From an uncultured Chloroflexia bacterium (GTDB taxonomy: Bacteria > Chloroflexota > Limnocylindria > Limnocylindrales > CSP1-4), in NCBI GenBank assembly GCA_963745405.1, contig CAVUWY010000002.1:533013-597012 (forward strand): a DNA stretch of 64,000 nt, in the 5' to 3' direction. The position numbers and the translations under genes were made by a program. Each line of letters opens with the position of its first letter. The stretch's first letter is position 1. The notes under the pieces are model-generated. The model was given only the letters and a program-made list of their open reading frames with translations. It ran no database searches and was not told the DNA's origin. Of this stretch, positions 1 through 64,000 are shown one piece after another.

Positions 1-539
1 TCACGGCCGGCCAGGCTCAGCGTCCGCCGGCCACCGCCGCCGATGAAGAGCGGCGGATGGGGCCGCTGCACGGGCTTCGGATAGCCGTCGTGATCGGTGA
101 TCGTGTAGTACGTGCCCCGGAACGAGAACGGGCCGTCGCCGAGGGTGCCCTTGAGGACGGCGACCGCCTCCTCGAGCCTCGCCGAGCGAACGGCGACCGG
201 CTCGAACGGAAGGCCGATCCGGTGGTATTCGGGCTTGTTCCAGCCCGCGCCGATGGCGATCTCCAGCCTGCCGCCGCTGAGGACGTCGAGCGAGGCGAGG
301 TCCTGGGCGAGGACGGCCGGGTGGCGCAGGTCGTTGTTGAGGACGAAGGGGGCGATGCGCAGACGCTCCGTCGCCGCGGCCACCGTGGCGAGGACGGGGA
401 TCGGGGCGAGCTGCTCGACGAGATGGTCGGGGAGGACCATCGCGCTGTAGCCCATCGACTCGGCGCGACGTGCCTCGGCTGCGAGCTGCCGCCCGTCGGC
501 GATCTCGCCCGGGTCGGCCAGGAAGCGGAACGGTCGCAT
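1..539 (-). CDS. LLM-class (luciferase-like) F420-dependent oxidoreductase, 3' end cut by window edge
   Basis: Hand translation of the minus strand from ATG 539-537 gives MRPFRFLADPGEIADGRQLAAEARRAESMGYSAMVLPDHL...LSGGRLEIAIGAGWNKPEYHRIGLPF...PHPPLFIGGGGRRTLSLAGR. This is the same architecture as the two complete paralogs at 1060 and 1974. It is absent from the ORF track because it runs off the edge. Confidence 0.8.
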   Translation of the reverse strand, partial: MRPFRFLADPGEIADGRQLAAEARRAESMGYSAMVLPDHLVEQLAPIPVLATVAAATERLRIAPFVLNNDLRHPAVLAQDLASLDVLSGGRLEIAIGAGWNKPEYHRIGLPFEPVAVRSARLEEAVAVLKGTLGDGPFSFRGTYYTITDHDGYPKPVQRPHPPLFIGGGGRRTLSLAGR

Positions 540-678
540 CCGCTCATTCTGGGCAGCGAGGAGGAACAGCGCCTGCCATCGCCGCCGTGCCGCGGCGACC
601 GCCACTCACCGGCCCGGCCCGGCCTGGGAATCGAAAAGGCCCCCGGCGGACCGGGGGCCTTGATGCGACGAGTCGGTG

Positions 679-912
679 TCAGCCGGCCGCGACGCTCGAA
701 GCGGCGCGGACGTTGATCGCCCGCGGACCCTTGGGGCTCTGCTCAACGTCGAACTCGACCCGCTCGCCACCGAAGAGGCGATCGAAATCGAGCGAAGGCT
801 GAAGCCCGCCTCGATGGAAGAAGTAGTCCTTGCCGTCCTCGGCGGTGATGAAACCGAAGCCGCGGTCGGAGACGACCTTCTTGACAGTGCCGGTGGTCAC
901 AGTGACCTCCAT
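679..912 (-). CDS. cold-shock domain protein (CspA family)
   Basis: Inside ORF 679..1017. ATG at 912 is preceded by GAAGGG. MEVTVTTGTVKKVVSDRGFGFITAEDGKDYFFHRGGL... carries the GFGFI RNP1-like motif of cold-shock domains. Confidence 0.9.
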   Translation of the reverse strand: MEVTVTTGTVKKVVSDRGFGFITAEDGKDYFFHRGGLQPSLDFDRLFGGERVEFDVEQSPKGPRAINVRAASSVAAG

Positions 913-1059
913 CCCTTCTCGAACCGAACAGCACGCACGGCCTGTCGAGAAGAGGGCGACCACGCGGGGCACCGCCGGGCGATCCGGCGACAAGAGAAGT
1001 CTACTCCCCTGCGGCAAGGTTCGGCCACCCTCGTGCCTCCTCGTCCCGCCGGTCGGCGA

Positions 1060-1956
1060 TCAGCTCGACGGATCGGCTGCCCGGAAGCGGCGGAGGGCTT
1101 CGACGACGACATCGACGCTCGCCTCGGTCGCGGTCGCGAGGGCGAGCTGGAGGTGATCGACGCCGAGGGCCGCCCATGTGGCGAAGCCGGCGGCCAGCGC
1201 GTCGGCCTCGAGCGGCAGGGCATGCGACAGGACCTCCCCGTCGCCGCCGTCGGTCGCGGCGACCTCGATCCCGACCGTGACGGCGAGCGTCGCCGGATCC
1301 CGGCCTTCGGCCAGGCAGGCGGCGAGAAGGTCGTCGTGGCGGGCGCGGTAGCGATCGTCGGGCAACCCGAACCAGGCGGTCTGCCAGGCATCGGCGAAGC
1401 GGGCGGTGAGCCGCAGCATCCGCTCGCCCTTGGCGGCGATGAGGATCGCCGGGGGTCGACGGGGCGGCGGCAGGATGACGGCGTCGTCGACGGCGGTCCA
1501 TCGGCCGGCCAGCGTCACCCGCTCGCCGCGGAGCAGCGGGACGATCACCTGGAGCGATTCCTCGAACCGCCCGACCCGGTGGTCGAACGGGTAGCCGAAG
1601 GCGCGATATTCGGGCTCGTGCCAGCCGCAACCGAGGCCGAGGACGAGTCGACCGCCGGCGATGTCGTCGGTCGTGGCGGCCATCTTGGCGAGCAGGCCGG
1701 CCGGCCTGAACGAGGTCGCGAGGACGAGCGTGCCGAGCTCGACCCGCTCGGTGGCGACGGCGAGGGCGGCCAGCAGGCTCCACGGCTCGTGGTAGCCGAC
1801 CTCCGGAGCCTCGGGCGGGCGGTACAGGAAGTGATCGCTCAGCCAGAGGCTGTCGACGTCGCCCGCCTCGGCATGCCGTGCGAGCGCGGACAGCTCGGCC
1901 CAGGTGCCGCCGGCGCCGTCCTCCGGAGCCTGTGGCAGGACGATCCCGACCTTCAT
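1060..1956 (-). CDS. LLM-class F420-dependent oxidoreductase
   Basis: ORF 298 aa. MKVGIVLPQ...SLWLSDHF...LGTLVLATSFRPAGLLAKMAATTDDIAGGRLVLGLGCGWHEPEYRAFGYPF is the typical luciferase-like monooxygenase / F420 oxidoreductase fold signature. Confidence 0.85.
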   Translation of the reverse strand: MKVGIVLPQAPEDGAGGTWAELSALARHAEAGDVDSLWLSDHFLYRPPEAPEVGYHEPWSLLAALAVATERVELGTLVLATSFRPAGLLAKMAATTDDIAGGRLVLGLGCGWHEPEYRAFGYPFDHRVGRFEESLQVIVPLLRGERVTLAGRWTAVDDAVILPPPRRPPAILIAAKGERMLRLTARFADAWQTAWFGLPDDRYRARHDDLLAACLAEGRDPATLAVTVGIEVAATDGGDGEVLSHALPLEADALAAGFATWAALGVDHLQLALATATEASVDVVVEALRRFRAADPSS

Positions 1957-1973
1957 CGTGTCGCGTCGCCGGC

Positions 1974-2906
1974 CTAGTCGAGTAGTCGGAGGAGCTCGCC
2001 CGCCGCGCCGATCGCCTCGACCGTCGGCAGGATGGGGTTATTGAAGGTGAAGCCCGTGAAGCCCGCCTCGAGGTACGGCCGCAACCCCTCCGCGACCTGC
2101 TCGGGCGGTCCGGCCAGCACACGTCGTTCCGGCGGCAACCGCTCGAGGAGCGCCTTCGCCGCCGCCGCGTCGACGACCGGGATCACCGGGGTGGCCATCG
2201 TCCGGGCGATGGTGGCCGGATCGCGCCCGATCTCCTCGCAGTAGCGCTCGAGGAGCTCGCTCTTGTGGCGGAGGACGTCGAGCCCGAGCGGGAACCAGTG
2301 GGTCATGTCGGCGTGGCGGGCGGCGATCCGGAGGGTCCGCTGCTCACCACCGCCGCCGACGAGGATCGGCGGCCCGCCCGGCCGGATCGGGCGCGGTGAA
2401 TTGATGGCCCGCTCGATCCGGTAGTGGCGGCCCTCGAAGGTCGGCCGGTCCTCCGTGAACAGCGCCCGGCAGATCGTCAGGGCCTCGTCGAGCCGGTCCA
2501 TCCGCTCGCCGATCGGCGGGAAGTCGAAGCCGAGACCGCGGTGCTCGTCCTCGTTCCAGGCCGCTCCGAGGCCGAGGATCGCCCGGCCGCCCGAGATGAC
2601 GTCGAGCGTGGTGACCGACTTGGCGAGCAGGGACGGGTTCCGATAGGTGACGCCCGTGACGAGGGTCCCGAGCTGGACCGTCCTCGTATGCCCGGCGAGG
2701 GCGGACAGCGTCGAATACGCCTCGAGCATCGGGTCCGTCTCCGGCCCGACGCCGCGGATCTGATAGAAGTGATCCATGACCGTGACGAGGCCGAAGCCAG
2801 CCGCCTCGGCCGCCTGGGCGAGTCCGACGACGTGATCGAAGAGCCGCTCCGGCGGCGTGTCCGGGAACGTGTAGTTCGGGATGTGATAGCCGAACAGCGG
2901 CCGCAT
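1974..2906 (-). CDS. LLM-class F420-dependent oxidoreductase
   Basis: ORF 310 aa. FGYHIPNYTF...VTVMDHFYQI...LGTLVTGVTYRNPSLLAKSVTTLDVISGGRAILGLGAAWNEDEHRGLGFDFP...PPILVGGGGEQRTLRIAARHAD. Confidence 0.85.
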   Translation of the reverse strand: MRPLFGYHIPNYTFPDTPPERLFDHVVGLAQAAEAAGFGLVTVMDHFYQIRGVGPETDPMLEAYSTLSALAGHTRTVQLGTLVTGVTYRNPSLLAKSVTTLDVISGGRAILGLGAAWNEDEHRGLGFDFPPIGERMDRLDEALTICRALFTEDRPTFEGRHYRIERAINSPRPIRPGGPPILVGGGGEQRTLRIAARHADMTHWFPLGLDVLRHKSELLERYCEEIGRDPATIARTMATPVIPVVDAAAAKALLERLPPERRVLAGPPEQVAEGLRPYLEAGFTGFTFNNPILPTVEAIGAAGELLRLLD

Positions 2907-3024
2907 GCGAGTCCTCCCCGGGGTCCGACGGTGGCGCCCAATTGTGCCGCGGGTCGCCGGATGGGGTGCGCGGGTGGCCGGGTGGGGCGTGCCCGGTTCG
3001 CCGGAGGGGGCGCTGTCGCAGTGG

Positions 3025-3378
3025 CTAGAGGAGGCCGACCACGACGTTCGAGGCCGTGCCCAGGAGGCCCATGGCGATGGCGAGGGTCGCGGCCGGGATC
3101 GCCAAGGCCGGGAAACGGATGGCCACCCGGCGGACGAGGAGGACGAGGGCGACCACGGCGATCAGCTTGAAGACCGCCGGGCCCGCCGGGCCGATGTCGG
3201 CGAAGAGCTGGCGCGCGAGGGGGTTCTCCTCGGCTCCGATGCCGGTGACGCCGACGGCCGGGATGAACGTCAGGAGGTCCGCGAGCTGGGCCGCGATGAC
3301 GGCGAGCAGGAGCGGCCGCCGATAGCGCTGGGCGACGGTCGGGGCGGGCGGTGTCTCCGGCCCGAGGAGAGCGGTCAT
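3025..3378 (-). CDS. small integral membrane protein (DUF5658-like)
   Basis: Internal ATG 3378 of ORF 3025..3564. MTALLGPE...LLLAVIAAQLADLLTFIPAVGVTGIGAEENPLARQLF...: three hydrophobic spans with the A-D-x-x-T...E-x-N-P pattern. The upstream part of the ORF is Arg/Gly-rich junk. Confidence 0.55.
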   Translation of the reverse strand: MTALLGPETPPAPTVAQRYRRPLLLAVIAAQLADLLTFIPAVGVTGIGAEENPLARQLFADIGPAGPAVFKLIAVVALVLLVRRVAIRFPALAIPAATLAIAMGLLGTASNVVVGLL

Positions 3379-3636
3379 CAGGCCGGATCGTCGCTCGGCA
3401 GGCCGCGAGACGTCCGTGGTCCTGCCGTCCTCCCCGAACCACCTTGAAGTACCGATCGCCGCGCCTGGCGACCCCGGAGCGCCCCGTTCCCGGTGCCACC
3501 CCGCACTTCCAGCACGAACGCGGTGCAGTCCGCTGCGGTGATGTGGCTTACGCCCTACTTGCACGAATGCCCCCCAGGAAGTACCAATACCCGACGCCAG
3601 AAGTACTGGCGGCCATCCCCGAAGGAGGTGACCTCG

Positions 3637-3828
3637 TTGTTGCGCCTTTGGATGCTCGCACAGAGCATCCCCGGCCGACTCACCCAGCCGCTCGTCCGAA
3701 GTGAAGGACAGGGTCTCGCCGAGTATGCACTCATCCTCGCTCTTATCGCGATCGTCGCGATCGTGGCCCTTCTCTTCCTCGGCGGTCAGGTGAGCAAAGT
3801 CCTCAGCCAGGTCGGGAAGAGCATCTAG
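3637..3828 (+). CDS. Flp family type IVb pilin
   Basis: GAAGGAGGTG at 3621..3630, then TTG 3637 (alternatives TTG 3640, ATG 3652). ...RSEGQGLAEYALILALIAIVAIVALLFLGGQVSKVLSQVGKSI has the G/xEY Flp processing and hydrophobic motif. The rest of track ORF 3493..3828 is leader. Confidence 0.8.
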   Translation: MLRLWMLAQSIPGRLTQPLVRSEGQGLAEYALILALIAIVAIVALLFLGGQVSKVLSQVGKSI

Positions 3829-3852
3829 CTCCTCTCGCGTCAGTCGACACGT

Positions 3853-3879
3853 GAGCCGGCCGGCATCGCCCGCCGGCTC
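3853..3879. terminator. GC hairpin between convergent flp and mfd
   Basis: GAGCCGGC (3853..3860) pairs with GCCGGCTC (3872..3879) across an 11-nt loop. There is no clear U-tract. Confidence 0.3.
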
Positions 3880-3888
3880 CGTCGATTC

Positions 3889-6800
3889 TCAGGCCCCAGC
3901 GTGGGCCACCGCGAGCTCGTCGGTCGAGAGGCGGGCGACGATCGCCTGGGTCAGCTGCCACGAACGTGAGCCGTCCCTCGGCAGCCGGACGCGGACCTGG
4001 TTCGAGGCGAAGGTCAGGTCGCCGGGTCGCACGCCGGGGAGCCCCGACCCGCCGAGCAGCCGCATCGCAGTCGCGCGCGACAAGCCCGCCCCGAACCGCA
4101 CAACGAGCTGGCCGTCCTCGCGGGCGATCGACGAGATGCCGGCGACCTCGGCGGCGAGTCGGAGCTCGGCGACCTCGATGAGGTGCCGGACCGGCGCTGG
4201 CGGCGGGCCGAAGCGATCGGCGACCTCCTGGCGGAAGGCGGCCAGGTCCCCGGCATCCCGGGCGCGGGCGATCCGCCGGTACAGCTCGAGCTTCTGGGCC
4301 TCGTCGGGCACGTACGAGTCGGGCAGGTGGGCGTCGACCGGCAGGTCGATGACGGCGTGCTGCGGCTCGATGACCGGCTCGCGGTCCTCGAAGGCGGCCT
4401 TCCGCTCCTCGACCGACTCGGCGAGCAGTCGGGAATAGAGGTCGAATCCGACCGCCGCCATGTGGCCCGACTGCTCGGCCCCGAGGATGTTGCCGGCGCC
4501 GCGGATCTCGAGGTCCGACAGGGCGATCTGGAACCCGGCTCCGAGCTCCGAGGCGTTGAAGATCGCCTGGAGGCGCTTGCGGGCCTCGTCCGAGAGGCGC
4601 TCCCGGCGGCGGTAGAGGAGATAGGCGTAGGCCCGCCGCGAGCTCCGCCCGACCCGGCCCCGCAGCTGGTAGAGCTGGGCGAGCCCGAGCGTATCGGCCC
4701 GGTCGATGACGATCGTGTTGGCGTTGGGGATGTCGAGGCCCGATTCGATGATGGTCGTGCAGACGAGGACGTCGGCCGCACCGTCGGCGAACGTCAGCAT
4801 CACCCGTTCGAGGAGCCCCTCGGCCATCTGGCCGTGCCCGACGACGATCCGGACGCCGGGCAGCATCGCCCGGAGCTGCTCGGCCTGGGCCTCGATCGTC
4901 TCGACCCGGTTGTGGACGTAGAAGACCTGCCCGCCGCGGTCGAGCTCGCGGAGGATCGCGTCGCGAACGAGGCCGGCCGAGGCCTCGGCGACCCGGGTCT
5001 GGATCGGCAGGCGGTCCTCCGGCGGAGTCTCGATGACGCTGAGGTCGCGGATGCCCGCGAGGGCCAGGTTGAGCGTCCGGGGGATCGGCGTCGCCGACAG
5101 GGTCAGGACGTCGACCGCGCGCGCGGAGCTGCTTGAGGCGTTCCTTGGCGGCCACGCCGAAGCGCTGTTCCTCGTCGACCACGACGAGGCCGAGGTCGCG
5201 GAAGTGGACGTCCTTGCTGAGCAGGCGATGGGTGCCGATGACGAGGTCGACGCTGCCGTCGGCCAGCCCGGCGACCGTCCGTTCCTGCTCGGCCGGCGGC
5301 ACGAACCGGGAGAGGAGGCGGACCTGGATGCGGGAACGCCCCGAACCGCTGGCTGAACGTCGCATGGTGCTGGGCGGCGAGGACGGTCGTCGGGACGAGG
5401 ACGGCCACCTGGGTGCCGTCCTGGATCGCCTTGAAGGCGGCCCGCAGGGCGACCTCCGTCTTGCCGTAGCCGACGTCGCCGACGACGAGCCGGTCCATCG
5501 GCCGGCCGGCCTCCATGTCGAGCTTGACCTCGGCGGCCGCGCGCAGCTGGTCGGGCGTCTCCTCGTACGGGAAGCTCGCCTCCATCTCCGCCTGCCACGG
5601 CGTGTCCGCGGCGAACGCGATGACCGCGGGCCTCCGCCCGGGCGGCGTAGAGGGCGAGCAGGTCGTCGGCCAGGTCCGTGACGGCCCGCTTGACCCGCTG
5701 CTTGGCCCGCAGCCACTCGGCCGCCGCCGAGCTTGCTCAGCTGGGGCCGCTCGCCGCCGGAGTAGCGGGAGACGCGGTCGATCTGCTCGACCGGGACGAA
5801 GATCTTGTCGGAGCCGGCGAAGCTCAGCTCGAGATAGTCGCGCTCCTCGCCGGCGCCACCACGCCGGAGCATGCGCTCGTAGCGGGCGATCCCGTGGTCG
5901 ATGTGGACGACCAGGTCGCCCGGCGTGAGCCGCTCGAGGACGTCGCGCGGGACGACCCGCCGCATCGCCTTGGGCCGGCGGACCCGGACGTTCCCGAACA
6001 GCTCCCGGTCGGTGACGAAGGCGAGTCCGTCCGGGCCACCGACGAAACCTCCGTTGAGACTTCGTCCCACCAGGGTGACCGAGCCTGCCGGCGGGGCTTC
6101 CTCCAGCCGCTGGACGACGGCCACCGGGCGGCCGGCCTCGGCGAGGATCTCGGCGAGGCGGACCGCCTGGTCCGACGCGAGGACGATCCGGAGGCCGTCG
6201 GCGGCCCAACGCTCGACCGCCTCGCCGAGCTGGCCGGCCCGGGTCGGCGCGAGCGACGATTCGCGCCAGCCGAAGACGTCGCCGCTGCTGAGGCCGCCAC
6301 CAGCGAGTGCCGTTTCGGTCGACGACTCGGTCTCCCACGTCAGCTCGAGCGTCCGGCCGCGGACCAGGCGGGTCTTCCAGTCGCGGGCCGGCAGGTACGT
6401 AGACGGCCAGTCCCTGGGCAGGTCCTTCGAATCCTCGAGGTCCGCGCGTCGTTCGTCCGCCTGGCGCCACAGGAACTCCGCCGCTTCGCCGATGTCGCCC
6501 GGCTCGTCGAGCACGAGAAGGGTCGATGGATCGAGATGGTCGAACCCGGTCGCCGGGCAGAGGACGCCCGCCCAGACCTCCGCGGCATCGCCCACGGCGA
6601 GGGCCCGGCTCGGAGGGGCGGTGCGTCGGGCCGGCCCGCTGCGACCGTGGTCGGCCGAGGCGCCGCCGCTACCGCCGGTCGCGCCGCCCGAGGCCTCGAA
6701 GCGGGCGAGATCCATGGCCAGGCGTTCGGGCAGTCGGGCGGCGGCCCGGCCGAGGCGCTCGCGCACCAGGGCGATGCCGCCAGCCGGCAGGAGGATCTCG

Positions 6801-7861
6801 CTGGCCGGCAGGAGGGTGACCTCGTCGACCGCACCGACCGTCCGCTGGTCGGCCGGGTCGAACTGCCGGAGCGAGTCGATCTCGTCGCCGAAGAACTCGA
6901 GCCGGATCGGCAGCGGGCTCGAGGGCGGGAAGACGTCGACGATACCGCCGCGCCGGGCGAACTCGCCCCGGCCGGCAACCTCGAGGGCGGGCACGTAACC
7001 GAGGTCGAGCAGCTCGGCGAGGAACGGCTCGAGGCCGAGTCGGGCGCCTCGCCGGAGGGTCCGCGGGACCGCCGGCAGGTCATCCGGCGCGATCGTCCGC
7101 TGCAGGAGGGCCTGGACGCTCGCGACGAGGATCCGGGCCGTGCCGGCCCGCCACGCGGCGAGGGCGGCCACCCGGGCCGCCGTCTCGTCGGGGACGAGCT
7201 CGCTGCGTTCCCAGGCGAGCGCCGTCCGTGGCTCGAGGACGGCGACCGCGGTCGGGTCGCCGAGCCAGGCACCGAGCTCCTCGGCGACCCGGTCGCCGAT
7301 CTCGGCGTCCCGGGCGATCCAGCACAGCCGTTCGCCGGCTCCGGCGAGGGCGAGAGTCGCGGCGAGATACGACTTGGCCCCGTGGGGGACCGACGTGAGG
7401 CCGGCGTGGCGGCCGCCCGGACGAAGCGGCTCGGACGGTGCGCCGAGGCGCTCGCGGAGGGACTCGAACGAGCCGCTCGCCGCCAGGAGCGGCGGCAGTG
7501 CCGCGAGGTCGGGGACGCGACGGCCGGCACCGGCCGCGGCCGCCGGCTGCGGTGGAGTCGGGACGGCGCGCGCCGGTTCGGTCGTGTCGACCGCGTTGCC
7601 GACGCGATCTGCCGTGTCGCCGGAGGCGCTCTCCCGTCCGGCAGCTCCGCGTCGGGCGTCCTCGACCGAGGCCTCGGCATCGGCGATGTCGAAGTCGACC
7701 TCGGGACGCACCTCCCGCTCCGCCAGCAGGCGATCGAGGGCGTCGGCATCGAGGCGCGCCCCGAGCCGACGCTCCGCGCCACGCTTGCCGCGCAGCTGCC
7801 CGCCAGCAGCGCCCGGGGCGGGGCGCCGACGCGGCGGTGGCGGGTCGCCGTACTTCCTCAT
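3889..7861 (-). pseudogene. mfd: transcription-repair coupling factor Mfd, disrupted by four +1 frameshifts
   Basis: Homology runs from ATG 7861 (ATGA overlap with the pth stop) to TGA 3889 but needs frame corrections near 5720, 5620, 5330 and 5120. Segments: ...[17 protein letters not shown]...SKLGG / [14 protein letters not shown]...ARGH / [24 protein letters not shown]...[16 protein letters not shown] / IQVRLLSRF...[11 protein letters not shown] / [15 protein letters not shown]...TTIIESGLDIPNANT...LYQLRGRVGRS. The track splits the gene over ORFs 3803..8737, 5103..6470 and 3889..5598. Confidence 0.85.
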
Positions 7862-8547
7862 CGCTCGTCCGTCTCGGCCGGTCGGGTCCGCCGCCAGCCC
7901 GTCCGGGTCCGCCGGATCCCGTCCGGGCCCGGCGGTCCGTCGACCGCCCCGGGCGCGGCGAGTCGATCCTCGTCGGCCGGCCGCAGCTCGAACGGATTGT
8001 GCTGGTTGGCGGCCTTGCTCGTGCCGACCCGGGCCCAGGTCTCGACGCCGTCGGCGGCCGCATCGAGCAGCTCGTCGAGGCGCTGCCGCTCGGCCGGACC
8101 GAACGTCCCGAGGACGTGGTCGACGAACCCGCGGTCGGGCGTCCCGGTGCCGACCCGCAGGCGGCTGAACTTCTCGGTCCCGAGCTCGTCGATGATCGAG
8201 CCGAGGCCGTTGTGGCCACCGGCCCCGCCGCCCTCGCGGAAGCGGAGCTTTCCGAACGGCAGGGCGAAGTCGTCGGTGACGATGAGCAGGTCGGCCAGCG
8301 GCGCGTGCTCGCGGGCGAGGACCTTGCGGACGGCGATGCCGCTGTCGTTCATGAAGGTCAGCGGTTTGACGAGGGTCAGGTCGAGGCCGTGGTAGCGACC
8401 GGCGACGACGGCGCTCGCGTCCTTCGTCCGGCCCTTGCCGTCCCAACCGGCCCGGTCGGCCAGTCGGTCGAGGACCATCCAGCCGATGTTGTGACGCGTC
8501 TGGGCGTACTGGTTGCCCGGATTCCCCAGGCCCACGACGATCTTCAC
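7858..8547 (-). CDS. pth: peptidyl-tRNA hydrolase
   Basis: VKIVVGLGNPG...TRHNIGW...FMNDSG...DDFALPFGKLRFREGGGAGGHNGL. GTG 8547 lies 4 nt after GGAGG (8556..8552). The track ORF starts further up at GTG 8580. There is a C-terminal extension of about 40 aa relative to typical Pth. Confidence 0.9.
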   Translation of the reverse strand: MKIVVGLGNPGNQYAQTRHNIGWMVLDRLADRAGWDGKGRTKDASAVVAGRYHGLDLTLVKPLTFMNDSGIAVRKVLAREHAPLADLLIVTDDFALPFGKLRFREGGGAGGHNGLGSIIDELGTEKFSRLRVGTGTPDRGFVDHVLGTFGPAERQRLDELLDAAADGVETWARVGTSKAANQHNPFELRPADEDRLAAPGAVDGPPGPDGIRRTRTGWRRTRPAETDER

Positions 8548-8710
8548 CGAGCCTCCGGCAGCGCGTGGCCTGCTGGTCACGCCGAACGGCCCGGTTCCGT
8601 GCGGACCGGGCTACCGGCGATGGTAGCAGCGCAGTCGGAGCCGGTCGGACCCGTGAAACAGGCGGACCGGCCCGGGCCGGATCCGGCGAGTTCGAAATAG
8701 ACTCGGACCG

Positions 8711-11172
8711 ATGGAACCAGCTCCAACCCTTCGCCACGAGGCGGTCGAACGGATCGCGAACCGCGCCGACCCCGCGGCCTTCTTACGGCTCGTCGAGCGC
8801 TCGATCCTCCCGCTGACCATCATCGGGCTCTTCGCCGGTCTCCTCCTGTCGTGGAGCGGGAACGCCGACAAGGCGGCGATCGTCTGGGCGATCCCGTCCC
8901 TGATCGTCGCCGTCCGGCTGGCCTGGTCGATCGTCCGCGACGTTGCCGCAGGCCACGTCGGCGTGGATGTCATCGCGATCCTCGCCATCGGCGGGGCGCT
9001 CCTCCTCGGCGAGTACCTCGCAGCGGCGGTCATCGCGGTCATGCTGGCGACCGGCGAGGCCCTTGAGCGGTACGCTCAGGGGCGCGCCCATCGGGAGCTG
9101 TCTGCCCTCCTCGGACGGGCGCCGCGCGACGTTCAGCGCTACGTCGACGGCCGCCTCGAGACGGTCCCCATCGACGCGGTCGAGGCGGGCGACCGGCTCG
9201 CGATCCGGCCGGGCGAGGTCGTGCCGGTCGACGGGATGGCCGTCGGCGGTCCGGCGGTCCTCGACGAATCGGCGCTGACCGGCGAGTCGCGTCTCGTGAC
9301 CAGGAGCGAGGGTGAGGCGGTCTTGTCCGGAACGGTCAACGCCGGCTCATCGTTCGACCTGCGGGCGACAGCCCCGGCCGCGGCGAGCACGTACGCCGGC
9401 ATCGTCCGGCTCGTCCAGGAGGCGCAGGAGAGCAAGGCCCCGTTCGTCCGCCTCGCCGATCGCTACGCCCTCCTCTTCATCCCGGTGACGCTGGCGATCT
9501 CGGCATCGCCTGGCTCCTGTCGGGGGACCCGGTCCGCGGCCTCGCGGTCCTGGTGGTCGCGACGCCGTGCCCGCTTCTGCTGGCCGCCCCGATCGCGATC
9601 GTCGCCGGGATATCGCGAGCCGCCCGACGCGGCGTCATCGTCAAGGGCGGGGGGCCGCTCGAGACGCTCGCCCGAGCCCGGGTCGTCCTCTTCGACAAGA
9701 CCGGGACGCTGACGGCCGGCCGGCCGCGGATCGCCGGTATCGAGGTCGGCCCGGACGACATCTCGGCGACCTCGCTGCCCGGTGACACGCCCAGGCCCGG
9801 ACCGGCCCTCGACCAGACGGAGATGCTCCGACTCGCCGCTTCCGTCGAGCAGCTCTCGCCGCACGTGCTCGCCAGTGCGATCGTCCGCGCCGCCCGCGAA
9901 CGTGACCTCGAGCTCGCCCCGCCGACCGACGTCGTCGAGACCGCCGGCGCGGGCGTGCGTGGGTTGGTGGACGGGAGGCTCGTCGCGGTCGGCACGGCCG
10001 ACTTCTGCGCCGGCTCGAGCCGCTTCCCGCGCTGGGCCCGCGACGTCCGTCGCCGGGCGACGATCGAGGGATCGACCAGCGTCTTCGTGAGCGTCGACGG
10101 CATCGTTCGGGGCGCCCTCGTCCTCGACGATCCGCTCCGACCGGAGACACCGCGGGCTATCCGTTCCCTGCGCCGGGCCGGCTTCACCCGGATCGTCATG
10201 GTCACCGGCGACAGTGCCGCCGTCGCCGACATCGTCGGCTCGGCGATCGGGGTCGACGCCGTCCTTGCGGAGCGGGCACCCGGCGACAAGGTCGATGCCA
10301 TCCGGGACGAGCGCAGCGATGCCGCGGGGCCGGTCGTGATGGTCGGCGACGGGCTCAACGACGCGCCCGCCCTCGCCCTCGCCGACGTCGGCGTCGCGAT
10401 GGGCGCTCGCGGGGCGACGGCGTCGTCCGAGGCCGCCGACGTGGTCATCGCGGTCGACCGCCTCGACCGTCTGACGGAGGCCGTCCAGATCGCCCGTCGC
10501 TCGCGCTCGATCGCGGTCCAGAGCGTGATCGCCGGCATGGGGATGTCGCTCGTGGCGATGGTCGCCGCGGCCTTCGGGCTCCTGCCCGTCGTCGCCGGCG
10601 CGATCCTGCAGGAGGCGATCGACGTCGTCGTCATCCTCAACGCCCTGCGAGCTCTCCGGGGCGGGGTCGACCAACCGATCACGATCCCCGGCTGGGCCGA
10701 GACGAGCGGAAGGCTTCGGGCGCAGCACCTCGCCCTCGAAGCGCCGATCGCCACGATCCGGGACACCGCCGACCGCCTCGACGCCATGTCGGCGGAGGCA
10801 GCCCTGACAGCGCTCCAGGCGGTGCGCCGCTTCGTCGCCGAGGATCTCGTTGCACACGAGGAGCTCGAGGATCGGACGATCTACCCGATGCTCGCCGCAG
10901 CGATGGGATCCGACGATGCGACGGCGTCGATGCACCGGACGCACGCCGAGATCTTCCGACTGGCGCGCCTTCTCGACCGACTCATCGCCGACCTGCCGGC
11001 CGAGGGTCCGGACGTGGAGGACCGGACCGACCTCCAGCGCGTCCTCTACGGCCTCGACGCGATCCTCCGCCTTCATCAGGCCCAGGAGGAGGACCTCTAC
11101 GCATCCATCGGCGATGCCGCGTCCGTGCCCGAAGGCGTAACGGCGACAGCCGCGGACGCTGCTCGTCCGTAA
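8711..11172 (+). pseudogene. P1B-type heavy-metal ATPase (P1B-5-like: TPCP motif plus C-terminal hemerythrin-like domain), one -1 frameshift
   Basis: ORF 8711..9712 gives the N-terminal TMs, the actuator domain (LTGESRLV) and ...LFIPVTLAIS. The frame then switches near 9501..9506 to ORF 9553..11172, which in full reads (G)IAWLLSGDPVRGLAVLVVATPCPLLLAAP...DKTGTLT...GDGLNDAPAL... The tail carries HHE-type motifs (HEELED, HRTHAEI, LHQAQEED). There is no N-terminal HMA domain. Confidence 0.8.
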
Positions 11173-11193
11173 GTCCGCCCGTAGCACGCCTGC

Positions 11194-11760
11194 CTATTCG
11201 AGCAGCCGGCGCTCGAGCGCTCGCATCGCGGCTTCCTCGGCGGGTTCGGCATGGTCCCAGCCGCAGACGTGAAGCGTGCCGTGGACGACGAGGAGGCGCA
11301 GCTCGTCGGCCGGCGCCCAGCGGACGTCGCCGTTGTGGCCGCCGCGGCCCTCGTCCGCCTGGGCGATCGCCCGTTCCACCGACACGACGATGTCGCCGAG
11401 GTGGATCCGACGACCGGGCGGCACGAAGGCGGCCGGGGGTGGATCGGCGGCCGGACGGACCGGCGAGACACCGCGGGAGTGGCCGGCGCGCGCCGGGAAC
11501 TCCTCGGCCGGCAGCAGCGGGAACGACAGGACGTCCGTCGCGCCTGACTTGCCCATGTGGGTGCGGTTCAGGGCGGCCAGCTCGGCGTCTCCGGAGAGGA
11601 TGAGACCGATCGAGCTGGGCGCCGGAGCGTCGGCGGCGGTGAGCGCCGCGGCGACGGCCCGGACGAGGCCGCTCACCGGGAGCGGCGACCGGACGCCGTC
11701 GCGGACGGTGACATCGATCCGCCACGGGGGCAGGTATCGGGGGCGCGTGCGATCGGTCAC
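11194..11760 (-). CDS. ybeY: rRNA maturation RNase YbeY
   Basis: GTG 11760 overlaps the upstream stop as GTGA. ...THMGKSGATDVLSFP...HLGDIVVS...LLVVHGTLHVCGWDH (H-x-x-x-H-x-x-G-x-D-H zinc motif). Confidence 0.9.
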   Translation of the reverse strand: MTDRTRPRYLPPWRIDVTVRDGVRSPLPVSGLVRAVAAALTAADAPAPSSIGLILSGDAELAALNRTHMGKSGATDVLSFPLLPAEEFPARAGHSRGVSPVRPAADPPPAAFVPPGRRIHLGDIVVSVERAIAQADEGRGGHNGDVRWAPADELRLLVVHGTLHVCGWDHAEPAEEAAMRALERRLLE

Positions 11761-13931
11761 GCGCTTGGTCCGCTGGCTCCTCCGCCGCCCGTGCCGTCGG
11801 CGGCCCGTCGGGTCTCGATCTCGATGATCTTGTTCTGCGGATAGGCGATCCGCTGGTGGTACATCCCGAGGAGCTGCTGGACGAACGCCTCCCGGATCCG
11901 CTCGACGTCGCGGAGGGTCAGGTCGCACTCATCGAACTGGCCGTCGGACATCCGCTCCTCGATGATCCGCGAGACCATCGCCCGGATGGCCGGTTCGTCG
12001 CGCGCCGAGAGCGACCGGACGGAGGCCTCGACCCCGTCGGCGAGCATGATGATGGCCGCCTCGCGCGATTGCGGTTTCGGACCCGCGTGGCGGAATCGGC
12101 GGATGTCGACGCCCGCTGCCGCGGCGGCCCCATCGACCGTGTCGAGCCCGCCGTACGGCGCGGCCGCTGCCTCCCGGGCCCGGGCGTAGAAGTAGCTCAT
12201 CACCGCGGTCCCGTGGTGCTGGGGGATGAAGGCGATGAGCGTCTTCGGGAGCTTGCTCCGGTAGGCGAGCTCGATACCGTCGGCGACATGCTGCTTGACG
12301 AGCTGGGCCGAGACCTCGGGATCGAGCTGGTCGTGGATGTTCTCGCCGCCGGCCTGGTTCTCGATGAAGGCCGCCGGGTTCTCCAGCTTGCCGATGTCGT
12401 GGTAGTAGGCCGCGACGCGCGTCAGGAGCGGGTCGGCCCCGATCGCCTCGGCGGCCCGCTCGGCGAGGTTGCCGACCATGATCGAGTGGTGGTACGTGCC
12501 GGGCGTCTCGACGAGGAGCCGCCGCAGGAGCGGCTGCGAGGGATTCGCCAGCTCGAGCATCTGGAATACCGTGAGGATCCCGAAGACGTTGCCGAGGACC
12601 GCGAACGACCCGACGGCCGCGACCGCCGAGCCGCCGCCGGCGATGATCGCCGCCCCGTAGAGCTGGAGGACGGCGGTTATGTCGCGGGCTCCGAGGAGCG
12701 AGAAGACCGTGATCACGGCCGCCCCGACGAGAGCGATGGCGATGCCCGCGTTGACGAAGGCGTTGAGTCGGTCGCCGCGCCGGACGGCGACGATGCCGGC
12801 GTAGCCGCCGAGGAAGACGTAGGTCGCGAGCTCGAGCGAGTTGCCGTTCACCGCACCCGCGATGACGCCGAGGATGGCCATGAGGACCATCGCCGCGCCC
12901 GCGTCGAGAAGGATCGCCACGAGGATGCCGGCGGCGGCCGTGGGCAGGATGTACGGCAGGACGTTGCGACCCGCCGTCAGCTTCAGGGCGAACGTCGCGA
13001 CCACGATGATGAACCCGAGGAGGACGAGGACGTTGTTGCGGTGCCACAACGTCGGACGGAACCGCCACACCCAGACGAGGAGGAGGCCCACGAGGAGCAC
13101 CGCCAGGAGGATGAAGCCGCTGAGCCGGGCGCCGTCGAGGGTCGGCACGTTGAGGTTGAAGGCGTCGACCTTCTCCATCTGCTCGGGCGTGATCGGGTGG
13201 CCCTTGTCGACGATGGCCTCGCCCTGCTGGATCTCGACGATGACCGGCCGGACCCCCTGGGCCGCGGCGAGACGGGCCTGGTCGGTGAGCGGCTGGCTGA
13301 ACGACGAGTTCGGGACGAGGAGGGGCCCGATCAGCTCGGCCGCGAGCACCTTCTCGTCCGCGGTGAGGTTGCCGAGGATGCGATTGGCCAGGCCGGCCCG
13401 GACGGACGCGACGTCGGAGTCGCGCAGCTCGGGCCGCTCGATGACGTCGAGGACGCGGGCCGCCTCGTCGCGGACCGCCTTCCATGAGGCGGTCGTCAGG
13501 CCCTCGAGCGTGGTCCGGCTGGCGGCGGTCAGGTCGGGCAGTACCGACTTGAGGAGCTCGGCTCGCTGGGCCGCGGTGACCGAGGCGTCGAACGCCGCGT
13601 CGACCGGCGCGACGTCGCTCGCGAAGGCGGCCGCCTGCTGGTCGGCGACGTCGGCGCCCTGGGCGGTCGTGTAGTCGTACTGCGGCAGGACCGCGGCGCT
13701 CGCCGCCGCGCGGGCGGCCTGCGTCTGGATCTCGCTCGTGAACTGGATCGTGCCCGGCGCGACGACGTCGTCCTTCGGCACCTCGCCGACCTTGAGACCG
13801 AGGCCGCTCGGCACGATGTCGACGGCGAAGATGGCGGCGACGGCGATGATGAGCACGCTCGCCGACACGAAGAGGCGGCCGGCGTCGTGCCGGGTGAACG
13901 GATTCACCCTCGAGGGGCGCTGGGTCAACAT
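11757..13931 (-). CDS. 7TM-HD / HDIG-domain membrane phosphohydrolase (PgpH-like)
   Basis: ORF 724 aa with an N-terminal extracellular region, seven hydrophobic spans, then HHSIMVGNLAERAAEAIGADPLLTRVAAYYHDIGK... (HD domain). Its position upstream of ybeY matches the Bacillus yqfF-ybeY arrangement. Confidence 0.85.
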   Translation of the reverse strand: MLTQRPSRVNPFTRHDAGRLFVSASVLIIAVAAIFAVDIVPSGLGLKVGEVPKDDVVAPGTIQFTSEIQTQAARAAASAAVLPQYDYTTAQGADVADQQAAAFASDVAPVDAAFDASVTAAQRAELLKSVLPDLTAASRTTLEGLTTASWKAVRDEAARVLDVIERPELRDSDVASVRAGLANRILGNLTADEKVLAAELIGPLLVPNSSFSQPLTDQARLAAAQGVRPVIVEIQQGEAIVDKGHPITPEQMEKVDAFNLNVPTLDGARLSGFILLAVLLVGLLLVWVWRFRPTLWHRNNVLVLLGFIIVVATFALKLTAGRNVLPYILPTAAAGILVAILLDAGAAMVLMAILGVIAGAVNGNSLELATYVFLGGYAGIVAVRRGDRLNAFVNAGIAIALVGAAVITVFSLLGARDITAVLQLYGAAIIAGGGSAVAAVGSFAVLGNVFGILTVFQMLELANPSQPLLRRLLVETPGTYHHSIMVGNLAERAAEAIGADPLLTRVAAYYHDIGKLENPAAFIENQAGGENIHDQLDPEVSAQLVKQHVADGIELAYRSKLPKTLIAFIPQHHGTAVMSYFYARAREAAAAPYGGLDTVDGAAAAAGVDIRRFRHAGPKPQSREAAIIMLADGVEASVRSLSARDEPAIRAMVSRIIEERMSDGQFDECDLTLRDVERIREAFVQQLLGMYHQRIAYPQNKIIEIETRRAADGTGGGGASGPSA

Positions 13932-14431
13932 CAGCCGTCCGTCGAGCCTGCCCCTGCGTGGGATCCGGCGTGGGCGGCGAGGTCGGCGCCGGCGAGCGTC
14001 TGGGCGACGAGCTCGCTCACCCGCTTGCCGTCGGCTCGGCCGCGGGTCCGCGGGGCGAGCCAGCCCATGACCTTGCCGAGGTCGCGGGCCGACGAGGCCC
14101 CGGTCGCGGCGATCCCCTCGGCCACGAGGGAACGGACCTCGTCCTCGCTCAGTGCCTGGGGGAGGAACTCGGAGAGGATGGCGATCTCCGCCTCCTCCTT
14201 GGAGGCGAGGTCCTCGCGACCGCCGGCCCGGAACGCCTCGACCGACTCGCGCCGGGTCTTGACCTCGCGGGTAAGGACCGCGAGCAGCTCATCGTCGGTC
14301 AGCGGTCGCTGGTTGCGCTTCTCGACGGTGTAGGCCGCGCTCTGGGCGAGGCGCAGGGTATCGCGGCGCAGCACGTCACCCGACCGCATGGCTGCGGTCA
14401 GTTCGTCACGAAGGCGATCGTTGAGGGACAC
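13931..14431 (-). CDS. GatB/YqeY domain protein
   Basis: MSLNDRLRDELTAAMRSGD...TLRLAQSAAYTVEKRNQRPLTDDELLAVLTREVKTRRESVEAFRAGGR..LASKEEAEIAILSEFLP. It lies directly downstream of rpsU, as in Bacillus. Confidence 0.85.
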   Translation of the reverse strand: MSLNDRLRDELTAAMRSGDVLRRDTLRLAQSAAYTVEKRNQRPLTDDELLAVLTREVKTRRESVEAFRAGGREDLASKEEAEIAILSEFLPQALSEDEVRSLVAEGIAATGASSARDLGKVMGWLAPRTRGRADGKRVSELVAQTLAGADLAAHAGSHAGAGSTDG

Positions 14432-14505
14432 CGATGTGGCACCTCGGGGCGGGTCCGCGCGCAGGGTACGTATCTCCTCGACGGGGCCTCCCGTCGATCG
14501 ACGGC

Positions 14506-14691
14506 TCAGGCCTGCTGCGTGCGGGCGTTCTTCTTGCGCTTCGCTTCCTTGCGCTTCCGCTTCACGCTCGGCTTCTCGTAGTGCTCGCGTCGGCGAGCCT
14601 CGGCGAGGATGCCGCTCTGCTGGATCTTCTTGTTGAAGCGGCGAAGGGCGCTCTCGAACGTCTCGTTCTCACCCACTCGGACTTCTGCCAA
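14506..14691 (-). CDS. rpsU: 30S ribosomal protein S21
   Basis: (M)[56 protein letters not shown] 14691 lies 11 nt after GGAGG (14707..14703). The track start, GTG 14703, sits inside that Shine-Dalgarno sequence and is less likely. Confidence 0.85.
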
Positions 14692-14877
14692 TCGAGTGAT
14701 CACCTCCCGCGGCCCGGGATCGTGCTCGACATCGCGGGTGGGCCCCGCTCGCGATGCTCCCTCAGGCCGGGAGCGTGGCGCTCGCCGGGTCCGAAGGCTC
14801 GCGGAGTCTAGCCGAGGGTCAAGCCGCGGTCAAACGTCCACGGCGAGCTCGGGACGAGCTCCGGGCGAGTGGCCCTG

Positions 14878-14930
14878 GGCGTCCGTCACTCAGCTCGGCG
14901 TCCGTCACTCAGCTCGACGTCCGTCGCCAC
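14878..14930. repeat. 19-nt tandem direct repeat, two exact copies plus a degenerate third
   Basis: GGCGTCCGTCACTCAGCTC at 14878..14896 and 14897..14915, followed by GACGTCCGTCGCCAC. The repeat lies in the region upstream of rpsU. Confidence 0.9.
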
Positions 14931-15146
14931 TTCGCGTGGCGATCCTGTGACACCTACCCACGAGGCGGGTCGTAAGTCCAAGTTACACGCTCGAGAGGCG
15001 CGCTCCGACCCGAAACCACGCTCGAACGAGGCCGGGATGACGCGGCGGCGGGTCGATCGCGTGTCTAACACCCGTGCCACGGGTAGGTGTCACGGATCCG
15101 GGCCGTGGAGGCCGATACCACCCGTCCGGTGGGTGAGCGCGGTATG
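14925..15146. repeat. copy 1 of a ~220-nt noncoding element (hairpin plus 13-bp long-range inverted repeat plus conserved core)
   Basis: Hairpin CGCCAC-ttcgc-GTGGCG (14925..14941). GTGACACCTACCC (14947..14959) is the exact complement of GGGTAGGTGTCAC (15081..15093). The core CTAACACCCGTGCCACGGGTAGGTGTCACGGATCC is shared with the copy at 17746. Confidence 0.7.
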
Positions 15147-15170
15147 TGAGGGCGCCCCGAAGATCGGCCG

Positions 15171-15437
15171 CTATCGACCGCCGGCGATCGCCGGGATCAC
15201 GTGGACGGTGGCGTGGGCACCGACGGGGGTCGAGAGGACCGCTCGATCTCCGTCGACGAAGACGTTGATGTGCTCGCGGATGACGGGGCCCGCGTCGAGC
15301 AGCCGGTCCGCCACCCCCGGCCAGGACCCGTCGAGGCCGGCGATGACCTCGGCGACCGTGGCACCGTCGATCGTCGCCCGGTGGGGCAGCCCCGGCACGA
15401 GGACCGCGAGCGATCGCGGCAGGATGACCTGTGCCAT
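15171..15437 (-). CDS. MoaD/ThiS-family ubiquitin-like small protein
   Basis: ATG 15437. The 88-aa protein MAQVILPRSLAVLV...INVFVDGDRAVLSTPVGAHATVHVIPAIAGGR shows a beta-grasp pattern, with the C-terminal Gly-Gly followed by one extra Arg. Confidence 0.75.
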   Translation of the reverse strand: MAQVILPRSLAVLVPGLPHRATIDGATVAEVIAGLDGSWPGVADRLLDAGPVIREHINVFVDGDRAVLSTPVGAHATVHVIPAIAGGR

Positions 15438-15471
15438 GGCCGCGCCTGCTCCGGTCCGGTCCGTCCGGCGC

Positions 15472-16560
15472 CTAGGCCGGGATCCGGACCGCCTCGACCG
15501 ACCAGATGGGCGGCAGGGTGGTCGTGATGGCGTTCCAACTCGCGCCGTCGTCGGCGCTCGCGTAGAGCTGGCCGGTGCTCGTCCCGAAGTAGACCCCGAC
15601 CGGATCGAGCTCGTCGCGGGCCATCGCCTCGCGGAGCACGCCGAGATAGGCATCCCGTTGGGGAAGGCCCCGATCGCCCCGGATCCACGAGTCGCCGCCA
15701 TCGTTCGTCCGCCACACGGCCGCCTTTCCCTCCGGCATGAACCGACCCTGCTCGGCGCCGTTGAGCGGGATGGCCCAGACCGTGAGCGGATCGCGCGGAT
15801 GGGAGACCATGCCGAATCCGAACTCGGACGGCAGGCCTTCGGTGATCTCCTGCCAGGACACGCCGCCGTCGAACGAGCGATACACCCCGCAGTGGTTCTG
15901 CTGGTAGAGGTGCTCCGGCTCACCCGCGGCCGCGACGAGCTTGTGGACGCACTGCCCGGTCTCGGGATGCGGGTCGGGCATGAACCCGGCTCGGACCCCC
16001 GAGTTGCGCGGCTCCCACGACTTCCCGTTATCGCGGGTCTCGAACGTGCCGACGGCCGAGATCGCGACCCACATCCGGTCGGCATCGGTCGGGTGGGGCA
16101 CGATCGTGTGGAGGATGAGGCCGCCGGCGCCGGGCTCCCAGGTAGGCCGGGTCGGGTGGTTCGTCAGGCCCTCGACGTGAGCCCACGTCCGGCCGCCGTC
16201 TTCGCTGCGGAACAGCCCGGCCGGCCCGACCCCGGCGAAGAGGCTGCCGTGGGCCGCGGTCACGTTCCAGACGGCGGTGATCTTCGGCCCATCGTCGCCG
16301 TAGGTGATGCCGTCGCTCGACTGGGTCCAGGTCTTGCCGAGGTCGTCGCTGCGGAACACGGTCGGCCCATACCACGGGCTGCCGCCGCCGGCGTAGATCG
16401 TGCCGGTCGACGGATCCATGCTCACGTCCTGGATCGGCCAGCCGTCGCAGGTCGGGCCGCGGACCTCCCAGTTCCGCCGGGCTGTGTCCGACTCCACGAT
16501 GAAGGCGCCCTTCTTCGTGCCGACGAGGAGGAGGATGCGATCGGTCACGGCGTGCCTCAT
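15472..16560 (-). CDS. BNR/Asp-box repeat beta-propeller protein (sialidase-like / Ycf48-like fold)
   Basis: ATG 16560, 362 aa. There are six S-x-D-x-G-x-(T/S)-W boxes: RSDDLGKTW, RSEDGGRTW, TRDNGKSW, RSFDGGVSW, RTNDGGDSW, ASADDGASW. The rest of track ORF 15472..17667 is antisense shadow. Confidence 0.85.
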   Translation of the reverse strand: MRHAVTDRILLLVGTKKGAFIVESDTARRNWEVRGPTCDGWPIQDVSMDPSTGTIYAGGGSPWYGPTVFRSDDLGKTWTQSSDGITYGDDGPKITAVWNVTAAHGSLFAGVGPAGLFRSEDGGRTWAHVEGLTNHPTRPTWEPGAGGLILHTIVPHPTDADRMWVAISAVGTFETRDNGKSWEPRNSGVRAGFMPDPHPETGQCVHKLVAAAGEPEHLYQQNHCGVYRSFDGGVSWQEITEGLPSEFGFGMVSHPRDPLTVWAIPLNGAEQGRFMPEGKAAVWRTNDGGDSWIRGDRGLPQRDAYLGVLREAMARDELDPVGVYFGTSTGQLYASADDGASWNAITTTLPPIWSVEAVRIPA

Positions 16561-16570
16561 CCCTGTGCCC

Positions 16571-16584
16571 GATACCGTGGTATC
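16571..16584. promoter_or_regulatory. palindrome GATACC-GT-GGTATC in a divergent intergenic region
   Basis: Perfect 6+6 inverted repeat between the divergent BNR gene (start 16560) and EEP gene (start 16663). It is a candidate operator only. Confidence 0.25.
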
Positions 16585-16662
16585 CGGGATCGATGACTGG
16601 TCCCGTCGAGGGTACCGCGGACGCAGACCGCCCGCGTCGTTCTCCGTGGTAGGGTCCGCGCG

Positions 16663-17700
16663 ATGGCCGGGGTCGAGGACACGCCGCTGCCCGCCGGCCC
16701 GGCCGAACGGCCGCGCGCCCGGACCGCACTCCTCCTCGCGGCGGCCGCGATCCCACTCTGCGTCGTGCTGGCGACCGCCATCGAGATCGTCCTCCGGGCG
16801 CAGCTCGGTCCTCTCGCCTTCTTCGCCGCGTTCGAGCAGTGGTTCTTCCTCGGGCTCGTCGTCCTGGTCCCCCTCGCCCTCCTCCACGATGCCCGGGCCA
16901 TGCGGATCGCCCTCGCCGTCGCCCTGGTCGCCGGGGTCGTCCGGTTCGGCGGCGAATTCGTCTCGCTCCCGGCGGGGACGGTGGCCGGGCCGGAGGTCCG
17001 GGTGCTGGCCTGGAACATCCAGTACGACGGCGGCACGCCCGAGCTCGACGCGTCGATCATCGCGTCGGCCGACGTCGACATCGTGGCGCTCGAGGAGCTG
17101 ACGTCGGCCAAGGCCCGGGTCATCGGCTCGGATCCCGCGGTGCTGCAGCGCTTCCCGTATCTCGTCCTCCTCCCACGCGGCCCGCTCGACGGCGTCGGCC
17201 TGCTGAGCGATCGGCCACTGACCCTCATCGACGACTTCGACTCGCCGGAAGGACTGGCGGCCATCGTCTCGACGCCGGCCGGACCGATCACCGTGATCGT
17301 CGCCCACCCGGCCCACAGCCCCATCGAGGCCGTGGACCCGTTCTCGCTCGTATTCGGTTACGACGTGACCGACCGGGATGCCGACCTGGCCCGCCTTCGG
17401 GCGCGGATCGATGCCGCGATCGGCCGGGGGGAGCGGGTCATGCTCCTCGGCGACATGAACACCACCCCGACGGAGCCCGGCTTCGGCACGCTCGTGGCCG
17501 GCCTCCGCGACGCTCACGCCGAGGTCGGTCTCGGGCCGGGCTGGACGTGGCGCCCGCAGGCCCTCGTGCCGTTCGACCTCGGCATCGTCCGCATCGACGT
17601 CGTGGTCACGAGTCGAGACCTTGCGCCGATCGAGTCGCGCGAGGTGTGCCTGCCGGTCAGCGATCACTGCCAGCTGTGGGCGACGATCGCGGGGTCGTAG
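16663..17700 (+). CDS. endonuclease/exonuclease/phosphatase (EEP) family membrane protein
   Basis: ORF 345 aa with N-terminal TM spans, then VRVLAWNIQYDG...DIVALEEL...VIVAHP...MLLGDMNTTP...VSDHCQLWATI (EEP catalytic motifs). Confidence 0.8.
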   Translation: MAGVEDTPLPAGPAERPRARTALLLAAAAIPLCVVLATAIEIVLRAQLGPLAFFAAFEQWFFLGLVVLVPLALLHDARAMRIALAVALVAGVVRFGGEFVSLPAGTVAGPEVRVLAWNIQYDGGTPELDASIIASADVDIVALEELTSAKARVIGSDPAVLQRFPYLVLLPRGPLDGVGLLSDRPLTLIDDFDSPEGLAAIVSTPAGPITVIVAHPAHSPIEAVDPFSLVFGYDVTDRDADLARLRARIDAAIGRGERVMLLGDMNTTPTEPGFGTLVAGLRDAHAEVGLGPGWTWRPQALVPFDLGIVRIDVVVTSRDLAPIESREVCLPVSDHCQLWATIAGS

Positions 17701-17745
17701 GTGGGCCGGCGGGCCGGTATCGATGGGCCTCGAGCTGGCCAGGGA

Positions 17746-17961
17746 GGGCCTTGCGGCCCCTTTCGTGACCCCTACCCGTCGAGCGGGTGGTATGTCCTCC
17801 TCGTGTCCCCGAATGGCCGTCGGACGGATCGATCCACGCTCGACCGATACCTACGGGCAGGCCGGACGGCAGAAATCTGTGGCTAACACCCGTGTCATGG
17901 GTAGATGTCTCGGATACAGGCGTCCGGGAGCGGTACGACCCGCCAGGTGGGCATCCGTATG
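17746..17961. repeat. copy 2 of the ~220-nt noncoding element
   Basis: Hairpin GGGCC-ttgc-GGCCC (17746..17759), GTGACCCCTACCC (17765..17777), CCACGCTCGA block, CTAACACCCGTGTCATGGGTAGATGTCTCGGATAC (17883..), ...CCAGGTGGGCATCCGTATG. Orientation and length match copy 1. Confidence 0.7.
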
Positions 17962-18038
17962 GACGACGCGCGCGGAGGACGCGCCCGACAGCCGAACGCC
18001 CTTCATCGGCGATCGCCGCTGGCGTAGGCTTCGCGGCC

Positions 18039-19733
18039 ATGGAAAACCTGCTCGACATCCTCGACGGCGCGGTCGCGAAATGGGGCGACCGGCCGGCGCT
18101 CGGGCTGGTCCGGGATGACGGCAGCCACGCCGAATGGACGTACCGGGAGCTCGAGCGGCGGAGCCGGTTCGCAGCCTGGCGCCTCCATGCCCTCGGGCTG
18201 CGGCCGGGCGACCGCCTCCTCACCTGGGCGCCGTCGGCGCCGGAGCTGCCCGCCGTCTACTTCGGGGCGATCCGGGCCGGCCTCATCCTCGTGCCGCTGG
18301 ACCTGCGGATGGCACCCGATGCGATCGAGCGGATCGTCGAGAAGGCCCAGGCGCGATTCCTCGCCATCGGCACCGGCCGCGACGCCCCCGACCCACGGGA
18401 TGTCAGGCTCGACAAGTTCCCGACGGCCACCATCGACGCCCTGACGGCCGAGCCGGACGGGACGTTCGCCCGCGACTGGGCGGTCCAACTCGACCGCTGG
18501 GAACGACCCGAACGCCACCAGGTCTTCGAACTCGTCTTCACCTCCGGGACGACCGGCACGCCCAAGGGGGTGATGCTGAGCCACGCCAACGTGCTCTCGT
18601 CGATCGAGGCGATCCACCGGATCATCCCGCCGATCGAGCACCGCATCGTCTCGCTCCTGCCGCTCTCCCACCTCCTCGAGCAGGCGGTCGGCCTCTTCTA
18701 CGCGGTCGAGGTCGGGGCGGACATCCTCTACGTGCGGAGCCGCAACCCGCGGGTCATCTTCGAGGCCATCCGCAGCCACCGGACCACGTCGATGATCCTC
18801 GTGCCGCAGGTGCTCGACCTGTTCTGGACGGCGATCGAGCGCGAGGTGGACAAGACCGGCAAGGCGACATCGTTCCGCCGCCTGCGCGGCATCGCTCGGC
18901 ACCTCCCGATGGGAGCCCGCCGTTTCCTCTTCCGGCGCGTCCACCAGCAGTTCGGTGGCGGCCTGCGACTCCTCGTCTCGACCGCCGCCTTCCTGCCGCC
19001 CTCGCTGCAGCAGGCCTGGGAGGACCTCGGGGTCGTCGTGGTCCAGGGGTACGGCTCGACCGAATGCGGCTTCGCGACATGTACGACCCGCGAGGATCAC
19101 GGCCTGGGGACGGTGGGCCGGTCGGTACCGCCGGTCGAGGTGAAGCTCGCCGACGACGGCGAAGTCCTCGTCCGCGGCCCCAACGTGTTCAGCGGCTACT
19201 GGCATGACGAGGCGGCGACCAACGCCGCCTTCACCGCCGACGGCTGGTATCGGACCGGCGATATCGGCCGCTTCGACGACAGCCGGCGGCTCATCCTCAT
19301 GGGCCGGACCAAGGACATCATCGTCCTGCCCAACGGCTTCAACGTGTACCCCGAGGACATCGAGAACGAGCTCCGGATGGCCGGCATCCGCGACTCGGTC
19401 GTCATCGAGACACGGCCCGGCCGGATCGAGGCGATCGTCCTCGCCCCGGACATCCACGGCATCCCCCAGGGTGGCGACATCCCCGCCTCGTCACCGACCG
19501 ATCCGGCGGGGTCGCCGGGGCTCATCCGCGCCCGGATCGACGACTCGATCATCGTGGCCAACAAGAAGCTCGGGATCAATCAGCGGGTCGCCGGCTGGCG
19601 GCTCTGGCCGGAGGCCGACTTCCCGCGGACCCACACGCTCAAGGTCAAGCGCGACCAGATCCGGGCCTGGGCCAAGGTCGACCAGCCGCTGCCGACTCGC
19701 GAGGACGGGATCCCCGTGCCCAAGGACGGCTGA
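18039..19733 (+). CDS. AMP-dependent synthetase/ligase (long-chain acyl-CoA synthetase-like)
   Basis: ATG 18039 within ORF 17787..19733. MENLLDILDGAVAKWGDRPAL...FTSGTTGTPKGVMLSH...GYGSTE...WYRTGDIG...GRTKDIIV (adenylate-forming core motifs). Confidence 0.85.
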   Translation: MENLLDILDGAVAKWGDRPALGLVRDDGSHAEWTYRELERRSRFAAWRLHALGLRPGDRLLTWAPSAPELPAVYFGAIRAGLILVPLDLRMAPDAIERIVEKAQARFLAIGTGRDAPDPRDVRLDKFPTATIDALTAEPDGTFARDWAVQLDRWERPERHQVFELVFTSGTTGTPKGVMLSHANVLSSIEAIHRIIPPIEHRIVSLLPLSHLLEQAVGLFYAVEVGADILYVRSRNPRVIFEAIRSHRTTSMILVPQVLDLFWTAIEREVDKTGKATSFRRLRGIARHLPMGARRFLFRRVHQQFGGGLRLLVSTAAFLPPSLQQAWEDLGVVVVQGYGSTECGFATCTTREDHGLGTVGRSVPPVEVKLADDGEVLVRGPNVFSGYWHDEAATNAAFTADGWYRTGDIGRFDDSRRLILMGRTKDIIVLPNGFNVYPEDIENELRMAGIRDSVVIETRPGRIEAIVLAPDIHGIPQGGDIPASSPTDPAGSPGLIRARIDDSIIVANKKLGINQRVAGWRLWPEADFPRTHTLKVKRDQIRAWAKVDQPLPTREDGIPVPKDG

Positions 19734-19775
19734 GGCCAGGAGGCCTAGGCGCCGCCGATCCTCGACGGCGTTCCG

Positions 19776-20375
19776 TCAGCTCGGGACCTCGATGCCGGTC
19801 CCGACCGATCCGAGGCTCGTCGAGATCTTCGATTCGTTCGGGTCGCTGGCGTTGACCGGCGACCAGCTGTACGCGACGAGGGTCGTGTTGACCTGCCGGA
19901 TCACGTGCTGGGTGTCGGGCGGGAACTGGACCTTGCCGGGACCGCTCGCGTAGTAGGCCGCCAGGTCGGCTCCGGCGGCCGCTGCCGACGCCACGTCGCG
20001 GAACTCGTAGATCACGAGGTAGCCGTGCGACGGGTCGGCCGGCAGGACGACCTGGAAGACGGCTCTCGGGGTATCGAACAAGGTCGGTGGTTCCGGTGGG
20101 CGGAACGGTTGGGTCGCGTCGATGAGCTCGAGGTTCTGGGTGCCGAGCGCAGCGGCGACCTGGCGGCGCGTCTCGGCGATCGAGGTCGAGTAGGACGGCA
20201 CCGCGACGGTCGGCGTCGGCGGCACGCCGGCGGTCGAAGCCGCCAGTCCGCAGCCCTCGAGTGCCGCCCCGATGATGAACGCCCCGGCGAGGACGACGAC
20301 GGCCGCGGCCAGCCTCGTCCGCGTGTCCGACGGGACGGCCCTGACTCGTGCGGTACCGCGGCCGGGCGCCCTCAT
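19776..20375 (-). CDS. putative lipoprotein
   Basis: ATG 20375 (ATGA overlap with the HIT stop). MRAPGRGT...RLAAAVVVLAGAFIIGAALEGCGLAAS is a signal peptide with a lipobox-like LEGC. No recognisable domain. Confidence 0.6.
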   Translation of the reverse strand: MRAPGRGTARVRAVPSDTRTRLAAAVVVLAGAFIIGAALEGCGLAASTAGVPPTPTVAVPSYSTSIAETRRQVAAALGTQNLELIDATQPFRPPEPPTLFDTPRAVFQVVLPADPSHGYLVIYEFRDVASAAAAGADLAAYYASGPGKVQFPPDTQHVIRQVNTTLVAYSWSPVNASDPNESKISTSLGSVGTGIEVPS

Positions 20376-20746
20376 CCGGGCGGCCACTGGAACGGACGGC
20401 CGCCCATGAGATGGACGTGCAGGTGGTCGACCGTCTGGCCGCCCCATCGACCGACGTTGGAGACGAGTCGGTAGCCGCCGTCGGCGATGCCCTCGTCGCG
20501 GGCGATGGCGGCCGCGACCGCGAAGATCCGTCCGAGCAACGGGCCGTCCGCCTCGGTCAGGTCGGCCGCCGAGGCGATGTGCCGGCGCGGCACGATGAGG
20601 ATGTGGGTCGGAGCTCGCGGCGCGATGTCGCGGAAGGCGATCACCAGGTCGTCGGCGTGGACCTGGGTCGAGGGGATCCGCCCGGCCACGATCGCGCAGA
20701 AGAGGCAGTCGGCGACGGACGCCTCGGTCGGGGCCGCGTCGCTCAC
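20372..20746 (-). CDS. HIT-family (histidine triad) nucleotide hydrolase
   Basis: GTG 20746 (GTGA overlap with the upstream stop). CLFCAIVAGRIPS...AFRDIAPRAPTHILIVPRRH...GQTVDHLHVHLMGG (HxHxHxx motif). Confidence 0.9.
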   Translation of the reverse strand: MSDAAPTEASVADCLFCAIVAGRIPSTQVHADDLVIAFRDIAPRAPTHILIVPRRHIASAADLTEADGPLLGRIFAVAAAIARDEGIADGGYRLVSNVGRWGGQTVDHLHVHLMGGRPFQWPPG

Positions 20747-21195
20747 CACAGCATCGGCTTCGTGCTCATGAGCCAGCCGATCGCCCCGACGAGGAGCGCC
20801 ATCGCGTACGACACGTAGCGCTGCCGGCGCGCCCGCAGGCGCCACGTCTCGTCGTCGGCGGTCGAGCCTGGGCTGAGGAGCCGGCGGAGGTTCGGGCGCT
20901 GGATCGCGAAGGCGAGGACGAGGTCGAGGGCGTAGATCGTCAGGGCGATGAGGAGCCAGGGCTGCTCGACGACCCGCGTCCCGAGCGCGACCACGAGCAG
21001 GACACCGGTGATCGCGAGCCCCGCCCCGATGACGAGCGTCCCGCTGCCCTGGAGCCGGAGGAGCGCGGTCGTGACCCGCCCCGAGCCGTCGGCCGGGACG
21101 CCGGTCCGCAGACCGAACGGCAGGAGGAGCGACGGGAGGAAAAGGGCGATCGCGAGGCAGATGTGGACGGCCAGGATGATCGGCAGGAAGGACAT
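20743..21195 (-). CDS. small integral membrane protein (DUF2269-like)
   Basis: ORF 150 aa with four hydrophobic spans (MSFLPIILAVHICLAIALFLPSLLLPF...). Confidence 0.6.
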   Translation of the reverse strand: MSFLPIILAVHICLAIALFLPSLLLPFGLRTGVPADGSGRVTTALLRLQGSGTLVIGAGLAITGVLLVVALGTRVVEQPWLLIALTIYALDLVLAFAIQRPNLRRLLSPGSTADDETWRLRARRQRYVSYAMALLVGAIGWLMSTKPMLW

Positions 21196-21232
21196 CGGAG
21201 CCGATCGTAGCAGCGTCGGCCGGGAGCGGCCG

Positions 21233-22240
21233 TCAGGGCTCGCCGGCGCCCACCGCGGTCGCCGTCAGGGCGATCCACTCCCCTTCCGCGGCCCGGTCGA
21301 CCACGGTGAGGCCTACGGCATCGAATGCGGTGACGACGTCGGCTTCGCGGTCGACGAAGATCCCCGAGGCGATGAGCGCGCCGCCGGTCCGGACCTCGGC
21401 CGCCAGCGCCTCGGCGAGGCCGACGAGCAGCGACGCGATGAGGTTGGCGAGGACGACGTCGAACGGCGGGTCCCCGCTCGGGACGCTCCCCGCTCGGACG
21501 TCGATACGGCCGGCGAGCCGGTTCCGGGCGGCATTGGAGCGCGCCGCCGTCACCGCGATCGGGTCCGGATCGAGGCCGACGACAGCGTTCGCGCCGAGGA
21601 GCGCGGCAGCGATCGCCAGGATGCCCGATCCCGTCCCGACGTCGAGCACCCGCCCGAGTGGGGCCTTCGCGCCGCCCGAGCCTTGACCTCGCTCGTCGGC
21701 GACCCGTTCGAGGGCGGCGAGGCAGAGGCGCGTCGTCGGATGGAGCCCGGTCCCGAAGGCCATCCCCGGGTCGAGGGCGACGACGACGTCGCCCTCCCGC
21801 CGCCGATGGCGCCGCCAGGTCGGCCGGATGACGAGCCGGCGACCGACGCGGAGGACCGGGAAGTGGGCCTTCCAGGCCGTCGCCCAGTCGGCCTCCTGGA
21901 CGACCCGTGTCTCGAGCTCGCCGATCGGCCGCAGCCCGAACGCCTGGAGATGGCCGAGGGCGGTCGTCGCGGTCGCGATCGACGCCTCCACCACCCGCGG
22001 ATCGGACGCCGGGAGGTAGGCCCGGACGATCGCCGGCCTCGTCACGTCGATGGCCGCCGAGAGACCCTCGTCGACGAGGAGGAAGGCGGGTTCGACGCTG
22101 GTTCCGCCGGGCGCCACCCTCCCGAGGATCTCGCTGACCGCCTCGACCGCCTCGATGTCGGCCTGGACCGAGAGCTCGATCCAGGTGCCCTCGGCCGACG
22201 TCCCGTCCCGCTCGTCCTCGGGGGCCTCAGCCGAGGGCAT
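21233..22240 (-). CDS. prmA: ribosomal protein L11 methyltransferase
   Basis: WIELSVQADIEAVEAVSEIL...DPGMAFGTGLHPTTRLCL...VLDVGTGSGILAIAAALLGA...DVVLANL. The start is ATG 22240 or GTG 22264, and both overlap the end of dnaJ. Confidence 0.85.
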   Translation of the reverse strand: MPSAEAPEDERDGTSAEGTWIELSVQADIEAVEAVSEILGRVAPGGTSVEPAFLLVDEGLSAAIDVTRPAIVRAYLPASDPRVVEASIATATTALGHLQAFGLRPIGELETRVVQEADWATAWKAHFPVLRVGRRLVIRPTWRRHRRREGDVVVALDPGMAFGTGLHPTTRLCLAALERVADERGQGSGGAKAPLGRVLDVGTGSGILAIAAALLGANAVVGLDPDPIAVTAARSNAARNRLAGRIDVRAGSVPSGDPPFDVVLANLIASLLVGLAEALAAEVRTGGALIASGIFVDREADVVTAFDAVGLTVVDRAAEGEWIALTATAVGAGEP

Positions 22241-23351
22241 CGCGGACGCGATCGATGATCCCACCGTGCCCGGCCGGCCCGACCTCCTCGCCCGCCGCAG
22301 CCGCGTACGTCTCGAGGGCCGCCCGCTCCTCCTTGGTGAGCTTCGTCGGGACGGTCACCCGGACGAGCACGTGGAGGTCGCCGCGAGACGAGGCGCGGCG
22401 GAGGTGCGGCACGCCCTTGCCCCGCAGGCGCAGCTCGGTCCCCGGCTGGGTGCCCGGCTTGATCTCGATCTCGTCGTCGCCCTCGACGGTCGGGATGCGG
22501 AGGCGGGTCCCGAGGGCGGCCTGGGCGATCGAGACATCGAGCTCGTAGTAGAGCTCGGTGCCGTCGCGCTTCAACTCCGGGTGGGGCGCCACGTGGACCG
22601 CGACATAGAGGCTGCCCGCCGGCCCGCCACGCGGACCGGCCTCGCCCTCGCCGGAGAGGCGGACCTGGTGGCCCTCGTCGATACCGGCCGGGACGGTGAC
22701 CCGGATCTTGCGCCGATGCTCGACCCGTCCGTCGCCCTTGCAGGTCTCGCACGGCTGCTCGACGATCCGGCCCTCGCCGCGACAGCGGGGGCAGGCCGAG
22801 ACGTTGACCATCTGGCCGAGCATCGTCTGGCGGACCGTGCGGACCTCGCCGCGGCCGTTGCATTGCGGGCAGGTGGTGGCGCTCGTGCCCTCTTTCGCGC
22901 CGCTGCCGGAGCACGTCGGGCAGCGATCGAGGACCGGGAACTCGATGTCCTTCTCCGTCCCCGAGACCGCCTCGGCGAACGTGATGCGGAGGTCGTAGCG
23001 GAGGTCGCTCCCGGCCGGCGGCCGGCCGTGCCGGACGCCACCCCCGGCCGAGCCGCCGAAGAACGCGTCGAAGATGTCGCCGAAGTTGCCGAACCCGGCG
23101 CCGAAACCCGGGTCGCCGCCGGCCCCATTGACACCGGCCTTGCCGAACATGTCGTAGGCCTGGCGGCGCTGCGGGTCGGACAGCACCTGGTAGGCCTCGT
23201 TGATCTCCTTGAAGCGTCCGTCGGCGCCAGACTCGGTGTTGACGTCGGGATGCCAGCGCTGGGCGAGCTTGCGATACGAGCGCTTGATCTCCGCGTCGGT
23301 GGCCGTGCGGGTGACCTCGAGCACTTCGTAGTAATCGCGTTCCGTGACCAT
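22227..23351 (-). CDS. dnaJ: molecular chaperone DnaJ
   Basis: J domain DYYEVLEV...YRKLAQRWHPDVN, a G/F region, and four CxxCxGxG repeats (CPTCSGSG, CPQCNGRG, CPRCRGEG, CETCKGDG). Confidence 0.95.
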   Translation of the reverse strand: MVTERDYYEVLEVTRTATDAEIKRSYRKLAQRWHPDVNTESGADGRFKEINEAYQVLSDPQRRQAYDMFGKAGVNGAGGDPGFGAGFGNFGDIFDAFFGGSAGGGVRHGRPPAGSDLRYDLRITFAEAVSGTEKDIEFPVLDRCPTCSGSGAKEGTSATTCPQCNGRGEVRTVRQTMLGQMVNVSACPRCRGEGRIVEQPCETCKGDGRVEHRRKIRVTVPAGIDEGHQVRLSGEGEAGPRGGPAGSLYVAVHVAPHPELKRDGTELYYELDVSIAQAALGTRLRIPTVEGDDEIEIKPGTQPGTELRLRGKGVPHLRRASSRGDLHVLVRVTVPTKLTKEERAALETYAAAAGEEVGPAGHGGIIDRVRDALG

Positions 23352-23456
23352 CGTCCGGGAAGTCTACGAGAGGTCGAGCGCCGACGGTTCGACCCGATCA
23401 GGCGGCGAGGGCGCCGCCCCGGCTTTCTCTCGCGCACGGCGTAGCACCGCCTCCAG

Positions 23457-23503
23457 CATCGGCCCCGTCAGCCGGCCGGTGAAGGTGTTCTGCTGGCTCG
23501 GGT
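23457..23503. repeat. 47-nt exact duplicate of the uracil-DNA glycosylase 3' coding end (gene remnant)
   Basis: CATCGGCCCCGTCAGCCGGCCGGTGAAGGTGTTCTGCTGGCTCGGGT is identical to 24300..24346. On the minus strand it reads ...PSQQNTFTGRLTGPM, continuing LEAVLRRAREK... with diverged flanks. Confidence 0.9.
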
Positions 23504-23565
23504 CCTTCGGCAAGCTGCCATGTTTCCTGCCGTGACGCCTTCGAAGCGATGCTGCGCCTCGGGTT

Positions 23566-24123
23566 CTAGCTACCGGGGCAGTCGAACGGGCCCCCGATGA
23601 CGTCCATCGTGCCCTTGAGATGGATGACGCCGTCCGTACCCGTCACGTCGTTGTCGAGCGTCCACCCGCACGGGAGCTGGGTCCCACTGGCGTCCTTCAT
23701 ATGGACCTGCGCCCCCGTGCCCTTATATGAGCCCGAGTGGAGTTCCGGTGCGCCGCTCGTGAAGATGATCGTCCCGTCGGCTTGAACCGAGATGTTCCCG
23801 AACGTCCCTTTGTCGGAATTCATGGTGACGCCGCCGGTGGCGCCGATGTCCGCCGCGTTCCCAGGCTGCCAGGTCCAGGTCGCACTGTAGAGGCCGGAGC
23901 TGACTAGACTGCCCGTGACGGTGGCCCCTCCCGGCGAGCCGGCGACGCCGGTGCCTGTCGATGTGCCTGCGCCCCCAGCCCCAGAGCCCGCGCCTGACGC
24001 GGTCGAGCCGCCGTTCGCACCGGCGGACGGACTCGACCCACCGCTGCAGGCGCCGAGCCCGAACGCAAGGGCCAGGATGATGGCGGCGGACCGCCAGGCC
24101 GAAGCCCTGACCAGCCTGCGCAT
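23566..24123 (-). CDS. lipoprotein, Gly/Ser-rich linker plus beta-rich domain
   Basis: MRRLVRASAWRSAAIILALAFGLGACSGG (lipobox LGAC), a low-complexity G/S/A linker, and a C-terminus of ...GGPFDCPGS. Confidence 0.65.
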   Translation of the reverse strand: MRRLVRASAWRSAAIILALAFGLGACSGGSSPSAGANGGSTASGAGSGAGGAGTSTGTGVAGSPGGATVTGSLVSSGLYSATWTWQPGNAADIGATGGVTMNSDKGTFGNISVQADGTIIFTSGAPELHSGSYKGTGAQVHMKDASGTQLPCGWTLDNDVTGTDGVIHLKGTMDVIGGPFDCPGS

Positions 24124-24254
24124 TCTGATGCCCTCCCCTCGTCGCGAGCGGGGCCTCAGCGTGCTGGGAGAGGACGCGCCGCGGGCGAGGATCGTAGGCT
24201 CGGCGGGTCACCCGGTCAACGGGAGTCCATCGCACGCGGAAGGGAGCGACCCAC

Positions 24255-24944
24255 CTAGACCGAGGCGAGTGCGTTGGCTCGTCTGAAGACCACCTCGAAC
24301 ATCGGCCCCGTCAGCCGGCCGGTGAAGGTGTTCTGCTGGCTCGGGTGGTACGTGCCGAGGAGCGTGTACCGCCCGACGGCCGACTCGGCGCCGTGCCCGA
24401 ACCGAGGCCGCGGCGCGACGACATGGCCGCCCGCCGCCAGGACCCGGAGCGTCGCGTCCCAGGCAAAGGCTCCGAGCGGGACGATCACCCGGACATCGGC
24501 CAGCAGGGCCAGTTCCCGGGCGAGATAGGGCAGGCAGCGATCGCGCTCGTCGACCGTCGGCTTGTTGGCCGGCGGGGCGCAGCGGACGGCCGCCGCGACG
24601 TAGGCACCGCTGAGCCTCAGTCCGTCATCGGCTCGGACGGAGGCGGGACGGTCGGCGAAGCCCGTCGCGTGGAGGGCGGCCCACAGGAAGTCGCCCGAGC
24701 GGTCGCCGGTGAAGACCCGGCCGGTCCGGTTGCCGCCGTGGGCGGCCGGCGCGAGCCCGACGATGAGCACGCGCGCCGCCGGATCGCCGAAGCCGGGCAG
24801 CGGCCGGCCCCAGTACGTCTCGTCGGCGAATCGGGCGACCCGCTCCCGGGCGACGCGCTCGCGCCACGCGACGAGACGCGGGCACGCCCGGCAGGCGACG
24901 ATCTCCGCCCGCAGCGCGGCGAGGCCCGCATCCCGGGCGGCCAT
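24255..24944 (-). CDS. uracil-DNA glycosylase, family 4/5 (UdgB-like GLAPA motif)
   Basis: CRACPRL...VLIVGLAPAAHGGNRTGRVFTGDRSGDFL...PPANKPT...HPSQQNTFTGRL. GLAPA rather than GEAPG suggests family 5. Confidence 0.85.
   Translation of the reverse strand: MAARDAGLAALRAEIVACRACPRLVAWRERVARERVARFADETYWGRPLPGFGDPAARVLIVGLAPAAHGGNRTGRVFTGDRSGDFLWAALHATGFADRPASVRADDGLRLSGAYVAAAVRCAPPANKPTVDERDRCLPYLARELALLADVRVIVPLGAFAWDATLRVLAAGGHVVAPRPRFGHGAESAVGRYTLLGTYHPSQQNTFTGRLTGPMFEVVFRRANALASV
24300..24346. repeat. parental copy of the 47-nt duplicate (inside the UDG gene)
   Basis: Identical to 23457..23503, 843 nt away in direct orientation. Confidence 0.9.
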
Positions 24945-24986
24945 CGCGGGCGAGACCGGGGCCGCCCGGGGGCTGTCGGTCGGCAG

Positions 24987-25931
24987 CTACGCCGCCGGTG
25001 GCGGTGTCAGTCCCGGCGTCGCGGCGAGCACGGTCGAGATCGCCTGCACGGCACCGAGAAGCGCGGCGCTTTCCGCCGGGACCACGATCTTCGTGTTGGC
25101 GCTGTCGGCGAACCTGCCCAGTGTGTCGAGCTGGAGGATCGCGACGAGTGTCGGGCTCGGATTGGCAGCCGTGATGGCGCTGTAGACGGTCTGGATCGCC
25201 TGGGCCCGACCCTCGGCCTCGAGGATGGCGGCCTGGCGGTTGCCCTCGGCTCGGAGGATGGCTGCCTGCCGCTCGCCTTCGGCGCTCTTGATGGCGGCCT
25301 GGCGGGCTCCATCGGCGACGTTCACCGCCGACTGCTGGAGGCCCTCCGACTGGAGGATCTTGGCTCGCTTCTCCTGGTCGGCCTGCTTCTGCAGCGCGAG
25401 TGCCTGGAGGATCTGCGGCGGTGGGGTGATCTCGACGATCTCGATCCGGTTGATCCGGATGCCCCACTTGTCGGTGACCGCCTCCATCTGCTGCTGGACA
25501 TCGACGTTGATCCGCTCCCGCTCGGACAGCGCCTCGTCGAGCGACAGGGTCCCGATCACCGAGCGGAGGGCGGTCCGGGCGACCGCATCGATGGCGATGT
25601 CGAAGTTCGAAACGCTGAAGAGGGCCTGGCTGGCGTCGACGACCTGGGTGAAGATCGTCGCGTTGACAGCGACCACGACGTTGTCCTTGGTGATGACCTC
25701 CTGCCGGTCGCCCGGTCGGGGGATCTCCCGCATGTCGACCCGGACGAGCGACTGGTAGAACGGCACGATCAGGGCGAGGCCCGGGTTGTGGATCGACTTG
25801 AACTCGCCGAGCGTCTTGACGACCCCGACATAGCCCTGCTGGATGACGTTCGCCGCCTGGCCCATGAAAGCGATGATCACGATGAAGACGACGACCGCGA
25901 TGAGGATCCCGGCGAGCACGCCACTATCCAT
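24987..25931 (-). CDS. SPFH/band-7 (stomatin-like) protein
   Basis: An N-terminal TM, then VVKTLGEFKSIHNPGLALIVPFYQSLVRVDMRE...TKDNVVVAVNATIF..., followed by a coiled-coil Ala/Gln-rich region. Confidence 0.9.
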   Translation of the reverse strand: MDSGVLAGILIAVVVFIVIIAFMGQAANVIQQGYVGVVKTLGEFKSIHNPGLALIVPFYQSLVRVDMREIPRPGDRQEVITKDNVVVAVNATIFTQVVDASQALFSVSNFDIAIDAVARTALRSVIGTLSLDEALSERERINVDVQQQMEAVTDKWGIRINRIEIVEITPPPQILQALALQKQADQEKRAKILQSEGLQQSAVNVADGARQAAIKSAEGERQAAILRAEGNRQAAILEAEGRAQAIQTVYSAITAANPSPTLVAILQLDTLGRFADSANTKIVVPAESAALLGAVQAISTVLAATPGLTPPPAA

Positions 25932-26448
25932 TGCCGACCCCGCTGTCCATGGCCGAACCGCCCTCCATCGCCGTGCCGCCCCGGTCGAACGGCGCCGAGT
26001 GTTCGAGTGGTCGCACGAGGAGCGTCGTGCCGCGTAGCGCGATGACGTTCACCGCCAGGTCCGCCTCGAGCGGCGTGTTGTTGTCGGTCACGGCGAGCCA
26101 GCGCTCGCCGGCGAGGATCACGTGGCCCGGGTGGTGCTCGTCGCCGACGAGGTCGGCGGTCAGGGCCTCCTCCCCGACGATCCCGCCGTGGACGCCGCGT
26201 GACACGACCCCACCGGTGCTCTTGAGGAAGGTCCGACTTGCGATCGGCCGGAGGGCGAAGAGGCCGACGACCGAGACGATGGCGGCGAGGGCCGCCTGGG
26301 CCCAGATAGGGCTGTCCGGGACGAGGAAGGCGAGGAGGGCGGCGGCGAACGACCCGAGGGCGAGGAAGACGGAGTAGAACGACGCCGCGTGCAGCTCCAC
26401 GGCCAGGAGGATGAAACCCGCCAGGACCCAGAAGACCACGAGCTCCAT
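25924..26448 (-). CDS. NfeD-family membrane protein
   Basis: Hydrophobic N-terminal half plus a C-terminal OB-like domain (GHVILAGERWLAV...VIALRGTTLLVRP). There is an 8-nt overlap with the downstream SPFH gene, which is the classic NfeD-stomatin pair. Confidence 0.8.
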   Translation of the reverse strand: MELVVFWVLAGFILLAVELHAASFYSVFLALGSFAAALLAFLVPDSPIWAQAALAAIVSVVGLFALRPIASRTFLKSTGGVVSRGVHGGIVGEEALTADLVGDEHHPGHVILAGERWLAVTDNNTPLEADLAVNVIALRGTTLLVRPLEHSAPFDRGGTAMEGGSAMDSGVGNG

Positions 26449-26498
26449 GTGGTGAGTGTACGTCCGGTCGCGGCGTCCGGCGGGGACGCCCGGAGACG

Positions 26499-27308
26499 TC
26501 AGCGGAGGAGGAGCCGGTCGAGCCTCCGTGATGCGATGGTCAGGCCGATGAGGCCCATCGCGAGCAGGTACACGACATCGACGATCATCACCGGCCCGAC
26601 GACCCCGAGGGTGAGGCCGCGGATGAGGTCGGCCCCCCGGTAGAGCGGGCTGAACTGGACGATCGTGGCCACGACCGGCGGGTAGGCCGACAGCGGATAG
26701 AACGTGCCGCTGAACAGGAAGAGCGGCAGGACGACGAGCTGGACGAGGTCGAAGTCCTGGTAACTCCGCATGAACGAGGTCGCCGCCATGCCGACCCCGG
26801 CGAACCCGAACGCCACGACCATGGCGGCCGGGATGGCGAGGATCCCGAGCGGCGAGGAAACGAGGCCGAGGACGACCATCACCACGAAGAAGCCGATCGC
26901 GTACAGGGTCCCCCGGATGAGCGCCCAGCTCACCTCGCCGAGGGCGATGTCGCCGGCCCCGAGCGGAGTCGACAGGATGGCGTCGTACGTCTTGGCGAAC
27001 TTGAGCTTGAAGAAGACGTTGATCGTGCTGTCGTAGATCGCCCCGTTCATCGACGAGGCGGCGAGCAGGGCCGGGGCGACGAAGGCCGCGTACGTCAGTG
27101 GCTGGCCATCGGGTCCCGGCACGGTCCCGACGAGCCCGCCGATCCCGAACCCGATCCCGAGCAGGTAGAAGAGCGGCTCGAAGAAGCCCGACACGATGAC
27201 GAGCCAGGTCCGCCGGTAGACGTAGGCGTTGCGCTGGACAAGGAGCAGCGAGCGACGACTGCCGAGGCCGACCGGCAGGATCCGGGCCGCGCCGCCCAGC
27301 GCCGTCAC
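26499..27308 (-). CDS. ABC-2 type transporter permease
   Basis: ORF 269 aa with six hydrophobic spans. GTGA overlap with the upstream permease gene. Confidence 0.8.
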   Translation of the reverse strand: MTALGGAARILPVGLGSRRSLLLVQRNAYVYRRTWLVIVSGFFEPLFYLLGIGFGIGGLVGTVPGPDGQPLTYAAFVAPALLAASSMNGAIYDSTINVFFKLKFAKTYDAILSTPLGAGDIALGEVSWALIRGTLYAIGFFVVMVVLGLVSSPLGILAIPAAMVVAFGFAGVGMAATSFMRSYQDFDLVQLVVLPLFLFSGTFYPLSAYPPVVATIVQFSPLYRGADLIRGLTLGVVGPVMIVDVVYLLAMGLIGLTIASRRLDRLLLR

Positions 27309-28093
27309 GAGACCAGCCGCCGGCGGAAGGTGATGAGGCAGGCGACGAAGCCCGTCGTCGCGAGGACCGTGAGGTACGTGACGTGGATGGCCGCGGCCGT
27401 CGGGTCCAGCGTCCCGAGCGCCGAGCCGCGGGCGAGAGCGACCCCGTGATAGAGCGGCGTCAGGGCCGCGACCGCCTGGAGGGCGGGCGGCAGCCGGTCT
27501 ATCGGGAAGAAGGTGCCGCTGAACAGGAACAGCGGGGTCATCCCGAAGCGGAACAAAGCGTTGAAGGCCGTCTCGCGCCGCTGCGTCGCGGAGAACGCTG
27601 TGATCGGGGTCGCGAAGGCGAGCCCGGTGAGCATCGCCGCGGACCAGCCGACCACGAACGAGAGCGGACTCGTGACGACGCCGAAGCCGATCATCACGAG
27701 GCTGAAGATGCCGGCCGCGAGGCCGATCCGGAAGGCGATGAAGGCCAGCTGCCCGATGACGATCGCATTCGTCGTCACGGGCGTCGCGATCATCGCGTAG
27801 TAGGTCCGGACCCAGTTGATCGCGGCGACGATCGGGAAGGTCGACTCGGTGAAGGCGACCTGCATCCCGGCTGCGACGAGGAGCCCCGGGGCAAGGAAGG
27901 CGAGGTACGAGACGCCACCGAGCGAGCTCGTCGCGCCGGACCGGTCGACGATGCCGCCGAGCCCGAGGCCCATCGCGGCGAGGAACAGGGCCGGCTGGAC
28001 GAACGAGCTGAAGAGCGACGCCCGGTACGAGCGCCGATAGGCGAGGAGCGAATACTCGAGGACATGGAGGGCGGGTGCGGTCGCGATCGCCAT
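27305..28093 (-). CDS. ABC-2 type transporter permease
   Basis: ORF 262 aa, a paralog of 26499..27308. Confidence 0.8.
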   Translation of the reverse strand: MAIATAPALHVLEYSLLAYRRSYRASLFSSFVQPALFLAAMGLGLGGIVDRSGATSSLGGVSYLAFLAPGLLVAAGMQVAFTESTFPIVAAINWVRTYYAMIATPVTTNAIVIGQLAFIAFRIGLAAGIFSLVMIGFGVVTSPLSFVVGWSAAMLTGLAFATPITAFSATQRRETAFNALFRFGMTPLFLFSGTFFPIDRLPPALQAVAALTPLYHGVALARGSALGTLDPTAAAIHVTYLTVLATTGFVACLITFRRRLVS

Positions 28094-28106
28094 CTGGGAC
28101 CGGGTC

Positions 28107-29087
28107 TCAGTCCACCAGGCTGCGACCGGTCAGCCGCAGGAAGACGTCCTCGAGGGAGCTACGCCGGACGAGCACGCTCTCCGGCCGGAGCCCGCGCTGG
28201 TGGGCGACGACGTTGGCCGCCTCGCCGTCGTCGGCGTAGACGAGGACCCGGTCCGGCAGTCGCTCGAGCCGCCGGGCATTCGTCCCGTCGACGATAGCAT
28301 CGAGCTCGCCGTCGAGCGTCTCCTGGACGCCGACTGGAAAGCGCAGCTCGAGGACCTCCCTGGTCGAGTACTGCTCGATGAGCTGACGAGGCGTGCCTTC
28401 GGCGACGATCTTCGACTTGTCCATGACGACGAGGCGGTCGCACAGCTGCTCCGCCTCGTCCATGTAATGGGTCGTCAGGACGAGGGTCACGCCGCGCTGC
28501 TTCAGGCGATAGAGCCGGTCCCAGAGCTGGTGGCGGGCCTGCGGGTCGAGCCCCGTCGTCGGCTCGTCGAGGAGGAGCAGGCTCGGCTCGTTGATGAGCG
28601 AGCGGGCGATCGTGACCCGGCGCTTCATGCCACCCGACAGTGGATCGACCAGTGACTTCGCCCGGTCGGTGAGCTGGACGAAATCGAGCAGCTCGTCCGC
28701 CCGCCGGCCGGCCTCGCGAAAGGAGAGGTCGAAGTAGCGACCGTAGATGACGAGGTTCTCCCGGACCGTCAGGTCGGTGTCGAGGGAGTCCTGCTGCGGC
28801 ACGACTCCGATGCGGGCCCGGATCCGTGGTCCGTCGCGGACGGGGTCCATCCCGAGCACGGTCAGCGTCCCGTCGCTCAGCGGCGAGACACAGCCGATCA
28901 TCCGCATCGTCGAGGTCTTGCCGGCCCCGTTCGGGCCGAGGAATCCGAACGACTCCCCCGGCGCGACATCGAAGTCGATGGCGTCGACAGCGGTGAACGC
29001 ACCGAACCGTTTCGTCAGCCCGGCGGCATGGATGAGGGGCGCCTCAGCGGGCGGACTCGCGGTGGGCTGGTCCATGGGCCCGCGCAT
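28107..29087 (-). CDS. ABC transporter ATP-binding protein (DrrA/NodI-like exporter)
   Basis: Walker A GPNGAGKTS, signature LSGGMKRR, Walker B LLLLDEPT, and a C-terminal accessory domain. Confidence 0.9.
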   Translation of the reverse strand: MRGPMDQPTASPPAEAPLIHAAGLTKRFGAFTAVDAIDFDVAPGESFGFLGPNGAGKTSTMRMIGCVSPLSDGTLTVLGMDPVRDGPRIRARIGVVPQQDSLDTDLTVRENLVIYGRYFDLSFREAGRRADELLDFVQLTDRAKSLVDPLSGGMKRRVTIARSLINEPSLLLLDEPTTGLDPQARHQLWDRLYRLKQRGVTLVLTTHYMDEAEQLCDRLVVMDKSKIVAEGTPRQLIEQYSTREVLELRFPVGVQETLDGELDAIVDGTNARRLERLPDRVLVYADDGEAANVVAHQRGLRPESVLVRRSSLEDVFLRLTGRSLVD

Positions 29088-29156
29088 CGTACCGCCGTCT
29101 CCGGCCGGCCGCCGCCGCCGGCCGGCCGCCGCCGGCCCATTGTCGATGGGCGGAGG

Positions 29157-31088
29157 TCAGACCTCCTTGAATTCGCCCTCGACCGTCTCCTCGTCCGTGG
29201 AGGCCGGCTCGCTCGAAGCGTCGCCACCCTCGGCGCCGTCGGCGCCGCCGTGACCATTCGACGAGGAGTCGGAGGCGGACGCCTCGTAGGCCTTGGTCGA
29301 GACCTTCGAGAGCGCCTCGACGAGTGCCGATGCACCCGTCTTGACGGCCTCCGAGTCGGAGCCCTTGAGCGCCTCACGGAGCGAGGACACCTTGCCCTCG
29401 ACGTCAGCCCGATCCTCGGCGGCGACCTTGTCGCCGAGGTCCTTGAGCGTCCGTTCCGCCTGGAACGTCAGCGCCTCGGCCTGGTTCCGGGTCTCGACGT
29501 CCTCGCGCCGCTGCCGATCCTCGTCGGCGTGCTCGGCCGCCTCCTTGACCATCTTGTCGACGTCGTCCTTCGACAGCATCGACGAGGCGGTGATGCGAAC
29601 CTGCTGCTCCTTCGAGGTCGCCCGGTCCTTGGCCTTGACGTCGAGGATGCCGTTGGCGTCGATGTCGAACGTGACCTCGATCTGGGGCACGCCGCGCGGG
29701 GCCGGCGGGATCCCGTCGAGGATGAACCGACCGAGCGTCTTGTTGTCCGTGGCGAAGTCGCGCTCGCCCTGAAGGACGTGGATCTCGACCTGGCTCTGGT
29801 TGTCCGAGGCGGTCGAGAAGACCTGCGACTTGCTCGTCGGGATCGTCGTGTTGCGATCGATGAGCCGGGTCATGACCCCGCCCATCGTCTCGATGCCGAG
29901 CGACAGCGGCGTGACGTCGAGGAGGAGGACGTCCTTCACCTCGCCGCCGAGCACGCCGGCCTGGATGGCCGCGCCGACCGCGACGACCTCGTCCGGGTTG
30001 ACGCCCTTGTGGGGCTCCTTGCCACCGAACATCGCCTTGACCGCGTCGACGACCGACGGCATCCGGGTCATGCCGCCGACGAGGATCACCTCGTCGATCT
30101 CACCCGGCTTGAGGCCGGAGTCCTTGAGGGCGGCGACGACCGGGCCCTTCGTCTTCTCGATGAGGTCGCCGACGAGGTCCTCGAGCTTGGCCCGCGAGAG
30201 GCTCATGACGAGGTGCTTGGGTCCCGAGGCGTCGGCCGTGATGTAGGGCAGGTTGATCTCGGTCGTCATCGTCGTGGACAGCTCGATCTTGGCCTTCTCG
30301 GCGGCTTCCTTGAGCCGCTGGAGGGCCTGCTGATCGGAGCGCAGGTCGATGCCCTGGTCCTTCTTGAACTCGCTCAGGAGCCACTCGATGACCCGCTGGT
30401 CGAAGTCGTCGCCGCCGAGGTGGGTATCGCCGTTGGTGGCCTTGACCTCGAAGACGCCTTCGCCGAGCTCGAGGATCGAGATGTCGAACGTCCCGCCGCC
30501 GAGGTCGTAGACGGCGATCTTCTCGTCGCCCTTCTTGTCGAGGCCGTAGGCGAGGGCCGATGCGGTGGGCTCGTTGATGATCCGCTTGACGTCGAGACCG
30601 GCGATCTTGCCGGCGTCCTTGGTCGCCTGGCGCTGCGTGTCGTCGAAGTAGGCCGGGACGGTGATGACCGCCTCGGTGACCTTCTCGCCGAGGTACGCCT
30701 CGGCGTCCGTCCGCAGCTTCTGCAGGATCATCGCGCTGATCTCGGGCGGGGTGTAGCCGGTCCCGTCGGCGAGGGTCACCTTGACGCCGTCGCTCTTGGA
30801 GTCCTTCTCGACCTTGTACGGGACGAGCTCCTTCGAGCGCTTGGTCTCGGGGTCGTCCCAGCGGCGGCCCATGAATCGCTTGATCGAGTAGATGGTGTTG
30901 GCCGGGTTGGTCACCGCCTGGCGCTTGGCCAGCTGGCCGACGAGCCGCTCGCCCGTCTTGGTGAAGGCGACGACGGACGGGACGGTCCGGCCGCCCTCGG
31001 CCGATGCGATGACGGTCGGCTCGCCGCCTTCCATGACCGCGACGACCGAGTTCGTCGTTCCGAGATCGATGCCGATGATCTTGCCCAT
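29157..31088 (-). CDS. dnaK: molecular chaperone DnaK (Hsp70)
   Basis: [18 protein letters not shown]...[12 protein letters not shown]...[11 protein letters not shown]... 643 aa. Confidence 0.97.
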
Positions 31089-31102
31089 GTGGTGATCCGC
31101 TC

Positions 31103-31753
31103 CTAGTGGTGTCGGTGCTGACGGGTGGTGTGGTCGGTGGTCGCGTGATGGTCTGATGTGCTGTCGGCGTCCGGGCCGAGCGAGGATCCGGCGGGCGCGG
31201 CTGGATCGGCGTCGGCGCCGTCGCTGACCGCGACGAGAGCCGGCCGCAGGACCCGGTCGGCGACCATGTAGCCGCGGGCGAACTCGCCGACGATCTCGTC
31301 GGCCGGCCGGCCGCTGCCGGCGACGTGGCTGATCGCCTGGTGGAGCCGCGGGTCGAACGGTTCGCCGACGGTCGAGTCCATCGGGTGGACGCCCTCGCGC
31401 TCGAGGAGCGTCCGGAGCTTGCGATCGATGGCGGCCACGCCTTCGGCCCAGGCGTCGCCCTCGAGGGCCGCCGGCCGGGCCTCGATGGCCCGGTCGAAGT
31501 CGTCGAGCGTCTCGAGGACCTTCAGGCGGAGCGAGTCGGCCGACCGGCTCGCCGCGGCGAGGCCCTCCTGCTCGGTGCGGCGCTTGAAGTTGACGAACTC
31601 GGCCCGCTCGCGCTGGAGTCCGGCGAGGTACTCGTCGGCGCGGGCGGTCGCCTCGTCGCGTTCGGCGGTCAGACGCTCGATATCGGCGATCAGCTTCGAC
31701 GGCGTGATGTCGAGATCGTCGATCCGTTCCTGGGCTCGGGTCCGTGGTGCCAT
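31103..31753 (-). CDS. grpE: nucleotide exchange factor GrpE
   Basis: ...[23 protein letters not shown]...[12 protein letters not shown]...VLRPALVAV. It sits 14 nt upstream of dnaK. Confidence 0.92.
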
Positions 31754-31808
31754 CGGGGATGTCGTTCCTTGTCTCGGTACGGCGGCCGGCGGTCGGCCGC
31801 GATGGATG

Positions 31809-32873
31809 TCAGGCGTAGAGGTGATCGACGAGCTCGTTCATCAGCCCCGACACGAAGCGGACCGTGCCGATCGCGTGGGGGTAGCTCATCCGGGTCGGAC
31901 CGAGGACGCCGACGACGCCGACCGCCCGGCCGGGCCGGCCATAGGGCGCCAGGACGAGCGAGACGTCGTGCATCTCGGGCGAGTCGTTCTCGCCGCCGAT
32001 GAAGACCTGGACGCGGCCCGAGCCGGCGACGGTCCGCAGCAGCTCGCCGAGGTAGGCCCGGTTCTCGAGGGCCGAGAAGACGCGGCGCAGCTTCTCGCTC
32101 TCGGCGAATTCGGGCGCCTCCATGACGTTAAGAAGCCCATCGCTGAACAGCTCCTCGATGAGGGCGGAATCGAGCTCGAGCATCGAGCGGGCGATCCGCT
32201 CGGCGACCTTGCGGATGAGGACGGTCGCCGGATCGGCCGGGTCGAAGCGCTCGAGGGTCGCATCGATCTCGCGGGCCGTCTGGTCGGCGAAGAGGCGGTT
32301 GAGGCGGTCGGCCGCGTCGGTCAGGGTGGCCTGGTCGGCCGGGTCGTCGAGGTTGACGAGGATCTGCCGGATGGTTCCCTCGCGGAGGACGAGGATGAGG
32401 CTGGCCAGCCGCTCCTGGATGGCGACGAGGTCGACCCGGCGAACGCGCGACGAGGTCGGCTTGGCCGGCGTCGCGAGGCCAGCGGCGCGGGTGAGGCCGG
32501 CGAGGGTCGTCGCCGCGAGGCGGAACCAGTGCTCGCTGGCGAATTCGACCTGGCCGAACTGGTGGCGGATCATGAGCTGCTCGACCGGCGTGAGCGGCGG
32601 CGCCTCGACCATCGCCTCGACGTAGTAGCGGTAGCCGAGGTCGGTCGGCACCCGGCCCGCGCTCGTATGCGGATGGGTCAGGAAACCCGCGGTCTCAAGC
32701 TCGGCGAGGATCGCCCGGACGGTGGCACTCGAAACGCCGAGCCCGTAGCGCTCGACAAGGGCGAGACTGCCGACCGGGTTCGCGGATGCGACGTATTCCT
32801 CGATGACGGCCCGGAGGATCGCCTGCTCTCGGAGGTCCAGGGGGCCATTGGTGCGGCGAACGCGTCGCGCCAC
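31809..32873 (-). CDS. hrcA: heat-inducible transcriptional repressor HrcA
   Basis: GTG 32873 after AAGGAG. LDLREQAILRAVIEEYVASANPVGSLALVERYGLGVSSATVRAILAELETAGFLTHPHTSAGRVPT. Confidence 0.93.
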   Translation of the reverse strand: MARRVRRTNGPLDLREQAILRAVIEEYVASANPVGSLALVERYGLGVSSATVRAILAELETAGFLTHPHTSAGRVPTDLGYRYYVEAMVEAPPLTPVEQLMIRHQFGQVEFASEHWFRLAATTLAGLTRAAGLATPAKPTSSRVRRVDLVAIQERLASLILVLREGTIRQILVNLDDPADQATLTDAADRLNRLFADQTAREIDATLERFDPADPATVLIRKVAERIARSMLELDSALIEELFSDGLLNVMEAPEFAESEKLRRVFSALENRAYLGELLRTVAGSGRVQVFIGGENDSPEMHDVSLVLAPYGRPGRAVGVVGVLGPTRMSYPHAIGTVRFVSGLMNELVDHLYA

Positions 32874-32891
32874 GGCTGGCTCCTTGGGAGG

Positions 32892-32918
32892 TTAGCACTC
32901 TCGATGGTCGAGTGCTAA
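32892..32918. promoter_or_regulatory. CIRCE operator (HrcA binding site)
   Basis: TTAGCACTC-tcgatggtc-GAGTGCTAA, a perfect match to consensus TTAGCACTC-N9-GAGTGCTAA, about 20 nt upstream of the hrcA start. Confidence 0.92.
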
Positions 32919-33000
32919 CTATCGGTGGGCGCATCGTAGCAGCCGGTGTGGTGCCGTGTCAACGCTCGTCGACCGCTCTCGCCGGACGGTCCGGTGCGCC

Positions 33001-34290
33001 TCAGACGAGGCGGGCGAAGAGCTCGTTCGAGAGGAGCCGGCCCCGGGTCGTCAGGCGGAGGCGATCGTCGGCGTCGTGCGACACGAGCTCCGCGGCCAGG
33101 GCCCACCGCAGCGGCCCGGCGAACGGTTCGGTGGCGGCCGCCGCCGCGGCCACGCCGTCGTCAGTGCGGAGGCCGAGGATGACCTCCTCGGAGGCGGCTG
33201 TCGCCGCGTCGAGGGCCTCGCTGCCGCCCGGCGGGAGCGAAGGACCGCCCACCCCGGGAGCGAGGGCGGCGATGTAGCGGCCGAGGTGAGCGGAATTCCA
33301 GCGTCGGATCGCACCGTCGAAGGCGTGCGCGCCGGGTCCGACCGCCTCGTACGGCTGCCGCTCCCAATAGGCCAGGTTGTGGCGGCTCTCGTGGCCGGGC
33401 CGGGCCCAATTGCTGATCTCGTAGCCGTGCCAGCCCTCCTCGCGAAGGCGGACCACGGCGTGGTGGTACATGGCCGCCGCTCGATCCTCGTCCTGGGCCG
33501 GCCGGGCGCGATCGCGCCAGCGGCGCGCCCCGGTGCTCGTCGGGAGGTGGTCGCCGTCGGGCCCGGTCAGGCCCTCCTCGTCGGGATCGTCGAGGGTCAG
33601 GGCGTAGAGGGAGAGATGATCCGGCGACAGGGCGATCGCCGCCTCGAGGGTCGACATCCAGTCGCCGATCGACTGGCCGGGCACGTCGTAGAGGAGATCG
33701 AGGCTGACCGAGCCGATGCCCGCCCGCCGGGAGGCCGCGACCGCGTCGCCGACGTCGGTCGCCCGATGGCGCCGGCCAAGCCCGGCGAGCTCGCTATCGT
33801 CGAGGCTCTGGGCACCGATCGAGAGCCGGCTGACGCCTGCCCGGCGCTGGGCGGCCGGATCGCCACGCTCGTCGCGGCCCGGGTTGGCCTCGAGCGTGAT
33901 CTCGGCATCCTCGGCAAGCCCGAACCGGGATCGCACGAGCTCGACGAGGCCGGCCAGGTCCCTGGTCGCCAGGAGGCTCGGTGTCCCCCCGCCGATGTAC
34001 AGGGAGCCGAGCGCGGGCCGGCCGCTCGAACCGGGCGGTCCGAACCGAGCGTCGTCGGCATCGGCGCGAAGGTCGATCTCGGTCCGCACGGCCGCGAGGA
34101 ACGCGGCGATCCGGTTGCGTGGCCCGCGGCTCTCGGCGCCTGCCACGACGACGAAGTCGCAATACGGGCAGACCGAGACGCAGAACGGGACGTGGACGTA
34201 GAGTGCGGTCGGCGGCCGCGCGTCGGTCCGTCCCTGGACCTCGGCCTGCACGCGCACCCCGGTGGATGTGGCTCCGACGGTCGGGCTCAC
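33001..34290 (-). CDS. hemW: radical SAM heme chaperone HemW (HemN-like, oxygen-independent coproporphyrinogen oxidase family)
   Basis: GTG 34290 (GTGA overlap with the upstream stop). LYVHVPFCVSVCPYCDF (CxxxCxxC)...LYIGGGTPSLL...RLSIGAQSLDD...HLSLYALT. The rest of track ORF 33001..35052 is out-of-frame read-through. Confidence 0.88.
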   Translation of the reverse strand: MSPTVGATSTGVRVQAEVQGRTDARPPTALYVHVPFCVSVCPYCDFVVVAGAESRGPRNRIAAFLAAVRTEIDLRADADDARFGPPGSSGRPALGSLYIGGGTPSLLATRDLAGLVELVRSRFGLAEDAEITLEANPGRDERGDPAAQRRAGVSRLSIGAQSLDDSELAGLGRRHRATDVGDAVAASRRAGIGSVSLDLLYDVPGQSIGDWMSTLEAAIALSPDHLSLYALTLDDPDEEGLTGPDGDHLPTSTGARRWRDRARPAQDEDRAAAMYHHAVVRLREEGWHGYEISNWARPGHESRHNLAYWERQPYEAVGPGAHAFDGAIRRWNSAHLGRYIAALAPGVGGPSLPPGGSEALDAATAASEEVILGLRTDDGVAAAAAATEPFAGPLRWALAAELVSHDADDRLRLTTRGRLLSNELFARLV

Positions 34291-35042
34291 CGATCGTTCG
34301 AGGCCGGGCCCCGACCGCCGACGATCCGCCAGCCCTCCGGGATTCGCCGCTTCTTCTCGATGTCCTCGGACTCCTTGCCCCGCAGGGCGACCTGGCCGGC
34401 GTGGCCAGTGGCGAGGAAGACCGCGACGCGGGTGACCGCATGGCCGATGAAGGCCGCCCCGATCGCGCCCGTCTTGAGGGTCACCCAGCCGCTGCCGAGG
34501 CCGATGAGGAGGACGAGGACCAGCGTGTAGCGGTCGCGGCCGGGAGCGCCGACCCGCGTCGCCAGGGTGTAGGTGAGTGCCTGGATGACGTTGGCGACGG
34601 TCGGGTCGATGCCGCCGAGGACGAGGAAGGCGAGGAGCAGGCCACGGAACGTCGCCTCGTCGATGAACGCCGTGGCGATGGCGTTGAGGATCGAGCCCGG
34701 ATACTCCCGAATATCGGGAAACCGGAGATGGTGGTAGCGGAGCATCGCGAAGGCAATCGCCTGGGCTACCCCGATCGCCCCATAGACGAAGCCGTAGAGG
34801 AGCGCGGTCGGACGGTCGCCGAGGCTCAGGTAGAGGTCGCGGGCCGGTGCCGGGTAGATGATCGCGGCGGCTGAAATGAGCCCGAGCCCGACGAGGTACC
34901 AGGCGAGGCGCCGCCTGAGGGACGGCCACTTCCCATCGCGGGCCTCGTCGTACTCGGCCGCTCCAAGCCGCTCCGCGTCGAGCCGCTGCATGACGAGGAG
35001 GAGGACAAGACCGAAGGCGACGAGCGCGCGGAGCGTGTCCAT
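34287..35042 (-). CDS. CPBP-family intramembrane glutamic endopeptidase (CAAX protease-like)
   Basis: ORF 251 aa, multi-TM, with FIDEATFRGLL (E-E/x-x-x-R motif) and a later H-x-x-x-N/H pattern (FIGHAVTRV). Confidence 0.8.
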   Translation of the reverse strand: MDTLRALVAFGLVLLLVMQRLDAERLGAAEYDEARDGKWPSLRRRLAWYLVGLGLISAAAIIYPAPARDLYLSLGDRPTALLYGFVYGAIGVAQAIAFAMLRYHHLRFPDIREYPGSILNAIATAFIDEATFRGLLLAFLVLGGIDPTVANVIQALTYTLATRVGAPGRDRYTLVLVLLIGLGSGWVTLKTGAIGAAFIGHAVTRVAVFLATGHAGQVALRGKESEDIEKKRRIPEGWRIVGGRGPASNDR

Positions 35043-35139
35043 CGCCCGTCACCGTAGCACGGGGCGGAAGTGCCGCGACGCACCGCCGGGTCGATTCTCG
35101 GTCGCCGGAAGGGGCGCCGAAACGGGGCGCCGGGAGTCC

Positions 35140-36981
35140 TCAGCCCTCGTCTATGCGGAGCATGGCGAGGAATGCCTCCTGCGGGATCTCGACCGAGCCG
35201 ACCCGCTTCATCCGCTGCTTGCCTTCCTTCTGCTTCTCCAGCAGCTTCCGCTTGCGGGTGATGTCGCCGCCGTAGCACTTGGCGAGGACGTTCTTGCGCA
35301 TCGCCCGGACGGATTCGCGGGCGATGACGTTCGAGCCGATGGCCGCCTGGATGGGGATCTCGAACATCTGGCGGGGGATGAGCTCCTTGAGTCGAGCGGT
35401 GAGGGCTCGCCCCACCGACTGGGCCCGGTCGCGGTGGACGATCAGCGACAGGGCGTCGACGGGTTCGCCGTTGACGAGGATGTCGACCTTGGCGAGGTTG
35501 GCCGCCCGGTAGCCCGACTCCTCGTAGTCCATCGAGGCGTAGCCCTGGCTGCGGCTCTTGAGCTGGTCGAAGTAGTCGACGATGAGCTCCGCCAGCGGCA
35601 TCTCGAAACGGAGTACGACCCGGGTCGGGTCGAGGTACTCCATGTCGCGGAACTCGCCCCGACGGTTCGTCGAGAGCTCCATGAGCGGGCCGATGTACGA
35701 CGACGGCGTCACCACCGAGAGGGTCACCCACGGCTCCTCGATCGCTTCGATCGACGAGGGGTCGGGCATCAGAGCCGGGTTGTCGACGGAGACGGTGCCA
35801 CGCCCGTTCGTGAGGACGACGCGGTATTCGACCGACGGCGCCGAGGCGATGAGGTCAAGGTCGAATTCGCGCTCGAGGCGCTCCTGGACGATCTCCATGT
35901 GGAGGAGGCCGAGGAACCCGCAGCGGAAGCCGAAGCCGAGGGCGACCGAGCTCTCCGGCTCGTAGGTGAAGCTCGCGTCGTTGAGATGGAGCTTCTCGAA
36001 GGCGTCGCGGAGGAGCGGGTAATCCTCGCCACTGACGGGGTAGATGCCGGCGAAGACGAGGCTCTTGGCTGCCTGGTAGCCCGGCAGCGGTTCCGCCGCC
36101 GGCCGGGCGGCATCGGTGACCGTGTCGCCGACCTGCGCCTCGCGGACGTTCTTGAAGCCGGTGGCCACGTAGCCGACCTCACCGGCGACCAGCCGTTTGA
36201 CCGGCACGAGCTGGGGCCGGAAGACGCCGATCTCGAGGAGCTCGGCCTCGGCGCCCGAGGCCATCAGCCGGACGGTCGCCCGGTCGTCGAGCGTCCCCTG
36301 GGCCAGCCGGACGTAGACGATCACGCCCTTGTACTGGTCGTAATGGCTGTCGAAGACGAGCCCCTGGAGCGGCTTCGACGGGTCGCCCTTCGGGGCGGGG
36401 ATCCGGGCCACGATCGCCTCGAGGATCTCGGGCACGCCGGTCCCGTCCTTGGCCGAGGCGAGGAGGACCTCCTCGCGCGGGATGGCGAGGACGTTCTCGA
36501 GCTCGTCCATGATCGTCTCCGGATCGGCCGACGGGAGATCGATCTTGTTGAGGACGGGAATGAGGGTGAGCCCTTCGCGCAACGCCAGGTGGACGTTAGC
36601 TAGCGTCTGGGCTTCGATGCCCTGGGTCGCGTCGACGACGAGGATCGCCCCTTCGCAGGCCTGGAGGCTGTGGCTCACCTCGTAGGCAAAGTCGACATGA
36701 CCGGGCGTATCGATGAGGTTGAGACCGTACGTCAGGCCGTCACGGGCCGTGTACTCGAGGCGGACGGCCCGGGCCTTGATGGTGATGCCCTTCTCGCGCT
36801 CGAGGTCCATCGAATCGAGGACCTGGCTCGTCATCTGCCGGGCATCGATCGTGTGGGTCAGCTCGAGCAGCCTGTCGGCGAGCGTCGACTTGCCGTGATC
36901 GATGTGGGCGATGATCGAGAAGTTGCGGAGGCGATCCTGGGGGATGCCAACGTGCGGCTCGGCACTCACGCCGGCGAGCAT
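35140..36981 (-). CDS. lepA: translation elongation factor 4 (LepA)
   Basis: ATG 36981 within ORF 35140..37170. [21 protein letters not shown]...DTPGHVDF...NKIDL...; 613 aa. Confidence 0.93.
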
Positions 36982-37168
36982 GACATGAAGGAGGACGTGG
37001 GGCCCCAGGTCACCGATCCAAGCGATCCCGGGCACGACCGGCCACGGATCCCGGCGCGCGGTCCGCCGGCGACCGTTGTCCCCGCGACCGAGACGACGAC
37101 GCGACTCCCCTGGCGTAGATTTCGCCCGCTCGGCCGCCACCAACAACCGATCCAGCTGGGAGGGGACC

Positions 37169-37984
37169 ATGCGACCGCCGCGGGAACAGGTGATCTGGGG
37201 GCTGCTCGGGGCGGCCGCCGCGGCCTGGTTCGCGGTCTGGATGCTGTTCTTCCCCGACTACGTCCCGAAGTTCTTCGCGTGGGACGCGGAGGGTCGCTAC
37301 GCCCAGGCGTTCATCGGCGCCGGCTACATCTTCCGGACCGCGTTCTTCCTCAACGTCGCCCGCGAGGGCAACTGGGTCCGGTTGCGCTGGATCGTGTGGG
37401 GCAATCTGGTGTTCACCGGGACCCTGCTGTTCGCGACCTACTGGCACCTCAGCGAGTTCCACTGGAACCCGCTCCAGACACCGCTGGCGCACATCTGGAT
37501 CGTGCTCTACATCTTCGAACCGATCGTCATGATCTATCTCATTCCACGCGGCATCCTCCGGGTCGAGGCGCCGCCGACCGGCGGTCCGCTCCACCGACTT
37601 TTCAAGCCCTTTCTCGTCTTCGTGACCGGGATCCTGCTGATGAACGGGCTGCTGATCGTGGTCAACCCGGAGTTCGCCGCGACGCGCTGGGCATGGCAAC
37701 TCAATCCGCTCGATTCCCGCATCGTCGGCGCCTGGTTCCTCGGTTGGGCCTTCTGGTGCGGCACCATGGCGTTCGCGCTCGACTGGGACGAGATCCGGCG
37801 CGCGTCCCAGCTTTTCATCCTCAACGGCGTCGCCCTGCTCGCGACGGCGTTCTTCTTCCGCGACGACTTCTTGCCCGGCCGCGGCACGCCGTTTGGCTAT
37901 GTCGGCGGATTGCTCGCGCTCACGGTCATCATGGTCGCCTTCTACCTGATCCAGGAACGCCGGCGGCCGACCCCCTACGCCTGA
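37169..37984 (+). CDS. Trp-rich polytopic membrane protein, unknown function
   Basis: GGGAGGGG then ATG 37169. 271 aa with about 8 hydrophobic spans. The upstream part of ORF 37076.. is Arg-rich junk. Confidence 0.6.
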
Positions 37985-38865
37985 CCGCCCATCCCGGCGG
38001 CGAGCCACGCCTCGAGCGCGGCCGCGATGTCGTCCGGGGCGTCCTCGTCGATGAACTGGCCCACGTGGTGGAGGATGACCGTCGGGGCGGCCGGGAACAG
38101 GGCCTGCCAGCGCGCCAGCTCGGCGTCGCCGAAGCCGGGGTCGGAATCCGGCCAGATCACGATGGCGGGCTTGTCGCTGAGCCTGGGCAGGTTCGCCTCG
38201 ACCTCGCTCAGGTAGGCGCGCCCGCGCACGATCTCGCGTGGGAAGACGCGCATGATCGACCGCTTTGCGGGCGGAAAGGGGCCGTCGTAAGCTGCCCGTT
38301 CGGCGTCCGTCAGACGGCCACGCTTGAGGTTGAACGGCAGGTACAGACGGAGCATCAGGTTGAGCCGATCGACGAGCAGCGGACTGAGCGGGCCGCCCAT
38401 GAGCGCCGAGAACAGGCGGACCCGAAGTCGATCGTCCGGCCAGGCCCAAGTGTTGGACAACACGAGGCCCCGCACCAGCTCCGGCCGGCGACCGGCAAGA
38501 CCCAGGCCGATCGGCCCGCCCCAGGCATAGCCGAAGACGACGATCCCCTCCAGCCCGAGCTGGTCGACGAGCGCTTCCACCACCTTCGACTGTGAGCGTG
38601 GCTTGAAGTCGTAGCCGTCGGCCGCGCGCGACAGGCCGAACCCCGGGTAGTCCGGGGCGACGCAGCGGAACGTCCCACGCAGAGCGAGGATCACGTCGCG
38701 CCACCCGAACGACCAGCTCGGATTGCCGTTCAGCAGCAGGAGCGGCGGACCCTCACCTTCGTCGACGTAGTGGACGAGGTGGCCGTCGATATCGGCCCAG
38801 CGATCGTCGAACGGATACAGATCGGCCGGGACCCAGGCCGGGCGATCGGGTCTCACCGAGGACAT
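37975..38865 (-). CDS. alpha/beta-hydrolase fold protein, haloalkane-dehalogenase-like, nucleophile position Ala
   Basis: LLLLNGNPSWSFGWRDV...CVAPDYPGFGLS...IVVFGYAWGGPIG...HHVGQFIDEDAPD aligns with the HGNP...HDWGS...HxxQED pattern of dehalogenases, but the elbow reads Y-A-W-G (GCC 38524..38526). Confidence 0.8.
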   Translation of the reverse strand: MSSVRPDRPAWVPADLYPFDDRWADIDGHLVHYVDEGEGPPLLLLNGNPSWSFGWRDVILALRGTFRCVAPDYPGFGLSRAADGYDFKPRSQSKVVEALVDQLGLEGIVVFGYAWGGPIGLGLAGRRPELVRGLVLSNTWAWPDDRLRVRLFSALMGGPLSPLLVDRLNLMLRLYLPFNLKRGRLTDAERAAYDGPFPPAKRSIMRVFPREIVRGRAYLSEVEANLPRLSDKPAIVIWPDSDPGFGDAELARWQALFPAAPTVILHHVGQFIDEDAPDDIAAALEAWLAAGMGGQA

Positions 38866-38866
38866 C

Positions 38867-40282
38867 TCAGGCGACCGTGCCGGCGTGCCAGCGCGCGAAA
38901 TGCTCGGCGTGGGCCCGGGTGTATGCGCCCGGCTGGTAGAAGCGATCGTAGAAGGCCGTGTCGATGTGATGCGCCTGGAAGGCCATCAGGGTCCGGATCG
39001 GCCCGAAGTTCGCAGGGAACTGGCCGTAATGCTTCATCACGTACTCGCAGTACGCGATGACCGCCTCGATGTTCGCCTCGCTGTATGGCGGGATCGTCGC
39101 CTGGATGGCGGCCGGATCGCGCCACGCACTCGGCTTCGAGGCGTCCCGGAAGAACCCGGTGCCCGGTGCGAACTTGTAGTCGACGAACGCCCGCACGGCG
39201 GCCTCCATGGTCGGATAGTAGGGCGGCGCGAACGGTTTGATGATCGTCCGACCGTCGTGGTCGAGGCCGATGGCCTGGGGGATCGTCACGTTCTTCTTGA
39301 GCAGCCGCATCAGCAGCGTGCCGAAGAACCCCTTGTGGAGGACCTGGGCGAACGTCCGGTCGCGCATCCGGCAGCCGAGCGACCGGTTCCAGGCGAACCG
39401 ATGTGCGGCGTAATGCGGGAACCCGCCAAGGCCGAGGGCCTCCGTCGCGAGCGCGATGTTCTGGACCATGAGCCCCTGTTCGAACCCACAGATCTCCAGC
39501 AGGTACGTCTCGATCTCGTCGATGGTCCCGACTCGTCCGTCGTGCACGTCGTCGAACAGATGGCCGCCCTTCGACCTGGCGAACTGTCCGATCCCGGCGG
39601 GCCGCAGCCACGGATCCTTGTCGTCGTGGAAGAAGAAAGCGAACTGTTCGCCGAGGGCGGCGAACAGGATGGTCAGATACAGCGCGGTCACTTCCGTCAC
39701 CGGGACGAAGTAGGTCGCGCCGGGTAGGTTCGCGGACCACTTGTTGAACGGCGGCGTGAACGGCAATTCGCGCGGGATCTCGAGGCGGTGGTCGGCCAGC
39801 CGGATCCGCATCCGCTGGTATACGTCGGTGAAGCGGCCTTCCCGGCCCATCCCGACGAGCGTCCCGAACTCGTCGGACGGCAGGTCCTGCGGCCGGGGCA
39901 TCAGGTACGTCCCGTCGTCGGTCATGATCGCCAGCGTCACTGTCGCCACCGCGTCCGCGCTCGATTGCGTCCGTCCGACCATGCTCATCATGATCTGGCC
40001 GCCGCCCGTTTCCGGGCCGGCGGCGGGCACGTACGGTAGCTCCCCGTTGACGGGCCCTGTGACGCCGGAGGCGGCGAAGGCGAGGATCGCCTGTTCATCG
40101 ACGCTCAATGGGACGGCCGCCGCCGCGCTCTTGTACGACAGGCCGCCGCCCTCCAGATCGTCGCCGAGCGCGAACCGCCGGCTGCGCCGGGTGATAAACG
40201 TGTCGATCAGCGAATGACCGGCCAGCTCGGCCGCGCCGGTCGCCGACGGGTCTCGCGTGGACCGCGGGTCGGACGTCTGCAT
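38867..40282 (-). CDS. nitroreductase-superfamily-like protein with long C-terminal extension, function unknown
   Basis: ORF 471 aa with N-terminal FITRRSRRFA and later EICGFEQGLMVQNIALATEALGLGGFPHY, resembling nitroreductase/SagB-type folds. The stop is separated by 1 nt from the downstream hydrolase ATG. Confidence 0.55.
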   Translation of the reverse strand: MQTSDPRSTRDPSATGAAELAGHSLIDTFITRRSRRFALGDDLEGGGLSYKSAAAAVPLSVDEQAILAFAASGVTGPVNGELPYVPAAGPETGGGQIMMSMVGRTQSSADAVATVTLAIMTDDGTYLMPRPQDLPSDEFGTLVGMGREGRFTDVYQRMRIRLADHRLEIPRELPFTPPFNKWSANLPGATYFVPVTEVTALYLTILFAALGEQFAFFFHDDKDPWLRPAGIGQFARSKGGHLFDDVHDGRVGTIDEIETYLLEICGFEQGLMVQNIALATEALGLGGFPHYAAHRFAWNRSLGCRMRDRTFAQVLHKGFFGTLLMRLLKKNVTIPQAIGLDHDGRTIIKPFAPPYYPTMEAAVRAFVDYKFAPGTGFFRDASKPSAWRDPAAIQATIPPYSEANIEAVIAYCEYVMKHYGQFPANFGPIRTLMAFQAHHIDTAFYDRFYQPGAYTRAHAEHFARWHAGTVA

Positions 40283-40468
40283 CTCGCTGCCCTCCCAGAC
40301 GGGACGACCCTGCCAACGATCCGGGCCGCCGAGAAGGCCAACGTAGCCGACCGGCGTCTCGACGCCACCTCGGACTCGGAGGCCGCCGTCTCATGTCGAC
40401 TGCAGACCCTCAGGGATCTCCTCGAGTCGGACTCGGATAGCGAGCCAGGCGCCTGGGTTCGACAGCCC

Positions 40469-41410
40469 TCACACGGTGATCGCGCTGAGGAGCGCCACGC
40501 CGGCGATCACCATGACGACGCCGACCACCTGACGACGGTCGAGGCGCTCCCCGAAGAGGAGGTAGGCGCCGACGACCGAGATCGTCGCGAACTGGGCGCC
40601 GAGGACCGCCGCGACGGCGATGCCCTCCTGGGCCGCGATCGTGTAGAGCGCCGTGCCGACGACCTCGCCGATACCGGCGGCGATGACGAAAGGCAGTGCC
40701 CGCCGAGCCCAACGAAGCCGACCGGTCACGAGGAGCGGCAGCGCTACCAAGACAACGCCGAGGATGCGGGCGACGAAGGAGACCCACATCACCGGCATGC
40801 CGAGTGTCACCGCCCGAGCGGACGTGACGAGGCCGACCGCGAAGACGATCGCCGCGGCGAAGGCGAGGATCGCGGTCCGACGGGTCACCTCCGGTGAGAA
40901 GTCGGGCACGGCGCCCGTGTCGGCGCCGGCGGGACGCTCCCGCGAGGCGAGGATCACCCCGACGGCGATGATCGCGAGGAGCACCGCGGCGGCGGCCCCG
41001 AGCGGCTCGCCGAGGAACACCGCGATGACCGCCGCGAGCGCACCCTCCGTCGAGACCACAGGGGCCGCGATCGTGACCGGGCCGATCCGGAGCGCCCGGT
41101 AGATGAGCGAGAGTCCACCGATGTAGGCGAGCCCGGCGACGACCGAGAGAGTCACGGCGGTGGGGTCGAGGTCGCCATCGGGACGCTGGAGGAGGGCCGG
41201 GACGAAGGCGACGACCGCACCCACGACCATGACCCAGGCCAGGACCGATGATGGGCCGATCATCTTGCTCGAGCGGGATGTCGACATCGTGGCGATGGCC
41301 CAGCACAGCGCGGCCCCGAGGCCACCGACGACGGCGATCACGCCGGGGAGTGTACGGGCGCACTCGGCGGATCCGTCGGTGAGCCGCTCGAGCGGCGCTT
41401 CTGCTACCAT
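40469..41410 (-). CDS. EamA/DMT-family transporter
   Basis: ORF 313 aa, ten hydrophobic spans in two repeated halves. Confidence 0.8.
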   Translation of the reverse strand: MVAEAPLERLTDGSAECARTLPGVIAVVGGLGAALCWAIATMSTSRSSKMIGPSSVLAWVMVVGAVVAFVPALLQRPDGDLDPTAVTLSVVAGLAYIGGLSLIYRALRIGPVTIAAPVVSTEGALAAVIAVFLGEPLGAAAAVLLAIIAVGVILASRERPAGADTGAVPDFSPEVTRRTAILAFAAAIVFAVGLVTSARAVTLGMPVMWVSFVARILGVVLVALPLLVTGRLRWARRALPFVIAAGIGEVVGTALYTIAAQEGIAVAAVLGAQFATISVVGAYLLFGERLDRRQVVGVVMVIAGVALLSAITV

Positions 41411-41479
41411 CCGACGTCGCGCCCGCGCTCACCCCGCGCGAGCCCCCCAGACCAAACACGCCCACCCAGAGGTTGAACC

Positions 41480-42127
41480 TTGGCAACGAAGCCCCGAGGC
41501 TGGACCGGCGCCCGGACGCCGTCGGCCCTCAAGCGCGTCCGGACCGCGGAGCGCCGGGCGGCCGTCAACGGCCCTCGCCGGAGCGAGGCGAAGACGCTCG
41601 TCAACAAGGCCGTCAAGGTCGCCTCCGGCACGATCCCGGGCGATGCGGATCAGGCTCTCATCGACGCGCTGTCGGCGCTCGACAAGGCGGGCCGCAGCGG
41701 AGCGCTGCACAAGAACGCCGTCGCCCGACGCAAGTCGCGCCTGACCCGCAAGGTCAACGCGGCCCTCGGTGGCGAGCACGTCCAGACGGCGGGCAAGCCG
41801 ACCAAGACGACCGGCACCGCCGCAGCCGCCAAGGCCGCCAAGGCCCGGATCGCTGCCGGCAAGTCGGTCAAGGCGAAGGGCGCCCAGACGGCCGCCGGCA
41901 AGGCCCGCGCCGCGCTGTCGAAGTCGGCTCGCGCGGAGGCCGCCGCCGAAGCAGCGGCGAAGGCCGAGGCCGCGACAGCCGCAGCGCCGGCCAAGGCCGC
42001 CGGCTCCAAGGCGGCACCGGCCAGGAAGACCACCGCCGCGAAGCCGGCACCGAAGGCCACCGCCAAGGCCCCGGCCAAGAAGGCCCCGGCGAAGAAGGCC
42101 ACTGCCAAGGCGGCCGACAAGGCCTGA
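41480..42127 (+). CDS. rpsT: 30S ribosomal protein S20 with ~120-aa Ala/Lys/Pro-rich C-terminal tail
   Basis: TTG 41480 after GAGG. ...ARTPSALKRVRTAERRAAVNGPRRSEAKTLVNKAVKV...ALDKAGRSGALHKNAVARRKSRLTRKVNAAL is the S20 core, followed by AKAAKARIAAGKSVKAKGA...KPAPKATAKAPAKKAPAKKATAKAADKA. Confidence 0.8.
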   Translation: MATKPRGWTGARTPSALKRVRTAERRAAVNGPRRSEAKTLVNKAVKVASGTIPGDADQALIDALSALDKAGRSGALHKNAVARRKSRLTRKVNAALGGEHVQTAGKPTKTTGTAAAAKAAKARIAAGKSVKAKGAQTAAGKARAALSKSARAEAAAEAAAKAEAATAAAPAKAAGSKAAPARKTTAAKPAPKATAKAPAKKAPAKKATAKAADKA

Positions 42128-42175
42128 TCCGCGGTCGACCTCCGCGGTCGGCAGCGCTCACGAACCACAACGATC

Positions 42176-42200
42176 AACGCCCGGTCGACGACCGGGCGTT
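42176..42200. terminator. hairpin between convergent rpsT and membrane-protein gene
   Basis: AACGCCCGGTCG-a-CGACCGGGCGTT is a near-perfect 12-bp inverted repeat followed by TTCTCG on the plus strand. Confidence 0.5.
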
Positions 42201-42236
42201 CTCGATCCCCGGCCCGGGCCGGGTCGCTCGCCGCCG

Positions 42237-45435
<3,199 letters not shown>

Positions 45436-45481
45436 GGTTCGTCAGATCCTGTTCGTCTTGCGGTGATCGGCCCGGTGCCGA

Positions 45482-46747
<1,266 letters not shown>

Positions 46748-47770
46748 TCAGCGACCCGCGCCACCTCTGGCCAGCCGGGCATGGACGAGCTCGAGGCCGC
46801 CGACGAGGCCGACGTCGTCCCCGAGCGTCGCCGGCACGATGCGCACCCGGGCCGCCGGGATCCGGAACGCACGATGGGCGACGGCCTCTCGCGCCGGATC
46901 GAGCCACCGATCGCCCTGGCCTCGGGCCAGGCTGCCCCCGACGACGATGAGCTCCGGCGCGAAGACGTCGACGAACGACACCATCGCGGCGGCGAACGCT
47001 CGCCGAGCCTCGGCCATGATCGCGGTCGCCGCCGGGTCGCCGGCTTCCTCGAGCTCGGCCACGTCCCGGGCGGTGATGGGCTGGGGCGCCAGGTCTGCGG
47101 CAGCCGACGCGAGGCCCGGGGCGGTCCCGGCCGCGATCGCGTCCCGAGCGGCCCGGGCGATCGCCACGCCGCTGCTGTAGGCCTCGAGGTGGCCCCGCTC
47201 GCCGCAGTTGCAGGGCGGGCCGTCGAAGTCGACGACGAAGTGGCCGAGCTCGCCGGCCACCCCGTCCGGACCGGTTACGAGGCGACCCTCGCTGAGGATC
47301 GCACCGCCGAGGCCGGTCGAGACCGTGAGGTACAGCGCGTCGCGCGCTCCACGGGCGGCCCCGAACCCAAGCTCGCCGAGCATCGCGACATGAGTGTCGC
47401 GGTCGAGGACCGCCGGAAGGCCGAACGCAGCGCCGATCGGGTCGGCGATCGCGACGTCGTGGAAGGCGACGCCCATGTTCGGCGGTTCGACGAGGCGGCC
47501 ACGATGAGGATCGACCGGTCCCGGCGCGGAGATGCCTATCGCGACGACGCTCGAGGCCAGCGACGAGGGGACCGCCATAAGGACCTGTCTCAGCAGCTCG
47601 ATCGAGTCGTCGAGGACGGCCGTCGGCCCGCCGTCGAGCCGGGTGATCCCGTCGGCCCGCGCCGCCAACGTCCCGTCGTGCTGGACCACGGCAGCCCGGA
47701 TCCGGCTTGCCCCGATATCGAGGGCAAGGACCGGCGCGCGGCCCGCCGGCCTAGCCGACTCGGGCGTCAT
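46748..47770 (-). CDS. ROK-family sugar kinase (glucokinase-like)
   Basis: ATG 47770 within ORF 46748..47899. LALDIGASRIRAAVV...GELGH...CNCGERGHLE (ROK zinc motif). Confidence 0.8.
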   Translation of the reverse strand: MTPESARPAGRAPVLALDIGASRIRAAVVQHDGTLAARADGITRLDGGPTAVLDDSIELLRQVLMAVPSSLASSVVAIGISAPGPVDPHRGRLVEPPNMGVAFHDVAIADPIGAAFGLPAVLDRDTHVAMLGELGFGAARGARDALYLTVSTGLGGAILSEGRLVTGPDGVAGELGHFVVDFDGPPCNCGERGHLEAYSSGVAIARAARDAIAAGTAPGLASAAADLAPQPITARDVAELEEAGDPAATAIMAEARRAFAAAMVSFVDVFAPELIVVGGSLARGQGDRWLDPAREAVAHRAFRIPAARVRIVPATLGDDVGLVGGLELVHARLARGGAGR

Positions 47771-47867
47771 CGTCGGATGGTCATCGTGGATCGAAGACCC
47801 GCCGGACAAGCGACGACCCCCGCCGTCGCCGGCGGGGGTCGCATGCGCTCGGATGTACAGGAAGTCG

Positions 47868-48008
47868 TCAGCCGCCGATCCGGAAGACCTTGCCGCCACA
47901 CTTCGGGCACGTGCCCTGGATAGCCGGCTTGCCGTTCTTCATCGTGATCTTCTGAGCGTTCTGGACTTCGACCTTCTGCTTGTCCTTGACGCAATAGGCT
48001 TCTGCCAT
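47868..48008 (-). CDS. DUF5679-like small zinc-ribbon protein (46 aa)
   Basis: Below the track length cutoff and found by hand. GAGGAGGA, then ATG 48008: MAEAYCVKDKQKVEVQNAQKITMKNGKPAIQGTCPKCGGKVFRIGG, stop TGA 47870..47868. The single N-terminal Cys plus CPxC resembles the DUF5679 pattern. Confidence 0.7.
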   Translation of the reverse strand: MAEAYCVKDKQKVEVQNAQKITMKNGKPAIQGTCPKCGGKVFRIGG

Positions 48009-48067
48009 TCGTCGGGTCCTCCTCTACTCCGCGTCGCGGCGCGAGACACACGTCACGCGTCCGCAGT

Positions 48068-48916
48068 TCACGATCGGTCCCAGAGCGACGGTCGCCAGCG
48101 ATCCGCCGCGGCTGCCTGCCGTTGACGGTCCATGTCGGCGAGGATGCGGAGCCCTTCCAGGCCCGTCTCCACGCACGCCGCCTCGGCTCGGTCCTTTGCC
48201 GCTCCGGCGACGAAATCGCCCGTGGTCCGCTGCGCATACACGGCGCATACGACCCCCGCTCGACTCCGGGCCAGGCCGGCCAACACGAGAAGCGCCGATG
48301 CCTCCATCTCGAAGTTCAGGACGCGCTGGCGCGCCATCTCCTCGGCGAGGTCAGGGTAGCGGATGGGCAGGCTCGGGATGGGGCGCCCTTGCGCCCCGAA
48401 AAACCCCGGTGCCGTCGCCGTTATCCCGACATGCGCGCGGTGGCCGAGCAGATCCGCGGCCTCGACGAGTGCAGCGACCGCCTCATAGTCGGCGACCGCC
48501 GGATACCCGTCGTGGACGAAGAAGCTCGTCGTCGCCTCGAGACGGACGGCGCCGCTCGAGATGACGAGGTCCCCCAGCCCGATCTCCGCTTGGAGCGCGC
48601 CGCAGGACCCCACCCTGATGAAGGTCGGTCGTTCCGTGATCGCCAGTATCTCCGCCACGACGATCTCGACGTTGTCCGTGCCGATGCCGGTCGAGACGAC
48701 CGACACCCGCAGGCCGCGGTACGAGCCCGTCACCGTCACGAACTCCCGGTTGCGACGCTCCAGCTCGATCGAGTCGAGGCGCGTCGCGATACGGGCCGTT
48801 CGGTCGGGGTCGCCGGGGAGGAGGATGTACTCGGCCAGTTCACCCGGGCCGAGTGCTATGTGGTACTGCCGTTCTCCCACTGGGAGGGCGACGCGGTGGT
48901 CCGCGCTCGTCGGCAA
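48068..48916 (-). CDS. PNP/UDP-family nucleoside phosphorylase (uridine phosphorylase-like)
   Basis: TTG 48916 after GGAGAGG. ILLPGDPDRTARIA...VSVVSTGIGTDNVEIVVAEI...RVGSCGAL...NFEMEASALLVLA. Confidence 0.8.
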   Translation of the reverse strand: MPTSADHRVALPVGERQYHIALGPGELAEYILLPGDPDRTARIATRLDSIELERRNREFVTVTGSYRGLRVSVVSTGIGTDNVEIVVAEILAITERPTFIRVGSCGALQAEIGLGDLVISSGAVRLEATTSFFVHDGYPAVADYEAVAALVEAADLLGHRAHVGITATAPGFFGAQGRPIPSLPIRYPDLAEEMARQRVLNFEMEASALLVLAGLARSRAGVVCAVYAQRTTGDFVAGAAKDRAEAACVETGLEGLRILADMDRQRQAAAADRWRPSLWDRS

Positions 48917-49050
48917 GACCTCTCCTCGCTCAACGATGGCGCTTCGCTGGCGCGAAACTCGGGCGAGGATAGCCCCGCGCTCGAACGAGCGTCAACCCGA
49001 GCCGAGCGTGGGCCGTGCTCGGGCGACGCTCCGGGCCGGCCGGTCGGGGC

Positions 49051-52000
49051 TCATCCGATGGTCTCGGTGGGCCGCTTCGGGCCGCCTTCGACGTCCCGTG
49101 GCGGCCCGATCGAGGCCAGCCGCTCGGACATCCGCACCGCCGCGAGGCGGCGCGACCGCCACCGCCGCGCGAGTGTCACGGCGAGCGAGAGGAGGCTGAC
49201 GAGCACGATCGAGCCCAAACCGACCGGCGCCGGCCCACCGAACGAGGGAAGCCCGGCCAGGGCGGCCGAGCGGGTCGCCGGGCCGGTGACCGGGCTCGCG
49301 GCAGCGTCCGTGCCCGGCTCGTCGGAGGCGTCCGGTGCTGCGGAGGCTGCGATGCCGTCCGCTGGCCCGCTCGATGGATCGCTGGCACCGAGATCCTCGA
49401 CCCGGACGAAGTCGCCGGCGGTCGTGACGAGCAGCCGGGCGGAGCCGGCCGCGAGGTCGACCCGGCCGGTCGCATTGAGTGCGTCGCCGGGCGCGACGAT
49501 CGCCAGGTAGGGCGAGGCGTCGCCGCTCACTGCGATCCGGCCGATCGCCGTCCCATCGTCGAGCTCCAGCGACGAGGTCGCCTGGTCGACCGAGACGACG
49601 AACCCGCCGATGCGGACCACCTCGCCGTCGTGCTCGGCGAGCGTGGCGATGTCGACGTCGATGGTGTCGGGCAATTCGCCGACACCCGAGGCACCGGCTG
49701 CGGCGGCCCCGGGACTGGTCGAGCCGGTCGTCCCGGCGCCGGTCCCGCTCCCGGCGGATCCCCTGCCGGCACCGCTAGAGGCGGGCCCGAGACGAAGGTC
49801 CGCCGGGGAGCGTGGCAGCACCGCGAAGCGACGGTCGGAGGCCGTCGGATAGGGACGCCGGACGATGCCGACGACTGTCGCCGAGCGACCCTCGACGAGC
49901 GATGCGGCGGCGATCCGCGCCGCTGCTACGCCGGACAGAGCGATCCGCCTCGAACCGACGACGAGGTCGGCCCGCCAGCGATCGCCGTCCCGATGGACGT
50001 CGGCGATGATCCCGGTCGCCCGGACGAGCCGCCACTCATGGGCCGCCCCGGGCGATGCGGAGATGACGAGCGGAAGGATCGAGACACCCCGCCCGAGGTC
50101 GGCGGCGGCTGTCGCATCGATCCGCGGGGCGCCATACGCCCGCCCGACTCGACCGTCGATCCGCAGTCGCTCACCGACCCGTGGCGTGCCAAGACCCTTC
50201 GGCAGGCGGACGGCGATCGCCGCGCCCCCGTCCTGGATCGTCACGACTCGGCCATCACTGTCGAGGAGATGGTCGGCGGCCGTGACCGTTCCCTGGACCC
50301 GCACGTCGGCGCCCTGGCGAAGGAGCGCGGCGGCGATGGGGACCGTCGGGACCGTCGGCGCGGGTGTCGGTGTCGCGCCGCCGCCCGAGGGCGCCGGCGT
50401 GGGCCTGGCGCCCGGGGTCGCAGTGCGGACGATGTCGGCGCGATCGCGAAGCCAGATCCGGTAGCCGTCGAGCCGGCCGACTCGGGTGGCTCGCTGGCCG
50501 ACGATGCCGACGAGACGGGCCCGCCCACCGCGAGCGAGATCGCTCGTCACGAGGCCTGACGAGGCGTCGGCCATGACCGTCAACCGGCGACCGGTCGCGG
50601 GATCGAGGGCACTGGTCGAGATGTCGCCGCTGCTCGAGCGGCTCGGCGCCCGGTCGAGCGTGACGTCGATGGTGACGAGGCTCGCCTCGGCGGATTCGCC
50701 GAGGTCGAGGGCGCTGATCGCGAGCGGCGCAGGCAGGGGTGCGGTTCCCACGATGGCCAGGCCGGACGCGGACGGCCGCACCTCGAGTTGCCCGTACGGG
50801 GCCGCCAGCGGACCGCTCACGTCGACGAGCGTCCCCCGTCCTATGCCGCCGCTGCCGGACGGCAGTCTCACGACGACCCCGCCGGTCGCGTCCGCGATGG
50901 TGAACAGGCCCGCCGTCCCGATCCTCCCCAGCTCGGCGGTGACCACGCCGCGAACGTGGACGCGGCTACCGACGGGAAGGGATCGAACGTCGATGATCGA
51001 GATGACGGTCTCGGGCGTCGGGCCCGGCGTCCGCGTCGGTGTCGGCGCCTGGGTCGGCGTCGGCGACGGCACCAGACTCGGCGTCGGCATCAGACTCACC
51101 GTCGGGGAGCTGCTCGGCGCATCGCTCGGCTGGGCCGGCGGAGCGCTCGAAGATGGTGCTGGCGTCGGGGTCGGGGCAGGCGTGGGTGTCGGTATCTGTG
51201 TCGGGGTCGGCGTGGGTACCGCGGCGACGATCGCGAACTCGCCCGGGACGGTCGCAAAGATCCGGTAGCCGGCAGTCTCCGTGCCGCTGCTGTCGCGCTG
51301 GCCGACCGGTCCGATGACCGCGACGGTCGCGCCGCGCTCGACGCCGAGCAGCGCCGCGGGCGCGATGACCGCGCGGATCCCGCCGCTGCCGTCGTCGACG
51401 AGGAGGCCGGTCCCGTCGGCCAGTGCCGACGGTGCCTCCGTCACGACGCCTTCGATGGCGACCCGCGTCCCCTCCAGCGATTCACCGATCGACCCGGTCG
51501 TCGATGTCCTGGCTCCCGGGACCGTCGAAGGTCCCAGGTCCTCGACGTCGCCGGCCGCTGCGCGAACAGTCCGCTGCCCGAAGCGCTGGTCGAGAGTGCC
51601 TGTAACGCGCACCCGCTGACCGGCGGGGGCCCCACCTGTCACGGCCCCGTCGAGGTAGATGGCGATGCCGGCGGTGTCGTCCTGGATGAAGGCGGTCCGA
51701 CCGCCCTCGAGCGCCCCGAGCGCGGTTGTCAGCACCCCTTCGACACGCGCCGTGGAGCCGTCCGGCAGCCCACGAGCCGCCAGGACCGACATGGCCGGGA
51801 CGGGCGTCGGAGTCGGAGTCGGCGAGGCCGTTGGCGTGGCGGTGGGCGTCGGCGTGGGCGTGGGAGTCGGGCTCGGCGTGCGCGTGGGTGCTGGAGTCGG
51901 GCTCGGCGTCGGACTCGGCGTCGGCGAGGCCGTGGGCGTCGGCGTCGCAGTCGGTATCGGGCTCGTCTTCGGCATCGGTGTCAGAGTCGGAGTGGGTGTC

Positions 52001-52647
52001 GGCGAGCCATCGCTCACGGTCGGAGCGGATGCAAGGTTCTGCGGGAGCGGCGATGCCTGGATGAACCAGTCGAGCGAATTCTCGTTCGTGTCGACCCCGT
52101 TGCCGGCCGTGCCGCCGGGACGGCGCTCGATGCTCGAGCCGGCGGGCGGTGCCGCCGCAGCCGCACCCTCGACGAAGGCGTTCGTCGCGTCCCCCCAGCC
52201 GACCGCATCGATCGGCGTCCCGCCGACCGCCCGGAGGACCACCGCGCCACCGGTGGCCGCGAAGCCACCGCTGTATGTCGCATCCGCCACGCTCGCGAAG
52301 ACGCCGGACGAGTTGGCGATCAGCAGGTGCTGGCCCGGGGCGAGCGGCCGAGGCGTCGACCAGGCCGCCTTGCGGGTGACGGTAGAGCCGCTCGACGTCG
52401 CATAGACGACCTCGAGACCGCCGAGGTCGACCGGCACGGAGCCGCCGTTCACCAGCTCGACGTACTCATCGGACGCGGACGCGCCTCCGGTCACGACCTC
52501 GCCGACCAGGAGCGACGACGCAGGCCAGCCGACCGCCGCCGCTCGGGCGATCGCGCCATCCGACGGTGCGCGGGCAGCGGCGACCGCCGAACCGGCGATA
52601 CCCAGCACGAAGATGAGGCAGGCCGCGAGCCGCCGGGCACGATCCAT
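49051..52647 (-). CDS. large surface protein: signal peptide, lamin-tail domain, Pro/Thr linkers, repeated OB-like beta domains, C-terminal TM anchor
   Basis: ORF 1198 aa. LTD signature [37 protein letters not shown]...IDAVGWGD...SIERRP...[10 protein letters not shown]. Two PT-rich linkers. At least six segments have the pattern VRVxGxVT...G...xxIxDxTGGIxVRLP. The tail is ...[29 protein letters not shown]. Confidence 0.75.
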
Positions 52648-52814
52648 GGGATGACCTCCCGGCGGGGACCGGCGGACACGCGAGCTCGTCCGTTGTACCC
52701 GGGGCCGCTCACCCGGTACTCAACCGACGCTTATTTGGAGCGAACGTGGGCCGACCGATGGCGGCGACGGTCCCGCTCGACTACCATGCGCCCACCCCAT
52801 CCCGAGGAGGAACC

Positions 52815-53543
52815 GTGGCCCGCGCCAAGAGGACCGAACGCGCCGACGCGCGCCGACGCCATCGCGCCGACCTGGCGGCAGCCCAGGCAGCCGCCGACGA
52901 GGCCGCGGCGGCGGCGGCAGCTGAGGATCCGTCGGGCTCGGCGGCCCCCGCCACGGGATACAGCCGCAAGGCGCGCCCCGATGCCACCACGAGCCAGAAG
53001 CGAGCGCCCGCTCCGCAGCGGATGGGCTTCATCGCGGCCATGCGCAGCTCGTACCAGGTCGCCGACGTCCGGGGCGACCTGCGGTCGCTCCCGATGCTCC
53101 TTCGCAGCCGCTCGTTCCTCATCCCGACGGGCCTGTCGATCGCGAGCTTCGTCGTCGCTCTCGTCACGGTCGGCACCACCAACACGATCACCGTGCTCCT
53201 CGTGACGCTGTTCCTCGGGCCGCTGCCGATCGGCTCGATCTACGCCGCCGGGGCGCTGGCGCCCAAGGCCTCGTGGCTCATGGGCGGCATCGCCTCGTTG
53301 ATCGGCACAGCCGGACTCATCGCCTACGCCCTCATCGGCAGTTCGGTTGTCGCGGGCACCGCCGCGCCCCAATTGACCGACATCCTCTATGCCCTCAGCT
53401 TCTATACCGTGTTCGGGGCGGTCATCGGCGCCGGGCTCGGGTTCTATCGGCGACTCCTTCGGGCGATGAACCCGACGCCGGATCGACCAGGAACGAAGGC
53501 CAAGCCCAAGCCGGGAACGAAGGCGGGCGCTCGGGCCCACTGA
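52815..53543 (+). CDS. membrane protein with basic N-terminus, unknown function
   Basis: GAGGAGG then GTG 52815 within ORF 52746..53543. A basic/Ala-rich N-terminal ~90 aa, then four hydrophobic spans. Confidence 0.6.
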   Translation: MARAKRTERADARRRHRADLAAAQAAADEAAAAAAAEDPSGSAAPATGYSRKARPDATTSQKRAPAPQRMGFIAAMRSSYQVADVRGDLRSLPMLLRSRSFLIPTGLSIASFVVALVTVGTTNTITVLLVTLFLGPLPIGSIYAAGALAPKASWLMGGIASLIGTAGLIAYALIGSSVVAGTAAPQLTDILYALSFYTVFGAVIGAGLGFYRRLLRAMNPTPDRPGTKAKPKPGTKAGARAH

Positions 53544-53588
53544 GGCCGACCGCGTAACCCCGCCACCGGCCTCGGAGGGAGGGTCGTC

Positions 53589-55721
53589 ATGAGTCCGATC
53601 GATCTGTACAAGACCCAGCTGCGGGTGCTCTGGGAATGGCGCGGTGGTCGGCGGGCGCTCATCAAGCGCCTGCTCATCACCCTCGTCGTCTCGGCGCTCG
53701 CGTTCGGCGTGACGGCATGGCTCCTGCCCAGCATCACCATCGATCGGTTCATCGACGGCGTCTCCGTCGTCGTTCTCATGGCGCTGTTCAACGCCCTGAT
53801 CCGGCCGGTCATCCTGGCGGTCGTCGCGCCTCGATCCCTCATCCTCACGGGGATCGCGGTGCTCCTGCTCCAGATCCTCGTCTTCCTCGCCTCGATCAAC
53901 CTGGTCCCGGGCGCCCATGTCGCGGGTTTCTTCCCAGCCTTGATCGGCTCGTTCATCTATGCCATCGTCAACACCATCCTCACCTCGGTCCTCGGCATCG
54001 ACAGCGGCGACTCCTTCTACGGCCTGCTCATCCAGAAGCTCATGCTCGAGCGGGCCGCCGCCCCGTCCGACCAGCCGGGGCTCCTGATCGTCCAGATCGA
54101 TGGGCTGGCTCATCCGATCCTCGCCGGGCGGATGCGAGCCGGCTCGGTGAATACGATGGCGGGCTGGGTCCGCGACGGCAGCCACCAGCTGTCGCGCTGG
54201 GAGGCGATCCTGCCGTCGATGACGTCGGCCAGCCAGGCCGGGATCCTGCACGGCAACAACGACGGGATACCCGCCTTCCGCTGGTACGAGCGCGATCGCC
54301 AGCACCTCATGGTCTCGAGCAACCCGGTCGACGCCGGCGAGATCGTCCGGCGGGTCTCGAACGGCGAGGGACTCCTCTCCAACAACGGAGCGAGCATCTG
54401 TAACCTGATGACCGGCGACGCCACCCGCGCCTACCTGACGACGGCGGCGATCAAGGACCAGTCACAGGGGATCGGCGACAGCAAGGCTTTCCTCGGCTTC
54501 TTCTTCAGCCCCAGCGGCTATCTGCGCTCGTTCACCCTTTTCCTCGGCGAGTTCGTCAAGGAGCTGACGCAGGCCCGGCGGACCCGACGTGCGGGCATCC
54601 GGCCGCAGATGCACCGGGGGATGAAGTACGCCGGCATGCGTGCCGCCAGCAATGTCCTCCTGCGCGACGTGAACACCTCCCTGATCATCGAGGAGATGTA
54701 CCGGGGCACGAACGTGATCTACGCCGACTTCACCGACTACGACGAACTGGCCCACCACTGCGGACCTGAGCGGGTGGAGTCACTCGAGGCGCTCGATGGG
54801 GTCGATCGCGCGATCGGCGCGCTCGAGAAGGCCGCCCGGGATGCGCCGCGGCCCTACCGCTTCATCGTCCTGTCGGACCACGGCCAGAGCCTCGGCGCGA
54901 CGTTCAAGCAGCGCTACGGCAAGAGCCTCGGCGAGGTCGTCCGCGATCTCATGAGCGGACGGGCGACCCTCGTCCAGGCCAAGACGCAGGCGGAGGGCTC
55001 GACGTTCGTCAACTCCTTCCTGTCGGAGATCACCCGGAGCAAGGGGGTCGGCCCGAGCGTGGCCCGCGTCGCCCTGGCCAGCCGGACGACGGACGGTGTC
55101 GTCGATCTCGATCAGGAAGAGGTCCCGCCGCCCGCCGACGCGAGCGCGATCGTCGTCGTCGGGTCCGGCAACCTCGGTCTCGTCTGGTTCACCGGCCACG
55201 ACCACCGGCTCACCCTCGAGGAGCTCGAGGAGCTCCATCCCGCACTGCTGACGACGCTCGTCGACCATCCCGGCGTCGGGCTGGCGATGGTCCGCTCGAG
55301 CCAGTACGGGGCGATGGCGATCGACAACGACGGCATCCGCTTCCTCGACGAGGGCCGCGTGCAGGACGTGGACCCGACCGTCAAGTTCGGCGAGCACACG
55401 GTGATGAGCCTCAAGCGCGAAGACGCGATGACCCACGCGCCCGACATCCTGCTGCTCAGCCAGTACGACGCGGAGCTTGGCGAGGTCGCCGCGTTCGAGG
55501 AGCTGATCGGTTCGCACGGCGGCCTCGGCGGCCCGCAGACCGAGCCGTTCATCCTCCATCCGGTCGAGTGGAAGCTCGACGAGGGGGTGCCGCTCGGCGC
55601 GCCGGCCATCTACCGCAACATCCGGGCCTGGCTCGAGTCGATCGGGATCCAGCTGGGCCGGCCGGCCCCGGCCGACGAGGCGGCGAGCCCTCGCCCGGAG
55701 GCGGCAAGCCCGAGCGCGTAG
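53589..55721 (+). CDS. fusion of holin-like 4-TM domain (phage_holin_4_2/DUF360-like) with alkaline-phosphatase-superfamily phosphodiesterase domain
   Basis: ORF 710 aa. The N-terminal ~130 aa is membrane-embedded. Then LLIVQIDGLAHPIL, LPSMTSASQAGILHG (Thr nucleophile context), DFTDYDELAHHCGP, and VLSDHGQS, which are the metal-ligand motifs of type I phosphodiesterase/NPP enzymes. Confidence 0.75.
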   Translation: MSPIDLYKTQLRVLWEWRGGRRALIKRLLITLVVSALAFGVTAWLLPSITIDRFIDGVSVVVLMALFNALIRPVILAVVAPRSLILTGIAVLLLQILVFLASINLVPGAHVAGFFPALIGSFIYAIVNTILTSVLGIDSGDSFYGLLIQKLMLERAAAPSDQPGLLIVQIDGLAHPILAGRMRAGSVNTMAGWVRDGSHQLSRWEAILPSMTSASQAGILHGNNDGIPAFRWYERDRQHLMVSSNPVDAGEIVRRVSNGEGLLSNNGASICNLMTGDATRAYLTTAAIKDQSQGIGDSKAFLGFFFSPSGYLRSFTLFLGEFVKELTQARRTRRAGIRPQMHRGMKYAGMRAASNVLLRDVNTSLIIEEMYRGTNVIYADFTDYDELAHHCGPERVESLEALDGVDRAIGALEKAARDAPRPYRFIVLSDHGQSLGATFKQRYGKSLGEVVRDLMSGRATLVQAKTQAEGSTFVNSFLSEITRSKGVGPSVARVALASRTTDGVVDLDQEEVPPPADASAIVVVGSGNLGLVWFTGHDHRLTLEELEELHPALLTTLVDHPGVGLAMVRSSQYGAMAIDNDGIRFLDEGRVQDVDPTVKFGEHTVMSLKREDAMTHAPDILLLSQYDAELGEVAAFEELIGSHGGLGGPQTEPFILHPVEWKLDEGVPLGAPAIYRNIRAWLESIGIQLGRPAPADEAASPRPEAASPSA

Positions 55722-55760
55722 CTAGTCCGCCTTCGCGAGGCCTCGGCGACCGTGCCCGGA

Positions 55761-55788
55761 CTCATCCCAGCCGGCGCATGCCGGCATG
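55761..55788. repeat. 28-nt near-copy of the dnaE2 3' coding end
   Basis: CTCATCCCAGCCGGCGCATGCCGGCATG versus CTCAGCCCAGCCGGCGCATCCCGGCATG at 62796..62823 (26/28). Both read LGHAGMRRLG-stop on the minus strand. Confidence 0.7.
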
Positions 55789-56147
55789 CCCCAGGAACTC
55801 ATTAGGACGCCAGACGGCCTGCCGACGTAGGTGGCCTGGGCGGGCCCGGCCATAGCGAGGAGCAGTGACGCGGCCAGGGCGTCACGGAGTGGGAGCCGCC
55901 GGTCGCCCGGCCGAAGCTCCCACTCCTCGCCAAGTACCGCGGCCATCGGAGCGGAATTGGGGATCATCCTGCGAAAGGGCGCAACTGCCAATCGCGTGAC
56001 CCAGATGGCGCTCGACATCATCGCGGCCGCGAAGGCGGTGCCTGGCGTCGCGTTGCCCTGACACCCCCAGTCGGCCCGGACAGGCTGGCCGGATGACGCG
56101 GGATCGCGAGTCCGCGGCCGGAACCAGCCGATAGGTGGTAGGAAGAC

Positions 56148-56190
56148 CTGAGGAGGGGCCCGGGAGCGAGGACTTCGCGCCCCTCCTCAG
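56148..56190 (-). terminator. strong hairpin just downstream of the secreted-protein gene
   Basis: CTGAGGAGGGGC (56148..56159) is the exact complement of GCCCCTCCTCAG (56179..56190), with a 19-nt loop. It begins 10 nt after the stop at 56200. There is no U-tract. Confidence 0.45.
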
Positions 56191-56199
56191 AGATCCGCG

Positions 56200-56643
56200 T
56201 CAGCTGCCCCGACAGTCCAACGAAAAGTCGCTGGTCTCGGAGATCAGGTTGCCGCTTGAGTCGAAGACCTGATGGAGGCTGACGGTGAGCCGCAGGTTGG
56301 GCGCGCTGCCCTTGCTCGCGATCCTCAGGTTGACAGATAGATCCGCCGTGATGGTGCCGTCGGGAGCGACATGGACGGGCGCATGGATCGTGGTGTTGCC
56401 TACGTAGACCAAACCGCTCGACTCTCCGGTCCCCACGTAATGGACGTTGTCGTGAGAGAAGCCGTTCGTGACGACGAAGTGGTCGGTGCCGCTGTTGTCA
56501 AACAACTCGCCGGTGCACGAGTTGAAGGCCGTCCCCGTGAAGGTGTCCCACCCGTTCTCGAGAGGGGCCGCGGCCGAGACAGGCGTGGCCAGGAGGCCGA
56601 TGACCGCCAGAGCGCCGAGGATGCCGAACAGACGACGACACAT
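56200..56643 (-). CDS. small secreted protein, unknown function
   Basis: ATG 56643 within ORF 56200..56871. MCRRLFGILGALAVIGLLATPVSAAAP is a signal peptide. The mature part is beta-rich and ends ...SDFSLDCRGS. Confidence 0.6.
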   Translation of the reverse strand: MCRRLFGILGALAVIGLLATPVSAAAPLENGWDTFTGTAFNSCTGELFDNSGTDHFVVTNGFSHDNVHYVGTGESSGLVYVGNTTIHAPVHVAPDGTITADLSVNLRIASKGSAPNLRLTVSLHQVFDSSGNLISETSDFSLDCRGS

Positions 56644-56937
56644 GGTCTGATACCCCCTAAGGATGCTCCATGGGCGCGTCGCGCCCCTATCCCCCCCCAC
56701 GCCCCAATCCCCCGCCAATCGCACCGCGGGTCGTCGCAGGAGCTGTCGCATCGTCGTTTCCCTTTCGCCTTCGCTCGTATCGCCCGGATGCCCGGGCTTC
56801 TGGCGAGAATGCTCAGGGCGCCCGGGCCGGCCGCTTAGAGCGCTGCCACGGCCGGACTCCCGAGGTAGCACGGTGCCCTGCTCGGCGCAAGGCTGATCGC
56901 GAGTCGCGCCGACGACTGACGGGGTCCGCAGCGCCTC

Positions 56938-58590
56938 TTGACACGCGGCCCCAACACGACTATCGAGTGCGCCATGACGCCTCCGGCCACCAGGCTCGTC
57001 GGGTCCCCTCGGCCGGCACTCGTCGCCCTGGCCGGCTCGGCGGTCGCCATCGGGTTGACGACCCTCGTCGCGAACGCCGACCTCGGAGATAACGTGAGTC
57101 CTGTCTCGACCGCGTTGGATGCCGTCGTCGGGCTGCTATTCCTCGGTGGCGCCGCGGTGGCGCCTGGCCCATGGCGCGCCCGCGCACTGTTCGGGGCCGT
57201 TGGGTTTACGTGGCTGCTCGGCTCGCTCACGCCCGGGATCCCACTCGCCTACGCGGGCGTCCTCTCGGTCGCCCTCGTGACGTTCCCGGACGGGCGCCCA
57301 TCGAGCACGCTGCGGTGGCTACTCGTCGCAATGTCGCTGCTGGCGGTCGTGGCAGAGCCAGGCGACGCAGTGCTGGCGTCACTGTTCACGGCAATTGCGG
57401 TCACGGCTGCGTTCGGTCGTCGCTGGGAGCGCGCGGCCTCGGCCTTCCCGGCGATCGCTGCCGGTGCACTTGGTGGCCTGCTCGCTGCCCACGCAGTGGT
57501 CGAGCACCAGCCGCCGGCCGGGTTCGACGAGGGCATGTGGCTGTTCGCGCAGGAGGCGCTGCTGGTCCTGATCGCCGCCAGCTTCCCAGTCGCCGCCTGG
57601 GCGGTCATTCGCGAACGGGCGATGCTCGCCGACCGACTCCTTGCCGACGAACATCCCGCCGGCCTCGACGGGCTCGCGGTTGTGCTCGCGACCACGCTCC
57701 ATGAGCCGCACCTCCGAGTCTTCCGGTGGGACGGCGATGCCGGGTCGTACGTCGACCGTGACGGACGAAGAGCGGTGCTGGGCAATGGCGTGTCAGTCAT
57801 CGCCGTCAACGATGGTCACGAACGATTGGCCATCGTGGCGCACGATCGCCCTGCCGCGATGCAGGACCCCGTCGTGGCGCGGGCCGTGGCCGAGGCGGTG
57901 CGCCTCGCCGCCTTGAACGAGCGCTGGCAACAGGCGCTTCGGGTGCAGCTCGCCGAGCTCGAGGCGGCGCGCGCGCGGCTTCTTGCCGCGACGGACCGCC
58001 AACGAGCGGCGATCGCGGTACGCCTGCTGGACGAGGTGGTGCGTCCGATCGAGTCAGGGGTGGCGGCCCTCCACACCATCGACGCGACGACTTCGAGCAC
58101 CGGTCAGTTGACCGGCGGCGCCGACGCACGCGAGGCCCGCGACGCCCTCCGGATCGCGCGCGAGGAGCTGGCGACCTCGATCGAGGAGATCCTGTCCCTG
58201 ACCGACGGCCTGCCCCCCGCAGGATTGGGCGACGGGGGCCTAGTTGCGGCGCTACGCCGGCTCGCCGGCCGGTGCCCGATCCCCGTGACACTTACGATGG
58301 CACCCGACGCCGCAGCCGATCCAGACCGCGAGACTGCACTGTTCTACGTGTGCTCGGAGGCGCTCGCCAACACGATGAAGCACGCCCGGGCGAGCCGTGT
58401 CTCCATCGACCTCCGGCGCGAGCGCGCCGGCCTCATCCTGGTCATTGCCGATGACGGGGTCGGCGGAGCCTCGGCCGACGGGTTCGGGCTCCGTGGGCTC
58501 GCCGACCGGCTGGCGGCATATGGCGGCAGGCTTCGCGTCGACAGTCCCCCCGGAGCTGGCACGACGCTAACGGCGCGAATCGGCGGCTAG
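56938..58590 (+). CDS. NarL-class sensor histidine kinase paralog A: intact HATPase_c, H-box His replaced by Leu
   Basis: ORF 550 aa (TTG 56938; alternative ATG 56974). Multi-TM N-terminus; DHp region reads ATDRQRAAIAVRLLDEVV; N box SEALANTMKHARAS, G1 ADDGVGG, G2 GFGLRGLADRL, ...GAGTTLTARI. Confidence 0.8.
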   Translation: MTRGPNTTIECAMTPPATRLVGSPRPALVALAGSAVAIGLTTLVANADLGDNVSPVSTALDAVVGLLFLGGAAVAPGPWRARALFGAVGFTWLLGSLTPGIPLAYAGVLSVALVTFPDGRPSSTLRWLLVAMSLLAVVAEPGDAVLASLFTAIAVTAAFGRRWERAASAFPAIAAGALGGLLAAHAVVEHQPPAGFDEGMWLFAQEALLVLIAASFPVAAWAVIRERAMLADRLLADEHPAGLDGLAVVLATTLHEPHLRVFRWDGDAGSYVDRDGRRAVLGNGVSVIAVNDGHERLAIVAHDRPAAMQDPVVARAVAEAVRLAALNERWQQALRVQLAELEAARARLLAATDRQRAAIAVRLLDEVVRPIESGVAALHTIDATTSSTGQLTGGADAREARDALRIAREELATSIEEILSLTDGLPPAGLGDGGLVAALRRLAGRCPIPVTLTMAPDAAADPDRETALFYVCSEALANTMKHARASRVSIDLRRERAGLILVIADDGVGGASADGFGLRGLADRLAAYGGRLRVDSPPGAGTTLTARIGG

Positions 58591-60131
58591 TTGACCTTCG
58601 TCCAAGGCCGGATGCTGAGATTGTCGATTTCTGGCGCGATGCCGCCGCGGTTGGTGAAGGTCAGCGTGGAGCCTTTCAGCGCCCAGTCGAGCCAGTACGG
58701 GGGCGTGACGTTGCATGCCGATAGCGGGCAGCCCTGGAGCTTCGCCTCCGTCGGCCCGTCGGGCACGAAGTAGACGGTCTGGCCGGTTCCCCGCAGGAGG
58801 CCGGCCTCGACCACGACCGCGGTGTTCGCCGTGATGTTGCCGCAATCGACGCCGGGGTCGGAGATCGCCCGGCAGCTCACCGCGTACGTGCCGTCCTTGA
58901 CCGTGAGCGTCCAGGTGCCGGTGAGGCCAAAGTCGTTGCTGATGCCGGCTTTCTCGACATCCGCGATCGTGATCTGGTCCCGGTAGGTGCCCACTGGGAG
59001 CGTTGATACAGCGGTTGGGATCGAGGGCGATGGGCTCGGCGCGGCCACCGTTCGGCAGCTCGCCGGCACATCTGGGACGTCGGTCTCGGGGTGCCGGGCG
59101 GCGATCGCCTGGATCTTTGCCAGCAAGGGGCCGTTTATGGAGTCGGCCGCCAGCGCGCTGATGACCGGGGTCACGGCGGCGTGGAGGGCCGCCAGTTGCG
59201 AAGAGCTTGCGTCGACGAAGCTGACGCCGGCATCGCACAGCAGCCTAGCAGCGGTCGTCTCGTCGTAGGTCGCGTCGACAGACGCCTTGACGCCGGCGGC
59301 CGCCGCGTCCTGGACCCAGCTGCGCTGCTGGTCGGTCAGCGAGTCCCAGCGCTTCTGGCTCAGCGAGAGCACGAACACCTTGGGCCACAACACGACGTTG
59401 GCGGTCACGTACGGAGCCTCGGTCGTGTACCCGTTGAGCGCGTATTGATTGATGTCGAACTCGGCTCCGCGAAGCTGCCCGGACGCGATCTTGTCGGTCC
59501 AATCCGAGCCGACCTCCACGGGGCTGCCGCCGAGTGCCCGGATGGTGTCGTCCTGGACCGGCGAGTTGAGCGACCGGAACGAGATCCCCTGCCAGTCAGC
59601 CGGATCAAGCAGGGGGCCTTTCGCCGCGAACGGTCTGCGCAGCGGGCCGACGGCGAGCCCGAGCCCGACCACGCCGGTCCCGTGCAATTGCGCGAGCAGC
59701 TCTGTGCCGACCGGCCCCGACACGAGGTCCTTCTCGGCCGCATAGCTGGTAAGGGTCATCGGGGCCTCGACGGCGCCCAGACCACGGACCCCTGCGTTGG
59801 CGAATGCGCGGACCGATGGAAACCCTCCATCGAGCTCGCCCGAGATGATCGCGTGGACGAGCTTGGTCTCCGAGTCCGCCCCGCCTCCCGCGTAGTTGGT
59901 GCTGAGGTCAGCCTTGATCCGGCCGCCGGACACGGATTCGAGGCTGTCGAGGAACATCTTGGGACCCGGGGCCAGGTACTGCACCTTGGACGTGTCGTTC
60001 TCCGCCATGTGCAGGACCAGGGTCTGTGAACCGGCCTTGTCGACAATCGCCGGCGGCGGCTGGCCCCCACATCCGGCGAGAGTGACGCCCAAAGCCAGGA
60101 TCGTGACGACACGGATCGATCGCCTGTTCAT
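58587..60131 (-). CDS. DctP-like (TRAP-type) solute-binding lipoprotein with extra Cys-rich C-terminal domain
   Basis: MNRRSIRVVTILALGVTLAGCGG lipobox. DWQGISFRSLNSPVQDDTIRALGGSPVEV and GQLRGAEFDINQYALNGYTTEAPYVTANVVLWP fit the DctP pattern. The C-terminal ~170 aa is an unrelated domain with 6 Cys. Confidence 0.7.
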   Translation of the reverse strand: MNRRSIRVVTILALGVTLAGCGGQPPPAIVDKAGSQTLVLHMAENDTSKVQYLAPGPKMFLDSLESVSGGRIKADLSTNYAGGGADSETKLVHAIISGELDGGFPSVRAFANAGVRGLGAVEAPMTLTSYAAEKDLVSGPVGTELLAQLHGTGVVGLGLAVGPLRRPFAAKGPLLDPADWQGISFRSLNSPVQDDTIRALGGSPVEVGSDWTDKIASGQLRGAEFDINQYALNGYTTEAPYVTANVVLWPKVFVLSLSQKRWDSLTDQQRSWVQDAAAAGVKASVDATYDETTAARLLCDAGVSFVDASSSQLAALHAAVTPVISALAADSINGPLLAKIQAIAARHPETDVPDVPASCRTVAAPSPSPSIPTAVSTLPVGTYRDQITIADVEKAGISNDFGLTGTWTLTVKDGTYAVSCRAISDPGVDCGNITANTAVVVEAGLLRGTGQTVYFVPDGPTEAKLQGCPLSACNVTPPYWLDWALKGSTLTFTNRGGIAPEIDNLSIRPWTKVN

Positions 60132-60255
60132 TCGCGCTTCTCCTGCGCCTGCTAGACAGACGGAGGCTAGCGGCCGGGACCGCCTCGACCCAGCGGGCTG
60201 ACTCGGCTCTCACTGTGGACAACACGGGTGTCCGACCAGCATCCCCCCGCGCACA

Positions 60256-61983
60256 ATGCCACGCATGGCAAGCGCCGTCAGGCCGCTGGTCCCACGCGCC
60301 CCGCGGCCGGTCGGGCCGGCGGCCGCTGCGCTGTCGGTGACGGTGCTCATGCTGACGGTGGCCGTGTCGTCGCCGTCGTACCAGACGTCACCCTTTGAGC
60401 AGGCGCTCCCCGATTGGCTCGTCGGGCTCGGCATCGCCGCGGGCGCCGCGCTCGCGGCGGCATGCTGGGTTGAGCGTGACGCACGGCCGGCCGTCGCCGT
60501 CGGTCTGACCGTCACAGCCGTCGCCCTATTCGTCCCGATGTGGGCCGGGTGGTCCTGGCTGCCGGCGGCCGCCCAGGCGTGGGCGCTGGCGGTTGCGCCT
60601 CTCGCCGTCGCTGGGGCGGCGCAGGTCGGGATGCGGTGGTCGCGTGACCGGCCGGCGTCGCTGGCGCTCCGCGTCGTGTGGGCGCTGACGATCGCGGCCG
60701 TCGTCGTCCACGCGACTGGGTACGACCCGCTGGCGGATCCGGACTGCACCCGGACATGCGCCGAGGCCCTGCCCATGGCCGCGGGGCTGGTCTCGACGCA
60801 GACGTCCCTCGCGATCGTGACCGCGCTGATCGCGGTCGCGGGCGTCGTCGCAGCGATCGGGCTAGCGCCAGCCTTCGCATCCGGCAGGCCTCGCGGGATC
60901 GTCCTCGCGTCGCTGATCGCCGTCGGCCTGCTCGTGTGGCCGTGGATCGTCCGGGCTCTCACACCGACGAGTCCGCCCTCGCCGACCGATCAGATCTGGC
61001 CGGGCGCCGTCGCCGGTCTGATCCTCGGGGCAGCGCCGATGGTAGCGACACTCCGTGTGCGCGAGATCCGGGGTGATATGCAGCGACTGGTCGGCCAGCT
61101 CTCGGGATCCGGTTCGACGGGCAACCCAGCCTTCGACACCCCGTGGGGAATTGAGTTCGCCGTCCCGGGCGACGATCGGTGGGTGGACGCGGTTGGCGAC
61201 CCGATCGAACGCGAGGCCGAATCCCGCCGTTCGGTGGTGGTGTCCGACGCCGCCGGACCCGTGCTCCGGCTCCGGCTCGGCCCAGGCGACGATCCCGGCG
61301 ACATCCTGGCCGCTCTCACGCCTGCCACGATGTTTGCGCTGCGCAACGCGCGCCTGGCGGCCGTGAGTCGGGCGCGGTTGGCAGAGGTGCGGGCCTCGCA
61401 GCGGCGCATCGTGGCGGCCTCGGACGCAGAACGGGAGCGGATCGAGCGCGACCTGCACGATGGCGCGCAACAGCGCCTGGTCAGTGCGGCGTTCCATTTG
61501 AGCCTCGCGCGCCATCGGCTACCGGTGTCCGACGGCGCGGCAGATGCCGGGCTGGCGGACGCCGACGCCGCGCTCCGCGGAGCGCTCGCGCGGCTCCGAA
61601 CCCTTGGCCACGGCATCTTCCCCGCCGTACTCACGGTCGAGGGACTCGCCGCCGCATTGGAGGACCTCGCTCGCGACAGCGAGGTCCCAACCACCCTGGA
61701 CGTGCCCGACCTGGACCTGGACCGCGACGTCGCGGCCGCTGCTTATGCCGTGGTGGCTGCGGCTTTCGCGGCCGCCGCGCGGGCGGGCGCGTCCTCGACA
61801 GCCGTTTCGGCATCGATCGTCGACGGTAGCCTCCGCCTCGTCGTGCGGTTGAGCGGCGACGCCATCGAGGCGCATGCTGACTTCGTCGATGTTGCCGATC
61901 GCGTCGGCGCCCTCGGCGGCCACCTCGTCCTCGAATTGGTCGAGAGCGGCGTCCGGGTGAGTGCGGAGGTCCCGTGCGCGTAG
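60256..61983 (+). CDS. NarL-class sensor histidine kinase paralog B: canonical H-box, degenerate ATP-binding domain
   Basis: ORF 575 aa. Multi-TM N-terminus; H-box ASDAERERIERDLHDGAQQRL. The C-terminal domain reads AAAFAAAARAGAS / RLSGDAI / ADFVDVADRVGALGG where the N, G1 and G2 boxes are expected. Confidence 0.8.
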   Translation: MPRMASAVRPLVPRAPRPVGPAAAALSVTVLMLTVAVSSPSYQTSPFEQALPDWLVGLGIAAGAALAAACWVERDARPAVAVGLTVTAVALFVPMWAGWSWLPAAAQAWALAVAPLAVAGAAQVGMRWSRDRPASLALRVVWALTIAAVVVHATGYDPLADPDCTRTCAEALPMAAGLVSTQTSLAIVTALIAVAGVVAAIGLAPAFASGRPRGIVLASLIAVGLLVWPWIVRALTPTSPPSPTDQIWPGAVAGLILGAAPMVATLRVREIRGDMQRLVGQLSGSGSTGNPAFDTPWGIEFAVPGDDRWVDAVGDPIEREAESRRSVVVSDAAGPVLRLRLGPGDDPGDILAALTPATMFALRNARLAAVSRARLAEVRASQRRIVAASDAERERIERDLHDGAQQRLVSAAFHLSLARHRLPVSDGAADAGLADADAALRGALARLRTLGHGIFPAVLTVEGLAAALEDLARDSEVPTTLDVPDLDLDRDVAAAAYAVVAAAFAAAARAGASSTAVSASIVDGSLRLVVRLSGDAIEAHADFVDVADRVGALGGHLVLELVESGVRVSAEVPCA

Positions 61984-62618
61984 TCATCGCCGACGATGTG
62001 ATGCTCGTGCGCTCGGGCCTGGCCAGGCTACTCGGCGACGCGGGGGTCGAGGTCGTCGGCGAGGCGGCCGATGTGGACGGGCTGTTGGCCCTTGTCGCGC
62101 GCCAGCAGCCGGAGGTTGCCGTTGTCGACATCCGTATGCCACCGACGCACAGCGACGAGGGCCTGGTCGCGGCCCGCCGGATCCGCGACGACTACCCGTC
62201 GACTGCGGTCGTGCTGCTCAGCCAGTACCTCGAGCCGCGGTATGCGGAGCGCCTCCTGGCCGACCAGCCGGGCGGCCTCGGCTACCTGCTCAAGGAGCGC
62301 GTCTCGAACATCGCGGTACTGGTTGACGCCCTGCGCCGCGTCGCCGAGGGCGAGTGCGTCATCGATCCGACGATCGTCGCCCGGCTGATGCGTGGCCGGC
62401 GCCAGGATTCGCCGCTCGGGCGGCTCACCGGGCGGGAACGCGACATCCTCGCGCTGATGGCCGAGGGACGCTCGAACGCAGGGATCGCTCACGAACTCGG
62501 GATAAGCGAGCGGACGGTCGAGGCTGCGACGGCCGTTGTGTTCCAGAAGCTCGACCTGGAGCCGTCACCGGACCTCAACCGCCGCGTGCTCGCCGTACTG
62601 ACGCTGCTGCGCCGCTGA
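61974..62618 (+). CDS. NarL/LuxR-family response regulator
   Basis: GTG 61974 after GGAGG, overlapping the kinase B stop by 10 nt. Receiver domain (VVIADD...VAVVDIRMPP...LLSQ) plus LuxR HTH (LTGRERDILALMAEGRSNAGIAHELGISERTVE). Confidence 0.9.
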   Translation: MRVVIADDVMLVRSGLARLLGDAGVEVVGEAADVDGLLALVARQQPEVAVVDIRMPPTHSDEGLVAARRIRDDYPSTAVVLLSQYLEPRYAERLLADQPGGLGYLLKERVSNIAVLVDALRRVAEGECVIDPTIVARLMRGRRQDSPLGRLTGRERDILALMAEGRSNAGIAHELGISERTVEAATAVVFQKLDLEPSPDLNRRVLAVLTLLRR

Positions 62619-62796
62619 CCATGGCTCCGCTTCTTGGAGAGCGGCCCGGGCCGTCGCTGACTGAGTCGAACGAGGTTCGAGTCGGCCGAGGGACGCTTGG
62701 CCAGGCGCGTCAGATGCGAGGTCGTCGTATTCGCTGGCGAAACAGCACCGGGCGCTGCTCAGCAGCGTCAACGCCAGGCACCACGTCGTGGTCGGC

Positions 62797-64000
62797 TCAG
62801 CCCAGCCGGCGCATCCCGGCATGACCGAGCTGGCGGACGCCGGTCGGCGGCTCGGGCCCACCGGCCGTGGCGGCCGCCTCCGGTAGCGCCCGCGCCGCGT
62901 GGGCGACGATGTTGACGACGTTGCCCTCCCGCTGGAGCTCTCCGTCGACGAGCAGCAGGGCGTGGCGGCGGACGACGGTGCGGAGCCGAGCCCACGTGTC
63001 CGGCCACAGGGTGACATTGGCCATCCCGGTCTCGTCCTCGAGGGCGAGGAAGACCGTCCCCCGGGCGGTCATCGGGTGCTGGCGGGTGACGACGAGACCG
63101 CCGATCCGGACCCGGCCGGGTCGTCGCTCGGCGAGGGCGGCATTCGTCACGGCCCCGAGCCGCTCGAGCGCGGGCCGGAACAGGCCGACGACCTGGCGAC
63201 GGGCGTCGAGCCCGATCACCGCGTAGGAATCACCCAGCCGTTCCGTCTCGGACAGCCCGGGGAGTGGTGGCGCATCGGTGGCCGGCAGGCGGAGGTCGGC
63301 GGGCCGGCCGGCTGCCCGCCGCGCCACCCTCGCGGCCGCTCGTCCCTTCGTGGCGCCGGCTACTTCGCGGAGCTGCCACAGGAGCTCCCGCCGCGGACGC
63401 CCGAGTGAGTCGAGACCCCCGACCCGGATCAGTCGCTCGATGACCTCCTCGGCGAACCCGGTCCGTTCGACGACGTCGGCGAGATCGCGGTACGCCCCTC
63501 GGGCGAGCTCGGCATCGAGCCGTTCGGCCTGCTCCTTGCCGATCCCCTTCACGAGCCCGAGCCCGAGCCGGACCCCCCAGCCCGGTGCGCTCTCCGCCGC
63601 CCATCGACCGCGGGCCGCGGCCGACGGCATGACGCAGGCGGGCGAGAGGACCGGAGCGGGCCGCCGGTCGATTCCCACGCCCGGCGGCAGCGGCTCGCCG
63701 TCGAGCGCGGTCCGCGCCGAGGCAGTTCGGGCGTCGACCGCGCGGCTATCCGCACCATGATTAGCAGGCGCGTTATGGAGTCGATCTGCCGATGCCCGGG
63801 GCGTCCGACCGCGATCTGAATGGTCGGATGCCGCACGGATCGAGCTGGCGACCTGCGCCGTCGGTCGGGCACGAGCTTCGTCGGCGGACTGCAAGGCCGG
63901 CGCGACCCCCGGATGAGCGCTCGCTAGTACCGGGGTGGATATCTGGGCCACAGAGGGAACGCCCGTTGCTGCGGCACTCCCCGGCATCGCCCAGCCCGGC
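62797..64000 (-). CDS. dnaE2: error-prone DNA polymerase DnaE2-like, C-terminal part (runs off window edge; upstream portion looks degenerate)
   Basis: From about 63560 down to the stop: VRLGLGLVKGIGKEQAERL...LDSLGRPRRELLWQL...PLPGLSETERLGDSYAVIGL...RIGGLVVTRQHPMTARGTVFLALEDETGMANVTLWPDTW...LLVDGELQREGNVVNIVA, which is the HhH plus OB C-terminus of DnaE2. Above 63560 only a faint, eroded resemblance remains. Confidence 0.65.
   Translation of the reverse strand, partial: PGWAMPGSAAATGVPSVAQISTPVLASAHPGVAPALQSADEARARPTAQVASSIRAASDHSDRGRTPRASADRLHNAPANHGADSRAVDARTASARTALDGEPLPPGVGIDRRPAPVLSPACVMPSAAARGRWAAESAPGWGVRLGLGLVKGIGKEQAERLDAELARGAYRDLADVVERTGFAEEVIERLIRVGGLDSLGRPRRELLWQLREVAGATKGRAAARVARRAAGRPADLRLPATDAPPLPGLSETERLGDSYAVIGLDARRQVVGLFRPALERLGAVTNAALAERRPGRVRIGGLVVTRQHPMTARGTVFLALEDETGMANVTLWPDTWARLRTVVRRHALLLVDGELQREGNVVNIVAHAARALPEAAATAGGPEPPTGVRQLGHAGMRRLG

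Follow-up and report, generated by a model that had tools for sequence, protein, structure and literature searches.

Genes and repeats at the locus

The window, that is, the whole stretch of 64,000 nucleotides analysed here, contains two non-coding repeats, copies A and B, with a ThiS/MoaD-like gene, a BNR propeller gene and an EEP gene between them (Table 1). These gene identities, proposed in a first-pass annotation made from the sequence, agree with Pfam. Copy A lies upstream of a promoter-like site for rpsU, TTGACC-17-TAGACT, that is conserved in the congeners. Copy A is abutted by a 19-nt tandem repeat of 2.5 units, which falls within the stretch that is missing from the congeners.

The first-pass annotation had described two homologous stretches of about 220 nt in direct orientation, and this description is borne out, as the two stretches (14925-15146 and 17746-17961) can be aligned over their full length in the same orientation, with 147 of 229 columns identical (64%) and with an alignment score 11.9 sd above 500 dinucleotide shuffles (z = 11.9). 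All the shared sequence blocks that it listed are found in A and B and, in copy A, GTGACACCTACCC (14947-14959) is indeed the exact complement of GGGTAGGTGTCAC (15081-15093). The absence of a conserved ORF extends to the family, whose members, of 150-215 bp, have no shared ORF. By contrast, the GC hairpins that had been counted as a shared part of the element are present at A and B but are not conserved in other family members. To judge from the alignments, both are probably flank and not element; the one next to copy B possibly belongs to the EEP gene itself.

Table 1. Features of the locus, in window positions; matches to the unit covariance model (CM R1) are given in coordinates of contig C2
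Feature	Position	Strand	Details and basis
Promoter-like site for rpsU	14805..14833	-	conserved in congeners
19-nt tandem repeat	14878..14930	+	within stretch missing from congeners
GC hairpin CGCCAC-ttcgc-GTGGCG, abutting copy A	14925..14941	+	outside family consensus
Copy A, whole	14939..15146	+	inverted left unit, centre, right unit 1, degenerate right unit 2
Copy A, left unit	14939..14983	-	hairpin ACCCG-N5-CGGGT and tail AGGTGTCAC on minus strand; CM R1 match C2:547951-547995, 41.3 bits; pattern match at 14947-14970, 1 mismatch
Copy A, centre motif CCACGCTCGA	15016..15025	+	family alignments
Copy A, right unit 1	15057..15101	+	CM R1 match C2:548069-548113, 46.3 bits; exact pattern match 15070-15093
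Copy A, degenerate right unit 2, ATACCACCCGTCCGGTGGGT...	15115..15146	+	without AGGTGTCAC tail; weak nhmmer match, E 0.87
ThiS/MoaD-like gene	15171-15437	-	Pfam
BNR propeller gene	15472-16560	-	Pfam
EEP gene	16663-17700	+	Pfam
GC hairpin GGGCC-ttgc-GGCCC, 3' of EEP gene, abutting copy B	17746..17759	+	
Copy B, whole	17757..17961	+	sequence, alignment, CM matches
Copy B, left unit	17757..17801	-	CM R1 match C2:550769-550813, 47.2 bits
Copy B, centre motif CCACGCTCGA	17834..17843	+	sequence and family alignment
Copy B, right unit 1, degraded tail GGGTAGATGTCTC	17875..17919	+	CM R1 match C2:550887-550931, 38.8 bits
Copy B, degenerate right unit 2, GTACGACCCGCCAGGTGGGC...	17933..17961	+	alignment to copy A

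Architecture of the unit and of the element

The repeats are built from a unit of about 45 nt, CATACSACCCG-N5-CGGGTAGGTGTCACGGATC, in which a hairpin with a 12-bp stem and a single bulged A is predicted. The core of this unit, ACCCG-N5-CGGGT, is a palindrome that is almost invariant within this genome, and the unit has a conserved asymmetric tail, AGGTGTCACGGATC. The tetranucleotide GTAG is seen only within CGGGTAGG, where it overlaps the 3' foot of the stem and, on the other strand, corresponds to a CTAC before the stem. A 24-nt pattern of the unit has four matches in the window, against 0.03 expected.

In each element, one inverted left unit is followed by a variable centre of about 90 nt and then by one to three right units, which repeat in tandem with a period of about 50 nt (spacings of 49-52). 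The centre carries CCACGCTC, and the motif CCACGCTCGA, conserved in most copies, defines the orientation of the element. The resulting elements are non-coding and about 150-215 bp long, with inverted ends of 30-45 nt; a second right unit, in the same position as in copy A, is found in copies C, D, E, J and K. Inverted unit pairs are 119-155 nt apart at 12 of 12 loci and, in five copies, the distance from left to right unit is held at 134-135 bp although the spacers have diverged. The units and the centre are strongly conserved; the spacers, in contrast, have diverged so far that their sequence is nearly random.

Copy number, genomic context and spread

Both elements of the first-pass annotation are real, but they are not the only two, as the genome has 12 composite loci and two solo units (about 31 units), with the 12 loci distributed along the 2.85-Mb contig C2. 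Every copy in this genome is intergenic, and the flanking genes are found in tandem, divergent and convergent arrangements. No functional theme is apparent among the neighbours, which include rpsU, ThiS-like, EEP, acyl-CoA synthetase, EamA, YciI-like, methyltransferase, cyclase, desaturase, LigD, OpuAC, VWA, DHODH, recX/rny and rplL/rpoB genes. Copies C, D and E, which lie within 34 kb, are the most alike (62-73% identity). The overall identity between copies is about 50-73%, and no recent burst or ongoing movement is evident in this genome.

Related copies are present, beside other genes, in at least nine other genomes of seven genera, with one to four units in each. Of 401 genomes in the taxonomic family, six had matches at E<=1e-4, and the one described here was the sole genome matched in a 400-genome sample of the phylum. 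The exact unit pattern had no match in GTDB contigs or JGI metagenomes, and plasmid and phage searches gave no match to the element. As far as these searches reach, the family does not extend beyond one family-level lineage of uncultured Chloroflexota, and it is probably old.

Filled and empty sites among relatives

Insertions are found in intergenic spacers whatever the arrangement of the flanking genes, the family has expanded here to 12 loci, and orthologous sites in close relatives may be occupied in one genome and unoccupied in another. For instance, the spacer that holds copy A is about 360 nt long here and 36-46 nt in congeners G001 and G005, where the element is absent. G001, G004 and G005 lack an element at the site of copy B, where the preceding gene is followed by the acyl-CoA synthetase gene. 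The rplL-rpoB spacer contains an element here but is short in congener G005 and in most genera. In G001, in turn, the region upstream of glyA and the spacer separating dnaK from an ABC gene are occupied, and neither place has a copy here. Additionally, two species of another genus have copies of about 190 bp (G094 L089:1508-1694 and G118 L090:1508-1697) that are 82.6% identical and have discrete, sharply defined ends, and blastn and tblastx found nothing in common between their flanks over 1.3-1.5 kb. Together, the filled and empty sites and the presence of one element in differing contexts are the insertion polymorphism expected of a TIR-type MITE.

Three intergenic sites are also each occupied in two genera, namely rplL-rpoB, the ligD ligase/prim-pol spacer and the region upstream of a GFO_IDH_MocA gene; these could be conserved elements of ancient origin and not hot spots of insertion. 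No target-site duplication was found at the sharp ends of L089 and L090, and none is visible in this genome, whose element ends are so ragged that one would hardly be recognised.

A probable family of non-autonomous mobile repeats

We consider it probable, although by no means certain, that A and B are members of an undescribed family of small non-coding, non-autonomous mobile repeats of a MITE/REPIN/BIME-like kind. The first-pass annotation had offered three options (a small structured RNA family, a MITE-like element with terminal inverted repeats, or recombination/regulatory sites delimiting a mobile cassette), and the second is the best supported because of the dispersed intergenic copies, the filled and empty orthologous sites and the discrete copy between non-homologous flanks. 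Selection acts on the hairpin of the unit, as in 22 units from nine other genomes the paired cells, the double changes and the covariation score all exceeded 500 of 500 shuffles, while the covariation within this genome alone is not significant. In G133, every unit seen has ACGCA/TGCGT replacing ACCCG/CGGGT. As the inverted ends bear hairpins and there is no target-site duplication, it may be suggested that these elements move by a single-stranded, hairpin-recognising route. The mobilising enzyme would not be a recognisable RAYT. We attribute the conservation of the units and the centre, amid spacers that are almost random, to selection for recognition by this trans-acting enzyme, but it could equally reflect a host function. 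Effects on neighbouring genes (termination, mRNA stability or insulation), if any, would be a by-product.

A six-frame search for PF01797 (Y1/RAYT) gave no matches in this genome or in any of 11 relatives, and matches in six of 14 controls, the genomes searched being 63-96% complete; the assembly of this genome is 85% complete, and a partner gene may be missing from it. There was no transposase among the genes inspected beside copies in this genome and nine others, no HTH or nuclease gene beside the 12 loci of this genome or 12 loci in the nine others, and no PF01939 (NucS_C) match in any of 12 genomes. All unit matches in this genome belong to the 12 short composite elements or are solo units, and no parent insertion sequence was found.

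Alternative explanations

Selection acts on the hairpin of the unit, as in 22 units from nine other genomes the paired cells, the double changes and the covariation score all exceeded 500 of 500 shuffles, while the covariation within this genome alone is not significant. In G133, every unit seen has ACGCA/TGCGT replacing ACCCG/CGGGT.

One alternative is that the repeats act at the RNA level, as putative transcripts in the mRNAs of neighbours or as small RNAs, in which the hairpins or the long stem would terminate transcription, stabilise the mRNA or be processed by an RNase III-type enzyme. Each unit has a stable GC-rich hairpin, where G-U substitutes for G-C at several stem positions, and the folding energies of whole elements range from about -63 to -104 kcal/mol for the forward strand. 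Moreover, several copies lie directly behind the stop codon of a co-directional gene and ahead of the next promoter (upstream of rpsU and, in two genera, in the rplL-rpoB spacer), which are the positions that terminator or insulator hairpins would occupy. However, the reverse strand folds equally well, A-C mismatches in the long-range pairing are as many as G-U pairs (44 vs 37), no terminator-like U tract was found, and copies occur in all orientations to the neighbouring genes. The search of the window against Rfam gave no match at the gathering score (the best E-values, 6.9 and 9.1, were off the elements), and RNAalifold recovered only the pairing of the inverted repeats with a covariation term near 0, with neither consensus structure nor covariation outside the repeat arms. 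A small structured RNA family is, consequently, unsupported beyond the unit hairpin. As the same spacers have no copies in close relatives, the elements are dispensable, and we regard an RNA-level function as possible but unlikely.

A comparably low probability is given to the proposal that the units are the recognition sites of a non-RAYT enzyme, for which a helix-turn-helix/PD-(D/E)XK-type protein would be a candidate. This would be a partnership like that of REPIN and RAYT on a different catalytic fold, with the family either orphan or served in trans. It would be compatible with the selection on the hairpin, with the lack of target-site duplication and of RAYT, and with the uniformly changed stem of the units seen in G133.

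It is also rather improbable that the units are host DNA sites bound by a dimeric sequence-specific protein, such as a nucleoid organiser or a global regulator, for which inverted pairs at about 134 bp and tandem units at about 50 bp would permit cooperative binding or looping. The nearly invariant palindromic core would suit such a protein, and the change in G133 is symmetric in both half-sites, as if the specificity of the protein had shifted; the 134-135 bp spacing held in five copies points in the same direction. Nevertheless, neither the 49-52 bp nor the 134 bp spacing amounts to an integral number of helical turns, and a folded hairpin explains the conserved bulged A and the covariation of the outer stem better than a symmetric duplex operator does. 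The neighbouring genes have no common function, the same promoters are without sites in congeners, and no copy has a linked candidate regulator.

That A and B are attC-like or Xer-type recombination sites around a mobile three-gene cassette is very improbable. The direct orientation of A and B around three genes, a second direct pair (D and E) around about 6 kb, and an imperfect long hairpin whose bulged base and variable centre superficially resemble a folded attC might suggest it, but at the same place the ThiS-like and BNR genes are present in both G001 and G005, and the EEP gene in G001 too, with neither repeat. The stretch 15171..17700 was, therefore, rejected as a repeat-defined cassette. 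Furthermore, the genes between the repeats are encoded on both strands, with spacers of their own; ten other copies occur singly at unrelated loci over 3 Mb, and GTTRRRY/RYYYAAC core sites are not at the ends. An integron integrase was not found, as the best TIGR02249 scores were 82-90 bits against a cut-off of 265 and only generic tyrosine recombinases were matched.

Finally, a local segmental duplication, in which the similarity would be that of duplicated flanks and not of a family, is hardly conceivable in spite of the 2.8 kb between A and B and the similarity of the clustered C, D and E, as it is refuted by the copy count (twelve loci across C2 and the related copies beside other neighbours in other genera) and A and B are no closer in the family alignment (57%) than unlinked copies.

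Comparison with known repeats

REP/REPIN elements move via RAYT by a single-stranded hairpin route, and the ends of IS200/IS605 behave similarly. The family described here has several features in common with these elements. As in REPINs, units are placed head to head around a spacer and, as in the BIMEs of E. coli, the elements are mosaic, with conserved linkers and tandem additions. Like the REP/REPIN/BIME elements of Proteobacteria, they are strictly extragenic, show no target-site duplication, and have lineage-specific variants and presence/absence among relatives; the short, GC-rich, imperfect palindromic unit is also shared (Bertels and Rainey 2011, PMC3116915; Di Nocera et al. 2013, PMC3733652). 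By contrast, REP palindromes have a conserved GTAG (or CGTC) tetranucleotide tag at their 5' end (PMC3733652), while GTAG is found here only at the 3' stem foot in CGGGTAGG. The unit is longer than the 20-40 bp of REP and has the conserved asymmetric tail, the spacer of about 90 nt has a conserved motif of its own, and there are 12 loci with about 31 units instead of tens to hundreds of copies per genome. Additionally, REP/REPIN have a cognate RAYT (Y1 transposase), which the present family lacks in this genome and 11 relatives.

Correia/NEMIS of Neisseria and ERIC/IRU of enterobacteria are non-coding MITEs of 100-200 bp with long inverted ends and a conserved internal motif; they are intergenic, often co-transcribed with their neighbours, and have filled and empty sites among strains. 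Correia elements make a TA target-site duplication. The repeats described here are likewise small, non-coding and intergenic, with inverted ends able to form one big hairpin, but their ends are themselves hairpins that can be repeated in tandem, no target-site duplication was seen, and no parent insertion sequence with matching ends was found. The attC sites of integrons share with them an imperfect inverted repeat, an extrahelical base, a variable centre and, in A and B, the direct orientation around genes. However, there is no integrase, array or R'/R'' cores, and the bracketed genes are found in relatives without the repeats.

Meaning of the repeats

The three genes between A and B are not a mobile cassette, and a false lead is thereby removed. 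The repeats are neither a riboswitch nor a dedicated regulator of rpsU or of the acyl-CoA synthetase gene: they are small intergenic repeats of the ordinary bacterial “junk” kind, and annotators should be cautious about calling them RNA genes. As they mark variable spacers, they are useful for strain typing. If the factor that mobilises or binds them were found, it would show how REP-like repeats can be maintained in the absence of the enzyme by which they are defined in Proteobacteria.

A repeat family with hairpin-forming units

Copies A and B proved to be as alike as the first-pass annotation had held. Positions 14925-15146 and 17746-17961 of the window are colinear and in the same orientation, with 147 of 229 alignment columns identical (64%) and an alignment score 11.9 sd over 500 dinucleotide-preserving shuffles. 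The pair was also aligned with MAFFT, and in a whole-genome blastn search the core was matched at E 5e-8. Every shared block listed earlier is found in the sequence, as is the exact 13-mer inverted repeat of copy A, and a 24-nt core pattern has four matches in the window, in both arms of each copy, where 0.03 would be expected. No ORF is common to the copies. The GC hairpins described at the very start of A and B do exist there, but they are not conserved in the other copies and are probably flank.

Although both copies are real, they belong to a family and are not an isolated pair. The assembly of this genome (3.2 Mb, 71% GC, 85% complete), in which the window corresponds to C2:533013-597012, carries 12 composite loci, lettered A to K and M, and two solo units, about 31 units in total, which were collected with blastn, a mismatch-tolerant motif scan, nhmmer and a covariance model. 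The unit, a building block of ~45 nt with the consensus ..CATAC(C/G)ACCCG-N5-CGGGTAGGTGTCACGGATC.., can fold into a 12-bp stem with a single bulged A (ATACC-ACCCGCC / GGCGGGT-A-GGTGT). A full element consists of one reverse-orientation unit, a centre of ~90 nt and one to three forward units with a period of 49-52 nt. The centre is variable except for (tcgat)CCACGCTC(ga), a motif that confers polarity on the element. The tail of the last forward unit has been lost from copies A to E, hence the length of ~215 nt that was noted at first.

Tandem repeats abut three of the elements: 2.5 units of 19 nt directly beside copy A, ~4 units of ~16 nt (caccccgaggcgcgct) beside copy K and three units of 11 nt (gcgcggcgacg) beside a solo unit. 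They may be due to hairpin-promoted slippage or represent an insertion footprint.

Positions and flanking genes of the repeats and associated features (C2, the 2.85-Mb contig of this genome)
Feature	Position	Flanking genes or remarks
Copy A	window 14939-15146 (C2 ~547.9 k)	rpsU / ThiS-like
Inverted 13-mer, copy A	window 14947-14959, 15081-15093	
Copy B	window 17757-17961 (C2 ~550.8 k)	EEP / acyl-CoA synthetase
Copy M	C2 ~173.4 k	rplL / rpoB
Other nine composite loci	C2 ~669.5 k, 696.8 k, 702.7 k, 1012.5 k, 1463.6 k, 1730.1 k, 1948.4 k, 2521.8 k, 2813.3 k	copies C to K
Copy C		EamA / YciI-like
Copy D		methyltransferase / cyclase-AAA-TPR, divergent
Copy E		desaturase / methyltransferase
Copy F		LigD prim-pol / membrane protein, then LigD ligase
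Copy G		LPG-synthase / OpuAC, convergent
Copy H		VWA / cyclase, convergent
Copy I		DHODH / unknown
Copy J		DUF1918 / CO-dehydrogenase flavoprotein
Copy K		recX / rny
Solo units	C2 ~2191.4 k, ~2401.0 k	
Tandem repeat, copy A	window 14878-14930	
Tandem repeat, copy K	C2:2813184-2813260	
Tandem repeat, solo unit	C2:2401000-2401040	solo unit at 2400959
Promoter-like site of rpsU	window 14833-14805, minus strand	TTGACC-17-TAGACT
Stretch with copies D and E	C2:696019-703681	
ORFs flanking copy G	C2:1463949-1464323, 1462878-1463534	
EEP gene	window 16663-17700	syntenic loci L079-L081 in congeners
glyA upstream region	C2:1141200-1141300; L085:600-660 (congener G001)	
190-bp element	L089:1508-1694 (G094); L090:1508-1697 (G118)	HtrA/OsmC (G094); TrkA/Hsp20-MerR (G118)
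Shared site		rplL-rpoB: this genome and G075
Shared site		convergent ligD ligase / prim-pol spacer: this genome and G133
Shared site		upstream of GFO_IDH_MocA gene: G063 and G081

Structure of the unit

Within this genome covariation is not significant, because the unit stem is almost invariant. Across 22 units from nine other genomes, by contrast, significance is reached: paired cells make up 83.9% (76.6 ± 1.3 in shuffles), 21 cells show double changes (7.3 ± 2.2) and the covariation score is 0.255 (0.139), although the alignment was fitted to the structure model, which biases it toward structure. None of 500 shuffles attained the observed pairing, double-change or covariation values, and slid controls were 34-43% paired. 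All units seen in G133, a relative of another genus (loci L091 and L095), have the stem ACGCA/TGCGT where others have ACCCG/CGGGT; these two compensated pairs suggest either that the stems changed in concert across the genome or that all of them derive from a single variant founder. Together, the conserved bulged A and the covariation of the outer stem favour a folded hairpin, of DNA or RNA, over a symmetric duplex operator.

A structured RNA family, one of the options raised at first, is not borne out. Rfam gave nothing on the elements at gathering or permissive thresholds, and beyond the unit RNAalifold found only arm-to-arm pairing of the inverted repeats in 12 elements (covariation term 0.07). 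In a strand test, long-range pairing showed no bias of G-U over A-C mismatches, and the forward and reverse strands of the elements fold equally well. Placement of the CCACGCTC motif in a hairpin loop was likewise unsupported (3/16 observed, 2.1 expected).

Genomic neighbours

Every copy in this genome is intergenic, and the neighbouring genes are functionally unrelated and found in all arrangements. The idea of a regulon was rejected, as the flanking genes have no common function. Pfam confirmed the ThiS/MoaD-like, BNR propeller and EEP genes between A and B, and placed rpsU to the left of A and an AMP-binding gene of the acyl-CoA synthetase type to the right of B. The stretch with the promoter-like site of rpsU aligns with the corresponding region of congeners; copy A lies upstream of this site and, therefore, outside the rpsU leader.

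Copies D and E, which have the same orientation and lie 6 kb apart, each adjoin a class I methyltransferase gene, and D and H each adjoin an adenylate/guanylate cyclase gene; these recurrences are probably a coincidence. The two ORFs beside copy G have matches to C-terminal parts only (OpuAC and the LPG-synthase TM domain), which may mean that the genes carry truncations or frameshifts or that the ORF calls are incomplete.

Filled and empty sites in relatives

The proposal that A and B bound a mobile three-gene cassette falls because the three genes exist without repeats in relatives. The gap from rpsU to the ThiS-like gene measures 36-46 nt in the congeners G005 and G001, against ~360 nt in this genome. 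Copy B is also absent from G005; in G001 the EEP gene is followed by the synthetase gene ~70 nt on, and a third congener, G004, has no EEP gene and only 108 nt between BNR and synthetase genes. Conversely, G001 carries copies at sites of its own, ahead of glyA and in the spacer from dnaK to an ABC-ATPase gene, whereas this genome has no unit upstream of glyA and a dnaK-ABC spacer of ~80 nt.

Neither breakpoints nor target-site duplications were recovered by aligning filled and empty sites of this genome and its congeners, since the intergenic DNA of the latter is too diverged for such alignment. The clearest case comes from another genus, where G094 and G118 have a common 190-bp element (82.6% identity) within flanks that show no similarity over 1.3-1.5 kb on each side by blastn or tblastx. 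This comparison gives sharp ends, CCTGCCACATACCC... and ...GGGTATTTGGCAG, at which there is no target-site duplication.

The EEP gene itself varies among congeners: that of G001 has 67% nucleotide identity, against ~78-80% for neighbouring genes, and G005 has 860 nt without detectable similarity at this locus. In G004 (L081, contig C51) the spacer of copy A, delimited by the rpsU upstream region and the ThiS-like gene, is occupied by an unrelated insert of ~470 nt; insertions seem to have landed there repeatedly. Upstream of glyA, ~150 nt ahead of the start codon, this genome and G001 have a conserved stretch in common (gcgatgtgggac.ata.c.gcc). It is unconnected with the repeat and may be a leader element.

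Distribution

At E<=1e-4 the unit model matched six of 401 genomes of the same taxonomic family (5 of 49 genera); a smaller run with a looser threshold added a few further genomes, and this genome was the sole match among 400 sampled phylum-wide. Its copy number is by far the highest. The exact pattern is absent from GTDB species genomes/contigs and from JGI metagenome contigs. A plasmid or phage origin was rejected, with no match in the plasmid and phage collections.

Three intergenic sites are filled in two genera each. In most of 38 genera rplL and rpoB lie close together (~60-190 nt), as they do in the congener G005; no unit was found in 29 such loci, and long spacers of other genera were also without a match. 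Between genera, the rplL-rpoB copies and likewise the ligD copies resemble one another no more closely than unrelated copies do. Such shared sites may be either insertion hot spots or old copies lost in most lines.

A probable mobile repeat and its possible partner

Of the explanations first offered, the MITE-like element is the one supported, and the family is best read as one of small mobile repeats, non-autonomous and of the MITE, REPIN or BIME kind. The repeat is probably old in this genome, where overall identity among copies is only 50-73%. Units and centre have been retained while the spacers drifted, which would reflect selection to remain recognisable to a trans-acting factor. The hairpin ends and the lack of target-site duplication point to a putative single-strand, hairpin-recognising mechanism and enzyme.

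In searches that included positive controls, PF01797 (RAYT/IS200 Y1 transposase) was found neither in this genome nor in 11 relatives. Pfam NucS_C had no match in 12 genomes. An integron integrase was rejected, as TIGR02249 matched generic tyrosine recombinases only, far under the cut-off. No helix-turn-helix or nuclease-fold gene adjoins the copies of this genome or the inspected loci in nine others.

The folded stem would also allow the units to act as RNA hairpins on neighbouring transcripts, and the retained units could be putative binding sites of a host protein. Both explanations fit less well than a mobile repeat, being harder to reconcile with dispensability at orthologous sites and with such heterogeneous neighbours. 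The mobile repeat family is undescribed, although this kind of element is already known, and its main point of interest is which factor mobilises or binds it, given that the lineage lacks RAYT.
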